Source: Candidatus Kuenenia stuttgartensis | GTDB lineage: Bacteria; Planctomycetota; Planctomycetia; Pirellulales; UBA1268 | Reading direction: 5' to 3' | Assembly: GCA_945865325.1 (NCBI GenBank) | Contig: CAMBFA010000003.1 | Location: 2,956-66,955 of the forward strand | DNA length: 64,000 nt | Shown here: positions 1 to 64,000 of the stretch, piece after piece | Layout: every line of letters begins with the position of its first letter | Numbering within the stretch: position 1 is the stretch's first letter | Notes under the pieces: generated by a model | Told to the model about the DNA's origin: nothing | Database searches by the model: none | The model's input: the letters and a program-made list of their open reading frames with translations, nothing else | Program-made: the position numbers and the translations under genes

Positions 1-1
1 G

Positions 2-493
2 TGCAATTTTGTGAAGCCGGGGAAAGGGCAAGCACTCTACAAGTGCAAGCTCCGCAACCTCCTCCGCGGCACGGTGCTCGACCGGACGTACAAGAGCGGC
101 GATTCGCTCGATGCCGCCGACATCGCCACCATCGAGGCGCAGTTCCTCTACAAGCAGGGGGAACAGTTTGTCTTCATGGACAACACCAGCTACGAGCAGT
201 ACGAGCTGACGAAGGAGCAGGTCGACGACGCCTGGAAGTGGATCAAAGAGGGCACCGTCTGCTCGATGCTCCTCTACAACGGCAACCCGATCTCGATGGA
301 GGCGCCGAACCACATGATTCTTCAAGTCGCGTATGCCGAACCGGCCATGCGCGGCAACACGGCGACGAACCTCACCAAGACGGTGAAGCTCGAGACCGGC
401 GCCGACGTGGTCGTGCCGGCCTTCATCGAGCAGGACGACTTCATCAAGATCGACACCCGGACCGGCGATTACCTGGAGCGGTCGCAGAAATAA
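2..493 (+). CDS. efp: Elongation factor P (5' truncated by window edge)
   Basis: KPGKG loop and C-terminal GNTAT..KLETGA..VPAFI..IKIDTRTGDYLER motifs. The frame is open from position 2, so the GTG at 11 is internal. Confidence 0.97.
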   Translation, partial: CNFVKPGKGQALYKCKLRNLLRGTVLDRTYKSGDSLDAADIATIEAQFLYKQGEQFVFMDNTSYEQYELTKEQVDDAWKWIKEGTVCSMLLYNGNPISMEAPNHMILQVAYAEPAMRGNTATNLTKTVKLETGADVVVPAFIEQDDFIKIDTRTGDYLERSQK

Positions 494-512
494 GGGCTTC
501 GCAGCCACCACC

Positions 513-569
513 CGGAAAAAGGTGCCAGCCACCAATTGACCGACAAATGGTGGCAGGCACCTTTTTCCG
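513..569. repeat. REP-like inverted repeat (22-bp arms, 1 mismatch)
   Basis: cggaaaaaggtgccagccacca (513-534) versus tggtggcaggcacctttttccg (548-569). Confidence 0.8.
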
Positions 570-585
570 CACCCCAAACCGGCAA

Positions 586-726
586 GCTCGGGGCTGACCG
601 TGCCCCGAGAGCCGGCCTCGCCGGCAAGCGAAGCCCGGAGGGCGAAAGCGCAGGCGGCGCGGAGAGAGCGTCGGCCATGGATGGCCGACGTGAACGTCCG
701 GCGACGGGGCACGGTCAGCCCCGAGC
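586..726 (+). repeat. MITE/REP-like element with perfect 22-bp terminal inverted repeats and internal GGA hairpins
   Basis: gctcggggctgaccgtgccccg (586-607) is the exact reverse complement of 705-726. Internal hairpins: gccc-gga-gggc (633-643) and cgtcggccatggatggccgacg (669-690). Confidence 0.75.
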
Positions 727-757
727 GGAGCCCAAGCGAGAAGCGATGAAACGACAA

Positions 758-794
758 CGGCCCGCCGGAAACTCCGGCGGGCCGCTTCGTTTTT
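758..794. terminator. Intrinsic terminator, probably bidirectional, between convergent efp and DUF1598 genes
   Basis: 12-bp stem cggcccgccgga/tccggcgggccg with a 3-nt loop, followed by cttcgttttt and preceded by an A-rich stretch. Confidence 0.75.
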
Positions 795-816
795 ATCAAC
801 TGCAAGAAGCGATCGC

Positions 817-2379
817 TCAGTCCCACCACCACTGGCCGGCGGGGAGGTCGAGCTTCTCGCCTCGGGCGATGGCGATCGTGCCCTCGTCGTCGCCGAGGAT
901 GTTCGCGGGATCGAGGGCCAGCTTCGGCTGAACCGTCACGCCACCACCGATCGGGGTGACGAGCCGGTTGCCACGCTGGATGGCGTTGATCGCCGGCTGG
1001 ACCTCGGTCGGCGCGACGAGCCGCTCGATCGTGCAGATCGACTCGTCGCGGAGGCTCTCGGCCCCCCAGGCGGCCCGGCCGTAGGCGTCGTGCTCCTGCA
1101 TCCAGGCGGCCACGATCGAGAGATCGATGAGGTTGCGGAGCTGGCCGTAGACCGGGTTGCGGGCGGCGATCTCGGGGTATTTCCGCGTGAACGTCTCGGT
1201 GAACGTCTTGCTTGCCCGGTCGGGCCGGTCGGCCGACATCCGCTGGCCGTTGGGGAGCACGACCTCATCGGCACCGACGAGCTTCACCCCCCGGCCGACA
1301 AGCTCGATGCCGAGGTCGTCGTCAGTCGCCCGCACGCACTGGTAGTCGGGGGTGAAGAACCAGCGCTGGAGGGCGTTGGTGGCGACGCTGGAATTGGCGT
1401 TGAGATCGACCCACGACTTCATGTTCCGGGCCGGCACGCGCTCGAGGCCAATCCCGATGAGCTTCATCCGGTAGTCGGCCTCGACCATCACCTGGGCGAA
1501 GTGCGTCATGGGGCTGACGCCGTCGACGCGGACATCCTGCGGCCCGAGGGCCTGCGTCATCCCCATCACGAGCTCTTCGGGACTGGCCTTGGGGTTGATC
1601 CGCCCGACGCTCTTGATAAACGCCTGAAGCTGGGCGAGCCCCTCCTGACGCGGATCGATCGAGCAGCCGATGGTGGCGCTGGTCGGCTCGCCCGGCTCGA
1701 AGACACGGATCGCGGCGACGAGATCCTCGAGGAGGACCGTCGGGCTGCCCGACTCGATCCCCACCACGCGCCCGGTGGCGTCGGTGATCCAGCCCTCGGC
1801 CGGGCCGGCGATGACGACTTCACCCGGCTGCCCATCCTCGGCCGGATAGACAAACACATACTGCACGCGCGTCAGGCCGGCGAGCCGGACGACATCGTCG
1901 GCGATGTCACGCCCCTCGGCGGCAGCGCGGGCCACCTCGGCCTCGAGTCGCGACAGCGCCACCTTGCGGAACGTCGAACGCTTGCGAATGTCACCGGGCA
2001 ACTCGGCGTAGGCGGCCACACGCCGCTGGCGGGAGAGCCCCGCATCGGAGACGAAGCGCGTCCGCAGGACTCCCTGAGCGTCGATGACGACACCAGCCGC
2101 GCCCGCGGCGCTGCCCAATCCACCACCACCCCCCTGGCCACCACCCCCCTGGCCGCCGCCACCCATGCCGCCGCCACCCTGGCCGCCACCCATGCCGCCG
2201 CCGCCCTGACCACCACCCATGCCACCACCGCCACCCCCCATACCGCCGCCACCGATGCCACCCTGGGCATGGGCGAATCCGGCGGGTGCGACGGCCACGG
2301 CAAGAGCCACGATCGCCGTCGTCAACAGCGAGGCGAAGCGGTGGACGAGGGTCATCCGGTCAGCGAGGGGCTTGGACAT
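817..2379 (-). CDS. DUF1598 domain-containing secreted protein with Gly-rich N-terminal linker
   Basis: Signal peptide (..AGFAHAQ), GGGGMGGGQ repeats, motifs AGLTRVQYVFVYP, IAGPAEGW, GCSIDP, VEADYRMKLIGIG. Start set at ATG 2379 (ORF open to 2484). Confidence 0.8.
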   Translation of the reverse strand: MSKPLADRMTLVHRFASLLTTAIVALAVAVAPAGFAHAQGGIGGGGMGGGGGGMGGGQGGGGMGGGQGGGGMGGGGQGGGGQGGGGGLGSAAGAAGVVIDAQGVLRTRFVSDAGLSRQRRVAAYAELPGDIRKRSTFRKVALSRLEAEVARAAAEGRDIADDVVRLAGLTRVQYVFVYPAEDGQPGEVVIAGPAEGWITDATGRVVGIESGSPTVLLEDLVAAIRVFEPGEPTSATIGCSIDPRQEGLAQLQAFIKSVGRINPKASPEELVMGMTQALGPQDVRVDGVSPMTHFAQVMVEADYRMKLIGIGLERVPARNMKSWVDLNANSSVATNALQRWFFTPDYQCVRATDDDLGIELVGRGVKLVGADEVVLPNGQRMSADRPDRASKTFTETFTRKYPEIAARNPVYGQLRNLIDLSIVAAWMQEHDAYGRAAWGAESLRDESICTIERLVAPTEVQPAINAIQRGNRLVTPIGGGVTVQPKLALDPANILGDDEGTIAIARGEKLDLPAGQWWWD

Positions 2380-2682
2380 GGTCGTACCCGGCGAAGGAGG
2401 AAAGGTCTGCCGACATTTGATTCCCGCAGGGCTCCGCAGACCGGAACCTGTCCGCAGGGTACGCCCCGGCGAAGCTGACGGCAATCAAACGACCGGCGTG
2501 TAGGGAGCCTCCGCGTCGGCGGACTCGCCCCCAGTATCTCTTCTCTCTTCGGCCCGGAGACGACAACAGCTTTGAGGGGCTTGGGGGGAATGGCGGGCGA
2601 TTCGCCGGTTTTCCCCCCCCGCCCTGCACCGGGGAGCGGTCGTGCCGGTTGTCGGGGAAGGTCTCTCCCGGCCGCTGTCGGC

Positions 2683-5600
2683 TCACCCCGTCCGGGCCGC
2701 GGAGCGCCCTCCGGAGAACCGGCGCCCATCCCCCCGGCCGTTGTCGTCGCGGCTGCGGCTGCCCCCGGTGCGGGGGATCGAAATCCCCGCCCGGATCATG
2801 CCGGTGCCGAGGAGCCCCGAAACCTCGGCCTGGAACTGGGGCGTCCAGGCGACGGCGTGGCGGTCGGCCTCCAGGTGGACACGGCGACCGTCGATCAGAT
2901 CGAGGACGAGCCGCAGCGGCACACTCCCCGGATGGCGCCGCAAAATCTCCGCCAGCCGGTCGAGTGTGGCAGCGTCGTGGCCGGGCTCGGCAAAACGCAG
3001 CGTGACATGCTTGACCGGCTTTTGCCAGGCGTCGGCGAGGGGGACGATCTCGTTGACGATTAAGTTCGTCTCCTCGCTCCCCGCCCGCCGGTCGATCGAA
3101 CCGACGACGAGGATCACCGCGTCGGCCCGGATCGCCTCGCCGCAGCGGGCATAGTCCTCGGGCCAGCAGATCGAGCGGACGATGCCGTCCATGTCTTCGA
3201 GATCGAACATCCCGTAGCGGGTGTGGGTCGAGCCGGGGCGCGGCTGCTTGGTGTTGGAGAGCTTGATCGCGGCCACCATCCCGCCGATCACCACCTCTCC
3301 CTTGGGGGGCACCGCGGCGAGGTCGGCCGTGCCGTGGGTGCAGATCGCCCCGAGGAGATCAGCAAACTCCGCCAGCGGATGGCTGTGGACGTAATAGCCG
3401 AGCACCTCCTTTTCATACGACCGCGTCTCCTTGTCAGAAAGTGGCGGCACCTCCGGCAGCCCCGGCGGCGGGGCGGTGGGGGTGGCAACGGCCGGCGCTT
3501 CGTCGAAAGCATCGAAGAGGTTCTTTTGGCCACTCTTGCGATCGGCCGCGCGCGAAGCGCCAGACGCAAGCGCCTTCTCGATGCCCGCCAGCAGTGCGGC
3601 GCGCTTGGCCCCCATGGATCGATCGGGCACAAGCGAGTCGAGGGCCCCGGCCTTGGCGAGGCTCTCGACGGCGGTCTTGTTGACGACGCTCGAGTCGAGC
3701 CGTCCGCAGAAGTCGTCGAGATCGCGGTAGGGGCCGGCCTTCTTCCGCTCCGCGTCGATCGCGGTGGAGGCCTGGCCGCCGCAGCCCTTGATCGCGGAGA
3801 GCCCGAAGAGGATCCGCCCCGACGCCACCGTGAAGTCGGCGGTGGAATGATTCACGTCGGGGGGGGCGACCTCGATCGCCATCCGCCGGCAGTCCTCGAT
3901 ATGCTCGACGAGCGCGTCTTTCTTTTTGAAATTGCGGCCGGTGATATCGCCGGAGAGGAGCGCCGCCATGAACTCCACCGCATGGTGCGTCTTGAGGTAG
4001 GCCGTCTGCCAGGCCAGCAGCGCGTAGGCGGTGGAATGGCTCTTGTTGAAGCCGTAGCCGGCAAACTTCTCGATCAGACCGAACAGCTCCTGCCCCTCGG
4101 CCGCCGCCATCCCCTTCGCCTTGGCCCCGGCGACGAATTGCTCGCGGAAGGCGGCGATGGTCTCGAGCTTCTTCTTGCTGATCGCCTTGATGCAGGTGTA
4201 GGCGCTGGAGAGCTCGATGCCACCGAGGCGCTCCAGGATCCGCATCACCTGCTCCTGGTAGACCATCACGCCGTGCGTTTCCTCGAGCACCTCCTTCATC
4301 ACCGGATGGGCATACTCGGCCGGCTTGCGGCCATGCTTGACGGCGACGTAGTCGTCGACCATACCCCCCTCGAGCGGCCCGGGGCGGTAGAGGGCGTTGA
4401 CGGCGACGATGTCGCGGAAGTGATCGGGCTTCATCCGCTGGAGGAGATCGCGGATACCGCCGCTCTCGAGCTGAAAGATCCCCTTTGTCTCCCCGCGGCA
4501 GAGAAGATCGAACGTCGGCTGGTCGTCGAGCGGGAAGGCGAGCGGATCGGGGCGATGGCCGGTCGTCTCGGCGATGATGTCGATCGTCTTGGCGACAACT
4601 GTCAAATAGCGGAGGCCGAGGAAGTCCATCTTCATCAGGCCGGCGCGCTCGACATCCCCCATCGCCCACTGCGTGATCACTTCCTCCTTCCCCGTCACCC
4701 GCTGGAGCGGGACATACTCGACGAGCGGTCGGTCGGCGATCACCACCGCCGCGGCATGGGTGCCGACATTGCGGGCCAGCCCCTCGATCCGGCCGGCGAG
4801 ATCGACGAGCTCCCGGATCTCCCCGTCAGACTCACACGCCGCGGCGAGCTGGCTCCCCGGCGCCGAGGCCTCCTCGATCGAGATCCCGAGTTGGTCGGGG
4901 ACGAGGGCGACGATCGAGTCGACCCGCGGGATCGCCAGCCCCATCGCCCGGCCGACGTCGCGGATTGCAGCCCGCGCGGCGAGCGTGCCGAAGGTGCCGA
5001 TCTGGGCGACATTCGCGGCCCCGTACCGCCGCTTCACATACTCGATGACCTCGCCGCGGCGCTCCTTGCAGAAGTCGATGTCGATATCGGGCGCCTCCTT
5101 GCGGTTGACGTCGAGGAAGCGCTCGAAGAGGAGGTCGTATTCAAGCGGGCAGACATGGGAGAGATAGAGCGCGTAGGCGACCAGCGCCCCGACGCCCGAG
5201 CCTCTGGCCGCCGCCGGGATGCCGAGCTCGCGCGACTCGCGAACGAAATCCCAGACGATGAGGAAGTAGCTGGAGAAGCCGAGGGTGTCGATGACGCCGA
5301 GCTCGCGGTCGAGCCGTTCCATGACCTGGGCATGAAGGACGGGCCGGCCATCTTCCGCCTCTGACCAACGCTTCGCCAGCCCGTCGTAGCGGGCATGGAG
5401 CCCTTCGAGACAGAGGCGACGCAGCTCCTCCGAGGCGGTCAGCCCGCTGGGCACGTCGAAGCCGGGGAAGTGCCGCTGGCCGAGATCGATCTCGATCGCC
5501 ACGCTGTCGGCGATCTCCTGGCTGCGGGCCACGGCCGCCTGAGTCACCTCCCCCGCCACCCCCCCGAAGGCGTTGTGCATCTCCTCGGGGCTCTTCAGAT

Positions 5601-6354
5601 AGAACTCCGTCGATTCCATCTTCATCCGCGTCGGGTCGTTGCGGAACCGGCCGGTGTTGACGCACAGGAGGATGTCCTGGGCGACGGCGTCCTCGCGGTT
5701 GACGTAGTGGCAGTCGCAGGTGGCCACCGGCGGGATCCCCAGCTCGCGCGAGATCTCGAGCGCCGCGAGCGTCACCTGTCGCTGCATCTCCAGGCCGTTG
5801 TCCTGGATCTCGAGGAAATACCGGTCGCCAAACAGCTTGTGGAACCAGCCGGCCACCTCGCGCCCCTTGGCCAACTGCTCCGGCTGGTCGGCCCCGACGC
5901 CGATGAGCGAACGGCTGAACTCCCCCGACAGGCACCCCGACAGGCAGACGAGCCCACCGGAATGGGCCTCTAACAGCTCGCGGTCGATCCGCGGCTTGAA
6001 GTAAAAGCCCTCCAGAAAGGCCTTGGTCGCCAGCTGGAGGAGGTTGGCATACCCCTCGCGGTCCTTGGCTAGGAGCGTGAGGTGGTAGCTCGATTCCTTC
6101 TGGCTGCCGGCCTCCTTGTGGAAGCGGCTCCCGGGGGCGATGTAGGCCTCGTAACCGATGATCGGATTGATGCCGGCCGACTTCGCAGCGGCATAAAACT
6201 CGAGCGCTCCGTGGAGATTGCCGTGGTCGGTGATCGCCAGGGCATTCATCCCCAGCTCCTTCGTGCGGTCGACCAGCCGCTCGATCGAACTGGCCCCGTC
6301 GAGAAGGCTGTAGTGGCTGTGGCAGTGGAGATGGACGAAGGAGCGGGCGGACAT
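2683..6354 (-). CDS. dnaE: DNA polymerase III subunit alpha
   Basis: PHP domain HLHCHSHYSLLDG/ITDHGN, RGSG, PDIDID catalytic motif, FAGYGFNKSH, C-terminal OB fold. No intein seen. Confidence 0.98.
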   Translation of the reverse strand: MSARSFVHLHCHSHYSLLDGASSIERLVDRTKELGMNALAITDHGNLHGALEFYAAAKSAGINPIIGYEAYIAPGSRFHKEAGSQKESSYHLTLLAKDREGYANLLQLATKAFLEGFYFKPRIDRELLEAHSGGLVCLSGCLSGEFSRSLIGVGADQPEQLAKGREVAGWFHKLFGDRYFLEIQDNGLEMQRQVTLAALEISRELGIPPVATCDCHYVNREDAVAQDILLCVNTGRFRNDPTRMKMESTEFYLKSPEEMHNAFGGVAGEVTQAAVARSQEIADSVAIEIDLGQRHFPGFDVPSGLTASEELRRLCLEGLHARYDGLAKRWSEAEDGRPVLHAQVMERLDRELGVIDTLGFSSYFLIVWDFVRESRELGIPAAARGSGVGALVAYALYLSHVCPLEYDLLFERFLDVNRKEAPDIDIDFCKERRGEVIEYVKRRYGAANVAQIGTFGTLAARAAIRDVGRAMGLAIPRVDSIVALVPDQLGISIEEASAPGSQLAAACESDGEIRELVDLAGRIEGLARNVGTHAAAVVIADRPLVEYVPLQRVTGKEEVITQWAMGDVERAGLMKMDFLGLRYLTVVAKTIDIIAETTGHRPDPLAFPLDDQPTFDLLCRGETKGIFQLESGGIRDLLQRMKPDHFRDIVAVNALYRPGPLEGGMVDDYVAVKHGRKPAEYAHPVMKEVLEETHGVMVYQEQVMRILERLGGIELSSAYTCIKAISKKKLETIAAFREQFVAGAKAKGMAAAEGQELFGLIEKFAGYGFNKSHSTAYALLAWQTAYLKTHHAVEFMAALLSGDITGRNFKKKDALVEHIEDCRRMAIEVAPPDVNHSTADFTVASGRILFGLSAIKGCGGQASTAIDAERKKAGPYRDLDDFCGRLDSSVVNKTAVESLAKAGALDSLVPDRSMGAKRAALLAGIEKALASGASRAADRKSGQKNLFDAFDEAPAVATPTAPPPGLPEVPPLSDKETRSYEKEVLGYYVHSHPLAEFADLLGAICTHGTADLAAVPPKGEVVIGGMVAAIKLSNTKQPRPGSTHTRYGMFDLEDMDGIVRSICWPEDYARCGEAIRADAVILVVGSIDRRAGSEETNLIVNEIVPLADAWQKPVKHVTLRFAEPGHDAATLDRLAEILRRHPGSVPLRLVLDLIDGRRVHLEADRHAVAWTPQFQAEVSGLLGTGMIRAGISIPRTGGSRSRDDNGRGDGRRFSGGRSAARTG

Positions 6355-6523
6355 CCGTGGCCTCGCGGAAGGGGACGTTGGGGGCCGGCGATCGGAGGGG
6401 GAACGGCGGCCCCGGGGATCGGGACCGACGGAGGCCGGGAGCAGGATTGTACCGCGCAGGAATTCCCCTCTCGCACCCCCCTGAAACGGCGGTCACGCCC
6501 CGCGCCGGGCCGAGCAGCGGCGT

Positions 6524-7204
6524 TTAGCGATCGCGCGGCTCCGCGATCGAGCGCAGCATCGCGGCGAGCTTTCCCTGGAGGTCGAGGATCCCCTGCCAGT
6601 GGGCAAAGTCGATCTCGACCCGTTCGGCTCCGGGGCGCATCACCGCCCCCTCGGCCGCCTCGCGGAGCACCGCCAGAACGTGATCGAACAACTCGACGAA
6701 CTCAGCCGACTGGGCCGGGCTCATCCGCTCCGGGAGGGAGGGGAGCTGGCCGGGGAGGATCGGCACGGGGAAGTCGGAGAGGTCGGACTGACCGTCGGGG
6801 CGCGGCGCAGCGATCTTCCGCAGGCGCTGCCCCAGCTCGCGGGCACGCCCCTCCTCGCCGGCGGGGAGACGGGCCGCGATCTCGGCGATCCGCCGATCGA
6901 TGTCGGTCTGCGAGCCGACCAGGATCAGCGAGCGCCCCAGAGCGATCATGTCGCCGTCGCGAACGATCCGCACTTGGATGTCCTCGCCGTTGACCTTCGT
7001 GCCATTGGTGCTCTCGAGATCGGTGAGGACGACCTTGTCGTTGTCCTCCTGGAACTTGAGATGGTAGCGGCTGATCCGTTCGTCGTTGAGCTGGATCGTA
7101 TTGCCTTCCTCGCGGCCGATCGTGACCGGCGTGGCGAGGCGTTCAAACACCTTGCCACGGTCGGCGCCGTGCAGGACTCGGAGGGTGACATACGCCATCG
7201 GCAC
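6524..7204 (-). CDS. FHA domain-containing protein
   Basis: TIGREEGN..ISRYH..DLESTNGTKVNG FHA signature. Confidence 0.92.
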   Translation of the reverse strand: MPMAYVTLRVLHGADRGKVFERLATPVTIGREEGNTIQLNDERISRYHLKFQEDNDKVVLTDLESTNGTKVNGEDIQVRIVRDGDMIALGRSLILVGSQTDIDRRIAEIAARLPAGEEGRARELGQRLRKIAAPRPDGQSDLSDFPVPILPGQLPSLPERMSPAQSAEFVELFDHVLAVLREAAEGAVMRPGAERVEIDFAHWQGILDLQGKLAAMLRSIAEPRDR

Positions 7205-7437
7205 TCATCCGGGCGGCCAGCGCGCAGCTCGTGGCTCTCCTTGCCTGCCAGCAGCGCTTCCCTAAAGATTATCTGCGCGGGGCCGGGAAAGCCCGAAAAA
7301 GCTCCGACCTGCCCCCCCACTTCCCTCCCCCGGCCACGCTACGACCCTCCCGATCGACGCCACGCCCCTCGGGCAAGGGATCGCAGAGACCTTCCCGGCC
7401 GCCCGTCGCTTCTAGCCGGCGCCGGGCGCCGCCGGCA

Positions 7438-8439
7438 TCACCCGCGCCGGACCGTTTCGGCCCCCGGCCCCCGTGCTTCCCGGGCCAGCCAGTCGAGCAT
7501 CTCCGCGAGCCCTTCGCGGGTCGATTGGGGATGGACAAACCCCTCCGCCACGAGTCGATCGGCAGGAAAGTCGCTCGCCAGCGCCAAGCCCGCCAGCCAC
7601 GCGCTCGACAGCGGCAGCCCGCGGCCGATCAGGCGCCCGAGCCCATCGGCGATCGGGGCCGCGAGCCGGGCAAGGGCCGGGGGGATGCTGCGGGGCGGGG
7701 GAGCGCCGCTGATCTCCGCGATCATGCCCGCCAAACCGGCCACCGAGGTCGTGGCGGGATCGGAAACTTCGAACACGGTACACCCCGCCCCCGGGGCATC
7801 GAGGGCGAAGGCGATCGCCGCGGCGAGGTTTCGGCGCGAGACGACCGAGCGGGGGGACGTGCCCGGCCCGACGAACGCGGGGCGCCCGGCAATCACCCGG
7901 CGGGCGAGCGCGGCGAAGTTCGTGCCGGGGCCGGGACCGTAGACCGGCGCGGGGCGGAGGATCACCCCCCGCCGACCGGCATCGGCCTCCACCCAGCTAC
8001 GGACCTCCGCCTCGGCACGGGCCTTCGACCCGCCGTAGGTGGCACCCGTCTCGAGCCGGCGCTCGGACGGAGAGCCCGATGATCCCGGCACGATGGCGCT
8101 GATCGAACTGACGAATACGAACCGGCGAACACCATACTCCGCCCCCCACTCCAGCCAAGCGCGAGTGCCGGCCACGTTGACCCGGTCACAGGCGTCCGGA
8201 TCGGCGGGCGTCGGCGCTAGCACCCTCTGCTCGACCTCGAGGTGGATGATCGCCGCGGGGCGCGGATGCGGCGCCGCGGCCAGCATCTCCCCGCGCGTTC
8301 GTCCCTGCCAGCCGGGCGGAAGCGAAAGATCGGTCGGCGGGTGCCGGCTGGTGGCCGTGCCACCATGGCCGGCGGCGGTGAGCACCGAAAGGAGGCCCCG
8401 GCCGACGAACCCCCGCGCTCCGGTGACGACGCACTCCAT
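7438..8439 (-). CDS. NAD-dependent epimerase/dehydratase
   Basis: VVTGARGFVG Rossmann motif, FVSS, YGGSK, RPAPVYGPG. Start set at ATG 8439. Confidence 0.88.
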   Translation of the reverse strand: MECVVTGARGFVGRGLLSVLTAAGHGGTATSRHPPTDLSLPPGWQGRTRGEMLAAAPHPRPAAIIHLEVEQRVLAPTPADPDACDRVNVAGTRAWLEWGAEYGVRRFVFVSSISAIVPGSSGSPSERRLETGATYGGSKARAEAEVRSWVEADAGRRGVILRPAPVYGPGPGTNFAALARRVIAGRPAFVGPGTSPRSVVSRRNLAAAIAFALDAPGAGCTVFEVSDPATTSVAGLAGMIAEISGAPPPRSIPPALARLAAPIADGLGRLIGRGLPLSSAWLAGLALASDFPADRLVAEGFVHPQSTREGLAEMLDWLAREARGPGAETVRRG

Positions 8440-8443
8440 GCCG

Positions 8444-9742
8444 TCACCCGGCCAACGACTCGAGCCAGTGGGCGAACCGAGGGTAGGTCTGTTCCCGATC
8501 GAAGGCGTCTTCGGCAAGGCGGCGAGCGCCCTGACGCAGCTCGAGCAGGAGACGACGATCGGCGGCGAGGGTCGTGAGAACATCCGCCAAAGACTGCGGA
8601 TCACCAGCGACATAGGGGAGACCGGCTCGGTGAGCGTCGATGAGGTCGGCGAGCTCGCCCGGCAGGGCGTTGACCAGCGCCAGCCCCGCCGCCGCGTAGT
8701 CGCAGGCCTTGTAGGGCACCGCCACGAGCGACTCCGGCTTCACCGCCACCAGACCGACGTCGCATTCCGACAGAAGCTTGGCATAGGCACCGCGCGGCAG
8801 GAGTCCGTGGACCACCACCCGCGACGGTCGGGGGATCGTCGCCGCATCGGCCTTGAGTTTCGACTCGAGCTTCCCCGTACCGGCGACATGGATGTCGACG
8901 GCCGTGCCCGCGGCGGAGAGCCTGCGGGCCGCGGAGAAGACGGTGTCGAGATCCTGCCCCTGCTCGAGGCTCCCGGCATAGACGCAGGCCAACGGCCGCG
9001 GGTCGACGGCGGTCGAAGGCACCTCGAGCGGATCGGGGCGCGGCGGCTCGGGATACTCGGCGAGATAGGCGCCAAGGTGGCAGACATAGGGGGGCCGTTC
9101 ACGCGCGACCGCCGGCAGATCGCGGAGGGCGGCCTCGGCATAAGCGCGGGTGGCGGATGAGATCCCGTCGGCCGATTCCAGGAGCACCCGGCGGCGGCGC
9201 AGCATCCCCCCGAGGAGGAGCGGGGCCAGCATGCGACGGAGCCACTCCGGCCCGGGAAGGAGGCGCTCGAACGTCTCCGGCCAGAGATCCATGAGATCGA
9301 CGACAAGAACGGCATCGAGGCGGCGGGCGAGCCGGGCGGCCGCCTCCGGCCCCTCCAGGGGCGGCAGGCTGGCGAGCACGATGTCGGGCCGCTCGAGCTT
9401 TCCAGAGGCGACCGCTGCGGTCGCCTCGCGCTCGAGATTCCGGCCGAAGTCGCGGTGGCTGCGGAGCCGCGACAGCGAGACGTTGCCGCGGTACGGCTTG
9501 ACGGGGACCATCCGGATCCCGAAGCCCTCCTCTTCCTCGACGAGCCTCGGCACGGGGCGGCGCGGCGCCTTCCGCCGGTGACTCCAGTCGGCGGTCCACC
9601 AGGTGACATCATGCCCCCGCCCAGCGAGCACCCGGCAAAGCGTCCAGAAACGGAGCGGAGGCAGCCCCTCGCCGGGGACGTCGTCGAACGGGTTCACGAC
9701 CCAGATCGACAACGGGTGGGGCGAGGGATCAAATCGACTCAT
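8444..9742 (-). CDS. Glycosyltransferase family 4 (WbuB-like)
   Basis: GHDVT, DLMDLWPE, VYAGSL..GQDLD, PYKACDYAAAG. Start set at ATG 9742. Confidence 0.88.
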   Translation of the reverse strand: MSRFDPSPHPLSIWVVNPFDDVPGEGLPPLRFWTLCRVLAGRGHDVTWWTADWSHRRKAPRRPVPRLVEEEEGFGIRMVPVKPYRGNVSLSRLRSHRDFGRNLEREATAAVASGKLERPDIVLASLPPLEGPEAAARLARRLDAVLVVDLMDLWPETFERLLPGPEWLRRMLAPLLLGGMLRRRRVLLESADGISSATRAYAEAALRDLPAVARERPPYVCHLGAYLAEYPEPPRPDPLEVPSTAVDPRPLACVYAGSLEQGQDLDTVFSAARRLSAAGTAVDIHVAGTGKLESKLKADAATIPRPSRVVVHGLLPRGAYAKLLSECDVGLVAVKPESLVAVPYKACDYAAAGLALVNALPGELADLIDAHRAGLPYVAGDPQSLADVLTTLAADRRLLLELRQGARRLAEDAFDREQTYPRFAHWLESLAG

Positions 9743-9838
9743 GTTCGCGAGCTTAGCAGATGCGCCGCCGCAGCGAGAGCCGGCTGTGTGGCGCGGCCGC
9801 ACGAACGGGAGGAAACCGCAAAAATCGGGCTGCCTCGC

Positions 9839-12800
9839 TCACGTCCAGTCGCCGAGGCCCTCGACGGCGGCAGCCGAGCCGTCCCGGAGCCAGCCATCGA
9901 GCTGGGAGACATCCTTGAGCTGCTGCCCCCGGAACCGGGGGACGACGAAGTAGCGCGTCGAGACCTCGGGGAGGGCGGTCATGTCGCCCCACAGTTTCTC
10001 GAACTGGGCCACCGGGAAGACATCCTCCTGACCGTGCCCCCACCGCTTCTTGACGTCTTTGAGGGTCACGTAGGTCGGCATCCGGGATGCCACCGCGCGG
10101 ATCGCCGCCGCGACCCGGGCCGTGGCCCCCCCATCGCCGTCAGCCGCGGCGATCACGTCGCCGCGATCAATCCCAAACACCCCGAGGAGCGCGTCGAGGT
10201 CGATCCAGATCGTGGCGGAATTGTAGAACCGCAACCGGAACTCATCCTCCTCTCGGGGCATCGCCAGCCCCTCGACGAGCCGCGGCCGGCCGTTGACCCG
10301 CGCCAGGCCGCCACCGCGGTCCTCGATCTGCCGCGGAATCACCTCGACCCCGAGCGTCGCTCCCCCGGCGATGTGACGGCCGAGGATCGCCGGGTCGAGA
10401 TCGGTGCCGACGGTGTCGATGTTGTGGATCATCAGCCAAGCCAGCCGCGGCTGAACGCGGAGGAGTCGGGCGAGAACTCCGTTGCGGAGCATGTTGGGAA
10501 ATTCGTACCAGTGCCCGACCGGGTGGAGGCACTGCGCCAGCGCGTTGTCGGTGTAGTCGCTCCCCTCCCCGACACGCTCGGCCCAGGCCACGAGCGCGGC
10601 TTGGACACTGTCGCGCATCTTCTCTCGCTGCTCGTCGAGCACCTGCCGGGCCGACTCTTCCCAGGCAAACCGCAGATCGCGGACCATCGGCACCAACCGC
10701 AGTCCCACGGCCCTGCCGGGGGAAAGGATCACCGGCAGCCCGGCAGCCTCGAGCTGTCGGTGCGTCAGATGGCTGGTCGTGACAACATGCGGAACGGTGC
10801 CCCCGGCAAGCCGCGAGACGCGCCGCGTCTTGGCGACATGGACATCGAGGAAGGTTCGCCACGCACCGGCGAGCCGGCAGAAGGGATGGAGGGCCTTGAC
10901 CACCCCCGCGCCCTGCGTCCAGCGGCTGCCGATCCCCGCCGAGAGCGTGATGACTGCGGCCTCGCCCCGGGCGATCGCCGCCAGCCCCACCTCCCGGTCG
11001 GCGGAGGCCGCGGTCTGCCCCGATCCACCGACCCACTCCACATCGCCATCCTCGACATCGTCGATCGACGTCGAGGGGGGGAGCCGGTTCTGCGCCAGCC
11101 CGATCCGACCGCCCCGAAGATCGGACCGGATCTGTTCGTGCTCGACGTTGTCAAACCCCAACGACTCCAGCGCGCCCCGCAGATCCCGCGCCGTGGTCCG
11201 GGCCGTGTCGCCGGTAGGGAAGAGCCGATCGAAGAGGGTGTGCACCATGCCGGCGAGCTCGGGGCGGGAGCGGCAGGCGGAGCCGAAGGCATCGAGCTCG
11301 CTGCGGCGCGATTCGGTCAGCTCGGGGCGCGACGTGCGGAGAAGCCCAGGGACGACGCGGGCGTAGTACGGGGAGGGCATGAGGGCATCCGCCCCCTCAT
11401 GGAGCTGGCACCAGGTACCGCGGGAGTTGACGGTGAAGTCGTAGACGACCGGCTCCATGGCGAACGGGAGGCCATGCTCGAAGCGCCGCTTCGTCGCCGC
11501 CATGATGCCGGCGAGCGCCTCCTGCCCCTCGAGGCGGGCCGATGGATCGAAGATGAATCCCATCCCCCCGCCCGACATGCCACCGAGCATCCAGAAGCCC
11601 CAGAAGCGATCGCCGAAGCGGGCCTGGACGGCATCGATCAGCGCTTCGGTGTAGGCGTTGCTCGACCAGGGGATGATGGTGCGGAGCGGGCCGGTGAAAT
11701 TGCGCGTCGTGGCGGCGGCGATCCGCCGCGCGTCCCCGGCGGTGAGGCCGGCGATGATCTCGTCGAGCACCTCCCCAGCCTCGATCCGGGCCTGCCACTC
11801 CGCCTCGCAGCGGAGAAGGTATTTCTCGGTCACCATCTCGAGGATCGGACCGACGTTTTGGGCCATGCCGCCATGGACGAGGACGAGCGATTCCTGGAGA
11901 TCGACTCCCAGCGTTAACGGATCGTGCCGGGGGAGGAGACGCCCGCGGCTGACGCCGAACTCCGGATCCCCCTCGGCGGCGACGACCCCGCGGATGAGCT
12001 TTGCAGCCGGCCACACCCCGCCGGAATCCTGCCACCCGCCACCACTCCCGCCGAGCCACTCGCCGAGGATCGCCCGGGCCGCGACGAGACGACGCTCCGT
12101 CTCGTCGAGCCCGCCGGTGAGGGAGCGGGCCTGCCCGGTGGCCCGCATGCAGACACTGATGAGGGCGGCGAGGAGATTGGTTGAGACGGCCAGGCGCGAT
12201 CCCTTCGGAATCCCGTTGACCGAACTGACCAGCTCCAGGCCGTGGCCCGGGCCGACGACGGCGGCAAGCACGTCGGCCAGGGACTCCCCCGATCCCTCGA
12301 TCCCCGGCGGCACGATCCCCGCGGCGATGATCGCCGCCTTCAGCAACCCGAGGTGGTCACGACCGAAATCGAAGACCTCGCCCAGATCGGTGATGTCGGC
12401 CGTGGCGTCGAGGTCGATGCTCGTCAGCCGGAGCAAGGGCTCGTCGATGACTCGGAAGAACACCTCCACCGGCGGCCGGGCCCTGGCATCGCGCCCGTGG
12501 ACGCCCAGATCGACCGACACATTGAGGACCCGCGCTGCCTCGGGGCAATCCATCCCGAGGAAGAAGATGTCGCTCCAGCCGGTATGCGACAGATCCATCC
12601 GGACCGGCGTCGATTCCTGGAGGAGCGGGAAAGGGGTCGTGGCCCCGGGCGCCCCGCGCCGGAGTAACTCCGGGCGGATGCGGAGCGGGTGGTCGTCGGG
12701 ATGGCCGACCCGGAACATCCACTGGTTGCCGCGGATCGAACGCACCGACTGCCGCACCTGATTGGCTAACGTCTGCAGCCCAAGTTCGCGATAGGCGCTG

Positions 12801-13156
12801 GCCAAGGCGCTCGACAGGGCGGCAGACGGCCCGTCGGCCTGCTGGCGCGCGAGGAGGACGTCGATCGCCTCCTCGAAACGTCGACCGAGGAGATGGTGGA
12901 CGGCTGCGGCGGGGATCAGCCCCGCCGTCGCGGCCGACTCGCCGAGGGCCGCAGGGAGCTGGTAGCGGTGGATGGCGGCGAGAAAGAACAGCGCCCGGAC
13001 GCGGCGGTAGAGATTGGGACACTCGCGCCGGAAGGCATCGAGGGCCGCCGCCTCGGCAAGCAGGCCCGCCGGGCCCGCGCCCCGGCAGACCTCGTCGATC
13101 GAACGATCACGCGAATCCGCGTCGGCCGCGGTGATGATTTCGACGAGCCTGCTCAT
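9839..13156 (-). CDS. Bifunctional GHMP sugar kinase (fucokinase-like) / UDP-sugar pyrophosphorylase (UDPGP family)
   Basis: Kinase motifs [38 protein letters not shown]-terminal [20 protein letters not shown] nucleotidyltransferase motifs. Confidence 0.8.
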
Positions 13157-13992
13157 GGCACCTGCGGTTGCCGGGCGAGGAGTTCGACGATCTGTGCCAG
13201 CACATGGGAACGGTCGCGCCCGGAGAGGGCCAGGGCCATCTGGGCGGTGAGTAGGCCATAAGGAAGACCGAGGTCGTAGCGGGCGCCCTGCACCTGATGG
13301 GCTAGATAGCGCTCCTGGCGAGCCAGTCGCGACAGCGCCCCGGAGAGGTTACGGCGCCCCGACTCGTCAGCCGATTCGAGCAGGTCGAAGATCGCCGGCG
13401 TGAGCACGTGCATCCCGAAAAAGCAGAGATAATGACCGGCCCTCAGCCCCGGCACGACCAACTCCTGCTCGGCCTGCGTCGGTGTCGGCTTCTCGAGCAC
13501 CGTCTCGATCTCGTAGAGCCGGTTGGCATGGGCCACACGGCGCCCACCGACGGCGCCGAACCAGGGGAGCATGCTCTCCCGCGTCGGCTGCACCGCCGAC
13601 ACGGCACAATTCTCGCGCCGCGCCGTCTCGACCAGTTGCTCGGCACAGCGTGCCGGGACATCGCTGACGTAGAGATGATCGCCGACAAAGTGGAGGAACG
13701 GCTCGTCGCCGACGAAGCCCCGGGCACAGAGTACCGCGGCTCCGTAGCCATTGGGCTCCAGCTGGGGGATCATCTCGAGGCGACCGGGGCGGCGGTCGAT
13801 GGCGGCCAAAAACGCCGATTCGTCCCCCGGCCTGACGACGACAGCGATCTCGTCGGCCCCCGCCGCCAAGGCCTCGTCGACGATGATGCCAAGCGCCGAA
13901 CGGACCACGCCATCCCGGTCGACGAGCCGTTGGAGCGGATGCTCCTGGGGGGTTTTCCCGGCGGCGGTGATCACGGCGCGGCGGAGATTCAT
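13153..13992 (-). CDS. GalU-like sugar-phosphate nucleotidyltransferase
   Basis: [37 protein letters not shown]. Its stop overlaps the start of the downstream fusion gene (ATGA). Confidence 0.85.
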
Positions 13993-14086
13993 GGCGGCTC
14001 CGTGGGAATAGCAGGAAAGCCTGGAAAGAATCGCTCCCGAGGGACGAAAATGCAACCCGCCACTACCGGGACAAGGGAAGGAAGGC

Positions 14087-15292
14087 TTACGCCCGACGCG
14101 ACGAGCCGCCGGCGTCGTCGCCCACGCCGTACAGCCGCGTCAGGTGTCGACGGGCGATCGCCTCCCAAGCGTAGTCGGCCCGAACCCACCCCCGACCACG
14201 GCGCCCCATCGCCTCGAGGTCCGCTTCCGGCAGCGCCGTGGCGCTCGCCAAGCCCGCCGCGATTCCGGCGACGGTCGGCGCCACACTCCATCCGCAGCCT
14301 CGCTTCTCCACGTCCCCCCAAGGGGCCGCGGTCGTGACCACCGTCGGGACACCGCAGGCCAGCGCCTCCCCGACGGTGAGCGCGAAGGCCTCGGAGCGGG
14401 AGGGGAGGAGGAACAGATCGAGCCCGGCATAGTGCTCCCCGAGGCGGCTCATCGGAACCGCGCCACCGATCTCGACCTCGGCGCCGAGGCCGAGGCGATC
14501 GGCGAGTTGCCGGAGCGACACGGTCATCTCCGCCGGCCCGGGACCATCGATCGCCAGCCGCCAGCCCGCGGGCCGGACCAGCTTCCAGGCGTGGAGCAGG
14601 ACATCGAGATTCTTGATGGGGAGGATCCGGCCGAGGTAACCGGCCCGCCGCGGCTCTCCGGGAGCTCGCCCGCGCGGCGCGTCGGCGGGCGGGACGATCC
14701 CCAACGGCACGAGCACCGGCCGGCATCCGGGCAGGATCGCGGCGAGCTCCTCTCCCTCCAGCGGCGAGGTCACATGGAGGGCGTCGGCGGACACGAGCAT
14801 TCGCCGCAGGCAGCCCTCCCAGACGGCCCGCTTCCGCCACCGGCTCTTCCGCAGCGCTTCGTGGCGCAGCATCCCGTGGGGGGAGACGACGAGCCTCGCA
14901 CCGACCTCCATCGCCGCCAAGCCCGCGGCGAGGACCGGCGCCACCCACACGCCATGAAGATGGACCACGAGCGGACGCCCCTCCGCCCGGGCCAAGGCGG
15001 CGGTCTCGCGGACGACCGCCCCGATCCTCCGGGCGGCTTGCCACTGGCCGCCGGGATGCCACGGCGCCGAGACCGCATTGACCGCCACGCCGCTGCGTTG
15101 CTCGGCGCCCCGGACCACCGCCGCGATCGGACCGGCGTGCTGGCCGGTGATTCCAACCGGCACATCGATCGCTCCCAGCGCCTCGGCCAACTGGCCGACA
15201 CAGACAGGGACACCTCCGTCATCGTCGAGTGTGCTCGACACGAGGAGCACGCGCGGAAGGTCATCGGCCGATCGACGTTGCGGCAGAATCAT
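14087..15292 (-). CDS. Glycosyltransferase family 4
   Basis: [44 protein letters not shown]. Start set at ATG 15292. Confidence 0.9.
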
Positions 15293-15444
15293 GCCTCGGT
15301 GCTCCTGACGATGGGCGCTGCACGAACGGGATCGCCCCGACGCCGAGGAGGCCCGGAAGCCGGTGAGGTTTTCCAGGCCGCTGGTCGGCGTACCGCCCGG
15401 TCGATCCGCTGGCCGGTGGGGCGGGGATGACATAAACTCCAGCG

Positions 15445-16515
15445 ATGAACATCACGTATTGTTGGACCGAACCGTCAGGATACCTCGCCGCCTGCCTCAA
15501 TGAGCTCGCCCGTCGACCAGGGGTGAATGTCTCCCTCATTCATTGGGCCCCGTCGCCGATCGCCCCGTTTGACCTCTCGCTTTTCCGCGAGGTCACACCA
15601 CGGGTTCTCTCCGAGGCGCAACGGCACGACACTGCCGTTGTCAGGGATGTCGTTGCCGCCTCGAAGCCCGACGTCGTCGTGTTCGCGGGATGGGCCCACC
15701 GCCCCTACGTGAGCCTGCTCGACGAACCGAGGCTCCGCGGCGCCAGGTTTGTCATGACCGCCGACACGGCATTGCGGTTCACCTGGCGGCAGCGGCTGGC
15801 GCCGCTGCGGATCGGGGGGCTTTTGAAGCGGGTCGATGCCCTCAATGTGCCGGGGGAACGGGGCTACCAAGTGATGCGCTCCTGGGGGGTGCCCGGCCGC
15901 AAGATCGCGCGGCTTCTCTACGCGATCGACTACAACGGCTTCTGGGCGGCGGGAGAGCCGCGATTCGCCGACGCCACCTGGCCGAAGCGGTTTCTCTTCG
16001 TCGGGCGCTACGTGCCCGCCAAGGCGATCGACACGCTCGTCGAGGCGTATCGCTCCTATCGACAGAGCGTCGCTGACCCATGGCCGCTGACGACCTGCGG
16101 CTCCGGGCCGCTCGAATCGCTCCTGGGAGGGGTCGAAGGAATCGAGAACCGTGGCTTTCTCCAGCCGGCGGACCTCGGCCGCGAGTTCCGCAGGGCGGGG
16201 GTGTTCATCCTTCCCAGCCGGGTCGAGCCGTGGGGGCAGGTGATCGTCGAGGCCGCCGCGTCGGGGCTCCCCGTGATCTGCAGCCAGGATTGCGGAGCCG
16301 GTGTCGAGCTTGTCCGGGATTACCACACCGGGTTCATCATCCCCACCGATGACGTCGAGGCGGGCCGGCGGGCCCTGGTGAAGATGCACCACGCCCACCC
16401 CGACTTGGCAACGATGGGGAGGGAGATCCGTCACGCCGCCGCGGCCTACTCGGCCGAGCGCTGGGCCGACAACCAGCTCGGGCTGTGCGCGCGGCTCCTC
16501 AACCGGCCCGACTGA
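15445..16515 (+). CDS. Glycosyltransferase family 4
   Basis: FLFVGRYVPAK, LPSRVEPWGQVIVEAAASGLPVI. Confidence 0.92.
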   Translation: MNITYCWTEPSGYLAACLNELARRPGVNVSLIHWAPSPIAPFDLSLFREVTPRVLSEAQRHDTAVVRDVVAASKPDVVVFAGWAHRPYVSLLDEPRLRGARFVMTADTALRFTWRQRLAPLRIGGLLKRVDALNVPGERGYQVMRSWGVPGRKIARLLYAIDYNGFWAAGEPRFADATWPKRFLFVGRYVPAKAIDTLVEAYRSYRQSVADPWPLTTCGSGPLESLLGGVEGIENRGFLQPADLGREFRRAGVFILPSRVEPWGQVIVEAAASGLPVICSQDCGAGVELVRDYHTGFIIPTDDVEAGRRALVKMHHAHPDLATMGREIRHAAAAYSAERWADNQLGLCARLLNRPD

Positions 16516-16552
16516 TCCCGGCGCCACTCGACCCAGCCGATCCGGGAGCCGC

Positions 16553-18178
16553 TCACCGCCCCCCGTCGACGGAGCCGATCGGCAGGGGGCTCCCCGCGTG
16601 GACCGGACCGGTGAGACGCAGGCGCTCGGGAGGGGGCGGCAACGCCGGCGCCAGGGGGGAGGCAAAGACCGGCGACAAAGGGGCACCCAACGGACTCCGC
16701 CTCGCCAAGCCCACCTGCCGAGCGCGGAGGTGTTTCTTCCAGGCCCCGCCGGCCGGTTCGGTGGCGGCCCAGGTCACCAAGAGGATGCTCAACAGACCGA
16801 CTCCTCCGGGCGAGAGGAATGCCGCCTCGGCGATGTTCGTTAGCATCACCGCCGCAAACACGGCGATTGGGAGGATGCCACCGCGAGTGGCACAGAGGGC
16901 GAGCGTGCCGATCCACAGATAGACGAGAAACCCGAGCGGAATCCCCAATTCCTCGAGGATCATGATCGGGAGAACGCCCTTCTCGACCGTGGCCATGAGC
17001 GGGAGGCCGAGGATCGGGTCGCGCTGGATGTTCGATCGGAGCTTCGGTGTCGAGCCGATACCGAATCCGATCCCGGTGAGCGGGTAACGATCGATGTTCG
17101 ATTTCATGATGTCGATCAGCCCCTGCCGCGACGCCAGCCCCTGCTCGAGAAGCGAGACGTCTTCCTGCTCGTCGTACTTGAGGAGAAACGCCTTGGCGCC
17201 TTGCGCCAACTGCTGTCCGGCGACGACGCAGAGCAGGAGGAACAGCACGGCAGCGGCCCCCAGGCGTGCCACTACGATCCGCGGATTCTCGCCGCGCAGA
17301 TAGAGCACGCCGCTGACCATCTGCAGGATGAATGCGATAGCCACGGCGCCGACATACGACAGCAGGGCGATGCGGGCCCCCGACCAATAGAGCTCCAGAA
17401 GGCTCACCCCGAGGAGGCCGATCCTCCACCACCGCAGCGGGCGGATCGTGAGACAGTGGACGGTGAGGATTGCCGCCACGAGGGCGGCGGTGCCCCCCAT
17501 GACCTGGGAATGGACGTAGATGCCGGCGAAAAATGCGGTTCCACCCATCATGCCGCGCCCCGTGAGCTTCATCAGGAAGCTGAAGAGGATTCCGAGCAAG
17601 AGACCGCCGAAGATCGTCTGGATCGCGATGTGGCGGTCGGCCGGCGTCATCCAGGACCATCCGCACACCGCCGTCGCGAAGACGATGGTGAAGGTCAGCG
17701 ATTTCAGGAGCGAGACGTCGGCGATCAGGCTGAAAATCATCGAGTGAGCGACGACCAAGAACAGCACCGGAAGCGTCACCTTCAGAAGGCCCGTTGCCTT
17801 CGTCGTCGACGATCGGCTCGGTCCGTAGAGCAACACCGAAAACGCACACACGAAGAACACGATGAACCGGAACTGCGCACCGAGGAGAGGTGGTCCGCAG
17901 AAACTATGGCTGGTCATGTTGATCTGCCAGCAGAGGAAGAGGCTGACGATCGCCTGACGGCGGCCAGTCAGGGCCCAAGCGCAAATCAACAGATAGGCCA
18001 GAGCCGACGTCGGGGACGACGCCACGCGGAGCAGCATGGCCACCAATGGCACGAGCACCAGCCCGATCTGCCGGAAGCGGAAGGCGCCCCCGTCGGCCTG
18101 CACGGGGATCCTGGGGAGGAACTCCCCCCAACCACCATCGAGGGCTGGCGCGGACGCTGCATGGACCTGAGAAGACAT
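16553..18178 (-). CDS. O-antigen ligase/polymerase-like (WaaL/Wzy) membrane protein
   Basis: About 11-12 hydrophobic segments, SGAR, periplasmic loop SRQGL..PLTGIGFG..LEELGI. Lies within the glycan locus. Confidence 0.7.
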   Translation of the reverse strand: MSSQVHAASAPALDGGWGEFLPRIPVQADGGAFRFRQIGLVLVPLVAMLLRVASSPTSALAYLLICAWALTGRRQAIVSLFLCWQINMTSHSFCGPPLLGAQFRFIVFFVCAFSVLLYGPSRSSTTKATGLLKVTLPVLFLVVAHSMIFSLIADVSLLKSLTFTIVFATAVCGWSWMTPADRHIAIQTIFGGLLLGILFSFLMKLTGRGMMGGTAFFAGIYVHSQVMGGTAALVAAILTVHCLTIRPLRWWRIGLLGVSLLELYWSGARIALLSYVGAVAIAFILQMVSGVLYLRGENPRIVVARLGAAAVLFLLLCVVAGQQLAQGAKAFLLKYDEQEDVSLLEQGLASRQGLIDIMKSNIDRYPLTGIGFGIGSTPKLRSNIQRDPILGLPLMATVEKGVLPIMILEELGIPLGFLVYLWIGTLALCATRGGILPIAVFAAVMLTNIAEAAFLSPGGVGLLSILLVTWAATEPAGGAWKKHLRARQVGLARRSPLGAPLSPVFASPLAPALPPPPERLRLTGPVHAGSPLPIGSVDGGR

Positions 18179-18212
18179 GGCGGGAATCATGGCGGGAGGG
18201 GGGAATCACCTT

Positions 18213-19325
18213 TCAGCGATCGGATGGCCCACGAACCGCGAGCCTGTCGAGGAACGCGCGGACGCCGGCCGCGGGATCGTGCCTTTTGGCCACCGCATGG
18301 ACACGGCACCGGCGCTCCCATTCGATCTTACCGGCCGAGAGGCACCGTTGCAGCGCCTCGGCGAGCGGTCGAACGCGCCCGGCCGGCACGACCATGCCGG
18401 CCACGGGATCATCGATCATATCGGCCGCCCCGCAGCCGTCGCTGCACACGACCGGAGTTCCAGCGATCAGGGCCTCATTGACCACCATGCCCCAGCCGTC
18501 GTGTCGGCTCGGCACGACGCAGCAGTCGCTGGCCGCGATGGCACGACGGACCGCCCCGTTGGCCATGGGGGGATGGAAGCCGACGCGTGCCTGCGGCAAC
18601 CCCCCTGCCGCCCGCCGCAGTTCGTACTCGAGCGGCCCGCTCCCGTAAAAATCGCACCGCCATGGCAACCCGTCGAGGTCGGCCAGGGCGGCCATGAGCA
18701 CCTCGAGCCCCTTGCGCCGGATCATCTGTCCGACGGCAATGAACCGGAAATCCCCGCCGGCGGTCTCCTCCGCAGGTGGCCACGGGGAATCGGGCACGTC
18801 GAGATAATAGCCAAAACGCCCGATCTTCCGCCGCGGGATGCCGATCGACTCGAAGAATTGCCGGCCGACCCCCCCCATCGCCAGCACGAAGTCGATCCGT
18901 TGCCCCCAACGACCGACGAGCCAGCGGCCGCGGGCCCGCTTCAGCCCCCCGGTCCACGGCCCCTGCTCCGGGGCCTCCGAGAGGATCGCCAGACGAGCCG
19001 CCGACGGAGTCAGTTGGCGGAAGGCCCGCCAGACGATGCGGTGCGAGAAGAAGCCGGAGAAGACGTGGAGCGAATCGGTCCCGCGATGTGCGACGAGCGT
19101 GCCGAAGCCCTCCGCCGACGACACGTCAACCACCCGCACGCGCTTGTGGGGGGCGTGACGCCACCCCTGATCGACACGGCAGGCCGGAAGCGCGGATTCG
19201 ACGGCGAGGATCACCTCGCCCGGCACGGCCGCAGCGAGCGCTTCGAGAAAGTCATGCTGATGCGGACTCTCGATCGGCTGCCAGAACACGATCCGCTGGA
19301 GTCCTTCGAGCCCGCCGCGGTTCAC
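18213..19325 (-). CDS. Glycosyltransferase family 4
   Basis: FIAVGQMIRRKG, VPSRHDGWGMVVNEALIAGTPV. GTG start overlaps the stop of the ABC gene. Confidence 0.88.
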   Translation of the reverse strand: MNRGGLEGLQRIVFWQPIESPHQHDFLEALAAAVPGEVILAVESALPACRVDQGWRHAPHKRVRVVDVSSAEGFGTLVAHRGTDSLHVFSGFFSHRIVWRAFRQLTPSAARLAILSEAPEQGPWTGGLKRARGRWLVGRWGQRIDFVLAMGGVGRQFFESIGIPRRKIGRFGYYLDVPDSPWPPAEETAGGDFRFIAVGQMIRRKGLEVLMAALADLDGLPWRCDFYGSGPLEYELRRAAGGLPQARVGFHPPMANGAVRRAIAASDCCVVPSRHDGWGMVVNEALIAGTPVVCSDGCGAADMIDDPVAGMVVPAGRVRPLAEALQRCLSAGKIEWERRCRVHAVAKRHDPAAGVRAFLDRLAVRGPSDR

Positions 19326-21061
19326 CTCCGCACGACCTCCGCGAGCGTCCCCGAACCGACGACCCGCCCCCTGTCGAGGCGGTACACGACGTCGCACTGC
19401 TCCACCGTCGACAACCGATGGGCAATGATCACCAGGGTCTTGGCGCCTTGAAGGGCATTGACCGCCGCCATGACCTCGCTCTCGGTGTCGGTGTCGAGCG
19501 CGCTGGTCGCCTCGTCGAGGACGAGCACGGCCGGATCGTGGTAGAGAGCGCGGGCGATCCCGATCCGTTGCCGCTGCCCTCCCGAGAGGCGCACCCCCCG
19601 CTCCCCCACGACAGTCGAAAGACCCTCAGACAGCGAAGCGACGAAATCATCCAAACGAGCGGCCCGGATGGCCCGTTCAAGCGCCTGCTCGTCGATCTCT
19701 TCCGGAGGGACACCGAAGGCGACATTCTCACGCAACGACTCGTCACAGAGGTAAATACTCTGCGGGACGTACCCCACCATGTCCTGCCAACCGCGGAGAT
19801 TGTCGCGGATGTCGACACCGTCGACCGTTATCCTCCCCTCTTTCGGCTCGAGAAGACCAAGAAGCAGGTCGACGGCGGTGCTCTTGCCGGCACCACTACC
19901 ACCGATGATTCCGACCGCCGCGCCGTAGGGGATGGACATCGACACTCCGTCGAGCGCCGGGGCAGACGCGTTTGCAAACCGGAACGTTACCCCTTCGATG
20001 GCGATCGATCGTCGAAACTCCATCTTTCGTGAGGCTTCCGGAGGCGAAGAGAACAGCATCAGATCGTTCTGCAGGGCTTTCAGCCCAGACGCACCAAAGC
20101 GGAAGTTCTGGGCGGCCAGGGCGAGCCGGTTGACCGACGGGAGGAGTCGGAAGGCAGCCGTCGCGAACAGGCCGAGGCTACCAACCATGTCGCGGCTGTC
20201 CCGTCCTTGCCAGAGCATCGTCCCGGCCAGCGCGCAGAGGGTTGATACGGCGACGAGCTCGAGCCACATCCGCGGAATCTGCCCCATCACGATCTGGCGG
20301 ACCGAGATGTTGGCTGCAACACGGGCGTGCCGGTCGTATTGGTTGACGAAGTATTCCTCGCGTCCCCGGATTTTCACATCCTTTGCTCCCCCCAGTCCCT
20401 GGTTAACATGCCGACCGATGACGGCCGCCAATTTGAACCGCATGTCACCCCAGCGCTGCATCCGCTTTCCCGTGATCCAAGCGAGCAACTGCATCGCGAT
20501 CAGCAGGGAGCCGCCAGCAACAAGGGTGCTCAGCGGCTCAATGTACGCAAGCATCCCCACCACCCCCACGAGCACGAGGCTGTCGCTCACCGAGGAAAGC
20601 ATGGTCGAACAAAGCTGGGAGAAATTGTTCACCTCGTTCATCGTTCGCATCAATTCAACCGAGTTGCGTCCGAGGTGGAACGACCACGGCTGATGAAGGT
20701 AGATCGCGAACAGTTTCCTCGCGAGGCTGGTCTGGAGGGTGGTGATGAACCTCGATTGAAAATAGATCGAGACAACAAGAAAACCCGTTTTGACCAGATA
20801 GATGACAAACAGCGCGAAAAATGCACCGACGATCAACTGCTGTTTCGTCGGGTTCCCCAGTCGGGCGAGGATCGCGGCGGCCACGGGTGAGGGGGTCGAA
20901 TCATCGAGCGTCATCGCCGCCAAGGCCGGAATCATCAGACCGACACCGAGCATCTCGAGGATCATGCTCACGAACATCAACCCCAGCAGGCCGATCGAGG
21001 CGACCTTTTGCCTGGCGCTCAAGATCGACCAGACGGCGGACACCATCTTGAGGACGTTCAT
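19322..21061 (-). CDS. ABC transporter permease/ATPase, PglK/Wzk-like lipid-linked glycan flippase
   Basis: N-terminal TM domain, Walker A GGSGAGKS, LSGGQRQR, LDEATSALD. Glycan-locus context. Confidence 0.85.
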   Translation of the reverse strand: MNVLKMVSAVWSILSARQKVASIGLLGLMFVSMILEMLGVGLMIPALAAMTLDDSTPSPVAAAILARLGNPTKQQLIVGAFFALFVIYLVKTGFLVVSIYFQSRFITTLQTSLARKLFAIYLHQPWSFHLGRNSVELMRTMNEVNNFSQLCSTMLSSVSDSLVLVGVVGMLAYIEPLSTLVAGGSLLIAMQLLAWITGKRMQRWGDMRFKLAAVIGRHVNQGLGGAKDVKIRGREEYFVNQYDRHARVAANISVRQIVMGQIPRMWLELVAVSTLCALAGTMLWQGRDSRDMVGSLGLFATAAFRLLPSVNRLALAAQNFRFGASGLKALQNDLMLFSSPPEASRKMEFRRSIAIEGVTFRFANASAPALDGVSMSIPYGAAVGIIGGSGAGKSTAVDLLLGLLEPKEGRITVDGVDIRDNLRGWQDMVGYVPQSIYLCDESLRENVAFGVPPEEIDEQALERAIRAARLDDFVASLSEGLSTVVGERGVRLSGGQRQRIGIARALYHDPAVLVLDEATSALDTDTESEVMAAVNALQGAKTLVIIAHRLSTVEQCDVVYRLDRGRVVGSGTLAEVVRR

Positions 21062-22224
21062 GGCGACACGATCTCCACGGACGTCCCAGCGGCGGCATCA
21101 CGACCGAAAGCCCGAGCCAATCTCTCGAGGCAAGCCTCCCAGGTGAACCCGGCGGCGCGCTGCCGCCCCCGTTGAACCCAGGAACGACGCAGCACCGGAT
21201 CGGCACGCAGCGTCGCCACCGCCTCCACCACCTCGTCCGGCCGGTTCTCATCGACATACCATGCCCCGTCACCGGCCGTCTCCGGCACCGCCGTCAGCCG
21301 ACAGGCCAGCACCGGCAAGGCCGCGGCCATCGCCTCGAGGGCAACGATCCCGAATGATTCGACGTTGGGGAGATAGAGGAGCGCCAGATACTGGGGCATC
21401 ATCGCGGCGAGTTCCGCGGGGGGACGAAAACCGAGATGTCGGATGGTGGGACGGCGCTGACACGCCGCGAGGCTGCGAGGATCGTCCATTGTACCGACAA
21501 CGTCGATCTCCAGCCCAGGAATCCGTTCCGCCAGGGCATCGGCACTGGCAAGAACGCGATCGGCGCCGTCCCAGCCGTTGAGCCCGCCGACGACGAGCAC
21601 CCGGTTCGGATCATAACGCACACCGGGCCCCGCTGCGATCGCCGCGTCACCGGCGCTGAAAAACGCCTTGTCGACGCCATTCCCCACGACCATCGACCGT
21701 TCCGGGCGAAGACCGAAGGAGTCGATGAGGAAGCGCTCGAGATAGTGTGACACGGGGAGCACGAGGTCGGCACAACGGCAGATCCGCCGAAAAAACCAGG
21801 CCATTCTCGCCCGCTCGAAGCGGGCCGTGGCGGAGTGATAGCCGGGGAAGCTCGGCTCGAAGTACGTGCTACCGTGGACCGTGACGGCGGTCCGCGCATG
21901 CCGAGCGGGCGCCCACAGCTCCTGCGGCGACCAGACCCAGTCGACGCCCGGGCAGAAGCGGTCGATCGGCGGGACGTCGCTGACGGCCCACAGCAGCCTC
22001 CCGAACCGGTTTGAGAAGGGGATCGGATCGACCGGAAGCCCATGGAGGCTGCTCGCCTGCGGTAGATCCCCACCGACGAGTTGGTTCCGTGGCGCTACGA
22101 CGGAAACATCGAATCTGGGGCACGTTGCCAATCCCCGCACCATCCGCGCGATGTGCTTGTCGACCCCGGTAGGCAGCCGGGTCGTGTAGCGGACATCGAC
22201 ATGGGCGGCGACGCGGAGTGTCAA
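21058..22224 (-). CDS. Glycosyltransferase family 4 (MtfB-like)
   Basis: TGVDKH, VTVHG, NGVD, ESFGIVALEAMAA, FTWE. Confidence 0.9.
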   Translation of the reverse strand: MTLRVAAHVDVRYTTRLPTGVDKHIARMVRGLATCPRFDVSVVAPRNQLVGGDLPQASSLHGLPVDPIPFSNRFGRLLWAVSDVPPIDRFCPGVDWVWSPQELWAPARHARTAVTVHGSTYFEPSFPGYHSATARFERARMAWFFRRICRCADLVLPVSHYLERFLIDSFGLRPERSMVVGNGVDKAFFSAGDAAIAAGPGVRYDPNRVLVVGGLNGWDGADRVLASADALAERIPGLEIDVVGTMDDPRSLAACQRRPTIRHLGFRPPAELAAMMPQYLALLYLPNVESFGIVALEAMAAALPVLACRLTAVPETAGDGAWYVDENRPDEVVEAVATLRADPVLRRSWVQRGRQRAAGFTWEACLERLARAFGRDAAAGTSVEIVSP

Positions 22225-22242
22225 CTGGCGACTCCCGGCCTG

Positions 22243-22935
22243 TCAGGAAAGGAGCGGCCCGTGCCGTCCCGGCACACCGTAGACGAGCGTGTCGGCGGGA
22301 ACGTCGGCCAACGCGCACGAGTTGGCGCTGACCTTGCTCCGATCGCCGACCTGCCGCCCGGGGCCGACCGAGGCGTGAAGACCGAGGAACACGTCCGCAC
22401 CGACCCGGGCGAACCCGGCGAGTGTGGCATACGGGGCGAGCACGCCGTAATCGCCGACCGCCGCATCATGCGCCACCGAAGCGTGGTAATTGAGGAGCAC
22501 ACACCGACCGAGCACGGCTTCAGCGCTGACGATGCCATGCGGGCAGACGATCGCCCCCTCCCCGATGACCGCCGAGGGCGCGACGACGGCCGTGGGGTGG
22601 ACGAGCGTCAGGAACCGGCCCCCGAGCGCGGCGAGCGTCTCGGCCAATCGCCTCCGAACCCCGGGGATGCCGATCCCCAGCAGGAGGCCGTCGCCGGGCA
22701 TCGGCTGGTAGGAGGCCGGATCGCCGACGACCGGGCCGTGGGCTCCACCGCGCGACGCATCCGCATCGAGAAAACCGGTGAACACAGCCCCTTCCCCCGG
22801 CCAGGCATCGCGGATCCAGCAGCGGACCTCGCGTCCGAAGCCACCCGCCCCGACGATCAGGATCCGGTGGCACTCCGGCCAGAGGGGGAAACGTCGATTC
22901 GGCACCGGCAGACTCCCGGGAGCGGATCCGGACAA
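22243..22935 (-). CDS. PglD/NeuD-type sugar N/O-acyltransferase (hexapeptide repeat)
   Basis: IVGAGGFGREV, LVHPTAVV, VAHDA left-handed beta-helix, YGVPGR. Start uncertain. Confidence 0.88.
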   Translation of the reverse strand: MSGSAPGSLPVPNRRFPLWPECHRILIVGAGGFGREVRCWIRDAWPGEGAVFTGFLDADASRGGAHGPVVGDPASYQPMPGDGLLLGIGIPGVRRRLAETLAALGGRFLTLVHPTAVVAPSAVIGEGAIVCPHGIVSAEAVLGRCVLLNYHASVAHDAAVGDYGVLAPYATLAGFARVGADVFLGLHASVGPGRQVGDRSKVSANSCALADVPADTLVYGVPGRHGPLLS

Positions 22936-22988
22936 ACCGGGAAAGGGGAGAACTCGACTCTTATCCTACCCCACCGCGGCGCATCGGC

Positions 22989-23813
22989 TCACGCCGCGCC
23001 GCCGCCATCGATCGTGAGCGTCTGGCCGGTGACGAACGCCGCACCAGGACCGGTGAGGAAGTCGATTGCCCCGACGATGTCGGCCGTGTCGCCGAGCCGT
23101 CCCAGAGGTGTCCTGCGGACGATGCGCTCCCGGTCGCTGGGCGAGAGCGTCGCCGACAGGTCGGTGGCGAGGAAGCCGGGAGCAACGGCGTTGACGCGGA
23201 TGCCCCGCGGCCCCACTTCCCTGGCGAGGCAACGGGCAAACCCCTCCAAACCGGCCTTCGTCGCGGCATACACGGCCAATCCCGGGCTGCCCCGGGCCGC
23301 GACCACGCTCGACACCATGACGACCGATCCCGCCCCGGCATCGGGAAGGGAACGCGGCTGGGCGAGGAACTGCCTGACACACTCGCGCACCAGAACGATC
23401 GCCCCACGGAGATTCACCGTCAGCATGGCGTCGATGTCGGCATCGGCCATCGTGGCGAGGATTCCTTCCGCCGCCACCGCCGCATTGGCGACACAATGAT
23501 CGACCCGGCCGAATCGGTCGACGGTGTTCCCCACGAACCGGCGCACGGCGTCTGAGTCAGCCGCATCGAGTTGCTCGTGGTGCACCCGGCCGGAATGCTT
23601 CGCTGCCAATGCCACCAGGGCCGCCGAACCGGAGCGCGAGAAGGTCGCCACCCGGTCACCGCGCTGGAGCAGCCGCTGGGCCACGGCCAACCCCAGCCCA
23701 CGGGATCCTCCCGACACGATCGTCGTGACCTCACCAACCGCAGTGGAGGGCGTGTCAGATTTGACCGTGGCTTGATCCCGGTTGCTGACCGGCCCCGATC
23801 GGGGCCCGTTCAT
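22989..23813 (-). CDS. SDR family oxidoreductase, FabG-like 3-oxoacyl-ACP reductase
   Basis: SGGSRGLG, NAAV, YAATK, VNAVAPGF, GQTLTIDGG. ATG 23813 overlaps the upstream stop. Confidence 0.88.
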   Translation of the reverse strand: MNGPRSGPVSNRDQATVKSDTPSTAVGEVTTIVSGGSRGLGLAVAQRLLQRGDRVATFSRSGSAALVALAAKHSGRVHHEQLDAADSDAVRRFVGNTVDRFGRVDHCVANAAVAAEGILATMADADIDAMLTVNLRGAIVLVRECVRQFLAQPRSLPDAGAGSVVMVSSVVAARGSPGLAVYAATKAGLEGFARCLAREVGPRGIRVNAVAPGFLATDLSATLSPSDRERIVRRTPLGRLGDTADIVGAIDFLTGPGAAFVTGQTLTIDGGGAA

Positions 23814-25258
23814 CGGCCAACCGGCCTTCGCGGCACCTTGCCCGATGGGTTCGTGAACAGCTTCCGGGTGAAGTCGAGCACACGAGGCACGCTGTGGGCC
23901 TCGAGGGCCGAACGGCACGCCGCCAGCGCCGCGGCCCGGAGATTCTCCGGCGTGACACCCTCGGGGAGGGGATCGACGGCGACGATCTGCGCGGCGACGA
24001 TCTCCCCAGTGATCGCACTGGGGAGGCCGTAGGCCCGCGCGTCAGCGACACCGGGCACGGCGCGGAGAACGTCCTCGACCCTGCGGGGAAAGACCTTGGC
24101 CCCGCCGACGAAGATCGTGTCGCTGCGTCGGCCGGAAAATTCGTACCGCTCGCCACGGCGCTCGACGAGATCGCCGGTCGCCACCTCGGCCGTGTCGCGC
24201 GAGAGCTGGACGAGGAGCTCGCCATCGCGGCGGGTCGACAATTTTGCCCCGCCCGGCAGGGCCCGGCCGAGCCACTCGGCAGGAAAGCCGGGCAAACCGT
24301 CACTCACGCGGAACACCTCGCCCAGCTCGGTGGTGGCGTAGACATGCGTCACCCGCGCCGTCGGGAAGAGGGCCCGGGCCTGCTCGAGCAGCTGGCCGTC
24401 GGCGGCCTCACCACCGAGGGTGATCCGATCGAGCCTCATCCTGCCGACGGCATCAGAATCGGCGGAGGCGATCACGCGACGCAGGAGCGTCGGCGTGGCG
24501 GGGAGGATCGAGACATCCTCGTCGGCGGCTGCCCGGGCGACGCAGTCGGGATCGCGTGAGGCCGGCACGATCAGACGTCCACCGGTGAGGATCGCCTGCA
24601 GCCAGACCTGGGTCCCGGCCCAGCGGGTGGCGTCGTAGACAAGCATCCAGCCGCGCCCATGCCACTGCTCCGCGAGGCGGGCGGCGGCGAGGAGCGAGTC
24701 CCACGAGTGCTCGACGAGCTTCGGCGGGCCGCTCGTCCCCGAGGTCGCCACGACGACCTGTGGCGAGGAGGAGTCGTATTCGCGGCGTGAGCGTCCCTGG
24801 GCGGGTGACGAGGGGACGGCCAGATCGTCCCCGCAGACACTCCAATCGCGGAGCTCGCCGACGAGATCCCGCGAATCCTCGGCCACCAAGGCAAGCGGGA
24901 CACGCTGCCTTCCGCAGGCCGCGACGATGGCAACCAGCGCAGCGATCTCGCCCGAGCGCGCGATCACGCCGATGGGATGGGCCTCCGCGAGACGGCGTTC
25001 TATGGCGGCGACGTCGCTGGCGAGCGTGCCGTACGACACCGCTCGCCGCCGGTCTGCCCCGAGCCCCGCAGCCGTGACGACGGCCACGCGGTCGGGGTCG
25101 GCGGCAGCGACCGACTCGATGGCGGCAGCCAGTCGTGCCGGCGCGGCAACGTCGGCGACGTCAGGAGCCTGGGCTTGGGCAGAGCGTGGCGGGGAGGCGG
25201 AGGATGGCATGATCGTGGCTGGGGTTCGGGGTGGACGAAGGCACGACGGTCGGGACAT
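23810..25258 (-). CDS. AMP-binding (ANL family) acyl-adenylate ligase
   Basis: TSGTSGPPK P-loop, GGEA, YATTE, TGD, GRRSD, C-terminal SGKVPR lysine. Confidence 0.88.
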   Translation of the reverse strand: MSRPSCLRPPRTPATIMPSSASPPRSAQAQAPDVADVAAPARLAAAIESVAAADPDRVAVVTAAGLGADRRRAVSYGTLASDVAAIERRLAEAHPIGVIARSGEIAALVAIVAACGRQRVPLALVAEDSRDLVGELRDWSVCGDDLAVPSSPAQGRSRREYDSSSPQVVVATSGTSGPPKLVEHSWDSLLAAARLAEQWHGRGWMLVYDATRWAGTQVWLQAILTGGRLIVPASRDPDCVARAAADEDVSILPATPTLLRRVIASADSDAVGRMRLDRITLGGEAADGQLLEQARALFPTARVTHVYATTELGEVFRVSDGLPGFPAEWLGRALPGGAKLSTRRDGELLVQLSRDTAEVATGDLVERRGERYEFSGRRSDTIFVGGAKVFPRRVEDVLRAVPGVADARAYGLPSAITGEIVAAQIVAVDPLPEGVTPENLRAAALAACRSALEAHSVPRVLDFTRKLFTNPSGKVPRRPVGR

Positions 25259-25269
25259 GGAGATCGAGG

Positions 25270-25560
25270 CTAGGAACGGGCCGCGAGGGTGGCCGCATAG
25301 AGCGCGACGAGGTGGTCGAAAGTGCGAATCGGCGGGCGGGGGGCAGAGCCTCTCGCATCGCGGAAGGGATCGACGCCGAGCGAACGCTCCAGGAGCACGA
25401 TGATCTGCGCCAGATCGAGCGAATCGAGTCCGAGGTCGCTGCCGAGGAGGGCTGAGCCGGGCGTCTCGCGCGGCGGGCGGGCGGTATCTCGGTAGACCGC
25501 CAGGATCGCCTCGCGCACCTCGGCGGCGATGTCGCGCGTGGCGCCGTCGATGGACGTCAT
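25270..25560 (-). CDS. Acyl carrier protein
   Basis: LGLDSLDLA phosphopantetheine-attachment motif, ~96 aa. ATGA overlap with the upstream gene. Confidence 0.88.
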   Translation of the reverse strand: MTSIDGATRDIAAEVREAILAVYRDTARPPRETPGSALLGSDLGLDSLDLAQIIVLLERSLGVDPFRDARGSAPRPPIRTFDHLVALYAATLAARS

Positions 25561-26234
25561 GCTTCGAACTCCTTCATGGTCACCGACCCCGCCCCCGAGA
25601 TCCCCCGTCCGGTCAGCCCCTGCCAGGCCACGACTCCGCCAGTGGCAACGAAGATGCCGATATCTACCACCGGAGCGTACCAGCGGGAGAGGATCTCGAC
25701 GTATCGGACGTCCAACTCGAGCCGGGCCGGCCAATCAAGGCCATTCCGGCCCCGAACCTGGGCCAGCCCCGTCAATCCCGGACGAACCTCGAGACGGCGG
25801 CGTTGCCTGGAATTGTACCTGCCGACGTAGCGCAGCGGGAGCGGTCGCGGGCCGATCAGGCTCATGTCGCCGGTCAGGACACTCACCAACTGGGGCAGCT
25901 CATCGAGGCTCGTTCGCCGGAGAAAGCGGCCGAATGCCCCCAACCTTTCCCCGTCGGCGAGCAGTTGACCGTCCCGGCCGACCGCCTCGGACATCGAACG
26001 GAACTTCCCGATCACGATCGGCACTCCACCCCGTCCGGCCCGCCTGTCAGAGTAGAAAGCCGGGTATCCGAGGACCGCCACGACCGCCGCCCATGTCCCC
26101 AACAACACCGGCAACAGCAGCGCCAGGAGCGCGGCGGCGACGACCGTGTCGATGCCCCGCTTGACGAAGCGCGCATAGAACCCCCTGGGCCCGACAGGCC
26201 ACTCACCGACGGTCGCCGGCGAAGAGTTGAACAA
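25557..26234 (-). CDS. PglC/EpsL-type monotopic phosphoglycosyl transferase
   Basis: KRGIDT, KFRSM, LRRTSLDELPQL, GDMSLIGPRP, RPGLTGLAQV. Confidence 0.92.
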   Translation of the reverse strand: MFNSSPATVGEWPVGPRGFYARFVKRGIDTVVAAALLALLLPVLLGTWAAVVAVLGYPAFYSDRRAGRGGVPIVIGKFRSMSEAVGRDGQLLADGERLGAFGRFLRRTSLDELPQLVSVLTGDMSLIGPRPLPLRYVGRYNSRQRRRLEVRPGLTGLAQVRGRNGLDWPARLELDVRYVEILSRWYAPVVDIGIFVATGGVVAWQGLTGRGISGAGSVTMKEFEA

Positions 26235-26307
26235 CGCTCCGTTCCTCCCTGATCCGTTGGTGATGGTCCGATTCTCTGGGGGCCGATGGCCCCGAGACCC
26301 CGGGCTG

Positions 26308-27513
26308 TCAGTCGCGCCGTTGGCAGGCGGCGATCATCCCGCAGACCTCGCCGATCACCGCCGCATCGACATGCGGGCCGATGGGGAGGGACAGACTCCG
26401 CGCCGAGAGACTGTCGGTGACGGGCAAGTCGGCCCGCCCGTCGTGGAACCGCCGGAACGCCACCTGACGGTGACAAGGGGGATCGTAATACGTCCGCGTC
26501 TCGATGCCGCGACCGGCCAGCGCCCTGCGGAGGTCGTCCCGCGTGGCACCGAACCGATCGGGATTGACGGTGATGGAGAAATCCTTGTGGCTCGAGACGT
26601 CGCCGGGACCGACAACAACCAATCCGATGCCGGCGATTCCATCGAGCGCCGCCGTATAGGCCGCGGCGACCATCCGCCTGTGGGCCGCCACCTCGTCCAG
26701 CCGGTCGAGCCCCAACCACGCCGTCGCGGCACACATCTCGGGCATGCGACCGTTGCAGCCCGAAAACTGGGCGTCGTAGGAGCCGTCGTTGCCGTATTCG
26801 CGCCCCACCCGGATCAGCGTGGCCAGACAATCGCAGTCGGTGGCCACGATCCCACCTTCACCGGCGACGAGGAGTTTGGTCGGGGAGAGGCTGAAGACCT
26901 GCGCGGTTGCCCCTCCACCGAGGGGACTCCCCGCCTGAAACGCTCCGAACCCATGGGCGGCGTCGATGACTAGCGGCAAGCCGTGTTTTGCGGCCACCTG
27001 ACGGAGCCCGGCAACGTCACAGGGATTGCCGAAATTGTGGCAGGCCGAGAGTGCTACGGTTCGTGGCGTGATCGCCGCCGCCACCGCCTCCGGCCGGGCG
27101 TTGGTCGACGCCGGATCGACATCGACAAACACCGGGCGGAGGCCGTTCCAAACAACCGCCGCCGGCGCTGCCAGGAAGGTGAAGCTCGGCATCACGACCT
27201 CGCCGCCGGCTCCGCCGCCACCCGACAGTACCGTCGCTGTGGCGCAGTCGACCGCGGCCGCGGCCCGGCACCCCGTCAGCTTGAGCTCCGCCAGCGCCCG
27301 GTAGACGAGCATCAGGCCGGTGGTGCAACTACTGACGCCGATGGCATGCCTGACGCCGAGATGCGTTGCCGCAGCGGCCTCGAGACGCTCGAGGTACGGG
27401 CCCTTCGTCAACCGGCCCGACCGCCAGATCGCCTCGAGATGCGGCCGGATCTCCTCCGCCGCTGGAAGGGCCGGACGCACGAACGGGACTCGAACCGGAC
27501 CTTCAGCCGCCAC
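26308..27513 (-). CDS. DegT/DnrJ/EryC1/StrS PLP-dependent nucleotide-sugar aminotransferase
   Basis: SSCTTGL, PSFTF, DAAHGFG, FSLSPTK (PLP lysine), GEGG. Start set at GTG 27513 (ORF open to 27633). Confidence 0.92.
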   Translation of the reverse strand: MAAEGPVRVPFVRPALPAAEEIRPHLEAIWRSGRLTKGPYLERLEAAAATHLGVRHAIGVSSCTTGLMLVYRALAELKLTGCRAAAAVDCATATVLSGGGGAGGEVVMPSFTFLAAPAAVVWNGLRPVFVDVDPASTNARPEAVAAAITPRTVALSACHNFGNPCDVAGLRQVAAKHGLPLVIDAAHGFGAFQAGSPLGGGATAQVFSLSPTKLLVAGEGGIVATDCDCLATLIRVGREYGNDGSYDAQFSGCNGRMPEMCAATAWLGLDRLDEVAAHRRMVAAAYTAALDGIAGIGLVVVGPGDVSSHKDFSITVNPDRFGATRDDLRRALAGRGIETRTYYDPPCHRQVAFRRFHDGRADLPVTDSLSARSLSLPIGPHVDAAVIGEVCGMIAACQRRD

Positions 27514-29542
27514 GGGCAGGCCTTTCTGTGATGTCTCCGGAGAGTCGGTCGCCGGGAACTGCCCCGCCGGTGCCCCGGGGCCGGGGCGGCATCGCTGGCC
27601 TGTATTCGGGGACGATCCGCTGAAGGGATTCACGGATCACGTCCGGGGGTTCGCCGGGGAGCGCGTGGAGCCGGTCGAATTGGTCTTCAATCTCCTCTAG
27701 GACCGCCTTCGGCCCGAAGACATAGCATACCTTGGGATGTAATGTCTGCACCCTCTGCTCCTCCGCGGAGATCAGCTCCTCGGCGAGCTTCTCCCCCGGC
27801 TGGAGTCCGGTGAACTCGATTCCGATCTCCTCCTCGTCGCAGCCGGAAAGGGAGATCATGTCGCGGGCGAGGTCGACGATCTTCACCGCGGGCCCCATGT
27901 CGAGAAGGAAGATCTCCCCCCCCTTCCCGATTGCGGTGGCCTGGATCACGAGTTGCGCGGCCTCGGGGATCGTCATGAAGAACCGCTCGACGTCGGGATC
28001 GGTGACGGTGACCGGGCCGCCCCGGAGGATCTGCTCTTGGAACTTCGGCACCACGCTGCCGTTGCTCCCGAGGACGTTGCCGAAACGGACGACGACGAAC
28101 GTCGTCCGCGCCGTGGCCGCGAACGCCTGGACATACCGCTCGGCGAGGAGTTTCGAGCATCCCATCACGCTCGACGGCTTCACCGCCTTGTCGGTGGAGA
28201 TGGCAACGAAACGCCCGACGGCGTACTCCTCGGCCAGACGCACGAGCAACCGGGTGCCGAAACAGTTGTTCGTGATCGCTTCCCCGGGGTTCTGTTCGAG
28301 CATCGCGACATGCTTGTGGGCCGCCGCGTGGAACACCACTTCGGGGCGCTCGGTGTCGAACACATTCCTGATCCGCGATTCGTCGAGGATGTCGGCAAGA
28401 ACGAACGCCATCGGCACCCCCGTCCGCAGCGATACCAGGCCGTTCTCCGCGTCGAACAGGGCGTTCTCGGCACGCTCGACGACGACGAGCCGGCGCGGAC
28501 GGTAACGGAGCACCTGTCGGCAGATCTCCGACCCGATCGACCCCCCCCCTCCGGTGACGAGGACCACGCGATCGCGGACGATACCCTCGATCGCCGAATC
28601 GTCGAGAACGACCGGTTCCCGGCGGAGGAGATCGCGGATCTCGACCGGCCGGAGCACGTTCGGGGAGGCGACGACCCCTCCCGAGGCGAGCAGTTCGCCC
28701 ATCGATGGGATCACCTTCACGTTCACACCGAACTCGGCGGCATCGCTCAGAAGCCGGCGGAACGCCGACCTCGGGAGCTCCCCGGCCGTGACGAGGATTT
28801 CGTCGACCGGGCGCTGCCGCAACACCTTTCTCGCGTCATCGACGCGGCCGAGCACGCGGAGCCCGGCGATCCTCGAACCGCCGAGAAGGATGTTGTCGTC
28901 AAGAAAGCCGACGACGATGTACGACGGCGCGTGGTGTGCCGCGAGATTCCGCGCGAGGATCTCGCCGGTCTCCGTGGCGCCGACGATCAGAGCCGAACGG
29001 ACGTCGCCGCTGGTGATCCATGGTCTGAACACCTCCCGGATCGTCCGCGGCAGCGCACGGAGGCCGCCGATGAGAAGCATGGTCGCCGCCCAATCGATCA
29101 CCATCACGCTCCGGGAGAGCCTCTGCCCAAGTCCAGGGAGCACTCCGACGGCCTCCCGGACGACGTCGACCGCGACCAGCGTCAGGGTGGCCAGGGTCGT
29201 GGTGAAGGCGAGCCGGCCGAGATCGGCGAACGACAGCCTGCCGAACCGCCAGCGGAATTGATCGTGGAGGAGGAACACGATCGTCTTCACGACGACGACC
29301 CAGACAACCGTGGCACGAAACATCGCCACCATCGGGGCATCGGGCTGGAAGTCCCAACGGGTCAGCAAGGAGGCGAACCAGGCAGCGAGAAACAGCCCGA
29401 TGTGGACCAGCAGCATCGACACCGTTCCCCCGCGGAGACCGACAATGCCCGATCGCAGCCCCCCGCCACGGGGACGGAGGGGGGCAGGGGGGCGGGGATG
29501 GGCGGAGGCGGACGTCATGGGAAGCCAGGGAGGCTGCGGCAT
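27503..29542 (-). CDS. CapD/PglF/WbpM-like membrane-bound UDP-GlcNAc 4,6-dehydratase
   Basis: 4 N-terminal TMs, VTGGGGSIGSE, HAAAHKHV, STDKAV, MGCSK, VRFGNVLGSNGSV. Confidence 0.93.
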   Translation of the reverse strand: MPQPPWLPMTSASAHPRPPAPLRPRGGGLRSGIVGLRGGTVSMLLVHIGLFLAAWFASLLTRWDFQPDAPMVAMFRATVVWVVVVKTIVFLLHDQFRWRFGRLSFADLGRLAFTTTLATLTLVAVDVVREAVGVLPGLGQRLSRSVMVIDWAATMLLIGGLRALPRTIREVFRPWITSGDVRSALIVGATETGEILARNLAAHHAPSYIVVGFLDDNILLGGSRIAGLRVLGRVDDARKVLRQRPVDEILVTAGELPRSAFRRLLSDAAEFGVNVKVIPSMGELLASGGVVASPNVLRPVEIRDLLRREPVVLDDSAIEGIVRDRVVLVTGGGGSIGSEICRQVLRYRPRRLVVVERAENALFDAENGLVSLRTGVPMAFVLADILDESRIRNVFDTERPEVVFHAAAHKHVAMLEQNPGEAITNNCFGTRLLVRLAEEYAVGRFVAISTDKAVKPSSVMGCSKLLAERYVQAFAATARTTFVVVRFGNVLGSNGSVVPKFQEQILRGGPVTVTDPDVERFFMTIPEAAQLVIQATAIGKGGEIFLLDMGPAVKIVDLARDMISLSGCDEEEIGIEFTGLQPGEKLAEELISAEEQRVQTLHPKVCYVFGPKAVLEEIEDQFDRLHALPGEPPDVIRESLQRIVPEYRPAMPPRPRGTGGAVPGDRLSGDITERPARGG

Positions 29543-29572
29543 CCGGCGGGGCGATCCCTGCCATGGCTACAA

Positions 29573-29601
29573 AAGGTAGGGGGAGTTCCGCCGGGACACA
29601 A
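29573..29601 (-). promoter_or_regulatory. Putative sigma70-type promoter of the glycan operon
   Basis: Minus strand TTGTGT-N17-TACCTT upstream of the CapD-like gene. Confidence 0.45.
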
Positions 29602-29706
29602 TGAATGGGATGGCAGGAGCGGAAGGGGAGGCCTACGGCCGTCTTCCCGGCAAGGACACCGGCCCCGCCACCCCCCGGCATGAGGCGGAAAAACCGGCAG
29701 AATCGG

Positions 29707-29735
29707 CAAAGTCTGCCATGCCATGGTGCCGATAC
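29707..29735 (+). promoter_or_regulatory. Putative alternative-sigma (sigma28-like) promoter CAAAGT-N15-GCCGATAC
   Basis: The same motif with the same spacing recurs at 40429-40457. Confidence 0.5.
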
Positions 29736-29776
29736 ATCCGATAGCGCCGATTTTAACGGCCGGCAAGGAGTGAGGC

Positions 29777-31180
29777 ATGACCCGAGATCGCCAGCGAACC
29801 ATCCCCGTCGCCGTGGGATGCCTGCAGACCTTCCTCCCCGACCATGGCGGAGTGGTGCGCCTCATGGTGGCGGCCCTGCTGCTCCTGACGAGCGTTGGCT
29901 GCAATATCTACGGCCGCCCCCAGCGGACGGCGTCTCACGAGGCCACTCTGGCTGCCAATTGCGATGGCGATCCTGCCAAGATGCCCGCGAAGGAACTGGC
30001 GAAGGTGTCGCTCCCCCCGTACGTCATCGAGCCGCCGGACATCCTCCTCATCGACGCGCTGCGGATCGTGCCGAAGCCGCCGTTCCGGATCCAGTCGTTC
30101 GATTCGCTCCAGGTGATCGTCGAGGGAACCCTCCTCGAACAACCGATCAACGGGATCTACGTCGTCGAACCGGGCGGCCTCCTTGACCTCGGCCCCTCCT
30201 ACGGGAAGGTTGCCGTCGGCGGCAAATCGCTCGACGAGGCCCAGGATGCTGTTTTCCGCCACCTCAAGCGCGTGCTGCGGGAGCCGCAGGTCTCGCTCAC
30301 GCTCGCCCAAGCCGCGGGGCAGCAGCAGGTGACCGGAGAGCATCTTGTCGGCCCGGACGGCACGGTCAATCTCGGCACCTACGGGAGCGTCTACGTCACC
30401 GGGATGACGCTCGCGGAGGCGAAGGAGGTGATCGAGGCTCAACTCGACAAGTTCCTCGACGCGCCGCTGGTGAGTGTTGACGTCTTTAGCTACAACTCGA
30501 AGGTCTATTACGTGATCACAGAGGGGGCGGGGCAGGGGGACAATGTCGCCAAGTTTCCCGTCACCGGCAACGAGACCGTTCTCGATGCCATCGCCGAGAT
30601 CAACGGGCTTTCGAAGCTCTCGAGCAAGGAGATCTGGATCGCCCGGCCGGCCCCGTCAGGGATCGGCTGTGATCAGGTTCTGCCGGTCGACATCGACGCG
30701 ATCATGAGGGGGGGCGCCACGGCGACCAACTACCAACTCCTCCCCGGCGACCGCGTGTTCATCGCACAGGATCCGTGGATCGCCTTCAACACCATCATCG
30801 AGAAGGTCACCGCACCGTTTGAGCAGATCATGGGGTCAACGCTCCTCGGTGCCCAGACGGTCTATACGTTCCAGCGTGGTGCCGGCTTCGGCATCGGCGC
30901 CGGTGGTGTCTGCTGGGTTGCCCGCGAGGTGTATGGCGAGGAAAACCCCAACTGGCTGCTTTTCCGGGCCTGGTTGCTGACCGAAGCCCCCATCTGGCTG
31001 CGTGACACCTACGCCACCCACGGTGAGGCCTTCGCCGCCTGGATCCATGACAAGCCGGTGGCGAAACTGGCCGTGCGGACGGTCATGGACACCATCCTCG
31101 CCTTCCGTGGAGCCGAACTTGCGGAACGCTGGGGGATCGACACAGCGGTGGCTGTTCCCCACGCCGAGTTCCCGCGCTGA
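29777..31180 (+). CDS. Wza-like polysaccharide export lipoprotein with extra C-terminal CWVAREVYG domain
   Basis: Lipobox LTSVGC, PPYVIEPPDIL, VGPDGTVNLGTYG Poly_export repeats, SLBB (ETVLDAIA, LLPGDRVFI). Confidence 0.9.
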   Translation: MTRDRQRTIPVAVGCLQTFLPDHGGVVRLMVAALLLLTSVGCNIYGRPQRTASHEATLAANCDGDPAKMPAKELAKVSLPPYVIEPPDILLIDALRIVPKPPFRIQSFDSLQVIVEGTLLEQPINGIYVVEPGGLLDLGPSYGKVAVGGKSLDEAQDAVFRHLKRVLREPQVSLTLAQAAGQQQVTGEHLVGPDGTVNLGTYGSVYVTGMTLAEAKEVIEAQLDKFLDAPLVSVDVFSYNSKVYYVITEGAGQGDNVAKFPVTGNETVLDAIAEINGLSKLSSKEIWIARPAPSGIGCDQVLPVDIDAIMRGGATATNYQLLPGDRVFIAQDPWIAFNTIIEKVTAPFEQIMGSTLLGAQTVYTFQRGAGFGIGAGGVCWVAREVYGEENPNWLLFRAWLLTEAPIWLRDTYATHGEAFAAWIHDKPVAKLAVRTVMDTILAFRGAELAERWGIDTAVAVPHAEFPR

Positions 31181-31285
31181 AACGCCCCGTTTCGCCGAGC
31201 CTGGCTCCCGAGACCGTGCAATCGTCGGTGCCAGGCGTAGAATAGATTCACCGTTTGCATCCCCACCTGCCCGGAGATTGCTTCC

Positions 31286-31702
31286 ATGCTCCACCGCAAG
31301 ACGTTTTCGATGGCCTGGCGGATCGCGTTGCCCGTGACGGCGGTGCTTCTGGTCGGCACGTTCGCGTCGACCGCCGCGGCCCAACAGGGACGGTTGCCGT
31401 TCGCCGATTATTCCGGGCGGAGGGGTATGAGCCCCTACACCGCACTCGGATTCCAGGGGGACAATCCCAATACCGGCGGAACGCTCGGAGCCCTGCAAAA
31501 CCTCGTCCGGCCGCAGCAACTCCAAGCCTCCCAGGTCCAGCAGCAGGTGAGCCTCGGAAGGCAGCTCAATGGCGTCCAGGGGCAGGTCCGCTCGATACAA
31601 CGCGGTGGTGGTAGCAGCGGTCAAAATTACAACACGATCCGGTCCACCGGCCACAGTGCGACGTTTCAGAACACCTCCCATTTCTATCCCAGCAATCGTT
31701 GA
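31286..31702 (+). CDS. Secreted hypothetical protein (planctomycete-type, SPY..LVRPQ..TGH..F.N.SHFY)
   Basis: Signal peptide ending AAAQ, Gln-rich. TAGAAT -10 element upstream. Confidence 0.75.
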   Translation: MLHRKTFSMAWRIALPVTAVLLVGTFASTAAAQQGRLPFADYSGRRGMSPYTALGFQGDNPNTGGTLGALQNLVRPQQLQASQVQQQVSLGRQLNGVQGQVRSIQRGGGSSGQNYNTIRSTGHSATFQNTSHFYPSNR

Positions 31703-32430
31703 AACGCTCCTCCGCCTTCTGGCGGTTCGCGCTTGCCATGCTCGGCACGACCGTGTGGCTGCCCTCCCCAGATGCCTCCAGCCGGCCCGGAGCCCAGGCC
31801 GCCCCGCCTTCGATCGAAGACGGGGGGAGTGAGCCGCGCCCGGAGCGGCCGCGAATGCAGACACTGGCCCCGTCGCTGCGCAGCGGGGCGGTCCCGTCGC
31901 AGCGCGCCCTTGTCGATGCCCGGTCGGAGTTCCGACAGCGCTACGGGAATCCGGCGGCGCGGGTGCGGACCTCCTCCGCCACGCTCCTGCTGGCCGAGGC
32001 GCTGATGGCGGAGGCAGCCGGTGAATCCGACCCGGCGGTGAAGTGGGTGATCCTCGAGGAGGCCAGGAAACTGGCCATCTCCGCGGGCAGCCCTCTCGTT
32101 GTCGGGCGGTCGGTGCGGGTCGCGTCGGCTGAGTTTGACTTCGACGCCTTGGCCGTCGAATACCGCTCGCTCCTCGAGATCCCGCTGCGGGCCATCGATC
32201 CCGGGCGCGCGGCCGACCTCGCCAACGCAGCCGCGGGTGTGGCGACGCGAGCCGAGGTCGACCACCGCTACGACGTGGCGATCCTGGCCCAAGGCCTGAC
32301 GATCCGCGCCTGGCAGCGGGCCGGCAACATCCCTGCCGCTCGGGCGGCCTCCCTCCGGCTGGAGTCGCTCGAACGGCTGGCGAAATCGTCCCCCCGCCGG
32401 TCGCCCGGCGAAGCGGAGCCGGGGCGTTGA
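31699..32430 (+). CDS. Hypothetical alpha-helical protein, probably exported
   Basis: Start overlaps the upstream stop. Ala/Leu-rich helical composition and GC3-biased codons. Confidence 0.65.
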   Translation: MKRSSAFWRFALAMLGTTVWLPSPDASSRPGAQAAPPSIEDGGSEPRPERPRMQTLAPSLRSGAVPSQRALVDARSEFRQRYGNPAARVRTSSATLLLAEALMAEAAGESDPAVKWVILEEARKLAISAGSPLVVGRSVRVASAEFDFDALAVEYRSLLEIPLRAIDPGRAADLANAAAGVATRAEVDHRYDVAILAQGLTIRAWQRAGNIPAARAASLRLESLERLAKSSPRRSPGEAEPGR

Positions 32431-32440
32431 GCAACCCAGG

Positions 32441-34249
32441 TCAGTCGTCGTCGAAGGGGCGACGCGCGCCGGGCTTCGGGCCGGGGTCCGTCGGCTCCGG
32501 TTTCTCCGGCTGATCCTTCTCCGGACCGCGATTTCCCCCCTCCACACGACCTCCCCCTTCCTCCATCGACTGTCGCTCGCGCCACGGATTCCCCGCCTCG
32601 TAGCTTGCCAGCTCGCTCTTCAGCTGGTCACGGACCTCGGACGACTCGTCACTCCCGTCGACGGCCTGCCGGCTGTATTTCTTCGCCTCCTCGAAATCCC
32701 CCGATTCGGCGTGGGCCGCAGCCAGCGTGCTGATCACGTGCGGCTGCTTCCATTCGGTCAATTCGCAGGCTTTCATGGCAATCCCGATGGCCCGCTTGCC
32801 GTCCCGGACCGCATCGTCCGGACTCGTGGCGAGCACCCAAGCGAGATTGTTCAGGACCGTGTCGTTGTCTGGTTGCAGTTCCATGGCCTTTTCGAGGTCG
32901 GCGAGCGCCGCGGCGTGATCGCCGATGGAGATCTCGGCATCCCCGCGTCCGCGGCGGGCGAGAAACTGCTCCGGATCGATCTCCAACGCGCGATTGAAGC
33001 GGCGGATCGCCTCCCTTGGTTCCTTGGCTGCGAGGTAGAGGAAGCCGAGTTGGCCGACGACGCCGGCGTCGTTGGGGCTTTGGCGGACGAGTCGACGGAA
33101 ATCGGCGATCGCCGACGGATAATCCCCCTGGTCAGCTGCGAGCAGAGCGCGAAGTTCGAGGGCCGACCGGTGGTCGGGGTCGCGGGCGAGGACGTGCGCG
33201 ATGTCGGCGAGGGCGTCGTCGGTGCTGCCGGCCTGCTGGTGCAACCGAGCCCGAAGGACGCGGGGCTCGGCCGCATCAGGGACCGCGGCGATCGCCCGAT
33301 CGAGATCGGCCATCGCACGTTCGAGGTTTCCCTGCGACGCGAACACCCGCCCGCGTTGGAAAAGGATGTCGGCGGAGTCGGGGGCAAGTTCGAGGGCGTC
33401 GTCGAAGTTCTTGAGGGCGTCGTCGGTCCGCTGTGCCATGAGCAACGACAGGCCGCGCATCTCACGGATCCGGACATCGTCCGGATTCTCCTCGATCGCC
33501 ACGTCGAAGTCCGCCAGGGCCCCGTCCTGATCCCCCTCCATCATCAGGAACAGCCCGCGCGTCCGTCGGACATCGGCATCCCGGGGGGCGAGCTCGACCG
33601 CTTTGTCGTAGTCGGCACGGCGAGCCGGCGGATCGTCTTCAGCGAGATTCCCCAGCACGACGTGGGCCTGGGCCGTCTGCAGCGGGTCGTCGCCGCCGAG
33701 CTCGACCGCGCGGCGGGCAGAGCTTCCGGCCCGCTGCCGATCCCCCCCGGGCAGCGCCTCGAGGCGAGCGATCATCACGTGCGCCGCAGCGAGCGTGTCG
33801 TCGCGCTGCACCACCTCCCCCAGATCGCGCAGCGCATAGGCCCGCATCCGCTCCCATTGCTGCTGGGCTCCCGGGGCGCCGTCGAAGAGTGCTTCGGTGA
33901 GCATCGACGCCCGATCGACCAGCGTGCCTGTGTAGAGGTCGTTGGCAAACCCCCGCGAAGACTCCTCGAGCCCTTTCCGGAGGGCGGCTCGGACCAGCCC
34001 GAGGACCCGCTCGAAATCATCGAGGGACCGGGCCGCCAGCTTGGCATCGACAGCCGCATCGAGATCCTCCTGCCCCGCCGCCGCGGCCGGGGCACTGTCG
34101 ACGGCCGGTTCATCGGCGTGGAGCGGGAGGCACGCCGCCGGGTCCAGCAGCATCGATGCCGCAGCCAGGAACCACCGGCCCCGACGGCGGCGATCCGCAC
34201 GCTGCGATGACGGCGGCAGGAGACGGCTGGCATGCGGGAGAACGTTCAT
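32441..34249 (-). CDS. Tetratricopeptide repeat protein
   Basis: Many TPR units (ADYDKAVELAP, ALADFDVAI) and C-terminal LNNLAWVLATSP..RDGKRA..LAAAHAESGDF. Start uncertain. Confidence 0.9.
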   Translation of the reverse strand: MNVLPHASRLLPPSSQRADRRRRGRWFLAAASMLLDPAACLPLHADEPAVDSAPAAAAGQEDLDAAVDAKLAARSLDDFERVLGLVRAALRKGLEESSRGFANDLYTGTLVDRASMLTEALFDGAPGAQQQWERMRAYALRDLGEVVQRDDTLAAAHVMIARLEALPGGDRQRAGSSARRAVELGGDDPLQTAQAHVVLGNLAEDDPPARRADYDKAVELAPRDADVRRTRGLFLMMEGDQDGALADFDVAIEENPDDVRIREMRGLSLLMAQRTDDALKNFDDALELAPDSADILFQRGRVFASQGNLERAMADLDRAIAAVPDAAEPRVLRARLHQQAGSTDDALADIAHVLARDPDHRSALELRALLAADQGDYPSAIADFRRLVRQSPNDAGVVGQLGFLYLAAKEPREAIRRFNRALEIDPEQFLARRGRGDAEISIGDHAAALADLEKAMELQPDNDTVLNNLAWVLATSPDDAVRDGKRAIGIAMKACELTEWKQPHVISTLAAAHAESGDFEEAKKYSRQAVDGSDESSEVRDQLKSELASYEAGNPWRERQSMEEGGGRVEGGNRGPEKDQPEKPEPTDPGPKPGARRPFDDD

Positions 34250-34385
34250 CGAGTCGTATCCTCGAGGGGGCCATGGGGGCCGGACAGATCGGCATCCCCT
34301 ATCCCCCCAGTATGCGACGGGCCCCACCCTCGGGGCCAGACGGATCGGCGGACGGGGAAAACGGCCCGTCGGTCCCGCGGGCGCA

Positions 34386-35291
34386 TCACAGCGGGGCGGG
34401 GAGGTCGCGACGGCAGAAGATCACGCCGCCGATAACGTATGCCACGCACCCGACGCCGAGAAGAATTCCGTCGTAAACGACGAGATTCGCTGCGGCGGAT
34501 TCGGTGGGGCGAAGGAGGAGTGGAAATGATGCGTCGTAAACGAAGAGATTCGTCCAGCCAACTGCGGGATCCCCGACCAGCCGCTGCGGTTCGTAGGCAT
34601 TCAGAAAGGAGAGGTAGCCGACCCAGCCAAACGCCCCGCTCATTCGGCCGACGAGCTTCGCCAGCAGGGAGAAGACGTAAAAGCCGGACATCGCGCCGAT
34701 CGTCCGCCAGCGATAGCTGTCGGCAGCCGACACGCAGGCGGAGATCCCGGCCAGGCAGACCATCAGGCCGAAGACATTGGCGACCGGAAGCAGGAATCGA
34801 TCCGGCTCGACCTTGCCAGCCCACGGACCATAGGCCACCGCCGCGCACACCGAGAGGGCCAGCACGCCGCACAGGCAGGCCGCCGCAGCCGTCGTCGCCA
34901 GCGCCTGCGTCACCCACACCGCTTTGCGTTGCACCGGCTGCGCGAGGAGCAACTCCATCGTGCCCCGTTCGAGCTGCCCCGACACGGCATCGCTCCCCCG
35001 GGTGATCCCCCAGACCGTCGCCGCGAGGACGACGACCGGATCGACGAAGGCCAGCGCTACCCGGCCGGCGTGGGTCGCAACCTCGGAGAACGGCACCCCG
35101 GAGAGCCGCTGCCAGTCCTTCGGGATCGCCTGGAGGAGCACGTCCTGGAATGCCAGCATCGGAATCTGCGCCGATAGCCAGAGGAACAGCCAGGGGAACA
35201 CGCCCCACAGCGCGGCAAACGCCAGCACGAGCCCGCGCTGATCACCCCAGGTTTTGCGCCAGATGGCGGTATTCCACACGCGGTCACCCAT
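34386..35291 (-). CDS. ABC-2 type transporter permease
   Basis: GQLERGTMELLLAQPV motif, 6 TMs, C-terminal RRDLPAPL. Confidence 0.88.
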   Translation of the reverse strand: MGDRVWNTAIWRKTWGDQRGLVLAFAALWGVFPWLFLWLSAQIPMLAFQDVLLQAIPKDWQRLSGVPFSEVATHAGRVALAFVDPVVVLAATVWGITRGSDAVSGQLERGTMELLLAQPVQRKAVWVTQALATTAAAACLCGVLALSVCAAVAYGPWAGKVEPDRFLLPVANVFGLMVCLAGISACVSAADSYRWRTIGAMSGFYVFSLLAKLVGRMSGAFGWVGYLSFLNAYEPQRLVGDPAVGWTNLFVYDASFPLLLRPTESAAANLVVYDGILLGVGCVAYVIGGVIFCRRDLPAPL

Positions 35292-36159
35292 GGCGATGAA
35301 AACGGTCATAGACGGCATCGAGCCCGACGGGGTCGACCCGGATCTCACCGAGAGGGAGCGTCGAGAGCCAGCCGAGGAGCGGCCGCAACGAATCGGCTGT
35401 CTCGAGGACGACCCTGCCGTCGCGGTCGCGGGTGACGGTGACATGCTCGCGGAGCTCCGCCGGCACCTCTCCCATCGCCCCCTCGAGCCGGGCGGTAATG
35501 CGGTGATGGCGGCGGAGCTGCGCGACCGACTGCTCGTGAACAACCCGCCCGGCGCGGAGGATCACGACGCGGTCACACGTTGCCTCGACCTCAGACAGGA
35601 CATGCGAGGAAAACATCACCGTTCGGCCGGCCGCCTGCGCCTCGCGGACGAGATCGAGGACGACCGCCCGGGCCGTCGGATCGAGGTTGGCCGTCGGTTC
35701 GTCGAGGATCACGAGGGACGCCTCGGTGGCGAGAACGACGGCCAGGGCGAGTTTTTGCCGCATGCCCGTACTCATCCGCGCGACCTGACGCGAACAGTCG
35801 AGATCGAGGCGCCGGGCGATGCGCGTGGCCGCGTCACGGCGACATTCACGGCGCAATCCGGAGAAGAAATCGAGGACCGCATGGCCCGACATCCGGCGGA
35901 AGAGGCGGGCCTCCCCGGGGAGATAGGTCGTCGCAGCCCTGACGGCGAGCGAGTCGAGAACGCAGTCATGCCCCGCCACCCGGGCCGTGCCGGAGGTGGG
36001 ATGAATAAAGCCGAGAAGAAGGCGGAGGAAGGTCGTCTTCCCCGCGCCATTGGGGCCGAGGAGGCCGAACACCTCCCCCTGACGGACGGCCAACGAGCAG
36101 CCCTCGAGCGCCGTGAAAGGGCCATACCGCTTCGTGAGTTGATCCGCTTCAACGAGCAT
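35284..36159 (-). CDS. ABC transporter ATP-binding protein
   Basis: GPNGAGKTT, MSTGMRQK, ILDEPT, SSHVLSEV. Confidence 0.95.
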   Translation of the reverse strand: MLVEADQLTKRYGPFTALEGCSLAVRQGEVFGLLGPNGAGKTTFLRLLLGFIHPTSGTARVAGHDCVLDSLAVRAATTYLPGEARLFRRMSGHAVLDFFSGLRRECRRDAATRIARRLDLDCSRQVARMSTGMRQKLALAVVLATEASLVILDEPTANLDPTARAVVLDLVREAQAAGRTVMFSSHVLSEVEATCDRVVILRAGRVVHEQSVAQLRRHHRITARLEGAMGEVPAELREHVTVTRDRDGRVVLETADSLRPLLGWLSTLPLGEIRVDPVGLDAVYDRFHRHG

Positions 36160-36184
36160 TGACCGCCTGGCAGGACCGGGGACA

Positions 36185-37069
36185 CTAGCCTCGGAGGAAA
36201 TAATAGCCGGCCAGGCCGAAACCGATGAGGGCCACGATCCGGCGGACCACCGGCGCCGGCATCCGCCGCATCAATCGGACGCCAACCACCGCGCCGCAGA
36301 TCGACGCCAGCGCCATCACCAGGGCCAGCGGCCAGGAGACGATGCCGCCCCCCCCCCCGACGCCGCTCGGGAGGATCGACGCGGACGCAAACACGACTGC
36401 TGTGGTGCCGTTGACCGCTGTCGCAAGGAGGTTCTTAACGGCGTTGATCCGGTGGATGTCTCCCACCCCGAGGCATCCCAGGACGGCGAGCATGAGGATG
36501 CCGATCGCGGCGCCGAAATACCCGCCGTAGACGGCCACCAGGAACTGGAGTCCCCAGGCGAGGAGGAACATCCCGCGGGTCGGCTCGCCGTTGGGGGTGG
36601 CCCCCGATCCGCCAGCGGCGAGCCGGGCGGCAAGACGGGGCTGGAGCGCGAACAACACCGCCGCACCGAGGATCAGCCAGGGGACGAGCCGGCCGAACCA
36701 GGCCGGGGGCAGCGCGAGCAGAAGCGCGGCGCCGACGATCGCCCCGCCGACACTCGCCGGCAGGAGCCAGCGGGTCCAGCGGGTCAAGCGCGGCTGGCCA
36801 TCCCGCTCGGCACGGCCCGCCCAGGCTGCGGCCATCGCGCCTGGCCAGAGGCCGAGGGTGCTGGTCGCGTTGGCGGCCACCAGTCCGGCCGGGCCATCAG
36901 GAAGGATCGCCGCCACGACCGGGAAGGTGAGGATCGTGCCCCCCCCCGCCACGGCGTTGACCGCTGCGGCGATGAAGGTGGTGGCGGCGAGAAGCAGCAG
37001 TTGCTCCAGAGGGAAGGCGTTCGACGCCCCTCCGACCGAGGCGATATCGGCAGCCAGCGGAAGGGGCAT
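36185..37069 (-). CDS. Sulfite exporter TauE/SafE family membrane protein
   Basis: NAVAGGGTILTFP, ANATST, YGGYFGAAIG, NAVKN. Confidence 0.9.
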   Translation of the reverse strand: MPLPLAADIASVGGASNAFPLEQLLLLAATTFIAAAVNAVAGGGTILTFPVVAAILPDGPAGLVAANATSTLGLWPGAMAAAWAGRAERDGQPRLTRWTRWLLPASVGGAIVGAALLLALPPAWFGRLVPWLILGAAVLFALQPRLAARLAAGGSGATPNGEPTRGMFLLAWGLQFLVAVYGGYFGAAIGILMLAVLGCLGVGDIHRINAVKNLLATAVNGTTAVVFASASILPSGVGGGGGIVSWPLALVMALASICGAVVGVRLMRRMPAPVVRRIVALIGFGLAGYYFLRG

Positions 37070-40000
37070 CACTTCGCCCCCCGGACGGCCGCCGGATCGC
37101 GCTTGCCAGCCGCCGGCAACGCGGCCGGACGGCCACCGATGCCCTTCGCTGCGGCCGCTTCGACCGGGGCGCTGATCCCGCCGTCGACGAGCATGTAGCC
37201 GGCCCAGAACAAGGGGTGACGCATGTCGGTCAGCACCGTCTGGCCAACCCCCCGGATCCGCCCCTCGAACGCCGGATCGGGCTCCTCGGCGGAGACAAGA
37301 TCGACCGCCCGCCGCCAACTCGCCGCCGGGATCGCCGTCGGGTCGTCGCTGTCGCGGACGAGCTCGGCCACGAGATCGGTGGTCGACTTCCCCCCCATCC
37401 GCCAGCGACTGACAAGCGCCGTGCGGGCGCCGGCGGCCAGCACGTCAGTGGCGGCGATAAACAACTCCTCCCCCGGCCGGGACTGTGGCTTGGTGAGCCC
37501 CGAGGCCATCGCCGACTGAACCCCCGGGAGGATGACCAGTGGCGGACGTTTGTGCGGCGAAGCGAGCCAATCGTTGAACGTCATCCCCGACTTGGCCCCA
37601 CGGTCGGGCGAACGACCGAACAGGCCGCGCAAGCCCACCGGCCCCTCACCGGCGACATTGATCTCGTCGAGGACCACGAGCGTCTCGCACAACGCAGCCG
37701 GGAGCAACGGCGAGACGACGACACCATGCTGCTGAAGTGGCTGAGCCGGGAGGACGACGGCGCGTTCGAGGGCCTGGGTGAGGCGGTCGACCGCCTCCCC
37801 GATCGCCTCCGGCCGTTCCCCACGGACGGCCCGGCCGGCATGGATGCCAATGGGCCCACGCCCGGCCGATGGCTCCACCGGCGCCGGTGGCCTGCCAGCG
37901 ACGGCCAGACTGCGAGTGGGAGCGTAACGGATGCGGCAGACGTCCCGCAGGAGCGGCGGCGGCTCGACGGTCGCCGCATCGCCGTCGGCGGGCTCGCCAG
38001 CGGAACCGGTGGGAAGGAGTTCGAACGGCAGATACCACAGCGCCCCGTCGGGCACGATCACGAGCTCCTCGATCCCCTCCGAGAGCGTGACCTTCGACTG
38101 CTCGAAGAGGAGTCGTTCGACGGTGACCATCGCGGCCCGCCAGTCGGAGGCGATGATCCGATCGGTCCCCACCGGCACGTGGGGGTCGAACAGACACAGT
38201 GCCTTCGCCAGGTGGGTCAGCTCCCGGGCCAGTGCCGCCGGTTGCCGGACCTGCCACAGGGCGACGCGGTCGCGAGACTCCAGGGCCCCCCACAGCCCCG
38301 ACGCGCCCCAATGAAAAGAGAGGAGCAGTTCGCCCGGAGCCAACCTTCCACGGACATCGGCCGGGGGGAGGAGCGGGGGAAACTCGAGCCCGATCGGCTC
38401 CCGGCCGGCGGCGAGCTGATCGATCAAGACCCCGCGTTGGGCCGAGCCCTGCGCGAACGATTCCCAATCCCTCGGCTCGCCCGGCGGACCGACCCGGCGC
38501 AGCGGACCGGCGCCGCCATCCCCGCCGGCGGAGGCAAGGAGCGCGGCAGTCAGCGCCGTCCGCAGGCGGGCGTCCTCGTCGACGAGTCGGGCCAGCTCCG
38601 GATGGCGCCTGAAGAGTCCCGTCCGGCCAGCGACGGCGTCAGGCCCCAGCCCGGAGGGATCGGGGCCGAGCAGACGCTCGAGCCCCAGCCGTCGCCCTCC
38701 CACCGGCTGCGTGTCGAGCCACCGGGCCCGGGCCGAGGCCTCAGCGGCGGCCAGGGCCGCATCGCCGCCACGGCGCGCCGCGACCAACATCCACGCTTCG
38801 TGGGCCTCAGGGCGGGGCGTCGTCATCGCCGCGAGCGTGGCCAGCGGATCGATGACCAGCTCACGCGGTTGCGGGTCGCCAAGGAGCCTCGCGAAGAGCA
38901 CGTCGGCCTGCCGGTCGGAGATCGTCGTCGCCCCGGCCATCACCATCTCGACCAGCCTGCCGGTCTGGAAGAGGCGCGGGGAACGGGGGCGGGCGATCGC
39001 CAAGGCACGCTCCAACTCGGCATCCCCTGTGGTCGGATCGCCGGCGCCGTACGCCGTCAGGGCCGCGGCATGCGCGACGATGGCGCCCGGCGTCCCCTGG
39101 CCGGCATCCGTGCGGAGAAACCGCCCGTCGACCTCTCCGAGCCGGGCCCTCGCCCCCTGGAGATTGCCGGCGGCAGCCAACGCCTCCGCTTCGTGCGCCA
39201 GGAGGGTGGTCCGGAGCACGGGCAATCCACCGCGGGCCCACTCGCAGCCCCCGTGGACGGTCGCCGGCACCCCCGGCGTGCCGGCGGCCTGGTGGGCGGC
39301 AAACGCCATCCGGAATCCCTCCTCGAGCGCCCGGGCATCGCCGAACTCGGCCGCCGCGTAGGTTGCCTCCTCGAACCACCGTGCGGCGCCGATGGAATCG
39401 TCGCGGGCCAGCGCGATCCGCCCGAGCACGAGCAGGCCCCAGGCCGTCAAGGGGTGATCGAGTTTGCCGCCGAGGGCCACGCCGCGCTCGAGCAGCGGCA
39501 CCGCCTGATCGAGCCGGCCCTGCGACCATGCCGCGGTTCCCAGCGCCACGTCGATCCACGACTGCGACCAGTGGTTCGGGGGCGCCGGGCGCTTCGCAAG
39601 GGCATTGTTCAACCCATCGATCGCATTCCCCTCGCCGGCGAGCGGCCCGAGGATCACGGCCCGCCGGTAGATCGCGATCACGAGGGCCCGCATGATCTCA
39701 TGAGGACGGATCGGAACATTGACCGGGGCCGCGAGCACTCCCCCCTGCTGGAGCACCTTCTGGGGATCGACCGGCGTCTGCCGGATCGTCATCGTGTCGG
39801 GAAACGTCGCCGGCTTGGTGCCCCGCGCGCTCCGCCCCCAGGTGGCCACGCGCGGGCGCGGCGAAGGCTGCGGTCCCTGGGTCGGAAACTGGACCGCCAG
39901 CAACCACTCGGCATGCACGGTGCCGAGGCCGATCGCCTCCTCGTAAGCGGCGACGGAATCCCGCCAGCTACCGAGCTCGTACTGCGATTCACCGATCGCA

Positions 40001-40263
40001 GTGGCGGAGGCGATCGAGTCGATCCAGCGCTGGTTCCCGGCACGGACCCCCGCCCCGTAATCCCGGCCGGCCGTTTCCAGGGCCACGCCATAGTCGCCGT
40101 TGGCCAGCGCCGCGAGCGTGGCATCAAAGGCGATCGTCGGCACGGTCTGGGCCCCGCGGGGCACGATCTGGGCCCGGGCCACACCCAGGCTCAACAGGGC
40201 CGTCACCGCGAGGATCGCGGCCGATCGGCGGAACAGCGACTGCCAGAGAACAACACGCCACAT
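37069..40263 (-). CDS. Exported TPR-like + CHAT-domain protein (catalytic dyad apparently absent)
   Basis: Signal peptide (..VARAQ), IVPDGALWYLPFELL, AAGARTALVSRW, HPLFWAGYML. Start set at ATG 40263. Confidence 0.8.
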   Translation of the reverse strand: MWRVVLWQSLFRRSAAILAVTALLSLGVARAQIVPRGAQTVPTIAFDATLAALANGDYGVALETAGRDYGAGVRAGNQRWIDSIASATAIGESQYELGSWRDSVAAYEEAIGLGTVHAEWLLAVQFPTQGPQPSPRPRVATWGRSARGTKPATFPDTMTIRQTPVDPQKVLQQGGVLAAPVNVPIRPHEIMRALVIAIYRRAVILGPLAGEGNAIDGLNNALAKRPAPPNHWSQSWIDVALGTAAWSQGRLDQAVPLLERGVALGGKLDHPLTAWGLLVLGRIALARDDSIGAARWFEEATYAAAEFGDARALEEGFRMAFAAHQAAGTPGVPATVHGGCEWARGGLPVLRTTLLAHEAEALAAAGNLQGARARLGEVDGRFLRTDAGQGTPGAIVAHAAALTAYGAGDPTTGDAELERALAIARPRSPRLFQTGRLVEMVMAGATTISDRQADVLFARLLGDPQPRELVIDPLATLAAMTTPRPEAHEAWMLVAARRGGDAALAAAEASARARWLDTQPVGGRRLGLERLLGPDPSGLGPDAVAGRTGLFRRHPELARLVDEDARLRTALTAALLASAGGDGGAGPLRRVGPPGEPRDWESFAQGSAQRGVLIDQLAAGREPIGLEFPPLLPPADVRGRLAPGELLLSFHWGASGLWGALESRDRVALWQVRQPAALARELTHLAKALCLFDPHVPVGTDRIIASDWRAAMVTVERLLFEQSKVTLSEGIEELVIVPDGALWYLPFELLPTGSAGEPADGDAATVEPPPLLRDVCRIRYAPTRSLAVAGRPPAPVEPSAGRGPIGIHAGRAVRGERPEAIGEAVDRLTQALERAVVLPAQPLQQHGVVVSPLLPAALCETLVVLDEINVAGEGPVGLRGLFGRSPDRGAKSGMTFNDWLASPHKRPPLVILPGVQSAMASGLTKPQSRPGEELFIAATDVLAAGARTALVSRWRMGGKSTTDLVAELVRDSDDPTAIPAASWRRAVDLVSAEEPDPAFEGRIRGVGQTVLTDMRHPLFWAGYMLVDGGISAPVEAAAAKGIGGRPAALPAAGKRDPAAVRGAK

Positions 40264-40428
40264 GCCGTCAGTTGTACACCCTCCCCACGCGCCCGCCGAC
40301 CCGAGAGTCGGGTCCGTGACCAGGAATCCCAGCCCGCCGTCAGACCGTCGACCGACCGGTAGTCTGGGAAACGTCGGGCAGCCGGGGAGGCTCCGCTGGC
40401 GCCGTTTCGAACGATCGCAACGGTTTGT

Positions 40429-40457
40429 CAAAGTTTGGCGGTTCTGCCGGCCGATAC
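40429..40457 (+). promoter_or_regulatory. Putative alternative-sigma (sigma28-like) promoter CAAAGT-N15-GCCGATAC
   Basis: Identical core and spacing to 29707-29735. Confidence 0.5.
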
Positions 40458-40547
40458 CACTGCGGTCGGCGGCGGATCGACCCTGCCGGGCCTGGCCCGA
40501 CAGCGAACCGTGACGCGGAACAAAGCACCGATGCAGGGGCGAGAACC

Positions 40548-40808
40548 ATGAGATCATCGACTCCGGAACGGCCGACCCATACCGAGACCCGCCTCGGCGT
40601 CCGCGCGGCCCTGCTGGCGGGCGTGGCCCTGGCCAGCGTCGGGCTGACGGGCTGTCAGGTCGACATCGGGGGGCAGACGCTCCCCAGCGCCTACTACCTC
40701 CAGGACGACATCCAATACTTCCCGGCCGGACCGGAGTTCAAACTCTCCAAGGAAGCAGCCGCTCTCAAGGCTGCCACCCCGGTCCCGGCCGACGACTGCT
40801 GCAACTGA
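40548..40808 (+). CDS. Small planctomycete-type lipoprotein
   Basis: Lipobox LTGC followed by QVDIGGQTLPSAYYLQDDIQYFPAGPEFKL. Confidence 0.8.
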   Translation: MRSSTPERPTHTETRLGVRAALLAGVALASVGLTGCQVDIGGQTLPSAYYLQDDIQYFPAGPEFKLSKEAAALKAATPVPADDCCN

Positions 40809-40917
40809 CCACAGGTTGCCACGTCTCTGTCCGGAACCTTGGCACCGACGACTTTCTCCGACACCCCGTCTCCTCGGACGGGGTGTCGATGTTTTCCAAG
40901 CGCGTTCAACGCCGCCG

Positions 40918-41817
40918 TCACGGCCGCGTGAATCCGCGGCCGCCGAGCCAATCGACCAGACGCGCCGGCCAGTCGGCGGTGCCCGGGGACTGCTCCCGGC
41001 GCCGCAGGCCGTAGCCATGCCCCCCGCGCTCGTAGACGTGCAGTTCGGCCGGCACCTTCGCGTCGAGCAGCGTGGCAAACAGCGCCACCGCCCCCTGCGC
41101 CGGCGAAGCGGTGTCGTCCGCGGTCTGGGCGATGAACATCGGGGAGGTGGCGGCATCGATCTCGACCCCCGGCCACAGCCCCTTTCCTTCATTGCCAAGC
41201 ACGCGCCATGGGTAGACAAGGATCGTGGCATCGGGACGGGCTGACGGGGCGGTGTCGGCCCCCGGGAACGACGCCTTCGTGGTGGCAGCCACCAGCGCCG
41301 TGTGGCCCCCCGCGGAAAAACCCATCAGCCCGATGCGGTCCGGATCGATCCCCAGTTCGAGGGCCCGCCCGCGGACCACCGAAACGCTCTTCTGGGCATC
41401 CATCACCGGCCCGGCATCGGGATTCGCGAAGGCACCGGTGGGGACCCGGTAGAGGAGGGTGAGGGCGACGATGCCATGCCCATTCAGGAACCGGCCGATC
41501 TCTCCCCCCTCATGATCATCGGCAAGGATGTTGTATCCCCCACCTGGGAGTATAATCACCGCCGGACGGGGCCCACTGGCACGCGGCGGCAGGGGATGGA
41601 GGATGAGGCGAGGATCGGAGACGAACGACCGGCGCTGGATGTCGTCCTTCCCCCGTTCCACTTTCTCGGCCGGTTCCTCCGGCACCCGATCCCCCGGCAC
41701 CCCTTCCGGCCAGAGGCGGATGTCACGATCCGCGTCGGCGGCGGACGCGCCGTCGGACCCGACGGTGAACATCGCGGCCAGGAGAAAAGGGATGACGCCG
41801 GGGCATCGCGCGCGCAT
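40918..41817 (-). CDS. Secreted alpha/beta hydrolase (acetyl-xylan-esterase-like)
   Basis: PGGGY oxyanion motif, GFSAGG nucleophile elbow, ELHVYERGGHGYG. Confidence 0.9.
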   Translation of the reverse strand: MRARCPGVIPFLLAAMFTVGSDGASAADADRDIRLWPEGVPGDRVPEEPAEKVERGKDDIQRRSFVSDPRLILHPLPPRASGPRPAVIILPGGGYNILADDHEGGEIGRFLNGHGIVALTLLYRVPTGAFANPDAGPVMDAQKSVSVVRGRALELGIDPDRIGLMGFSAGGHTALVAATTKASFPGADTAPSARPDATILVYPWRVLGNEGKGLWPGVEIDAATSPMFIAQTADDTASPAQGAVALFATLLDAKVPAELHVYERGGHGYGLRRREQSPGTADWPARLVDWLGGRGFTRP

Positions 41818-41879
41818 GGTTTTTCGTCTCAGGGGAGGTCAGGGTGGACGGGACGATCCACCTGCGTCAGGAAAACGGG

Positions 41880-43007
41880 TCAGGAAAACGGGTTGCCGCG
41901 GGGAACGATCGGCCAGACGATGCGTTCGCCGGAGAGCCCCGACGCAAAGGCGGCGGCCGTCATTTCCACCGTTGTCTGGCCGGCGAACATCCCCGCCGTC
42001 GGCTCCCGGTCCTCGACGATCGCCGCGACGAGATCGGCAGCGGCCCGCCGCGCCCACGAAGCGCGCTCGGCGGTCCGATCGGCTTCCTCGACGGGGAGTC
42101 CGGCGCCGATCCCCTCGGGGCCGATCGGCAGCCAGGGAACCTCCTTGTCGACGCGCCACAGCGGCGCCTCGCGGAGATACGCGTGGGGAAGGTTGTCGGG
42201 GCGGATGTGGATCGCTCCCTTCGTGCCGACGAGGGTCAGGGAGAAGTTGGGCTGCTTCAGCCCGGCCTCGCGGACGCTGGCGAAGAACCCGACCGGTCCG
42301 TCGGCCAGCCCGTACATCGCCTCGACGGCATCGCCGGCGATCTCCCCGAGCCCCTCGGGGCCTTCGGTGGCATCCGCTGGCGTGATCGGCCTGCCGTCGC
42401 GCGTGATCGTGGCCTGGCACCAGCGGGGGGCCCCGCCAAGGTCGGCCATCATGTCGAGGACATGGCATCCGAGCACCCACAGATCCTCGCCGCCGCCACG
42501 CGCATCCTCTTTTCCGCGGCCCCGGAGCTCGAGGAGCCGGCCGATACGGCCATCTTCGACGAGATCGCGGACGACCGCGTAGGTGGGGCTGTGGCGGTTG
42601 ACCATCGCCAGGGCGAGCTTCGTTCCCGAGGCCCGGCAGGCGGCGATGACCGCGTCGGCCTCGGCGGCCGTGCGCACGAAGGGCTTCTCCAGAAAGATCC
42701 CCTCCACCCCCGCCTCCGCGGCGGCGATCGCCATCTCCGCATGGCAGTCGATGTGGCGCATGCAGAGCGAGACGATCTCCGGCTTGACCTCCGCCAGCAT
42801 CGCGCGCCAGTCGCGGAATCCCAACGGGGGGTTCCCGGCAGCGCGGCCGAGCCGCTCGACGGCCTTGCCGAGGCCGTCGGCCGATTCGTCGGCCACGGCG
42901 ACCAGCTCCGTCCCCTCGACCGCGGTCCACAGTTCGTCGATCGCGTGCCCCCAGTCGCCCCGTCCCGTCCTGCCGACGACCGCGACTCGCAGCGGTTGCG
43001 TTGTCAT
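41880..43007 (-). CDS. Gfo/Idh/MocA family oxidoreductase
   Basis: GRTGRGDWGH, EKP, GGEDLWVLGCH. Confidence 0.9.
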   Translation of the reverse strand: MTTQPLRVAVVGRTGRGDWGHAIDELWTAVEGTELVAVADESADGLGKAVERLGRAAGNPPLGFRDWRAMLAEVKPEIVSLCMRHIDCHAEMAIAAAEAGVEGIFLEKPFVRTAAEADAVIAACRASGTKLALAMVNRHSPTYAVVRDLVEDGRIGRLLELRGRGKEDARGGGEDLWVLGCHVLDMMADLGGAPRWCQATITRDGRPITPADATEGPEGLGEIAGDAVEAMYGLADGPVGFFASVREAGLKQPNFSLTLVGTKGAIHIRPDNLPHAYLREAPLWRVDKEVPWLPIGPEGIGAGLPVEEADRTAERASWARRAAADLVAAIVEDREPTAGMFAGQTTVEMTAAAFASGLSGERIVWPIVPRGNPFS

Positions 43008-43133
43008 TGTCTGACCCCTCCCACGATGTCGTCCCACTCACGCCCGCTGCTGCCACGGGCGGTCGGGAAGCGTATGATCCTCTCCGCCCCGCGGAAGTTG
43101 TAACACATGCCGCGCCTCGGAGGTGTCGCCACG

Positions 43134-44072
43134 ATGCCCTGCGACCACGACCACCGCGACGGAACAGGCCACGGCGGCCACCGGCACTTCTCACCGGAGC
43201 GGCTCGACCGGGCGATGGCCATTGGCGTCGGTCTGAATGCGGCTTTCGTGCTCGTCGAGATCGCCGCCGGCCTGTGGGGGGGATCGCTGGCGCTGGTGGC
43301 CGATGCCGGTCACAATGCCGGCGACGTGGTCGGCCTCCTCCTGGCGTGGGGCGCCTCCCGCCTCGCCCGCCGCCCGCCGACCAACCGCTATACCTGGGGC
43401 TTCCGCCGATCGACGATCTACGCCGCCCTGGCCAACGCCTTGCTCCTGATCGTGGCCTGCGGCGGCATCCTCTGGGAGGCGATCCACCGCCTCCGTGATC
43501 CAGTCTCCGTGGCGGGGCCGTGGGTGGGGATCGTGGCCGCGGCCGGCGTCGTGATCAACACGCTGACAGCGCTCCTCTTCCTCCGCGGTTCGCACACCGA
43601 CGCCAACGTCCGCGGGGCCTTCCTCCACATGGCGGCCGATGCCGCCGTCTCGGCCGGGGTGGTCGTGGCGGGGATCGTGATCGCGTTCACCGGGATCAAC
43701 CGAATCGACCCACTGGTGGGGATCGCGATCACGGTGGCGATCCTCGCCGGCACCTGGGGATTGCTCCGCGAGAGCATCGATCTCGCCCTCGACGCCGTGC
43801 CGCGGGGAATCGAGCCGGCCGCCATCACCGACCTCCTCGCCGCGATCCCGGGGGTCAGCGAGGTCCACGATCTCCACGTCTGGAATGCGAGCACCTCGGA
43901 GATCTCGTTGACGGTCCATCTTGTCGTTCCCGCACGGGATGGACACGAGCGGGTGCTCGCCACGGCGTCGGACGATCTCCGCGCCCGCTTCGGCATCGCC
44001 CACACAACGATCCAACTGGAGTCCGAGGAGGCGTGCCGCTGCTGCCCGCAGAGACCCGCCGACAGCCTATGA
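43134..44072 (+). CDS. Cation diffusion facilitator (CzcD/ZitB-like)
   Basis: His-rich N-terminus, SLALVADAGHN, NVRGAFLHMAAD, HDLHVW, HTTIQLE. GGAGG ribosome-binding site before ATG 43134. Confidence 0.93.
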   Translation: MPCDHDHRDGTGHGGHRHFSPERLDRAMAIGVGLNAAFVLVEIAAGLWGGSLALVADAGHNAGDVVGLLLAWGASRLARRPPTNRYTWGFRRSTIYAALANALLLIVACGGILWEAIHRLRDPVSVAGPWVGIVAAAGVVINTLTALLFLRGSHTDANVRGAFLHMAADAAVSAGVVVAGIVIAFTGINRIDPLVGIAITVAILAGTWGLLRESIDLALDAVPRGIEPAAITDLLAAIPGVSEVHDLHVWNASTSEISLTVHLVVPARDGHERVLATASDDLRARFGIAHTTIQLESEEACRCCPQRPADSL

Positions 44073-44091
44073 GGATCAGCCGCCGGACCGA

Positions 44092-45237
44092 TCAGGCCAC
44101 CGACCCACCGACCGTTGTGGTCGGGGCGACCTTCGCCGCCGGTGCCGCGGGGCAGAAGCGACGGAACCGCCACTCGGTCCAAGCCGTCAGCACCGCCGCC
44201 AGGAAGACGACGGTCAACGGCAGACAACGCCGAACGTCGGTCGGCACGGATGGCTCGAGCATCATCCAGCCGGCGACCGACCCCGCCGCGGCCAGCAGTG
44301 CATAGAGCAGCGCGACGGCCGCGTGGCTGATCCCCGAACGAACCAAGCGGTGGAAGAGGAACTCGCGGTGCGGCACGAGTGGATTGTGACCCCCCCAGAC
44401 CCGCCGGATCACCGTCAGAAGCGGGTCGTAGATGTAGGGCCAGGCCGCCATCGCCAGCGGCATGAAGTTCAGTTCCGTCGAACCGGTCACGTCAAACAGG
44501 GTCAAGGCGGCAAAGAAGGTCCCCAGGAACGCACTCCCGACGTCCCCCATGAACACCCGGGCCGGGGCCCAATTGAAGACGAGGAATCCGGCGGCGGCAG
44601 CGCCGACGAAGGACGACAGCAAAACGACCGGAAAGTCGCCGTCGGAGTACGAGATACCGACGAACCCGACCGCCACGGCCACCGCCGCAAGCGCCGCCAT
44701 GCCATCCGACCCATCCATGAAGTTGAAGGCGTTGATGAACCCCACGATCCACACGACGCTCAGCGGCCAGGCCAGCCAGCCGAAATCGATCAACGGCACC
44801 CCCGGCATGTTCAGCCCGCGGACCGGGCCGAGCACGGCCACAATCCCCGCCGCCACGCCGATCTGCACGACGAGCCGGAGGAGGGCCCGGAGCGGACGGA
44901 TGTCGTCCCAGAAGCCGACGATGGCGATGATGAAACTGGGGAGGATGACGCCCAGGGCCACCGGGAGGGCATAGAACGGCCAGCGGAAACAGACCGCCGT
45001 CGAGGCCAGGCAACAGGTCAACACCAGGGCTATCCCCCCGCCCCGGGCGGTGGGAAGTGAGTGGGCGCTGCGATCACTCGGCACGTCGACCAGACGCAAC
45101 CGCGTCGCGAGGAGAATCATCACATCGACGAGCACGGCCGTGACGACAAACACCACGAGGGCCAGGCCTGGCCAGAGGATCGACTCGAGCGAGTCGAGCG
45201 TCGGGAACAGTGGTTCCAGCGCCGGGGGTGGGTTCAC
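44092..45237 (-). CDS. MraY/WecA-like (WbpL-type) polytopic phosphoglycosyl transferase
   Basis: RSAHSLPTARGGG, GFWDD, NAFNFMDGSDG, FMGDVGS, HREFLFHRL. Confidence 0.92.
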   Translation of the reverse strand: MNPPPALEPLFPTLDSLESILWPGLALVVFVVTAVLVDVMILLATRLRLVDVPSDRSAHSLPTARGGGIALVLTCCLASTAVCFRWPFYALPVALGVILPSFIIAIVGFWDDIRPLRALLRLVVQIGVAAGIVAVLGPVRGLNMPGVPLIDFGWLAWPLSVVWIVGFINAFNFMDGSDGMAALAAVAVAVGFVGISYSDGDFPVVLLSSFVGAAAAGFLVFNWAPARVFMGDVGSAFLGTFFAALTLFDVTGSTELNFMPLAMAAWPYIYDPLLTVIRRVWGGHNPLVPHREFLFHRLVRSGISHAAVALLYALLAAAGSVAGWMMLEPSVPTDVRRCLPLTVVFLAAVLTAWTEWRFRRFCPAAPAAKVAPTTTVGGSVA

Positions 45238-47198
45238 GACCGCGACTCCCGCGGATCATCATCCTCACGCAGCGGCGCAGTCCCCACCGAGGAAGCCATG
45301 CATTCCAGCGCCGCGATCTCCATCAGCACCCCGCGGGCGGCATCGGGGCCATCGCCGAGGATCGCGGCCTTGAGATCGCCGAGCCACTGACGGACCTCGG
45401 CCAGCGGGCGGCTGGGACGGAAGACCTGGAACACAAGACCACCCCCAACCGAATGCCTGATCTCGTCGTCGAAAAATAGCTCCTCGGCGAGCTTCTCCCC
45501 GTCGCGGAGGCTACCGAAGCGGATCTCGACATCCTCCCTCGGCACGCGCATCACGTACGCCAGGCTGTTGACGAGCTCGACGATCTTGACCGGCTCGCCC
45601 ATGTCGAGGACGAACGTCCCGCTCCCTCCGGCCAACGCCCCGGCTCCCAGTGAGAGACAGGCGGCATCGGACGCCGTGAGGAATCGCCGTGCCACGTCGG
45701 GATGGGTGACAGTGATCGGCTGGCGGCGGACGAGTTGGCGGGTGAAGATCGGCACGGCGGTCCCGCTGGAGCCGATGACGTTCCCGAATCGTACGACCAC
45801 GAACTTCGTCGTTGAGCCCTCGCCGAGCGACTGGAAGAACCGCTCTGCGACGAGCTTCGAGGCCCCCATCACCCCCGTCGGGTTGACGGCCTTGTCGGTC
45901 GAGAGGGCGACAAACGTCTCCACGCCGTGGGCCTCAGCGAGGTCGGCAAGTGCCGCCGTGGCGAGGATGTTGTTCTCGATCGCCTCCACGGGGTGCCCCT
46001 GGAGCATCGGCACGTGCTTGTAGCCGGCGGCGTGGACGACGATCGCCGGCCGGTGGCTCTGGAAAACATCCTCCAGCCGCTCCGTGTCGTGGATGTCGAC
46101 GAGGCAGAGAACGAGGCCGATCTCCCCCTCCCCGAACGCGGCGGCCCGCTCCTGCAACTCCCGATGGATTTCGAAAAGGCTGCATTCCGACCGGTCGACC
46201 AGCAGGATCCGAGCTGGACGGAGCGTCACGAGGAGCCGGCAGATCTCGGCACCGATCGCTCCACCGGCGCCGGTGACCATGACTGTCTTGTCATGCACCC
46301 AGGAGGCGAGCCGAGGGCCGTGCGCGGACGCCGTCGGATCGGGGAGTGTGACGAGGTCGCGCAGTTCCACGCCGCGCACGCGGACGTCGGCGTCGGCCTC
46401 CTCGCCGCACGGCTCGGCGATCACCACGCGGACACCGATCGCGGTGCAGGCCTCGCAGATCCGCCGCAGCCGGCGGCCGAACACGCTCCCGGAGCGGACG
46501 ATGACATCGGTCACACGCAACCGCTGGGCGCAGGCGGCGACATGGTCGATGCCACCGATCACGCGGGCGACGGCCGTTCGGGAGCCATGTCGGGTGGGAT
46601 CGTCATCGAGCAGACCCGACACGAAATACCCCCCGCGCTTCGCCGACATCAACTGGGCGGCGATCGCCAACCCCTGCGGTGAGCCATCGATGACGAGGGC
46701 ATTGCGCTGATGGCCGACCGGCTCGGCGGGCATCAACTCTTCGTAGATGCTCCGCGCCGCCGCCTGGAGGCCACCGACGGCGAGGAGGGTGAAGGCCCAA
46801 TCGAGGAGGAGGACGGTCCGGGGAATCTGGATCCAGCCCAGCCGCAGCGTGGTGAAGTAGTAATTGGCCGCCACGAGAACCAGCAGGCAGGTGGTCGTGG
46901 CCCGGACCAGGATGCTCAAATCCGCGAAGCGGATCGTGCGGAGCGACCGGTGGCAGATGCCGCGGGTGTAAAAGACGAACAGCTTCACAAGCACGACCCA
47001 GCCGATCGTGCGGACGATCGTCGCTGCGTCGCTCCCCCGGAGGAGAAGCTCGCTGCGGGTGAAGTAGGCTGCCAGGTAGGTCAACCCGAAGACGAGGGCG
47101 AGGCAGCCTGCCGTGACGATCGCCTCGCGCGTTGGCGCGACCGATCGGAGCCAGATGCGGAAGGCCGAAGCGGCGGCAGCGATGAGCGTGAGCGGCAT
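45234..47198 (-). CDS. Second CapD/PglF/WbpM-like nucleotide-sugar dehydratase
   Basis: TGAGGAIGAE, HAAGYKHVP, STDKAVNP, MGASK, VRFGNV. Confidence 0.92.
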   Translation of the reverse strand: MPLTLIAAAASAFRIWLRSVAPTREAIVTAGCLALVFGLTYLAAYFTRSELLLRGSDAATIVRTIGWVVLVKLFVFYTRGICHRSLRTIRFADLSILVRATTTCLLVLVAANYYFTTLRLGWIQIPRTVLLLDWAFTLLAVGGLQAAARSIYEELMPAEPVGHQRNALVIDGSPQGLAIAAQLMSAKRGGYFVSGLLDDDPTRHGSRTAVARVIGGIDHVAACAQRLRVTDVIVRSGSVFGRRLRRICEACTAIGVRVVIAEPCGEEADADVRVRGVELRDLVTLPDPTASAHGPRLASWVHDKTVMVTGAGGAIGAEICRLLVTLRPARILLVDRSECSLFEIHRELQERAAAFGEGEIGLVLCLVDIHDTERLEDVFQSHRPAIVVHAAGYKHVPMLQGHPVEAIENNILATAALADLAEAHGVETFVALSTDKAVNPTGVMGASKLVAERFFQSLGEGSTTKFVVVRFGNVIGSSGTAVPIFTRQLVRRQPITVTHPDVARRFLTASDAACLSLGAGALAGGSGTFVLDMGEPVKIVELVNSLAYVMRVPREDVEIRFGSLRDGEKLAEELFFDDEIRHSVGGGLVFQVFRPSRPLAEVRQWLGDLKAAILGDGPDAARGVLMEIAALECMASSVGTAPLREDDDPRESRS

Positions 47199-47456
47199 GG
47201 ATCGGATCGCAGGCCGGGGGCTGCCCGGCTCCTCGTCTGGCTCGCTCGTCTGGCTCGGACACGGACCGCTGTCGGGAGCGACGGATGACGCTGGCCCGTA
47301 TCCTAAGGCTTCGTAAGGATCGGTCCCAAGCGGGCAAAAGTCCAGCCGCCCTGCCGGGGGACTTCCCCCACATCAAGGGGATTCACACGATCTCGCCAGC
47401 GCGATTGCGACGGCTGGGAAGATTGGCCGGGGACGCGGCCCGGGGCGCCCCACGGC

Positions 47457-48983
47457 TCATCGATCGGCCCTCCCCGCTGGGGTCTTGGCGCGGGCCACAA
47501 TACCAGCCAGCATCCCACCGAAGATCAGCTCGTGGAGCGGCCAGATGGCATACCAGTAGGCCAGGCCGCCGAGGCCCCGCGGGTCGAAGACGGCCGTCTG
47601 GTGGATCGTCACCATGCCCCCGTCGGTGAGGCCCGGATCCCGGCGGACCACCTCATATTCCAGCCAGCCGCGGCCGGGGAGCAGCATCTCCGCCACGAGC
47701 CGGATCCGACGCGGTGGATCGCACGCCTCCACCCGCCAGCAGTCGAGGACATCCCCGGCGACAAGGCGGTCGGGATCGCGGCGACCCCGTCCCATCCCCG
47801 GGCCCCCTAGGATCCGATCGACCCAGCCCCGCAACTGCCAGAGCCACTCGTGCCCGTACCAGCCGTGCGGGCCGCCGATCCGCTCGATGGCGGCAAAAGC
47901 TCGCTCGGGCGCGACATCGACGGTGGCATGGCGATGATCGACGAGCCGTGGCCCCTCGAAGTGCCCGCCATACCGGCGTGGCAGTTCCTCGGCATCGGCG
48001 ATGTCGGCCCACCGCCGCCCCTCGAAAACGGCGTCCTCCCGGGCCATCGCGTCGCGCACCGCCACCGCCAGCGACTTCGGCCGGATCGGAAAATCGTCGC
48101 GGGCGGTCCGATCGGTGACGACGGTCGGGTTTTTCAGCCCGTCGATCAGCTTCCGACCGACCTTCGAATAACGCGGTGTGACCAGCGCCAGCCAGAGGCT
48201 CGAAAGCCGAGGCGTGAGCACCGGCACCGGAATCAGAAGACGGCGGAGCCCGCGCTGCCGGGCATACTCCCGCATGATGTCGCCGTACGAGACTCGGTCG
48301 GGGCCACCGATGCCATAGATCCTCGACCCCTTCCCCACCGGCCCGGTGGGGAGGTCGGCCGCCGCCACGAGGTAGGCGACGACGTCGTCGACGGCGATCG
48401 GCTGGGTGGCGGTCGCGAGCCACGCCGGGCAGATCATCACCGGCAGCCGCTCGACGAGGGTCCGCACGAGGTCGAAGGAGAAGCTCCCTGCCCCGATCAC
48501 GATCGAGGCCCGGAGCTCGACCACCTCGACTCCCGTTCCCCGGAGGATCGCCCCGACTTCGTGCCGGCTGCGAAGATGGGCCGAGAGCCGGTCGTCCTCG
48601 GCGCCCAGGCCGCCGAGGTAGACGATCCGCGACACCCCGGCTCCCCGCGCTGCCTCGGCAAAACGCTCCGCGGCGAGTCGGTCGGCGCGTTCGAAATCGA
48701 CCCCCTGGTCCATCGAATGGACGAGCCAATAGGCGACCTCGACCCCAGCGCAGGCCTCGACCAGCGCGGCCGGGTCGGACGCATCCCCGACAACGACGCT
48801 GACGCGCGACCGGAGCGCTGCGGCCGGGGGGCCAACCGCTGCCCCGGCGTCGAGGCGATCGAGGATCTCATCGAGCTTGCCCGCCTTGCGGACGAGGCAG
48901 CGAACCTCATGCCCACGCTCGAGAAGCGCCCCGAGGAGACAGCTCCCCACGTAGCCCGTGGCGCCAGTGAGGAGGATGTTCAT
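47457..48983 (-). CDS. YbjT-like atypical SDR with DUF2867-like C-terminus
   Basis: TGATGYVG, YWLVHSM, SAHLRSR, IERIGG..GWY, PGRGWLE, YWYAIWPLH. Confidence 0.88.
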   Translation of the reverse strand: MNILLTGATGYVGSCLLGALLERGHEVRCLVRKAGKLDEILDRLDAGAAVGPPAAALRSRVSVVVGDASDPAALVEACAGVEVAYWLVHSMDQGVDFERADRLAAERFAEAARGAGVSRIVYLGGLGAEDDRLSAHLRSRHEVGAILRGTGVEVVELRASIVIGAGSFSFDLVRTLVERLPVMICPAWLATATQPIAVDDVVAYLVAAADLPTGPVGKGSRIYGIGGPDRVSYGDIMREYARQRGLRRLLIPVPVLTPRLSSLWLALVTPRYSKVGRKLIDGLKNPTVVTDRTARDDFPIRPKSLAVAVRDAMAREDAVFEGRRWADIADAEELPRRYGGHFEGPRLVDHRHATVDVAPERAFAAIERIGGPHGWYGHEWLWQLRGWVDRILGGPGMGRGRRDPDRLVAGDVLDCWRVEACDPPRRIRLVAEMLLPGRGWLEYEVVRRDPGLTDGGMVTIHQTAVFDPRGLGGLAYWYAIWPLHELIFGGMLAGIVARAKTPAGRADR

Positions 48984-49076
48984 GGAACGACCGATCGTTT
49001 CCGCGGCGTTGCGTAACGGGCGACGAACAGGCCACTTCGGGCGCCCGTTCCCGGGCGTGGAGCCCCTGAAATCAGA

Positions 49077-49934
49077 TCATGGCTCGTCTGTTTCGAAGGC
49101 CCGGTCCATGAGCTTCGGATCGCCGGTCTTGAGGCCATAGAGAAACCAGCGCTGCCGCTGTTGGCTCGTGCCGTGAGTGAAGGCATCGGGAACGACATAC
49201 CCTTGAGCCTGCTTTTGGATCTTATCGTCGCCGATCGCGGCCGCGGCATTGACGGCGTCGAGGATGTCCTGCTCGTCGAGGATCCCCGCGTAGCGGGCCT
49301 CGTGATGGGCCCAGACACCGGCGAGGAAGTCGGCCTGGAGCTCCATCCGCACCGAGAGCTTGTTGTAGTCGCGTTCCGATAGCTGCTTCCGCATCGCCTG
49401 CACCTTGGTGCTGATGCCGAGTTGGTTTTGGATGTGGTGGCCGATCTCGTGGGCGATGACGTAGGCTTGGGCAAACTCGCCCGGGGCGCCGAACCGCTGC
49501 TTCAGCTCGTCATAGAACGCAAGGTCGATGTAGACCTTCTTGTCCATCGGGCAGTAGAAGGGGCCGGCTGAGGCACTGGCCATCCCGCAGCCGCTTTGCA
49601 CCTGACCGGTGAACATGACGAGCTTGGCGGGAACGTAGCGCCCCTCGAAGTTCGGCGGGAAGAGCTTCGTCCACACATCCTCGTTCTCGGCGAGGATCGT
49701 CTTGATGAAGCGGGCCCCGGCGTCGTTGGCCGGTTGCTTCTGCGCCTGGGCCTGCGGCTGCGGCGCCGGGGCGAGGCCACGGGAAATGCCCATCGCCTTT
49801 TGGGGATCGACCCCGAGGAACATCAGGCCGACCATGAGGAGGAGCGCGAACAGGCCCCCGCCAACCATCGCCGGGGCGCCAATCCCACGCCGATCCTCGA
49901 CGTTCTCACTCTGCCGACGACCTTCCCAACGCAT
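49077..49934 (-). CDS. YpfJ-like neutral zinc metallopeptidase
   Basis: RQSENVEDRR, GPFYCP, AYVIAHEIGHHIQ, ELQADFLAG, FTHGTS. Confidence 0.93.
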   Translation of the reverse strand: MRWEGRRQSENVEDRRGIGAPAMVGGGLFALLLMVGLMFLGVDPQKAMGISRGLAPAPQPQAQAQKQPANDAGARFIKTILAENEDVWTKLFPPNFEGRYVPAKLVMFTGQVQSGCGMASASAGPFYCPMDKKVYIDLAFYDELKQRFGAPGEFAQAYVIAHEIGHHIQNQLGISTKVQAMRKQLSERDYNKLSVRMELQADFLAGVWAHHEARYAGILDEQDILDAVNAAAAIGDDKIQKQAQGYVVPDAFTHGTSQQRQRWFLYGLKTGDPKLMDRAFETDEP

Positions 49935-50128
49935 CTTCCTGCTTCTCCACTTCGGGGAACCGGGGGGACTTTGGACCGCGGAGCGGCCCGAAAAATAATT
50001 TAGCAGATCGGGCCGCCCGCGACAGCCAACCGACTCCCGACGGGGGCCACGCCGCGCGGGGTGAATGGCCCCCGCTCTACGGCCCTCCGGCCACCGTGGT
50101 TCAGGGCGAAATCCCCCCCGACCAGCGA

Positions 50129-51535
50129 TCACTCCGGCAGTGGCTTGCCGTTGGTTTCCGGGGCGAAGGGGAGGACCGCGAGCCCGAGAAGGAAAACACT
50201 GCACATGACGATCCCCGCCGGCCGCATCGGCTCAGGGGATCCGGCAAACACGCCCGAGGTCAGCTGGCCGAGAAGGAACGGCCCCCCGGCGGCGATGAAC
50301 CGGCCGACGTTGTAGCAGAAGCTCGTGCCGGTGCTCCGCAGCCGAGTCGGGAACAGCTCCGGCAGATAGATCGCGTAGCCGGCGAACAGCGACAGCTGGC
50401 AGAAGCCCATGATCGGCAGCATCCACCAGATGTCGGAGGGCTTCGAGAGAAACCTGAAGACCATCGCCGTGGAGAGCATCGCAGCGACCAGTGCCAGGGC
50501 GAAGAAGGGCTTGCGGCCGATCCGCTGGCAGACCCGTGCCGCCAGCATCATGGAGGCAAATGCCCCCACCTGGATCATCATCGACGAGAGCCCGACATAC
50601 TTGCCGAGCTTTCCGGCTAGAGCCGCCCCCTCGAGCCCTTCGGCGATGAACTGCTTTTGGAACACACTGCGGACGAGATCGAGCGAGAAGAAGGCGATCC
50701 CCCACAGGCCGATCACCCCCGAGCAGGCCAGGAGCATGCCGACGATCGCGTTTTTCCGCCAGCGCGGATCGGCAAACAGGGCGCCGTAGCCCCCCAGGGC
50801 CGTGCCCGTGCTCTCCGCCTGGGCCTTCATCGCCTGCCAGCGCTCCGGTTCCTTCAGCCTGGAGCGGATGACCAGCGCCAGCACGGCCGGGAGGGCCCCG
50901 ATGACAAACTTCCACCGCCACGGCTCCCAGCCGGCGAGCTTGCTTGAGTGGGCGAGGATCTGCAGTTCTCCCAGGCCGATGCCGATCGACGCGGCGAGGA
51001 AGTTCCCCACCGCGGAGAGGGCCTGGAGGAGCCCGAGGGCGTGCGGCCGGGCCCGGTCGGGCATCACCTCGGCAACCAGCGCCACGCCGACGGCAAACTC
51101 CCCGCCCACCCCCAGCCCGGTGATGAATCGATAAAAGGCGAAATCCCAAAACCCGGTCGAGAGCGCGGAGAGTCCGGTGCACAGCGAGTAGATGACGATC
51201 GTGATCATCATCGTTTTGGCGCGGCCATAGCGATCGCCGACGACGCCGAAGATCAGACCGCCGGTGGCCCAGCCGAGGAGGAAAATGCAGGTGGCAAGGC
51301 CGCCATAGTAAGCGACGTCCTTCGGATCGGCTGCCGCACCGCCGACAGCCAGCAGCGTTTCCATCGCCGGCTTGCGGGCGAGATTGAAGAGCTGCTGGTC
51401 GAGGCAATCAAACAGCCACCCCAGTGCCGCCACCACGAGGACGAACCAGTGATAGCGGGTCATCCCGGTCCACCACGGCTGGCCGTCGTTAGGAATCGTG
51501 GTCCCCGACGAGTCGAAGTGGGGTAGATCTGCCAT
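50129..51535 (-). CDS. MFS transporter
   Basis: GWLFDCLD, GDRYGR, GVGGEF, ELFPTRLRSTG, PETNG. Confidence 0.93.
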   Translation of the reverse strand: MADLPHFDSSGTTIPNDGQPWWTGMTRYHWFVLVVAALGWLFDCLDQQLFNLARKPAMETLLAVGGAAADPKDVAYYGGLATCIFLLGWATGGLIFGVVGDRYGRAKTMMITIVIYSLCTGLSALSTGFWDFAFYRFITGLGVGGEFAVGVALVAEVMPDRARPHALGLLQALSAVGNFLAASIGIGLGELQILAHSSKLAGWEPWRWKFVIGALPAVLALVIRSRLKEPERWQAMKAQAESTGTALGGYGALFADPRWRKNAIVGMLLACSGVIGLWGIAFFSLDLVRSVFQKQFIAEGLEGAALAGKLGKYVGLSSMMIQVGAFASMMLAARVCQRIGRKPFFALALVAAMLSTAMVFRFLSKPSDIWWMLPIMGFCQLSLFAGYAIYLPELFPTRLRSTGTSFCYNVGRFIAAGGPFLLGQLTSGVFAGSPEPMRPAGIVMCSVFLLGLAVLPFAPETNGKPLPE

Positions 51536-51601
51536 GGAGGTTGATCCCGGGGAGGAGGGGCGGAGGAACGAAGGAATCGGGCCCGGCGGCGAGCCGATGG
51601 C

Positions 51602-52429
51602 CTACGCCGCATCGAGCCCGGCCGCGACCCCCCGCAGATAGGCGATGCTCTCCCGGGCGGCGCGCTCGGGACCAGGAGCATAATCGAAGACCTCGACGCT
51701 CACCCATCCGGGATAGCTCACGCCGCGGAGGGCCGCGAAGATCGGACCGAAGTCGACCGCGCCAAAGCCGGGCCCCCGCAGGTTGGCGTCGTTGGCATGG
51801 AAGTGCTCGAGGTGGCGGGCCGAAGCCCCGATGATCGCGGGAATAGGCTCCACTTCGCTCGACATCGCTTTGACGTCGAGATGGAGTCGAACGTGCGGCG
51901 AGCCGATCCGCTCGATCAGCCGGCAGGTCTCGGCGGCGGTGTTGAGAACGTCGGTCTCGCTCGGTGAGAGCGGCTCGAGCGCCACCACCGTGCCGGTTTC
52001 CTCGAGCACCGGTACGAGGTCCGAGAACACCCCCCGGAGCCGGTCGATCGCTTCCTCCGGCGTCGTGCCGGGGAGGAGGCTACGCTGCTGCGGCGAGCCG
52101 AAGACCAGAACGCGGCCGTCGAGGTCGCGGCAGAGGCGCGCCAGCTCGCCGAGATAGGCCGTCGTGGCCCGACGCACCGAGGCGTCGGCGTGCGTCGCAT
52201 GGAAGCCCTCCGTCTTAGCCAGGAGCCAATGGAGGCCGAGGCACTCCAGCCCCGCGGCCCGGATCGTGTCTCGGATCGTCGCCCGTTCCCGCGCCGAAAG
52301 CTCGGTGACGAGGCTCGCGAGGGTGAACGGCGCGACCTCGAGGCCGGTGTAGCCCGCGGCGGCTGCTTCGGCACAAGCCCGCTCCAGCGGCCAGTCGACA
52401 AACGTCTCGTTACAGATGGCGTAGCGCAT
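51602..52429 (-). CDS. Sugar phosphate isomerase/epimerase (D-tagatose 3-epimerase-like TIM barrel)
   Basis: GLEVAP, LEPL, HLDVK, HFHAND, SVEVF. Confidence 0.9.
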   Translation of the reverse strand: MRYAICNETFVDWPLERACAEAAAAGYTGLEVAPFTLASLVTELSARERATIRDTIRAAGLECLGLHWLLAKTEGFHATHADASVRRATTAYLGELARLCRDLDGRVLVFGSPQQRSLLPGTTPEEAIDRLRGVFSDLVPVLEETGTVVALEPLSPSETDVLNTAAETCRLIERIGSPHVRLHLDVKAMSSEVEPIPAIIGASARHLEHFHANDANLRGPGFGAVDFGPIFAALRGVSYPGWVSVEVFDYAPGPERAARESIAYLRGVAAGLDAA

Positions 52430-52442
52430 CGCGGCTCCGGAG

Positions 52443-53528
52443 TCAGGAGGGATCCTCGATCTTCACCGGCCGTCCGGTGCGGGCCGATGTGTAGCAGGCG
52501 GCGACGATCGCCACGGCCTTCCGCCCTTCGAGGGCATCGAGATCGGGCCGGCGCCCGGCGCGGAGGGCGGTCACGAAGGCCTCGAAGTTGCGCGTGTGGC
52601 AGGCGTAGTTGATCGCCATCGGATCGGCGGCCCCGCCGCTGGTGCTGCTCCCCGCCCCGAACCGGGAGCGGGTCGCCTCGTCGTCAGGCGAGGGCACGCG
52701 GAAGCGCCAATCCGTCAGCTGCTCTTCGAGAATCTCGGCGGTGCCGTCGCGGCCGCCGACGAGGATCCGACGCAGCTGGCCGGGGAACATCGCCGTGGTG
52801 GCGAGGATCTGCCCAAGCGCGCCGTCACGGAAACGGAGCACGGCCACGCAGCTGTCCTCGACTTCGAGCCGGGCGGGGTCGTGCGCCCGGATGGCCGTCA
52901 GCGCCACGACGCTCTCCACCGGGTTCTCACCGGGGGTGAGCCCCGGCATCGTCGCCCCGGCGATCCACTGGAGGGCGTCGACGCCATGGATCGATTGGTT
53001 CATCAGCGCGCCGCCGCCATCGAGCGCGGTGGTTCCCTGCCAGCGCCCGACGCCGTAATAGGCATCATCCCGCCACCACGGCACGTACGCGGCGACGAGA
53101 GCCAGGCGGCCGAAGCGACCGGCCGCCGCCGCCGCGCGGACGGTCTGGACAACCGGGTTGAAGCGCTGCGGGAAGATTGCGCCCAGCGTGATCCCCGCCT
53201 TGGCGGCGATCGCCCGCATGGCGTCGATCCGCCGGAGCGTGATTTCGAGTGGCTTCTCGCAGATCACATGGACCCCGCGCCGGGCGGCGGCCTTCAAGCC
53301 CTCCAGATGGGCACCGGAAGGGGTGGCGATCGTGACGAAGTCGGGCTTCTCACGGCGCAGCATCGTGGCGGCATCGGCGTACCACCGGCAGCCGAACTCC
53401 TCCGCGAACGCGGCCCCCTTCGCCTCGGTGCGGCAGCACCCGGCGACGAGCTCGATGCCGTCGATGTCCGCCAGCGCCCGGGCATGCATCCGCGCGATCG
53501 CACCGATGCCGATGATCGCGGCCCGCAT
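52443..53528 (-). CDS. Gfo/Idh/MocA family oxidoreductase
   Basis: GIGAIA, TPSGAH, EKP, GGGALMNQSIH. Ribosome-binding site ggagg before ATG 53528. Confidence 0.92.
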   Translation of the reverse strand: MRAAIIGIGAIARMHARALADIDGIELVAGCCRTEAKGAAFAEEFGCRWYADAATMLRREKPDFVTIATPSGAHLEGLKAAARRGVHVICEKPLEITLRRIDAMRAIAAKAGITLGAIFPQRFNPVVQTVRAAAAAGRFGRLALVAAYVPWWRDDAYYGVGRWQGTTALDGGGALMNQSIHGVDALQWIAGATMPGLTPGENPVESVVALTAIRAHDPARLEVEDSCVAVLRFRDGALGQILATTAMFPGQLRRILVGGRDGTAEILEEQLTDWRFRVPSPDDEATRSRFGAGSSTSGGAADPMAINYACHTRNFEAFVTALRAGRRPDLDALEGRKAVAIVAACYTSARTGRPVKIEDPS

Positions 53529-53670
53529 CAGGTCCCTCCTCGTGTCGAACCGGGAGGCGGCGCCAGCCCACAGACCAGCGCCCCCAGAGGACGCAGTGTG
53601 GACCCCCGGAGACGGCAGAACAAGCCTGCCGGAGGAAGAGGAGAGCGACGACCTGCGGAGGCCGGCCCGA

Positions 53671-54393
53671 TCACTTCGCCCGGTAGAAGGCGTCGAACAA
53701 CCGATCGTTGACCCGGTGGAGCCGCGGCAGCGGGCCATCATCATGCGTGCCGGTCCGCGGGCAGCAGGGGCCCCGGTAGATCGGCCCACAGGTCGGATCT
53801 CCCGCGACGCCGACGAGGTCGTAGGGATCAAGAGGATGGCTCGGATGACAGGGTGGGAGCGGGATGCAAAGCTCGATCCAGCGGGGCTCGCCGCAAGCAT
53901 GGAGCGGTTCGGCACCGGCCAACCAGTCGCCGGGCCGATCGCTCCGCAGCGGAAGGGTGCGGGCGAGAATCTCGTCGATTGAGGTCTTCGTCGTCACGCT
54001 GTCGATCGCGGCCTTCTCTGCGGCCAGCGAGCCATCCCCCGATCCGGCCGTGACCGCGCGCCGCTCTACCGGATCGGCCGACTTTGTGGCGGGATCAGCC
54101 CGCTTCGTCGCTGGCGGGGACGCAGCCTCCTTCGCCTCGTCGGCCTTGGCCGCGGCAGGGGTGGGGGCCCGCTTCGTGGCCGCCGCATCGGCTTCCGACT
54201 TCGCCCCGTTGTCGGCTGGCGAGTCCCGCCGGACTTTCTGCCTCCAGCCGTCGGTGGCCAGGGGCTTCGCGGCGCCTCCCTCTGCGGAAGGCTCCGGCGA
54301 CTGGGCACTTGTCGGGCTGGCCATCAACGCCCATGCCGCCACCCAGGCGGCGGTCGTCACGGCCAAGCATCGCCCCTGCGGTATCATCTTCAT
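53671..54393 (-). CDS. Secreted hypothetical protein with Cys/His/Pro-rich C-terminus
   Basis: Signal peptide (..PTSAQ), Ala/Lys/Pro linker, C-terminal CGEP..C..PPCHP..C..PCCP. Confidence 0.6.
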   Translation of the reverse strand: MKMIPQGRCLAVTTAAWVAAWALMASPTSAQSPEPSAEGGAAKPLATDGWRQKVRRDSPADNGAKSEADAAATKRAPTPAAAKADEAKEAASPPATKRADPATKSADPVERRAVTAGSGDGSLAAEKAAIDSVTTKTSIDEILARTLPLRSDRPGDWLAGAEPLHACGEPRWIELCIPLPPCHPSHPLDPYDLVGVAGDPTCGPIYRGPCCPRTGTHDDGPLPRLHRVNDRLFDAFYRAK

Positions 54394-54597
54394 GCTGCGG
54401 GTCCCCCTCGAAAGACACCATCGACAGCCCACCCCGTCGGGCTGGAGTGCTGCCAGGGAAGGCACCCGGAGCCGGTGAAGGGGCGGAGTCTGCGGCGGGA
54501 AAAGCGCCCTCTCCGCCCGGCAAACCCTGCTTGTCTCCCCCCGTTCCCAGCACCGTTTCCAACACCGGAAGGGTCACGGCCGTTCCCTTTCCAGCCC

Positions 54598-55755
54598 ATG
54601 GCACCTACCAGCCCCCCTCCCTTCGACGCCCCTCCCGTCCTCGCCGCGCTCCAGGCCCGGGGCCGGCGGGTGGTGATGATCACCGCCGGTGGGGGGTCGG
54701 CGGCGATCCCGGCCCTCGTCACGCTCCCCGGTGCCAGCGCGGTCGTCTTTGAGGCGATCGCCCCCTCCGTCCGCAAGGCAATCGATGCGCTCCTCGGCGG
54801 AGAGCAGGAGTCGTATGGTTCGTCCCGGGCTGCGCGTCGTCTGGCGATGGCCGCCTGGGAGCGCTGCTGCCGGTACGGCGCACCCGGCGACAGCGCCGTG
54901 GGCGTCGGGGCAACCGCCGGCCTGGCGACGACCATCCCCAAACGGGGCGACCACCGGATCCACGTCGCGGTCCAGACCCTCGGGGAAACCTCCGTCGCCT
55001 CACTCACCCTCGCGAAGGGGGCCCGAACGCGGGCCGAGGAGGAGACGCTCGCCGCCGCACTCGTCCTCGCGCGGCTGGCCGCTGAAGGAGAGGCGGACTC
55101 GACGACCGCGGCAGGGCTCGCGGCGCTGCTTGGGCCGGAGGAGCGGATCATCATCGAGCGGCAACCGGGGCCGATCGCCTGGCAGTCGGTCCTCGATGGG
55201 ACATCGGGGAGGGCCCGCTTGGCTGGGGCGGCAGGGAACGAAGCGATCTTCCCCGGCTCATTCGATCCGCTCCACGACGGGCATCGGGCGATGGCCCGAA
55301 TCGGGGCCCGGATCACTGGGCTGCCGGTGGCCTACGAGCTCTCGATCCGCAACGTCGAGAAGCCTGCACTCGATTTTGTGGAGATCGCCGCGCGGGCCGA
55401 TCGGTTCGATGGCGCGGCGGCTTGGTTGACGTCGGCGGCGACCTTCGTCGAGAAGGTGGCGCTGTTTCCGGGGGCTCCGTTCCTCGTCGGCGCCGACACC
55501 TTCGTGCGACTCGGCCACCCGCGCTATTCGGGAGGCTCCACCGCAGCCGCCGCCGAAGCCGTGAGACGGATCGCGACGGAATCAGGGGGGCTGATCGTCT
55601 TCGGCCGTATCCGAGACGGCGTGTTCACCGATCCGGCGCGACTGCTGGCGCCGCCAGCCCTGCGGGCGATCGCCCGGTTCGTGACGGAAGAGGAGTTCCG
55701 CGACGACGGGTCGAGCACGCTTCTGCGGCGGGCCGAATCGGCGGGGCAGGAGTGA
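54598..55755 (+). CDS. CinA/PncC-like + NadD-like nucleotidyltransferase fusion
   Basis: N-terminal PGASAVV..AVGVGATAG region, then FPGSFDPLHDGH (HxGH) and VGADTF. Confidence 0.75.
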   Translation: MAPTSPPPFDAPPVLAALQARGRRVVMITAGGGSAAIPALVTLPGASAVVFEAIAPSVRKAIDALLGGEQESYGSSRAARRLAMAAWERCCRYGAPGDSAVGVGATAGLATTIPKRGDHRIHVAVQTLGETSVASLTLAKGARTRAEEETLAAALVLARLAAEGEADSTTAAGLAALLGPEERIIIERQPGPIAWQSVLDGTSGRARLAGAAGNEAIFPGSFDPLHDGHRAMARIGARITGLPVAYELSIRNVEKPALDFVEIAARADRFDGAAAWLTSAATFVEKVALFPGAPFLVGADTFVRLGHPRYSGGSTAAAAEAVRRIATESGGLIVFGRIRDGVFTDPARLLAPPALRAIARFVTEEEFRDDGSSTLLRRAESAGQE

Positions 55756-55782
55756 CCCTGCGGGCGTCGTCGCCAGGGAACG

Positions 55783-56016
55783 TCAGGCGGGGGTGCGGGA
55801 ACGATCGCCGCGGGCGAGGCGGCGGCGGCGACTGGCCAACATCGCGTTCCAAAATCCGAGAAAGCCGACGACGCAGGCGAAGACAATGATCGGGCGACGG
55901 ATGTCGTGGTTGAAGGTCCACGAACCGGCGGCGAGGGTCGTGCCCCAGACCAGCACGGCGAGCATGATCCAGCGGAGGATCGTTTCGGCCTTGGCGGAGG
56001 GGGGCGGGGTGATCAT
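55783..56016 (-). CDS. Small two-TM membrane protein
   Basis: 77 aa with two hydrophobic helices and a basic tail. TATAGT lies 6 nt upstream of the ATG. Confidence 0.7.
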   Translation of the reverse strand: MITPPPSAKAETILRWIMLAVLVWGTTLAAGSWTFNHDIRRPIIVFACVVGFLGFWNAMLASRRRRLARGDRSRTPA

Positions 56017-56070
56017 GGCCCTACTATAGGCCCGTGCCCAGCGGCCGCCGATGCCGCCGCACCCGAGGCG

Positions 56071-56134
56071 CAAAAAAAAGGCCCCCGGAACGGTCCAGAT
56101 CCCAGGGGGGCGGGGAACCTGAACCGTTTCCGGG
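56071..56134 (-). terminator. Intrinsic terminator
   Basis: Minus strand cccggaaacggttcaggttccc...gggatctggaccgttccggg followed by ggcc and tttttttt. Confidence 0.75.
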
Positions 56135-56269
56135 AGCGATTGGACGGACGGTTGTCTCGGAGGGGCCAGGAGGGGTTGGTGGGTCCAAGGGGGGCAGCGA
56201 TCCCCCCCATCGGCTCCACTCATCACTGCCGCGGGGCCGCGTGGCGAACCCCTCGTCAACCTCAAAGCT
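56071..56269 (-). ncRNA. Candidate ~200-nt small RNA of unknown family
   Basis: Bracketed by a TTGACC-N17-TACTTT promoter and a long hairpin + U8 terminator. No credible ORF. Confidence 0.55.
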
Positions 56270-56275
56270 GGGGGG

Positions 56276-56304
56276 AAAGTAGGGGACCGGTTTTCAGGGG
56301 TCAA
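56276..56304 (-). promoter_or_regulatory. Sigma70-type promoter
   Basis: TTGACC (56304-56299), 17-nt spacer, TACTTT (56281-56276). Confidence 0.65.
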
Positions 56305-56343
56305 GGCCTCTTCCAGCCACGAAAAAAAGAATCCACGTCATCC

Positions 56344-56383
56344 CGTAACCCCCGTGAAATCCTGGGATTTCACGGGGGTTACG
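56344..56383. repeat. Perfect 19-bp inverted repeat with 2-nt spacer
   Basis: cgtaacccccgtgaaatcc-tg-ggatttcacgggggttacg. Confidence 0.85.
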
Positions 56384-56507
56384 CAACCGGCCCGACGATC
56401 GGATGGCAAGGCGGCGCGGTCTGGGGGAAAGGGGTATGCTCTCGCGATGCCCGCGCTCGAGCCGATTCTCCCGTCGCTCCCCCTCCGCAGGCCCCGACAG
56501 GTTGACC

Positions 56508-57131
56508 ATGGCCACTTCGCCCCAGCTGCTTTCCCCCACTCCCTCTGGCTCCGGAGCGCCTCCGACCCCGGCCGCCTGGGAGCAGACCTTCGAGGCCGGG
56601 CTGCGGTATGGCGATTTCCTCGAGCGCCACGGCACCCCCGAACAGCGCTCGCGCTGGCAGGGGGTCTATGACCGGGTGGTGCTGACCAGCGAGGAGCGGC
56701 GGATCCTCGGTGGCTTCGTGCGGCGGATGCCGGTGCTCGTCTTGGCCGGGGCGTGGTGCGGCGACTGCGTCAGTCAGTGCCCGATCTTCCCTCACTTCGC
56801 CGCCGCCACGTCGGCGATCGATTTGAAGTTTCTCGATCGCGACGCCCGCCCCGACATCGCCGCCCATCTCAAGGTCTGCGGTGGCCAGCGGGTGCCGACG
56901 CTGGCCTTCTTCAGCGAGGACTTCACCCCCGTGCTCATCTATGGCGAGCGCACGCTCTCGGCCTACCGGGCCGCGGCCGCATCCCAACTCGGCGGCACGT
57001 GCCAGACCGGGATCGTGCCCCCGGCAGCCGACGCGCTGGCCGCGGTGACCGGCGACTGGCTCCGCGAATTCGAACGGGTGCAGTTGATCCTGCGGTTGTC
57101 GGGTCGACTCCGCCAACTCCATGGCGACTGA
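56508..57131 (+). CDS. Thioredoxin family protein (Thioredoxin_9-like)
   Basis: GAWCGDC active site, FLDRD, GGQRVPT. Start set at ATG 56508. Confidence 0.88.
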   Translation: MATSPQLLSPTPSGSGAPPTPAAWEQTFEAGLRYGDFLERHGTPEQRSRWQGVYDRVVLTSEERRILGGFVRRMPVLVLAGAWCGDCVSQCPIFPHFAAATSAIDLKFLDRDARPDIAAHLKVCGGQRVPTLAFFSEDFTPVLIYGERTLSAYRAAAASQLGGTCQTGIVPPAADALAAVTGDWLREFERVQLILRLSGRLRQLHGD

Positions 57132-57212
57132 CGCTTCCCGCGGTCTGCGGAAGCGGCCCCCCGACCGTCCTGCCCGGCTTCCCCCCGAGGATCGACGCCG
57201 CCCTGCGGCCAC

Positions 57213-57650
57213 ATGACCATGACGACCCGCGAACGCTGGACGGTCTATCCGCTTCTCTTTCTGGCGATCGGCCTGGCCATGCGGGCCCAGTCGGGCACGC
57301 CTGATCTCAATGGCCGCATCCGCTGCGAGATTCTCGAGGCCGAGAACGTTGTTTGCCAGAATCTCCGGGTGGAGTCGGCCGACGGAAACCCGCTCGTCCA
57401 CCTCGGACGCGTGCAGGGGGGCGGCGGAGGGCGGATCGAGATCCGCGACGCTCGGGGCAACGTTTCGATGGCCGTCGGGACACGCTCCGGCCGATCCGAA
57501 GGGGGCGTGGAATTTTTCGAACGCGATGGTCACGAGTCGGCGCGACTCACGTCGACCGGCCTCGATGAACCGCCCCCGGACGCCCCCGCTCCCCGAGCCT
57601 CTCCGACAGACCAACAGCCGGGGGCCGAGGCCACCGACGCCGGGACGTAG
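57213..57650 (+). CDS. Hypothetical membrane-anchored protein
   Basis: RERWTVYPLLFLAIGLAMR anchor followed by beta-rich repeats. Confidence 0.7.
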   Translation: MTMTTRERWTVYPLLFLAIGLAMRAQSGTPDLNGRIRCEILEAENVVCQNLRVESADGNPLVHLGRVQGGGGGRIEIRDARGNVSMAVGTRSGRSEGGVEFFERDGHESARLTSTGLDEPPPDAPAPRASPTDQQPGAEATDAGT

Positions 57651-57661
57651 GGCTGTCTCTA

Positions 57662-57881
57662 CCTTCACGCGAGGCCCGTCATCCCTGACGGCCTCGCTTG
57701 CGAACCTCCGGTTCGTGGCGCGCTCAGCCGGGCTCCAAGCCCGCGAACTTTTCAATGCGCCCGGCAGGACTCGAACCTGCAGGCACCCTTCACGCGAGGC
57801 CCGTCATCCCTGACGGCCTCGCTTGCGAACCTCCGGTTCGTGGCGCGCTCAGCCGGGCTCCAAGCCCGCGAACTTTTCTAG

Positions 57882-57907
<26 letters not shown>
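57662..57907 (-). repeat. Two tandem ~125-bp tRNA-linked repeats, each containing the tRNA 3' 26 bp plus a 92-bp hairpin-rich unit
   Basis: 57662-57753 is identical to 57787-57878. tgcgcccggcaggactcgaacctgca occurs at 57756-57781 and 57882-57907. Confidence 0.92.
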
Positions 57908-57955
<48 letters not shown>

Positions 57956-58104
57956 GCGATGGCAAAGAGTATACGCGCTGAACGGCCAGCCGCCTCCCCG
58001 CTCCAACCGGCACCGCCATCCTAGCCGGTCTTTCTTTCCACCGACTCTGCCGGTGGGGCAAATCTGCCGATCTTTTTTTCAACGGCGGAGCAGAAGCCGT
58101 TCCC

Positions 58105-58128
58105 GGAACCGGGGGTGTCGAGACCGTC
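58105..58128 (+). promoter_or_regulatory. Putative ECF-sigma promoter GGAAC-N16-GTC
   Basis: ggaac at 58105 and gtc at 58126, upstream of the 58241 gene. Confidence 0.35.
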
Positions 58129-58240
58129 CTAATACGGCCACGGACGTCCGATCGGTTCCGTCGGTTTTTTCCAGCAACAACCGGCTCGTAACGATCCATC
58201 CCTTCCCCACCCCCAACTTCCGTTTTCCGGAGATTCCACC

Positions 58241-59428
58241 ATGCCCGTCGTCAATCCCCATGGCACCGTCCCAGCGGCTTCCGCGTTCCCCAGGATCGAC
58301 ACATGGTCGTTCCTCTTCGGCAGCGGAGCGATGCTTCTGGTTGCCTGGTTCGGCCTCCTCCGCCCCTCGCAACAACACCTCACCGGCCTCGAGCGTCAGG
58401 TGAGCCAGCTGACGAGAACCGTGTCTGATCTGAATGCCACCGGCAACGCGGCCAAGGGCACCAATGCCCTCCTCGCGCAGCTCCAGATCCAGGCCCGCCA
58501 ACTCGGCGATGCCGAGGAGGCTTTCGGAAGGTTTGAGAAACTCGCCGATCGGATCTCGGCCCAGACCGCAGCGATCGAACAGGCAACAATGACCCTCGAT
58601 CGCGTCGATACCCTCCACGCCGGGATCGCCGCCCGTGGTCCGGCCGTCGGTGAAGCCTCGACCGTCCTCGGCGAGATGGCCGATCTGTCGGCGAAGATCG
58701 AGGCGTCCCGTGATTCGGCCCGCGAAGCCCGTTCGTCGCTGGCGGTCCTCGACGCCCTCCACCAGGATCTGACGGTGGGGATGACGAAGATTGACGCCGC
58801 GACGCCGGTCCTCGATGACGTCCAGAAGCTCGTTGCCCGGATCGCCGGATCGGCGACCGTCGTCGATCACGCCACCGAGGTCCAGGAGCGTGCCGGCCGG
58901 CTGGGACGCGCCGTCATCGACTCCGAGGCATCGATCGTCGACGCAGAAAAGTCGGTCGAGCGGATCTCCGGCCTGACATCGTCGATCGTCAGTCAGGATA
59001 CGGTCACCGGCCCAGCCGAGGAACGTCTCCGTCGACTCGTGGCCCTGAAGAGTGCGGTCGTGTCGGGTGCCGACCACCTCGATGACGCCGATGCCACGCT
59101 CGCCAGGTTCCACGATCTGCGGGACGGCCTGCGGAACGCCACCTCGACCGTCAGCGACGTGCAGCACATGATCGTCGACGTCATGCTCCTCCAGCCGGCC
59201 GTCGACCGGGCCGTCGCCGCCCTCAAGCCGGTGATCGAACTGACGCGGACCGCCCGTCAGGCCGATCCGGCCGCGATGGCCCCCCGGGCCTCCTTCGATC
59301 CGACCCGGAAGGGGGAGTCGAATCCCTCCGCGCCGCAACCGGCCAGCGACACGCTGACCCCAGTGTCGGCCCCGGCCGCGGCCACCCCGGTGGTCGGTGC
59401 CGCGCCGACCAGCGACGTCACGAAGTGA
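58241..59428 (+). CDS. Membrane-anchored coiled-coil hypothetical protein
   Basis: One N-terminal TM, a long heptad-like helical region and a Pro/Ala tail. Has its own terminator. Confidence 0.8.
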   Translation: MPVVNPHGTVPAASAFPRIDTWSFLFGSGAMLLVAWFGLLRPSQQHLTGLERQVSQLTRTVSDLNATGNAAKGTNALLAQLQIQARQLGDAEEAFGRFEKLADRISAQTAAIEQATMTLDRVDTLHAGIAARGPAVGEASTVLGEMADLSAKIEASRDSAREARSSLAVLDALHQDLTVGMTKIDAATPVLDDVQKLVARIAGSATVVDHATEVQERAGRLGRAVIDSEASIVDAEKSVERISGLTSSIVSQDTVTGPAEERLRRLVALKSAVVSGADHLDDADATLARFHDLRDGLRNATSTVSDVQHMIVDVMLLQPAVDRAVAALKPVIELTRTARQADPAAMAPRASFDPTRKGESNPSAPQPASDTLTPVSAPAAATPVVGAAPTSDVTK

Positions 59429-59451
59429 TCCCCAGCTGCTGTCACCAAGTG

Positions 59452-59489
59452 CCACCGGGGCCCGTCACAGGGCCCCGGTGGTTTTTTTT
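59452..59489 (+). terminator. Intrinsic terminator
   Basis: ccaccggggccc-gtcaca-gggccccggtgg followed by tttttttt. Confidence 0.9.
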
Positions 59490-59539
59490 GGGGTGGCGGA
59501 TTCCCTTCCGGCCGCTGATCCGCAACACTGATCCCCGCC

Positions 59540-61072
59540 ATGGGGGAACCGCCACGCACCACCGTTGATCCACCTCAGACGCTGTTGGGAGCCTTGCGCC
59601 ATCTCGGCCCCGGGATCGTGCTGGCCAGTTCGATCGTCGGTAGCGGCGAGCTGATTGCCACCACAACCACTGGAGCCCAGGCCGGATTCGTACTCCTGTG
59701 GCTGATCCTCATCGGCTGCGTGATCAAGGTGGCGGCCCAGGTGGAGATCGGCCGTGCCACCCTCTCCTGGGGGCGCACGCCGCTGGATGCCTTCGACCGG
59801 GTGCCTGGGCCACGCTTTGCCGGGCGGGGCTGGATCTACTGGGCCTGGGTCGTGATGACGCTTCTCGTCCTCGTGCAGCAGGGGGGGATCCTTTCAGGTG
59901 TGGCCCAGACGCTCGCCGCGGGGGTGCCGGTGACGGCGGCCGGGCGGGAATGGAATCGGGTTCATGACGAGGCCGCCAGCGACCGGATCCTCGCCGCCGC
60001 GGCCCGCCACCACGGTGACACCGCGAAGGCCGACTCGCTCGACCTCCGGATGGCCGAGCTCGCCTCCCAGAAAAAGGATCTCGTCAAACCGTTCGACGAC
60101 ACGTTCTGGGCGGTCGTCACCGGAATCGTGACCGCCGTGCTGCTGGGGCTAGGACGCTACAAGCTGATCGAACTGGTCTCGATCGTCCTCGTGGGCACGT
60201 TCACGCTGGTCACACTCGTGGCCCTCGGACTGCTGCAATGCGATCCGGCCTGGGCGATTTCCGCGGCAGAGTTCGGCAGCGGTTTCGCCTTCCGCCTTCC
60301 GGAGGAGCGGAAAGATTTCTCTCCGATCCTGACGGCCCTGGCGACCTTCGGGATCATCGGCGTGGGCGCCAGCGAATTGATGGTCTATCCCTATTGGTGC
60401 CTGGAGAAGGGATACGGCGTGGCTGTCGGGCCGCGCGACGACTCCGAAGCCTGGGCGATCCGCGCCCGTGGTTGGCTCCGCGTCATGCAACTCGACGCCT
60501 GGGCGTCGATGGCGGTCTACACGGCCGTCACCGTGGCCTTCTACCTCCTCGGCGCCGCGACGCTGGGACGCCTCGGTCTCGTCCCGGAGGGGAGCGAGAT
60601 GGTGCGAACACTCGGCGCGATGTACGCGCCGGTTTTTGGCGCCTGGGCCAACGGGGCCTTTCTGATCGGCGCCTTCGCGGTTCTCTATTCCACGCTCTTC
60701 GTCGCCGCGGCGGGCAACGCCCGGATGGTCGTCGACGGGCTGATCCTCGCCGGCCTGCTGCCCGGGGACGCCGCCGCCCGGACGACCTGGAACCGCCGCC
60801 TGTCGATCGCCTGGCCGCTGGTGGCGATGGTTTTGGCACTGGCGATCCGCGCCCCGCTGGCGATGGTCCTCGCCAGTGGGGCCGCACAGGCGGTGATGCT
60901 CGCTGCCCTCGGCGTGGCCGTGCTCTGGTTCCGCTGGCGGGCACTCGACCCCCGGCTGCGGCCGGGCCGCGCCTGGGACATCCTCCTCGTGACATCCTCG
61001 GCCGGCTTCATCATCATCGGTCTGTGGACGCTCTGGCAGCAGCTCGTGAAACTCCTCGCCATGTTGGCGTGA
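59540..61072 (+). CDS. Nramp-related APC-fold transporter (no DPGN motif)
   Basis: LGPGIVLASSIVGSGEL, YPYWCLEKGY, GAFAVLYST, 11-12 TMs. Confidence 0.8.
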   Translation: MGEPPRTTVDPPQTLLGALRHLGPGIVLASSIVGSGELIATTTTGAQAGFVLLWLILIGCVIKVAAQVEIGRATLSWGRTPLDAFDRVPGPRFAGRGWIYWAWVVMTLLVLVQQGGILSGVAQTLAAGVPVTAAGREWNRVHDEAASDRILAAAARHHGDTAKADSLDLRMAELASQKKDLVKPFDDTFWAVVTGIVTAVLLGLGRYKLIELVSIVLVGTFTLVTLVALGLLQCDPAWAISAAEFGSGFAFRLPEERKDFSPILTALATFGIIGVGASELMVYPYWCLEKGYGVAVGPRDDSEAWAIRARGWLRVMQLDAWASMAVYTAVTVAFYLLGAATLGRLGLVPEGSEMVRTLGAMYAPVFGAWANGAFLIGAFAVLYSTLFVAAAGNARMVVDGLILAGLLPGDAAARTTWNRRLSIAWPLVAMVLALAIRAPLAMVLASGAAQAVMLAALGVAVLWFRWRALDPRLRPGRAWDILLVTSSAGFIIIGLWTLWQQLVKLLAMLA

Positions 61073-61092
61073 CCAGCTGCAAGGAGAATGCC

Positions 61093-62046
61093 ATGACCGT
61101 CGCCATCTATGTCAGCACGATGCGGTCCGACTACTGCCTTGCCAAGGCGCTCGTCGCGAGCATCGAGGCACACGTCCGGTCGCCGCGGATCTACCTGATC
61201 CCCGACGATGACTACCGCGGCGATGAGATGTTCGGCCATCCGGTGTGGCGCCCGACCGATCCGCGGATCCTCGAACTCGACCGCTACTACAAGAAATTGC
61301 GGGTCTTCTGGGGGCCGGCGGAGCGGTTCATGCACATGGACGCCGACCAACTCGTCCTCCGCGATCTCCAGCCGTATCTCGATCACATCGCCGCCGCCGA
61401 GGGGCCGTTTGTGATGGCGAACCGGCGATCGAGTACCTGGAGACAACTCCAGGCCGCCGACGAATCCACCCGGAAGCGGACCTTCGAGGCGATGACAGGG
61501 GATGTCGCTGCGTTGGCCTCATTTGACCCGTCGTTCGATTGGCACGAAGGCCACCTTCTCAATAGCGGCGAGTTCGCTGCGTCAAGGAATGCCATCGACC
61601 ACGACACGTTCCTAGCAGTGTTTGCAAAAGCCAAGCAGTTCTATGCCGAGCATGGAATGGGCCCCATGACCGGCATGCGTGCCGGCCCCTTCTACACCGA
61701 CCAGGGATTCCTCTCCTACGTCCTCGCCGCCCACGCTCCGGGCACGAGGGTCGAATGGCTCGACGATCTCTATGCGTGGGGGGGCCGCGACGAGCTGACC
61801 CACTACCGGGACAACGATTCCACCGATCCCCTCAAATGGGTCGCCATCCACTGGGCGGGGTGTCCGCGGCCCGGGCCGATCCCCCTCCCGGGCCGCGCGG
61901 TGTGTGCCGCCGACTGGCGGCGCGATCACCGCCGCTCCTGTCGGCTCCGGGGTGATTGGTCGGGATATGTACAGGACTGCCTCCAAGATGCCGGCGGCCT
62001 CGCATGGCAGGTGGCCAGCCGGGTGAAACGCCGGCTCACCGGATGA
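61093..62046 (+). CDS. GT-A fold glycosyltransferase (GT8-like)
   Basis: KLRVF, HMDADQLVL (DxD), LNSG, DQGFLSY, HWAG. aggag ribosome-binding site upstream. Confidence 0.75.
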   Translation: MTVAIYVSTMRSDYCLAKALVASIEAHVRSPRIYLIPDDDYRGDEMFGHPVWRPTDPRILELDRYYKKLRVFWGPAERFMHMDADQLVLRDLQPYLDHIAAAEGPFVMANRRSSTWRQLQAADESTRKRTFEAMTGDVAALASFDPSFDWHEGHLLNSGEFAASRNAIDHDTFLAVFAKAKQFYAEHGMGPMTGMRAGPFYTDQGFLSYVLAAHAPGTRVEWLDDLYAWGGRDELTHYRDNDSTDPLKWVAIHWAGCPRPGPIPLPGRAVCAADWRRDHRRSCRLRGDWSGYVQDCLQDAGGLAWQVASRVKRRLTG

Positions 62047-62116
62047 GTCGCTGGCCGCAACGCCCCGCCCACGGATCGGCTTCCCCCCGTTCACGCTGCC
62101 TCGGGAACGCTCCCCG

Positions 62117-63127
62117 ATGACGCCCCCCCTGCCGCTGGCCCCATCCGCCGCGATCTCCGAGCAACGGCCCACCGTCCGGATCCGCTTCGTCGGCTTCTGG
62201 GACGGCTTCGACCCGCGCGACAACTTCTTCACCCGCCTCCTCGCGCCGGCCTGGCGGCTCGACTTCGACAGCCCGCCCGACTACGTCGTTTACACCACGG
62301 TCGGCAGCCGGAGGAAGGAGTTTCTCGCTTACGATTGCACGCGGATCTTCTTCAGCGGCGAGAACGTCGGCCCCGACTGGCTCAACTGCGACTGGGCCTT
62401 CACATTCCGCCACGATTCCCATCCCCGGCATCTGCGTCTGCCGCTGTGGGTTCTTTACGCCGACGGCAGAGCGCTGGTGAAGCCGCCGACGGTCGACCTT
62501 GAGGCGATGATCGCGGCGAAGTCGCGCTTTTGCGCGTTCGTCGTCTCCAATCCCCTCTGCCAGACGCGGAACGACTTCTTCCACCGGCTGTCGAAATATC
62601 GCCCCGTCGACTCCGGCGGGAAGCTGTTCAACAACGTCGGCGGCCGGATCGCCGACAAGCGGGCGTTCCTCGCCGACTGCCGGTTCACGATCGCCTTCGA
62701 GAATGAATCGTTCCCCGGCTACACCACCGAGAAGGTGCTCGAGCCGATGCTCGTCAACTCGATCCCGATCTATTGGGGCGATCCGCTGGTGGGCCGCGAC
62801 TTCGACACCACGAGCTTCCTCTCCGCCCACGATTCGCCGTCGCTCAACGACCTCGTCGAACGGGTTGTGGCGGTCGATCGCGATCCGGCGCTTCTGGCCA
62901 CCCTCCTGGGCCGCCCCTGGTTTCGGGGCAACGCCGTTCCCCCCTGCGCTCACACCGAGCGGATCCTCGATCGCTTCGCGACGATCTTCACGACGTCGAT
63001 CGATCCCGTCGCCCGGCGACGGAGCGTGGCGCGGAGCCTGCGGCTCCATCGGATGCCGGCGGCCGTGGCGAGCATCGGCCACCGCCTCCGGCGGCAGATG
63101 AGGAAATGGTCGGCTCGAGGAACGTGA
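62117..63127 (+). CDS. GT10 alpha-1,3/4-fucosyltransferase-like protein
   Basis: FSGEN, FCAFVVSN, VDSGG, FTIAFENESFPGYTTEK, IPIYWG. Confidence 0.92.
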   Translation: MTPPLPLAPSAAISEQRPTVRIRFVGFWDGFDPRDNFFTRLLAPAWRLDFDSPPDYVVYTTVGSRRKEFLAYDCTRIFFSGENVGPDWLNCDWAFTFRHDSHPRHLRLPLWVLYADGRALVKPPTVDLEAMIAAKSRFCAFVVSNPLCQTRNDFFHRLSKYRPVDSGGKLFNNVGGRIADKRAFLADCRFTIAFENESFPGYTTEKVLEPMLVNSIPIYWGDPLVGRDFDTTSFLSAHDSPSLNDLVERVVAVDRDPALLATLLGRPWFRGNAVPPCAHTERILDRFATIFTTSIDPVARRRSVARSLRLHRMPAAVASIGHRLRRQMRKWSARGT

Positions 63128-63142
63128 ATCCCCGCAGGAGCG

Positions 63143-64000
63143 TCACCGGGGTGTGATCGGCACCAGCGGCGGCGCCTGGCTGGGGACGATCGCCGGCTGC
63201 TGGGAGGCGGGTTGGAGCGAGGTCGGTTGAAACGGGACGGGCTGAGCCGTGGCCGGCTGATATGGGGCCGGCTCGGCCCCCGGCACCTGGTTGACCGCCT
63301 GCGGCTGGGCCCCGAACGGCGTCACGGCCTGCTGGGGGAGGGCGGCGCCGGTCGTCACGGCCACCGGCTGAGGGCGCGAGCGGGCGTTGAGATCCTCGAC
63401 GAGCTGCTGCACCTCGGGGCGGATCGCCAGGCCCCGCAGCGAGAACACGTCGCTGGGGGTGACATTGAAGCGCCCGTAGAGGAGCGCGTCGGCGTTGTGA
63501 TCGACAGAGAGATCGCTGCCACCGAGGGAGACGCCGGCAAACAACCCGCGGCTGCGGGCATAGGAATAGATCTCGGCACCGAGACCAACATCGGTACCGG
63601 CGTTAGCACTGCGGCCGACCGGCCCGGCGGCGATCGACGCATCGGCGCCGAGGGTCACCTTTTGGCCATTGAGAATCCCCTGGAGGCTGCGCGGCGTGGC
63701 GAACACAAGAACGATGTCCGCCGCCTGAACACCGGCCTGGAAGCCGACACTCCCCCCGCCCATTGTCACCATCACCGGCGGGCTCCAGCTGCGGTCGGGA
63801 TTGCGGACACAGAGCACCCCCTTGCCGTAATTGACGCCGAAGATGAAGCCCCCTTTGATCATGTTGGGGAAGATCGCCACCCCCTCGGCCGCCTGAAGCA
63901 TCGCCGGGGGGACCGATTCCATCTGGAGGGCGAAGAATTGGTCGAGCGCCTGCTTGGCCGAGAGGACCGTCTGCGCTTCCTTATCCCCCGACCCGATCTG
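63143..64000 (-). CDS. SYLF (Ysc84) lipid-binding domain protein (5' end beyond the window)
   Basis: KGGFIFG..GKG, GGGSVGFQAG, AAGPVGR, YSYARSRGLFAGVSL. Confidence 0.92.
   Translation of the reverse strand, partial: QIGSGDKEAQTVLSAKQALDQFFALQMESVPPAMLQAAEGVAIFPNMIKGGFIFGVNYGKGVLCVRNPDRSWSPPVMVTMGGGSVGFQAGVQAADIVLVFATPRSLQGILNGQKVTLGADASIAAGPVGRSANAGTDVGLGAEIYSYARSRGLFAGVSLGGSDLSVDHNADALLYGRFNVTPSDVFSLRGLAIRPEVQQLVEDLNARSRPQPVAVTTGAALPQQAVTPFGAQPQAVNQVPGAEPAPYQPATAQPVPFQPTSLQPASQQPAIVPSQAPPLVPITPR

Follow-up and report, generated by a model that had tools for sequence, protein, structure and literature searches.

A probable MITE/REP-like structured repeat with three GGA-apex hairpins behind the tRNA-Arg(TCG) gene of a planctomycete

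The two repeat units that lie directly 3' of a tRNA-Arg(TCG) gene in a stretch of 64,000 nucleotides of planctomycete DNA (the window) are probably, at a rough probability of 0.65, copies of a high-copy, structured MITE/REP-like repeat that has spread through a planctomycete family, rather than a dedicated tRNA trailer. We observe the membership of the units in a repeat family, the copy number of that family, the covariation of its stems, its presence or absence among congeners and a 125-nt duplication carrying the last 26-33 nt of the tRNA. The element would have spread by transposition or recombination, preferentially at TA sites, and it may abut gene ends because TA sites in a genome of 68% GC are presumably for the most part stop codons. 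In its present position, the element would do no more than form a group of hairpins where transcripts end, serving the convergent gene and the tRNA as barrier, stabiliser or terminator. A protein may recognise its conserved apex motifs, be it a transposase that acts on single-stranded DNA or one that binds RNA.

Results

Two identical modules behind tRNA-Arg(TCG)

The array fills a short convergent spacer that runs from the stop codon of a plus-strand gene to the 3' end of tRNA-Arg(TCG). Its features, with all coordinates given on the plus strand of the window, are as follows.

57213-57650, plus strand: convergent protein gene, 145 aa (GC by codon position 0.72/0.55/0.78), conserved beside the same tRNA in relatives
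57662-57753, minus strand: module copy B, distal, three hairpins (direct repeat D1; covariance model R1 57660-57753, 66.0 bits); hp1 57729-57743, hp2 57701-57715, hp3 57669-57697
57756-57781, minus strand: the 3'-terminal 26 nt of the tRNA, copied between both modules (direct repeat D2)
57787-57878, minus strand: module copy A, tRNA-adjacent, three hairpins (100% direct repeat D1; covariance model R1 57785-57878, 64.3 bits; folds); hp1 57854-57868, hp2 57826-57840, hp3 57794-57822
57881-57955, minus strand: tRNA-Arg, anticodon TCG (ARAGORN; Rfam RF00005, 73.1 bits)
57662-57907, minus strand: tandem duplication as a whole, with a tRNA 3' end and one module in each of its two ~125-nt units (D1/D2 spacing 125/126 nt)

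A preliminary description of this DNA had seen three hairpins with GGA at the apex in each 92-nt unit, two identical units and hence six sites, and the direct repeat and the folds confirm all of this. The two units are 100% identical. On the minus strand, hp1 reads cgggc-ttgga-gcccg, hp2 reads cgaacc-gga-ggttcg and hp3 reads gcgaggccgtca-ggga-tgacgggcctcgc, which contains CAGGGATG, giving three GGA hairpin loops per module and six in the window. The 311-nt stretch that holds the array folds with z = -3.45, and 0 of 100 shuffles fold as well. The length of 92 nt holds for the identical stretch, but the true repeat period is 125 nt and includes a copy of the tRNA 3' end, the arrangement being a tandem duplication of the tRNA 3' end together with its trailer. 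In this regard, the 26-nt copy between the modules spans the T arm, the 3' acceptor strand and the discriminator, and D2 as a whole is a 33-nt repeat (57749-57781 versus 57875-57907, 91% identity). Among the 49 tRNA/tmRNA genes that ARAGORN finds in the same genome, tRNA-Arg(TCG) alone has a copy of its 3' end within 3 kb downstream.

On the other side, the convergent gene ends in a TAG stop 12 nt from the tail of module B, and a Pfam search with its 145-aa product matched no family. An Rfam scan of the window region returned no family at threshold except tRNA; weak rows for YrlA, beta-tmRNA and Bp1_781 were rejected as driven by the T arm or due to chance. A tRNA-like cloverleaf, with the 3' strand of hp1 paired to the partial acceptor strand and hp2 and hp3 in place of the D and anticodon arms, was likewise dropped, because the proposed pairing is inseparable from hp1 itself, because L026 and L037, from other genera, have spacers too short to accommodate it and because the T arm has no 5' strand of a minihelix before it.

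A repeat family in twelve genera

BLAST with the unit finds the tRNA-Arg(TCG) site alone in its own genome, but the covariance model R1 recovers 14 module matches there at E <= 0.1, 12 of them diverged copies outside the tRNA-Arg array, and ~1280 matches in the family as a whole, spread over 128 of 151 genomes and 12 of 12 genera. BLAST with the module matches 75 of 176 family genomes in 10 of the 12 genera, and the 21-mer cgaaccggaggttcgcaagcg recurs at 100% identity at 1-5 loci per genome, often at contig ends. Scoring 150 candidates in each genome gives 83 matches in G069, 53 in G023, 44 in G010, 24 in G012 and 4 in G017.

The module, of ~95 nt, consists of hp1, hp2, a CAAG spacer, a long hp3 with the apex CA(N)GGATG and a GTGAAG tail. 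It is found in three contexts: in intergenic tandem arrays of 105-nt period with neither tRNA nor IS nearby; within relics of IS91-type transposase genes (Pfam Y2_Tnp, 37.6 bits), where a comparison of empty and filled copies has it replacing ~38 nt between CGGDIRL and ILTHLGEP; and adjoining tRNA-Arg(TCG) and tRNA-Arg(TCT). The majority of copies have no tRNA nearby.

The state of the tRNA-Arg(TCG) locus itself varies between congeners, with no module in G004, one in G008, two in G000 and G003 and two in G012, where they lie 3' of the same tRNA in the opposite orientation. G001 and G002 carry a module plus the 26-nt tRNA end exactly where G004 is empty. Arrays of one or two units that end in the 3' end of the locus's own tRNA occur at TCG and TCT loci of several genera, and modules that lack a partial tRNA copy are found in G008 and at the TCT loci of G001 and G006. 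The unit sits 3' of a tRNA, as the earlier term tRNA-Arg trailer implied, but it is a dispersed family repeat, and neither the conservation nor the fixed orientation within the tRNA transcription unit that would mark a regulator in a tRNA 3' trailer was found. The recurrent copying of each tRNA's own 3' end beside modules is not explained by simple transposition.

Conserved apexes on stems that turn over

Compensatory change occurs at 22 of 25 stem pairs, and paired cells amount to 84.2%, versus 64.4% in shuffles and 34-50% in slid controls; the count was made on the model-fitted alignment A4, which is biased towards the structure and was therefore run alongside these slid and shuffled controls. 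A4 was used since the MAFFT alignments A1 and A2 misaligned hp1 and hp3, so that RNAalifold recovered only 13 pairs. Conservation of the GGA loops, which the preliminary description had named as a test, bears scrutiny: in 101 distinct copies, GGA stands at the apex of hp3 in 88, of hp2 in 80 and of hp1 in 66, although hp1 of the commonest subfamily of the own genome has no GGA. The apexes are kept across subfamilies as CA(N)GGATG and CCGGAGG, and the CAAG spacer is present in 81 of the 101 copies, with CCAAG in 10 more (91/101 together). Both the apex motifs and CAAG are constant across subfamilies whose stems have turned over completely, which argues that some protein reads the hairpins. Ordinary MITEs conserve their ends and not internal loop apexes; therefore, the conservation of the apexes across subfamilies points to a function beyond selfish spread.

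Fold energies of the sense and antisense strands of 43 unique copies do not differ (19 versus 23, p = 0.85), so that conservation of GGA is equally conservation of UCC. The gene on the tail side of the module is on the opposite strand at 38, on the same strand at 13 and uncalled at 21 of 72 loci (binomial p = 0.0006), with a bias in the same direction in all four genomes tested. Gene calls in this test come from a GC3 frame-plot and not from annotation, the 60 loci of relatives being taken from the top of the match lists; the frame-plot replaced an earlier version with stop-to-stop ORFs and fixed GC3 thresholds, which had left 26 of 72 loci without either flank called. The copy in the window obeys the same rule, its tail facing the 3' end of the plus-strand gene at 57213-57650. 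Since the tail mostly faces the 3' end of an opposite-strand gene, the usual mRNA would show UCC loops and not GGA. A consensus scan of the modules for intrinsic terminators found none.

Possible marks of mobility

The usual marks of a MITE are present in part. The module is short and non-coding and occurs in high copy (95-137 nt; 4 to 83 matches per genome), and it differs in presence at orthologous sites, being found in G010 and absent at the corresponding G000 sites on C47, C10 and C46; divergence at these empty sites has gone too far for an exact, base-by-base comparison, and a TA duplication is inseparable from the element's own TA. The genus subfamily, of ~137 nt, has imperfect terminal inverted repeats that match at 14 of 19 positions, and TA stands at both ends of most G010 copies (15 of 20 right ends, read by eye). 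Inverted repeats and TA ends are features of this one subfamily, clear terminal inverted repeats being absent from the subfamily of the window and from the IS-embedded one.

Against the MITE/REP-like reading stands the absence of a transposase tied to the element in searches with Pfam Y1_Tnp and Y2_Tnp. G000, G010 and G012 gave no Y1_Tnp (RAYT-type) gene, and none of the three such genes of G023 and G069 is flanked by a pair of modules. A link to RAYTs of the kind known for REP/REPIN is thus unsupported, Y1_Tnp being either missing or unflanked by modules.

Discussion

Alternative readings of the array

The same observations can be read differently if the weight is placed on the RNA. Transcribed copies of the repeat family could have been recruited as a platform for a factor that binds RNA, the tRNA-Arg array being one of many such sites; CsrA could bind the GGA strand, or the UCC strand, the one usually transcribed, could expose anti-Shine-Dalgarno-like CCUCC/CAUCC loops that base-pair to ribosome-binding sites or shield 3' ends. 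The constancy of the apexes and CAAG despite complete stem turnover, which would be unusual for a purely selfish MITE, speaks for this possibility, as do the non-random placement at gene 3' ends and the retention of the element in genomes in which no matching transposase was found. Recognition of the hairpins by a transposase, on single-stranded DNA, would lead to the same conservation, however, a preference for TA targets alone can give the placement at stop codons, a copy number of 4 to 83 between genomes is what mobile DNA would produce and the RNA-library contigs are unstranded. We regard an RNA platform as unlikely.

A narrower proposal would join mobility to CsrA: a mobile triple-hairpin repeat may have seeded near-consensus CsrA sites, the CA(N)GGATG apexes maintained while the stems covary, throughout the family. 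Two copies would have been captured and duplicated at tRNA-Arg in this genome, where transcription of the stable RNA would supply a six-site decoy for two CsrA paralogues that lack FliW. This is speculative and, in our view, rather unlikely. To our knowledge, no CsrA antagonist RNA has been described in the phylum Planctomycetes. If true, the decoy would be the first CsrA RNA antagonist beyond the sRNAs of the Proteobacteria type, and it would have arisen from a transposable element. In the literature searched, CsrA and the sRNAs of Planctomycetes receive passing mentions, and we found no report that connects CsrA with REP elements or transposon-borne GGA repeats.

The preliminary description proposed a sponge, in which the tRNA-Arg precursor would be transcribed through both modules and its processing would free an RNA with six GGA hairpins that titrates at least one of three CsrA paralogues, coupling CsrA activity to stable-RNA synthesis. 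As first stated, the sponge is unrefuted, and we judge it unlikely. A csrA gene, which the proposal presupposed, is indeed present: the own genome has three Pfam CsrA matches over cut-off, one of them beside its single fliW, so that two CsrA paralogues are left with no known antagonist. The apex of hp3, CAGGGATG here and CAGGATG or CATGGATG in relatives, fits the CsrA site, CANGGANG, with GGA in a hairpin loop, and GGA apexes are kept while the stems covary. CsrA is described as recognising GGA-containing hairpin loops (PMC13443453, PMC4894983). When six other copies were searched against Rfam, the sole match was to RsmW, an RsmA-binding sRNA family, on one copy and sub-threshold (E = 0.78; 25.8 bits, where the gathering score is 52).

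Transcription past the tRNA 3' end, a further element of the proposal, receives qualified support, as RNA-library contigs from two studies span the junction of tRNA and module, although they are informative about neither strand nor ends and may stem from DNA carry-over. One of these contigs has a one-unit form that skips 126 nt, and one extends 90 nt into the convergent gene, which counts against the sponge; cover is interrupted at 57533-57569 and, in X1, at 57792-57865, and runs X3 and X4 do not extend over the modules. Moreover, the module is dispersed, mostly away from tRNAs, the very same locus has it in reverse in G012 and not at all in G004, both strands fold equally stably, the tail-side bias implies that most copies are transcribed as the UCC strand, the commonest subfamily of the own genome lacks GGA in hp1 and no Rfam family is reached at threshold.

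An origin in, or mobilisation by, a rolling-circle (HUH Y2) transposase of the IS91 family has also been considered, the module, with its two palindromes followed by CAAG/CTTG and then a third palindrome, mimicking an oriIS and a terIS placed side by side. The T arm of tRNA-Arg, which contains GTTC, would then serve as a surrogate end, which would account for the co-duplicated tRNA 3' ends. IS91-family elements carry subterminal palindromes, two of them at oriIS and a single one at terIS, and have 5'-CTTG or 5'-GTTC as target or cleavage tetranucleotides (PMC13181058). The module likewise has three palindromes; 91 of 101 copies keep CAAG, which reads CTTG on the complementary strand, and hp2 contains GTTC. 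Its best-scoring copies sit at a fixed place in Y2_Tnp gene relics, and such relics are plentiful, with 52 matches in G117 and 42 in G103. That place, however, is inside the transposase reading frame, ~40 codons before the stop, and not at an element end, a different conserved stretch following the stop in the three 3' ends captured by pattern. GAAC/GTTC is not conserved in the GAAACC/GGTTTC subfamily. In addition, G069 combines 83 modules with a single fragmentary Y2_Tnp match, and G000, G012 and G008, all carriers of the module, have none. The association with Y2_Tnp is real for the best-scoring subfamily, but module abundance does not track it, and Y2_Tnp was rejected as the mobiliser; we consider an IS91 origin improbable.

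Attachment sites in tRNA genes usually extend from the T arm to the 3' end. A scar of site-specific integration at the tRNA-Arg 3' end, in which a tyrosine-integrase element, since deleted for the most part, would have left its attL and attR as the tRNA end and the partial copy of that end, agrees with the extent of the partial copy from the T arm to the 3' end and with the direct repeat of 26-33 nt that bounds the inserted DNA, with G001 and G002 being filled where G004 is empty, with the arrays of one or two units that end in their own tRNA 3' end at TCG and TCT loci of several genera and with the frequent breaks of MAG contigs at the site, but it is very improbable given that the bounded DNA is only ~95 nt long and is a dispersed module of hundreds of non-tRNA sites, that the module lacks a partial tRNA copy in G008 and at the TCT loci of G001 and G006 and that the layout of G000 and G003 is a plain 125-nt tandem duplication.

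Comparison with known repeats and RNAs

Our verdict is that the triple-hairpin module is probably a new structured MITE/REP-like repeat, and it can be placed beside several known systems. REP/BIME sequences are known from Proteobacteria, and GTAG- and CGTC-tagged REPs also from Planctomycetes; they are short, GC-rich palindromic units of high copy, mostly extragenic at 3' ends and sometimes inside genes, that form tandem or mosaic arrays, vary in copy number between species and are suspected of forming RNA hairpins (PMC3733652), all of which the module shares. REP units measure 20-40 bp, whereas the module measures ~95-137 nt and has three different hairpins. It also differs in having no GTAG/CGTC tag, in that no RAYT (Y1_Tnp) partner was found and in conserving GGA loop apexes and CAAG.

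Bacterial MITEs with internal structure include the Correia elements of Neisseria, BOX, RUP and ERIC. With these the module shares, in one of its subfamilies, terminal inverted repeats, albeit imperfect, and TA ends, and, more generally, tens of copies per genome, a presence that varies between close relatives and insertion at gene ends and into mobile elements. Unlike them, it has inverted repeats that differ by subfamily and hairpin apexes that are conserved with covariation across 12 genera, and the Y1_Tnp and Y2_Tnp searches revealed no parent IS whose ends match its own.

Among regulatory RNAs, CsrB, CsrC, RsmX, RsmY, RsmZ and RsmW likewise carry several GGA motifs at hairpin apexes, and csrA is present in the own genome, but the module is a dispersed repeat in both orientations, below Rfam thresholds, and not the single-copy gene of a regulated sRNA. 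In E. coli, the tRNA external transcribed spacer 3'ETS-leuZ, which is a sponge of base-pairing sRNAs and a conserved part of its operon, is similar in being a structured sequence directly 3' of a tRNA gene that tRNA processing could release; it differs in that the candidate target of the module is a protein and not sRNAs, and in that presence, number and orientation of the module vary between congeners. Finally, the oriIS and terIS of IS91 also have palindromes beside CTTG/GTTC (PMC13181058), and the module is physically associated with Y2_Tnp genes; unlike those ends, it lies within the transposase reading frame and its abundance does not track the presence of Y2_Tnp.

Implications

For the locus in the window, membership in a repeat family with hundreds of copies means that any function claimed for the tRNA trailer must either hold for the whole repeat family or be specific to this locus. 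The repeat is unusual among MITE/REP elements in that the three apexes and CAAG, and not the ends, are conserved over 12 genera. If the reader of the hairpins were CsrA or another RNA-binding protein, a mobile element would have wired a post-transcriptional network in this phylum; if it were a single-strand transposase, the module would represent a new REP-like system that operates without RAYT.

A practical consequence concerns genome annotation, as the repeat interrupts MAG assemblies at tRNA-Arg and elsewhere. Many MAG contigs end at the tRNA-Arg module site.

The array behind tRNA-Arg(TCG)

In the window, the minus-strand tRNA-Arg(TCG) is followed by two copies of a structured module (A, next to the tRNA, and B, distal), which are 92 nt long, 100% identical and located within 220 nt past the tRNA.

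57881-57955, minus strand: tRNA-Arg(TCG) (ARAGORN; Rfam, 73.1 bits)
57787-57878, minus strand: module A
57756-57781, minus strand: partial tRNA copy between the units, covering the tRNA's final 26 nt (T arm and 3' acceptor strand)
57662-57753, minus strand: module B
57213-57650, plus strand: gene with a typical GC profile by codon position (0.72/0.55/0.78), conserved beside the tRNA in relatives

Each unit forms three hairpins, hp1 (cgggc-ttgga-gcccg), hp2 (cgaacc-gga-ggttcg) and the long hp3 (gcgaggccgtca-ggga-tgacgggcctcgc). The preliminary description had reported these two identical units and their GGA hairpins, and both are borne out: the 311-nt stretch folds better than 100 of 100 shuffles (z = -3.45), its centroid fold retaining hp2 and hp3 in both units. 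The unit boundaries had been misplaced, as the period is 125 nt and includes the overlooked copy of the tRNA 3' end, itself part of a 33-nt repeat with 91% identity. The presence of this copy between the units indicates that the array is a 125-nt tandem duplication of the tRNA 3' end plus trailer. No other tRNA or tmRNA gene of this genome (298 contigs, 89% complete; 49 such genes by ARAGORN) is followed within 3 kb by a copy of its own final 24 nt.

Two side features were observed. Two terminator-like plus-strand hairpins with T runs (58051-58069 and 58148-58164), located upstream of the tRNA in the interval up to the divergent plus-strand gene 58241-59428, may be due to chance, the shuffled expectation being 1.0. 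In addition, a mini-ORF of five codons can be read in the 3' arm of hp3 (e.g., 57669-57686, minus strand), with its ATG in the GGATG apex and its TGA in the GTGAAG tail; their constant spacing of 18 nt, which holds in three subfamilies (module variants with differing stems), is probably a by-product of constant stem length.

Variation at tRNA-Arg loci of relatives

While the tRNA is universal in 60 relatives, the trailer is confined to part of the genus. At the tRNA-Arg(TCG) locus, G003 has two units like the window; G001, G002 and G007 have one module and then a partial tRNA copy; G008 has one module without the partial copy; G016 has a short hp3-only unit, a partial tRNA and a full module; and G012 has two modules in the opposite orientation without a partial tRNA. 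G004 has no module, and directly after its tRNA lies the sequence that follows the partial copy in G001 and G002. Behind tRNA-Arg(TCT), seven genomes (G016, G007, G001, G009, G006, G013 and G036) likewise have modules, in which hp2 is the same and hp1 and hp3 are analogous, and the partial copy there matches the TCT T arm. In other genera (G023, G029) one or two shorter units are each terminated by the tRNA's own 3' end; across several genera, the modules at tRNA-Arg loci precede a repetition of the local tRNA's 3' end. Simple tandem duplication of 125 nt accounts for the window and G003, but does not explain G001 and G002 as compared to G004, nor the TCT loci.

Many contigs break off at these sites, as expected for a repeat. 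In G013, a tRNA-Arg(TCT) array of at least two full modules, each with a partial tRNA copy, exceeds its contig (C335, L051), and unit numbers in such assemblies, including that of the window, may be under-assembled. An inverted hp3-only fragment of another subfamily (cttcac-gcggaaaaagtca-tcca-tgacctttttccgc) directly follows tRNA-Arg(TCG) or its partial copy at four loci (L018 in G001, L019 in G002, L032 in G004 and L053 in G007), indicating that the spacer gathers module pieces of both orientations. Elsewhere in the window's genome, a full copy lies about 160 nt downstream of a tRNA-Pro(agg) call on the same strand (contig C171: 7520-7613, 7771-7894); it may be another tRNA-adjacent copy, or this unusually long call (94 nt, ARAGORN) may be false. 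A second tRNA-Arg(tcg) occurs in a tight four-tRNA cluster, Arg-tcg, Arg-cct, Gly-tcc and Gln-ctg (C109: 6394-6770), which could be a phage- or island-borne set or contamination.

A dispersed repeat family

The preliminary description had missed the family to which the unit belongs; BLAST and covariance searches show a repeat dispersed across the genomes of this bacterial family. BLAST with the module alone matched 75 of 176 family genomes, in 10 of 12 genera, with between one and five loci per genome carrying an exact match to the 21-mer cgaaccggaggttcgcaagcg, often where a contig ends. Only 1 of 21 fetched loci contained a tRNA, and in most the module lies within coding-like sequence, between ...WAKLMARVGEEFPLECPxCGGDIRL and ILTHLGEPLEPPPxSPARGPPTDW... 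The upstream frame belongs to an IS91-type transposase (Pfam Y2_Tnp, 37.6 bits; cut-off 20.9). Uninterrupted transposase copies read CGGDIRLIAFITEPGPIRKILTHLGEP, and filled ones carry a module of about 96 nt in place of about 38 nt; the junctions differ at L066, L068 and L092. Some genomes, such as G117 (52 matches) and G103 (42), both of genus g4, are very rich in transposase relics; those of g4 are fragments of one Y2_Tnp gene, mostly truncated and many broken at the module.

The covariance model R1, built from 37 copies, matched 128 of 151 family genomes in 12 of 12 genera, about 1280 times in total with only 28 candidates scored per genome. With 150 candidates scored, counts were 83 (G069), 53 (G023), 44 (G010), 24 (G012) and 4 (G017). 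The window's own genome gave 14 matches at E <= 0.1, of which 12 lie outside the window, among them diverged copies that BLAST had overlooked; about seven form one subfamily (GAGTGC-gta-GCACTC, GAAAACC-gga-GGTTTTC, GTGGAAAAAGGTCA-tgga-TGACTTTTTCCAC). In genus g8, one subfamily has unrelated stems (ATGGC/GCCAT, GAAACC/GGTTTC, GCGAAAACGACA/TGTCGTGTTTCGC) with unchanged apexes, and its units form intergenic tandem arrays of 105-nt period without tRNA or IS flanks.

The conservation of GGA loops and stem covariation proposed as a check were both found. In 105 model-aligned copies (101 distinct), an alignment that leans towards structure as it was fitted to R1, standard pairs fill 84.2% of pair cells against 64.4% in shuffles (equalled by 0 of 500) and 34-50% in controls with a slid 3' partner. 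Changes on both sides occur in 22 of 25 pairs; in hp2 all six pairs covary and pairing amounts to 99.1%. In line with this, folds of single sequences, independent of the model, gave the same three hairpins for 14 and 43 copies. GGA occupies the apex of hp3 in 88, hp1 in 66 and hp2 in 80 of 101 copies, the hp2 figure being partly circular since searches were seeded on it. The hp3 tip is CAGGATG, CAGGGATG or CATGGATG in most copies and CACGATG in 9, and the hp2-hp3 spacer is CAAG in 81 of the 101 and CCAAG in 10 more. In this mobile-looking element, conservation is highest in the loop apexes and the CAAG spacer.

Mobile-element features and placement at gene ends

The genus subfamily in G010 and the window's genome is about 137 nt long, starting with TAGCAGGCTGTGGATAAAC and ending with CTTTTTCCACGGGCAGCTA, an imperfect inverted repeat (14 of 19 positions). 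By eye, 13 of 20 copies in G010 start with TA(G/A)CAGGC(T/C)GTGG and 15 end in TA. At three sites (C47, C10, C46) the window's genome lacks the element, both G010 flanks matching a single contig, in spacer too diverged to reveal a target duplication. Y2_Tnp is present in G010, G023 and G069 and was not found in the window's genome, G012 or G008; no RAYT-type gene accompanying the repeat was found.

Orientation was scored at 72 loci, namely 12 of the window's genome and the first 20 listed matches each from G010, G069 and G023 lying more than 1.5 kb from the contig start; GC by codon position served to call the coding strand of the flanks. The gene next to the tail (after GTGAAG) is encoded opposite to the module, its 3' end turned towards the tail, at 38 loci and lies on the same strand at 13, with 21 uncalled (p = 0.0006), alike in all four genomes (12:4, 8:2, 11:4, 7:3); the head side has no bias (18:14). 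The window fits this rule, the stop of its plus-strand gene and the module B tail being 12 nt apart. The usual transcript through the module should therefore carry the complementary UCC or CAUCC(N)UG loops; fold energies do not differ between strands. Were TA the target of the element, the obvious sites in a 68% GC genome would be stop codons, and gene-end placement would be explained without any RNA function.

Taken together, the array is best read as belonging to a new dispersed repeat of the MITE/REP-like type, one with an unusual degree of structure. It resembles REP/BIME elements and structured MITEs in behaviour, but differs from the REPs that PMC3733652 reports in Planctomycetes, which are 20-40 bp units tagged with GTAG or CGTC. 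IS91 ends, as described in PMC13181058, share with the module palindromes and a CTTG/GTTC tetranucleotide; the module, by contrast, is not at an IS end. Searches of open-access papers turned up no account of this kind of element in Planctomycetes, nor of an RNA that antagonises CsrA there.

The CsrA question

The likeness to CsrB/Rsm RNAs is limited to the GGA hairpins. The check on csrA genes gave three above the Pfam cut-off in the window's genome, one beside fliW:

C4: 46983-47327: fliW
C4: 47430-47585: first csrA, directly after fliW
C4: 62271-62426: second csrA, without fliW nearby
C2: 63793-63936: third csrA, without fliW nearby

Metatranscriptome contigs of two studies bridge tRNA and module, with strand and ends not shown and DNA possibly in the libraries: a 258-nt contig joins 57573-57755 to 57882-57956, a one-unit form, and another spans 57809-57926. 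The module is not covered by any Rfam family; for six other copies the sole hit with E < 1 was RsmW (a family of RsmA-binding sRNAs), with 25.8 bits where the gathering score is 52, which is resemblance and not membership.

A broader RNA-protein role of the repeat family is considered improbable. Still less probable is the original proposal of a GGA trailer RNA set free from the tRNA precursor as a CsrA sponge: not one of the outcomes that had been named as refuting it was seen, csrA genes being present and the apexes conserved, but release from the precursor is undercut by the dispersal of the element, the inverted modules at the same tRNA in G012, the absent module in G004 and the tail-side orientation bias. 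That interpretation is at best partly supported.

As a side observation, about 300 nt separate the second csrA from tRNA-Glu(ttc) downstream of it (C4: 62709-62781).
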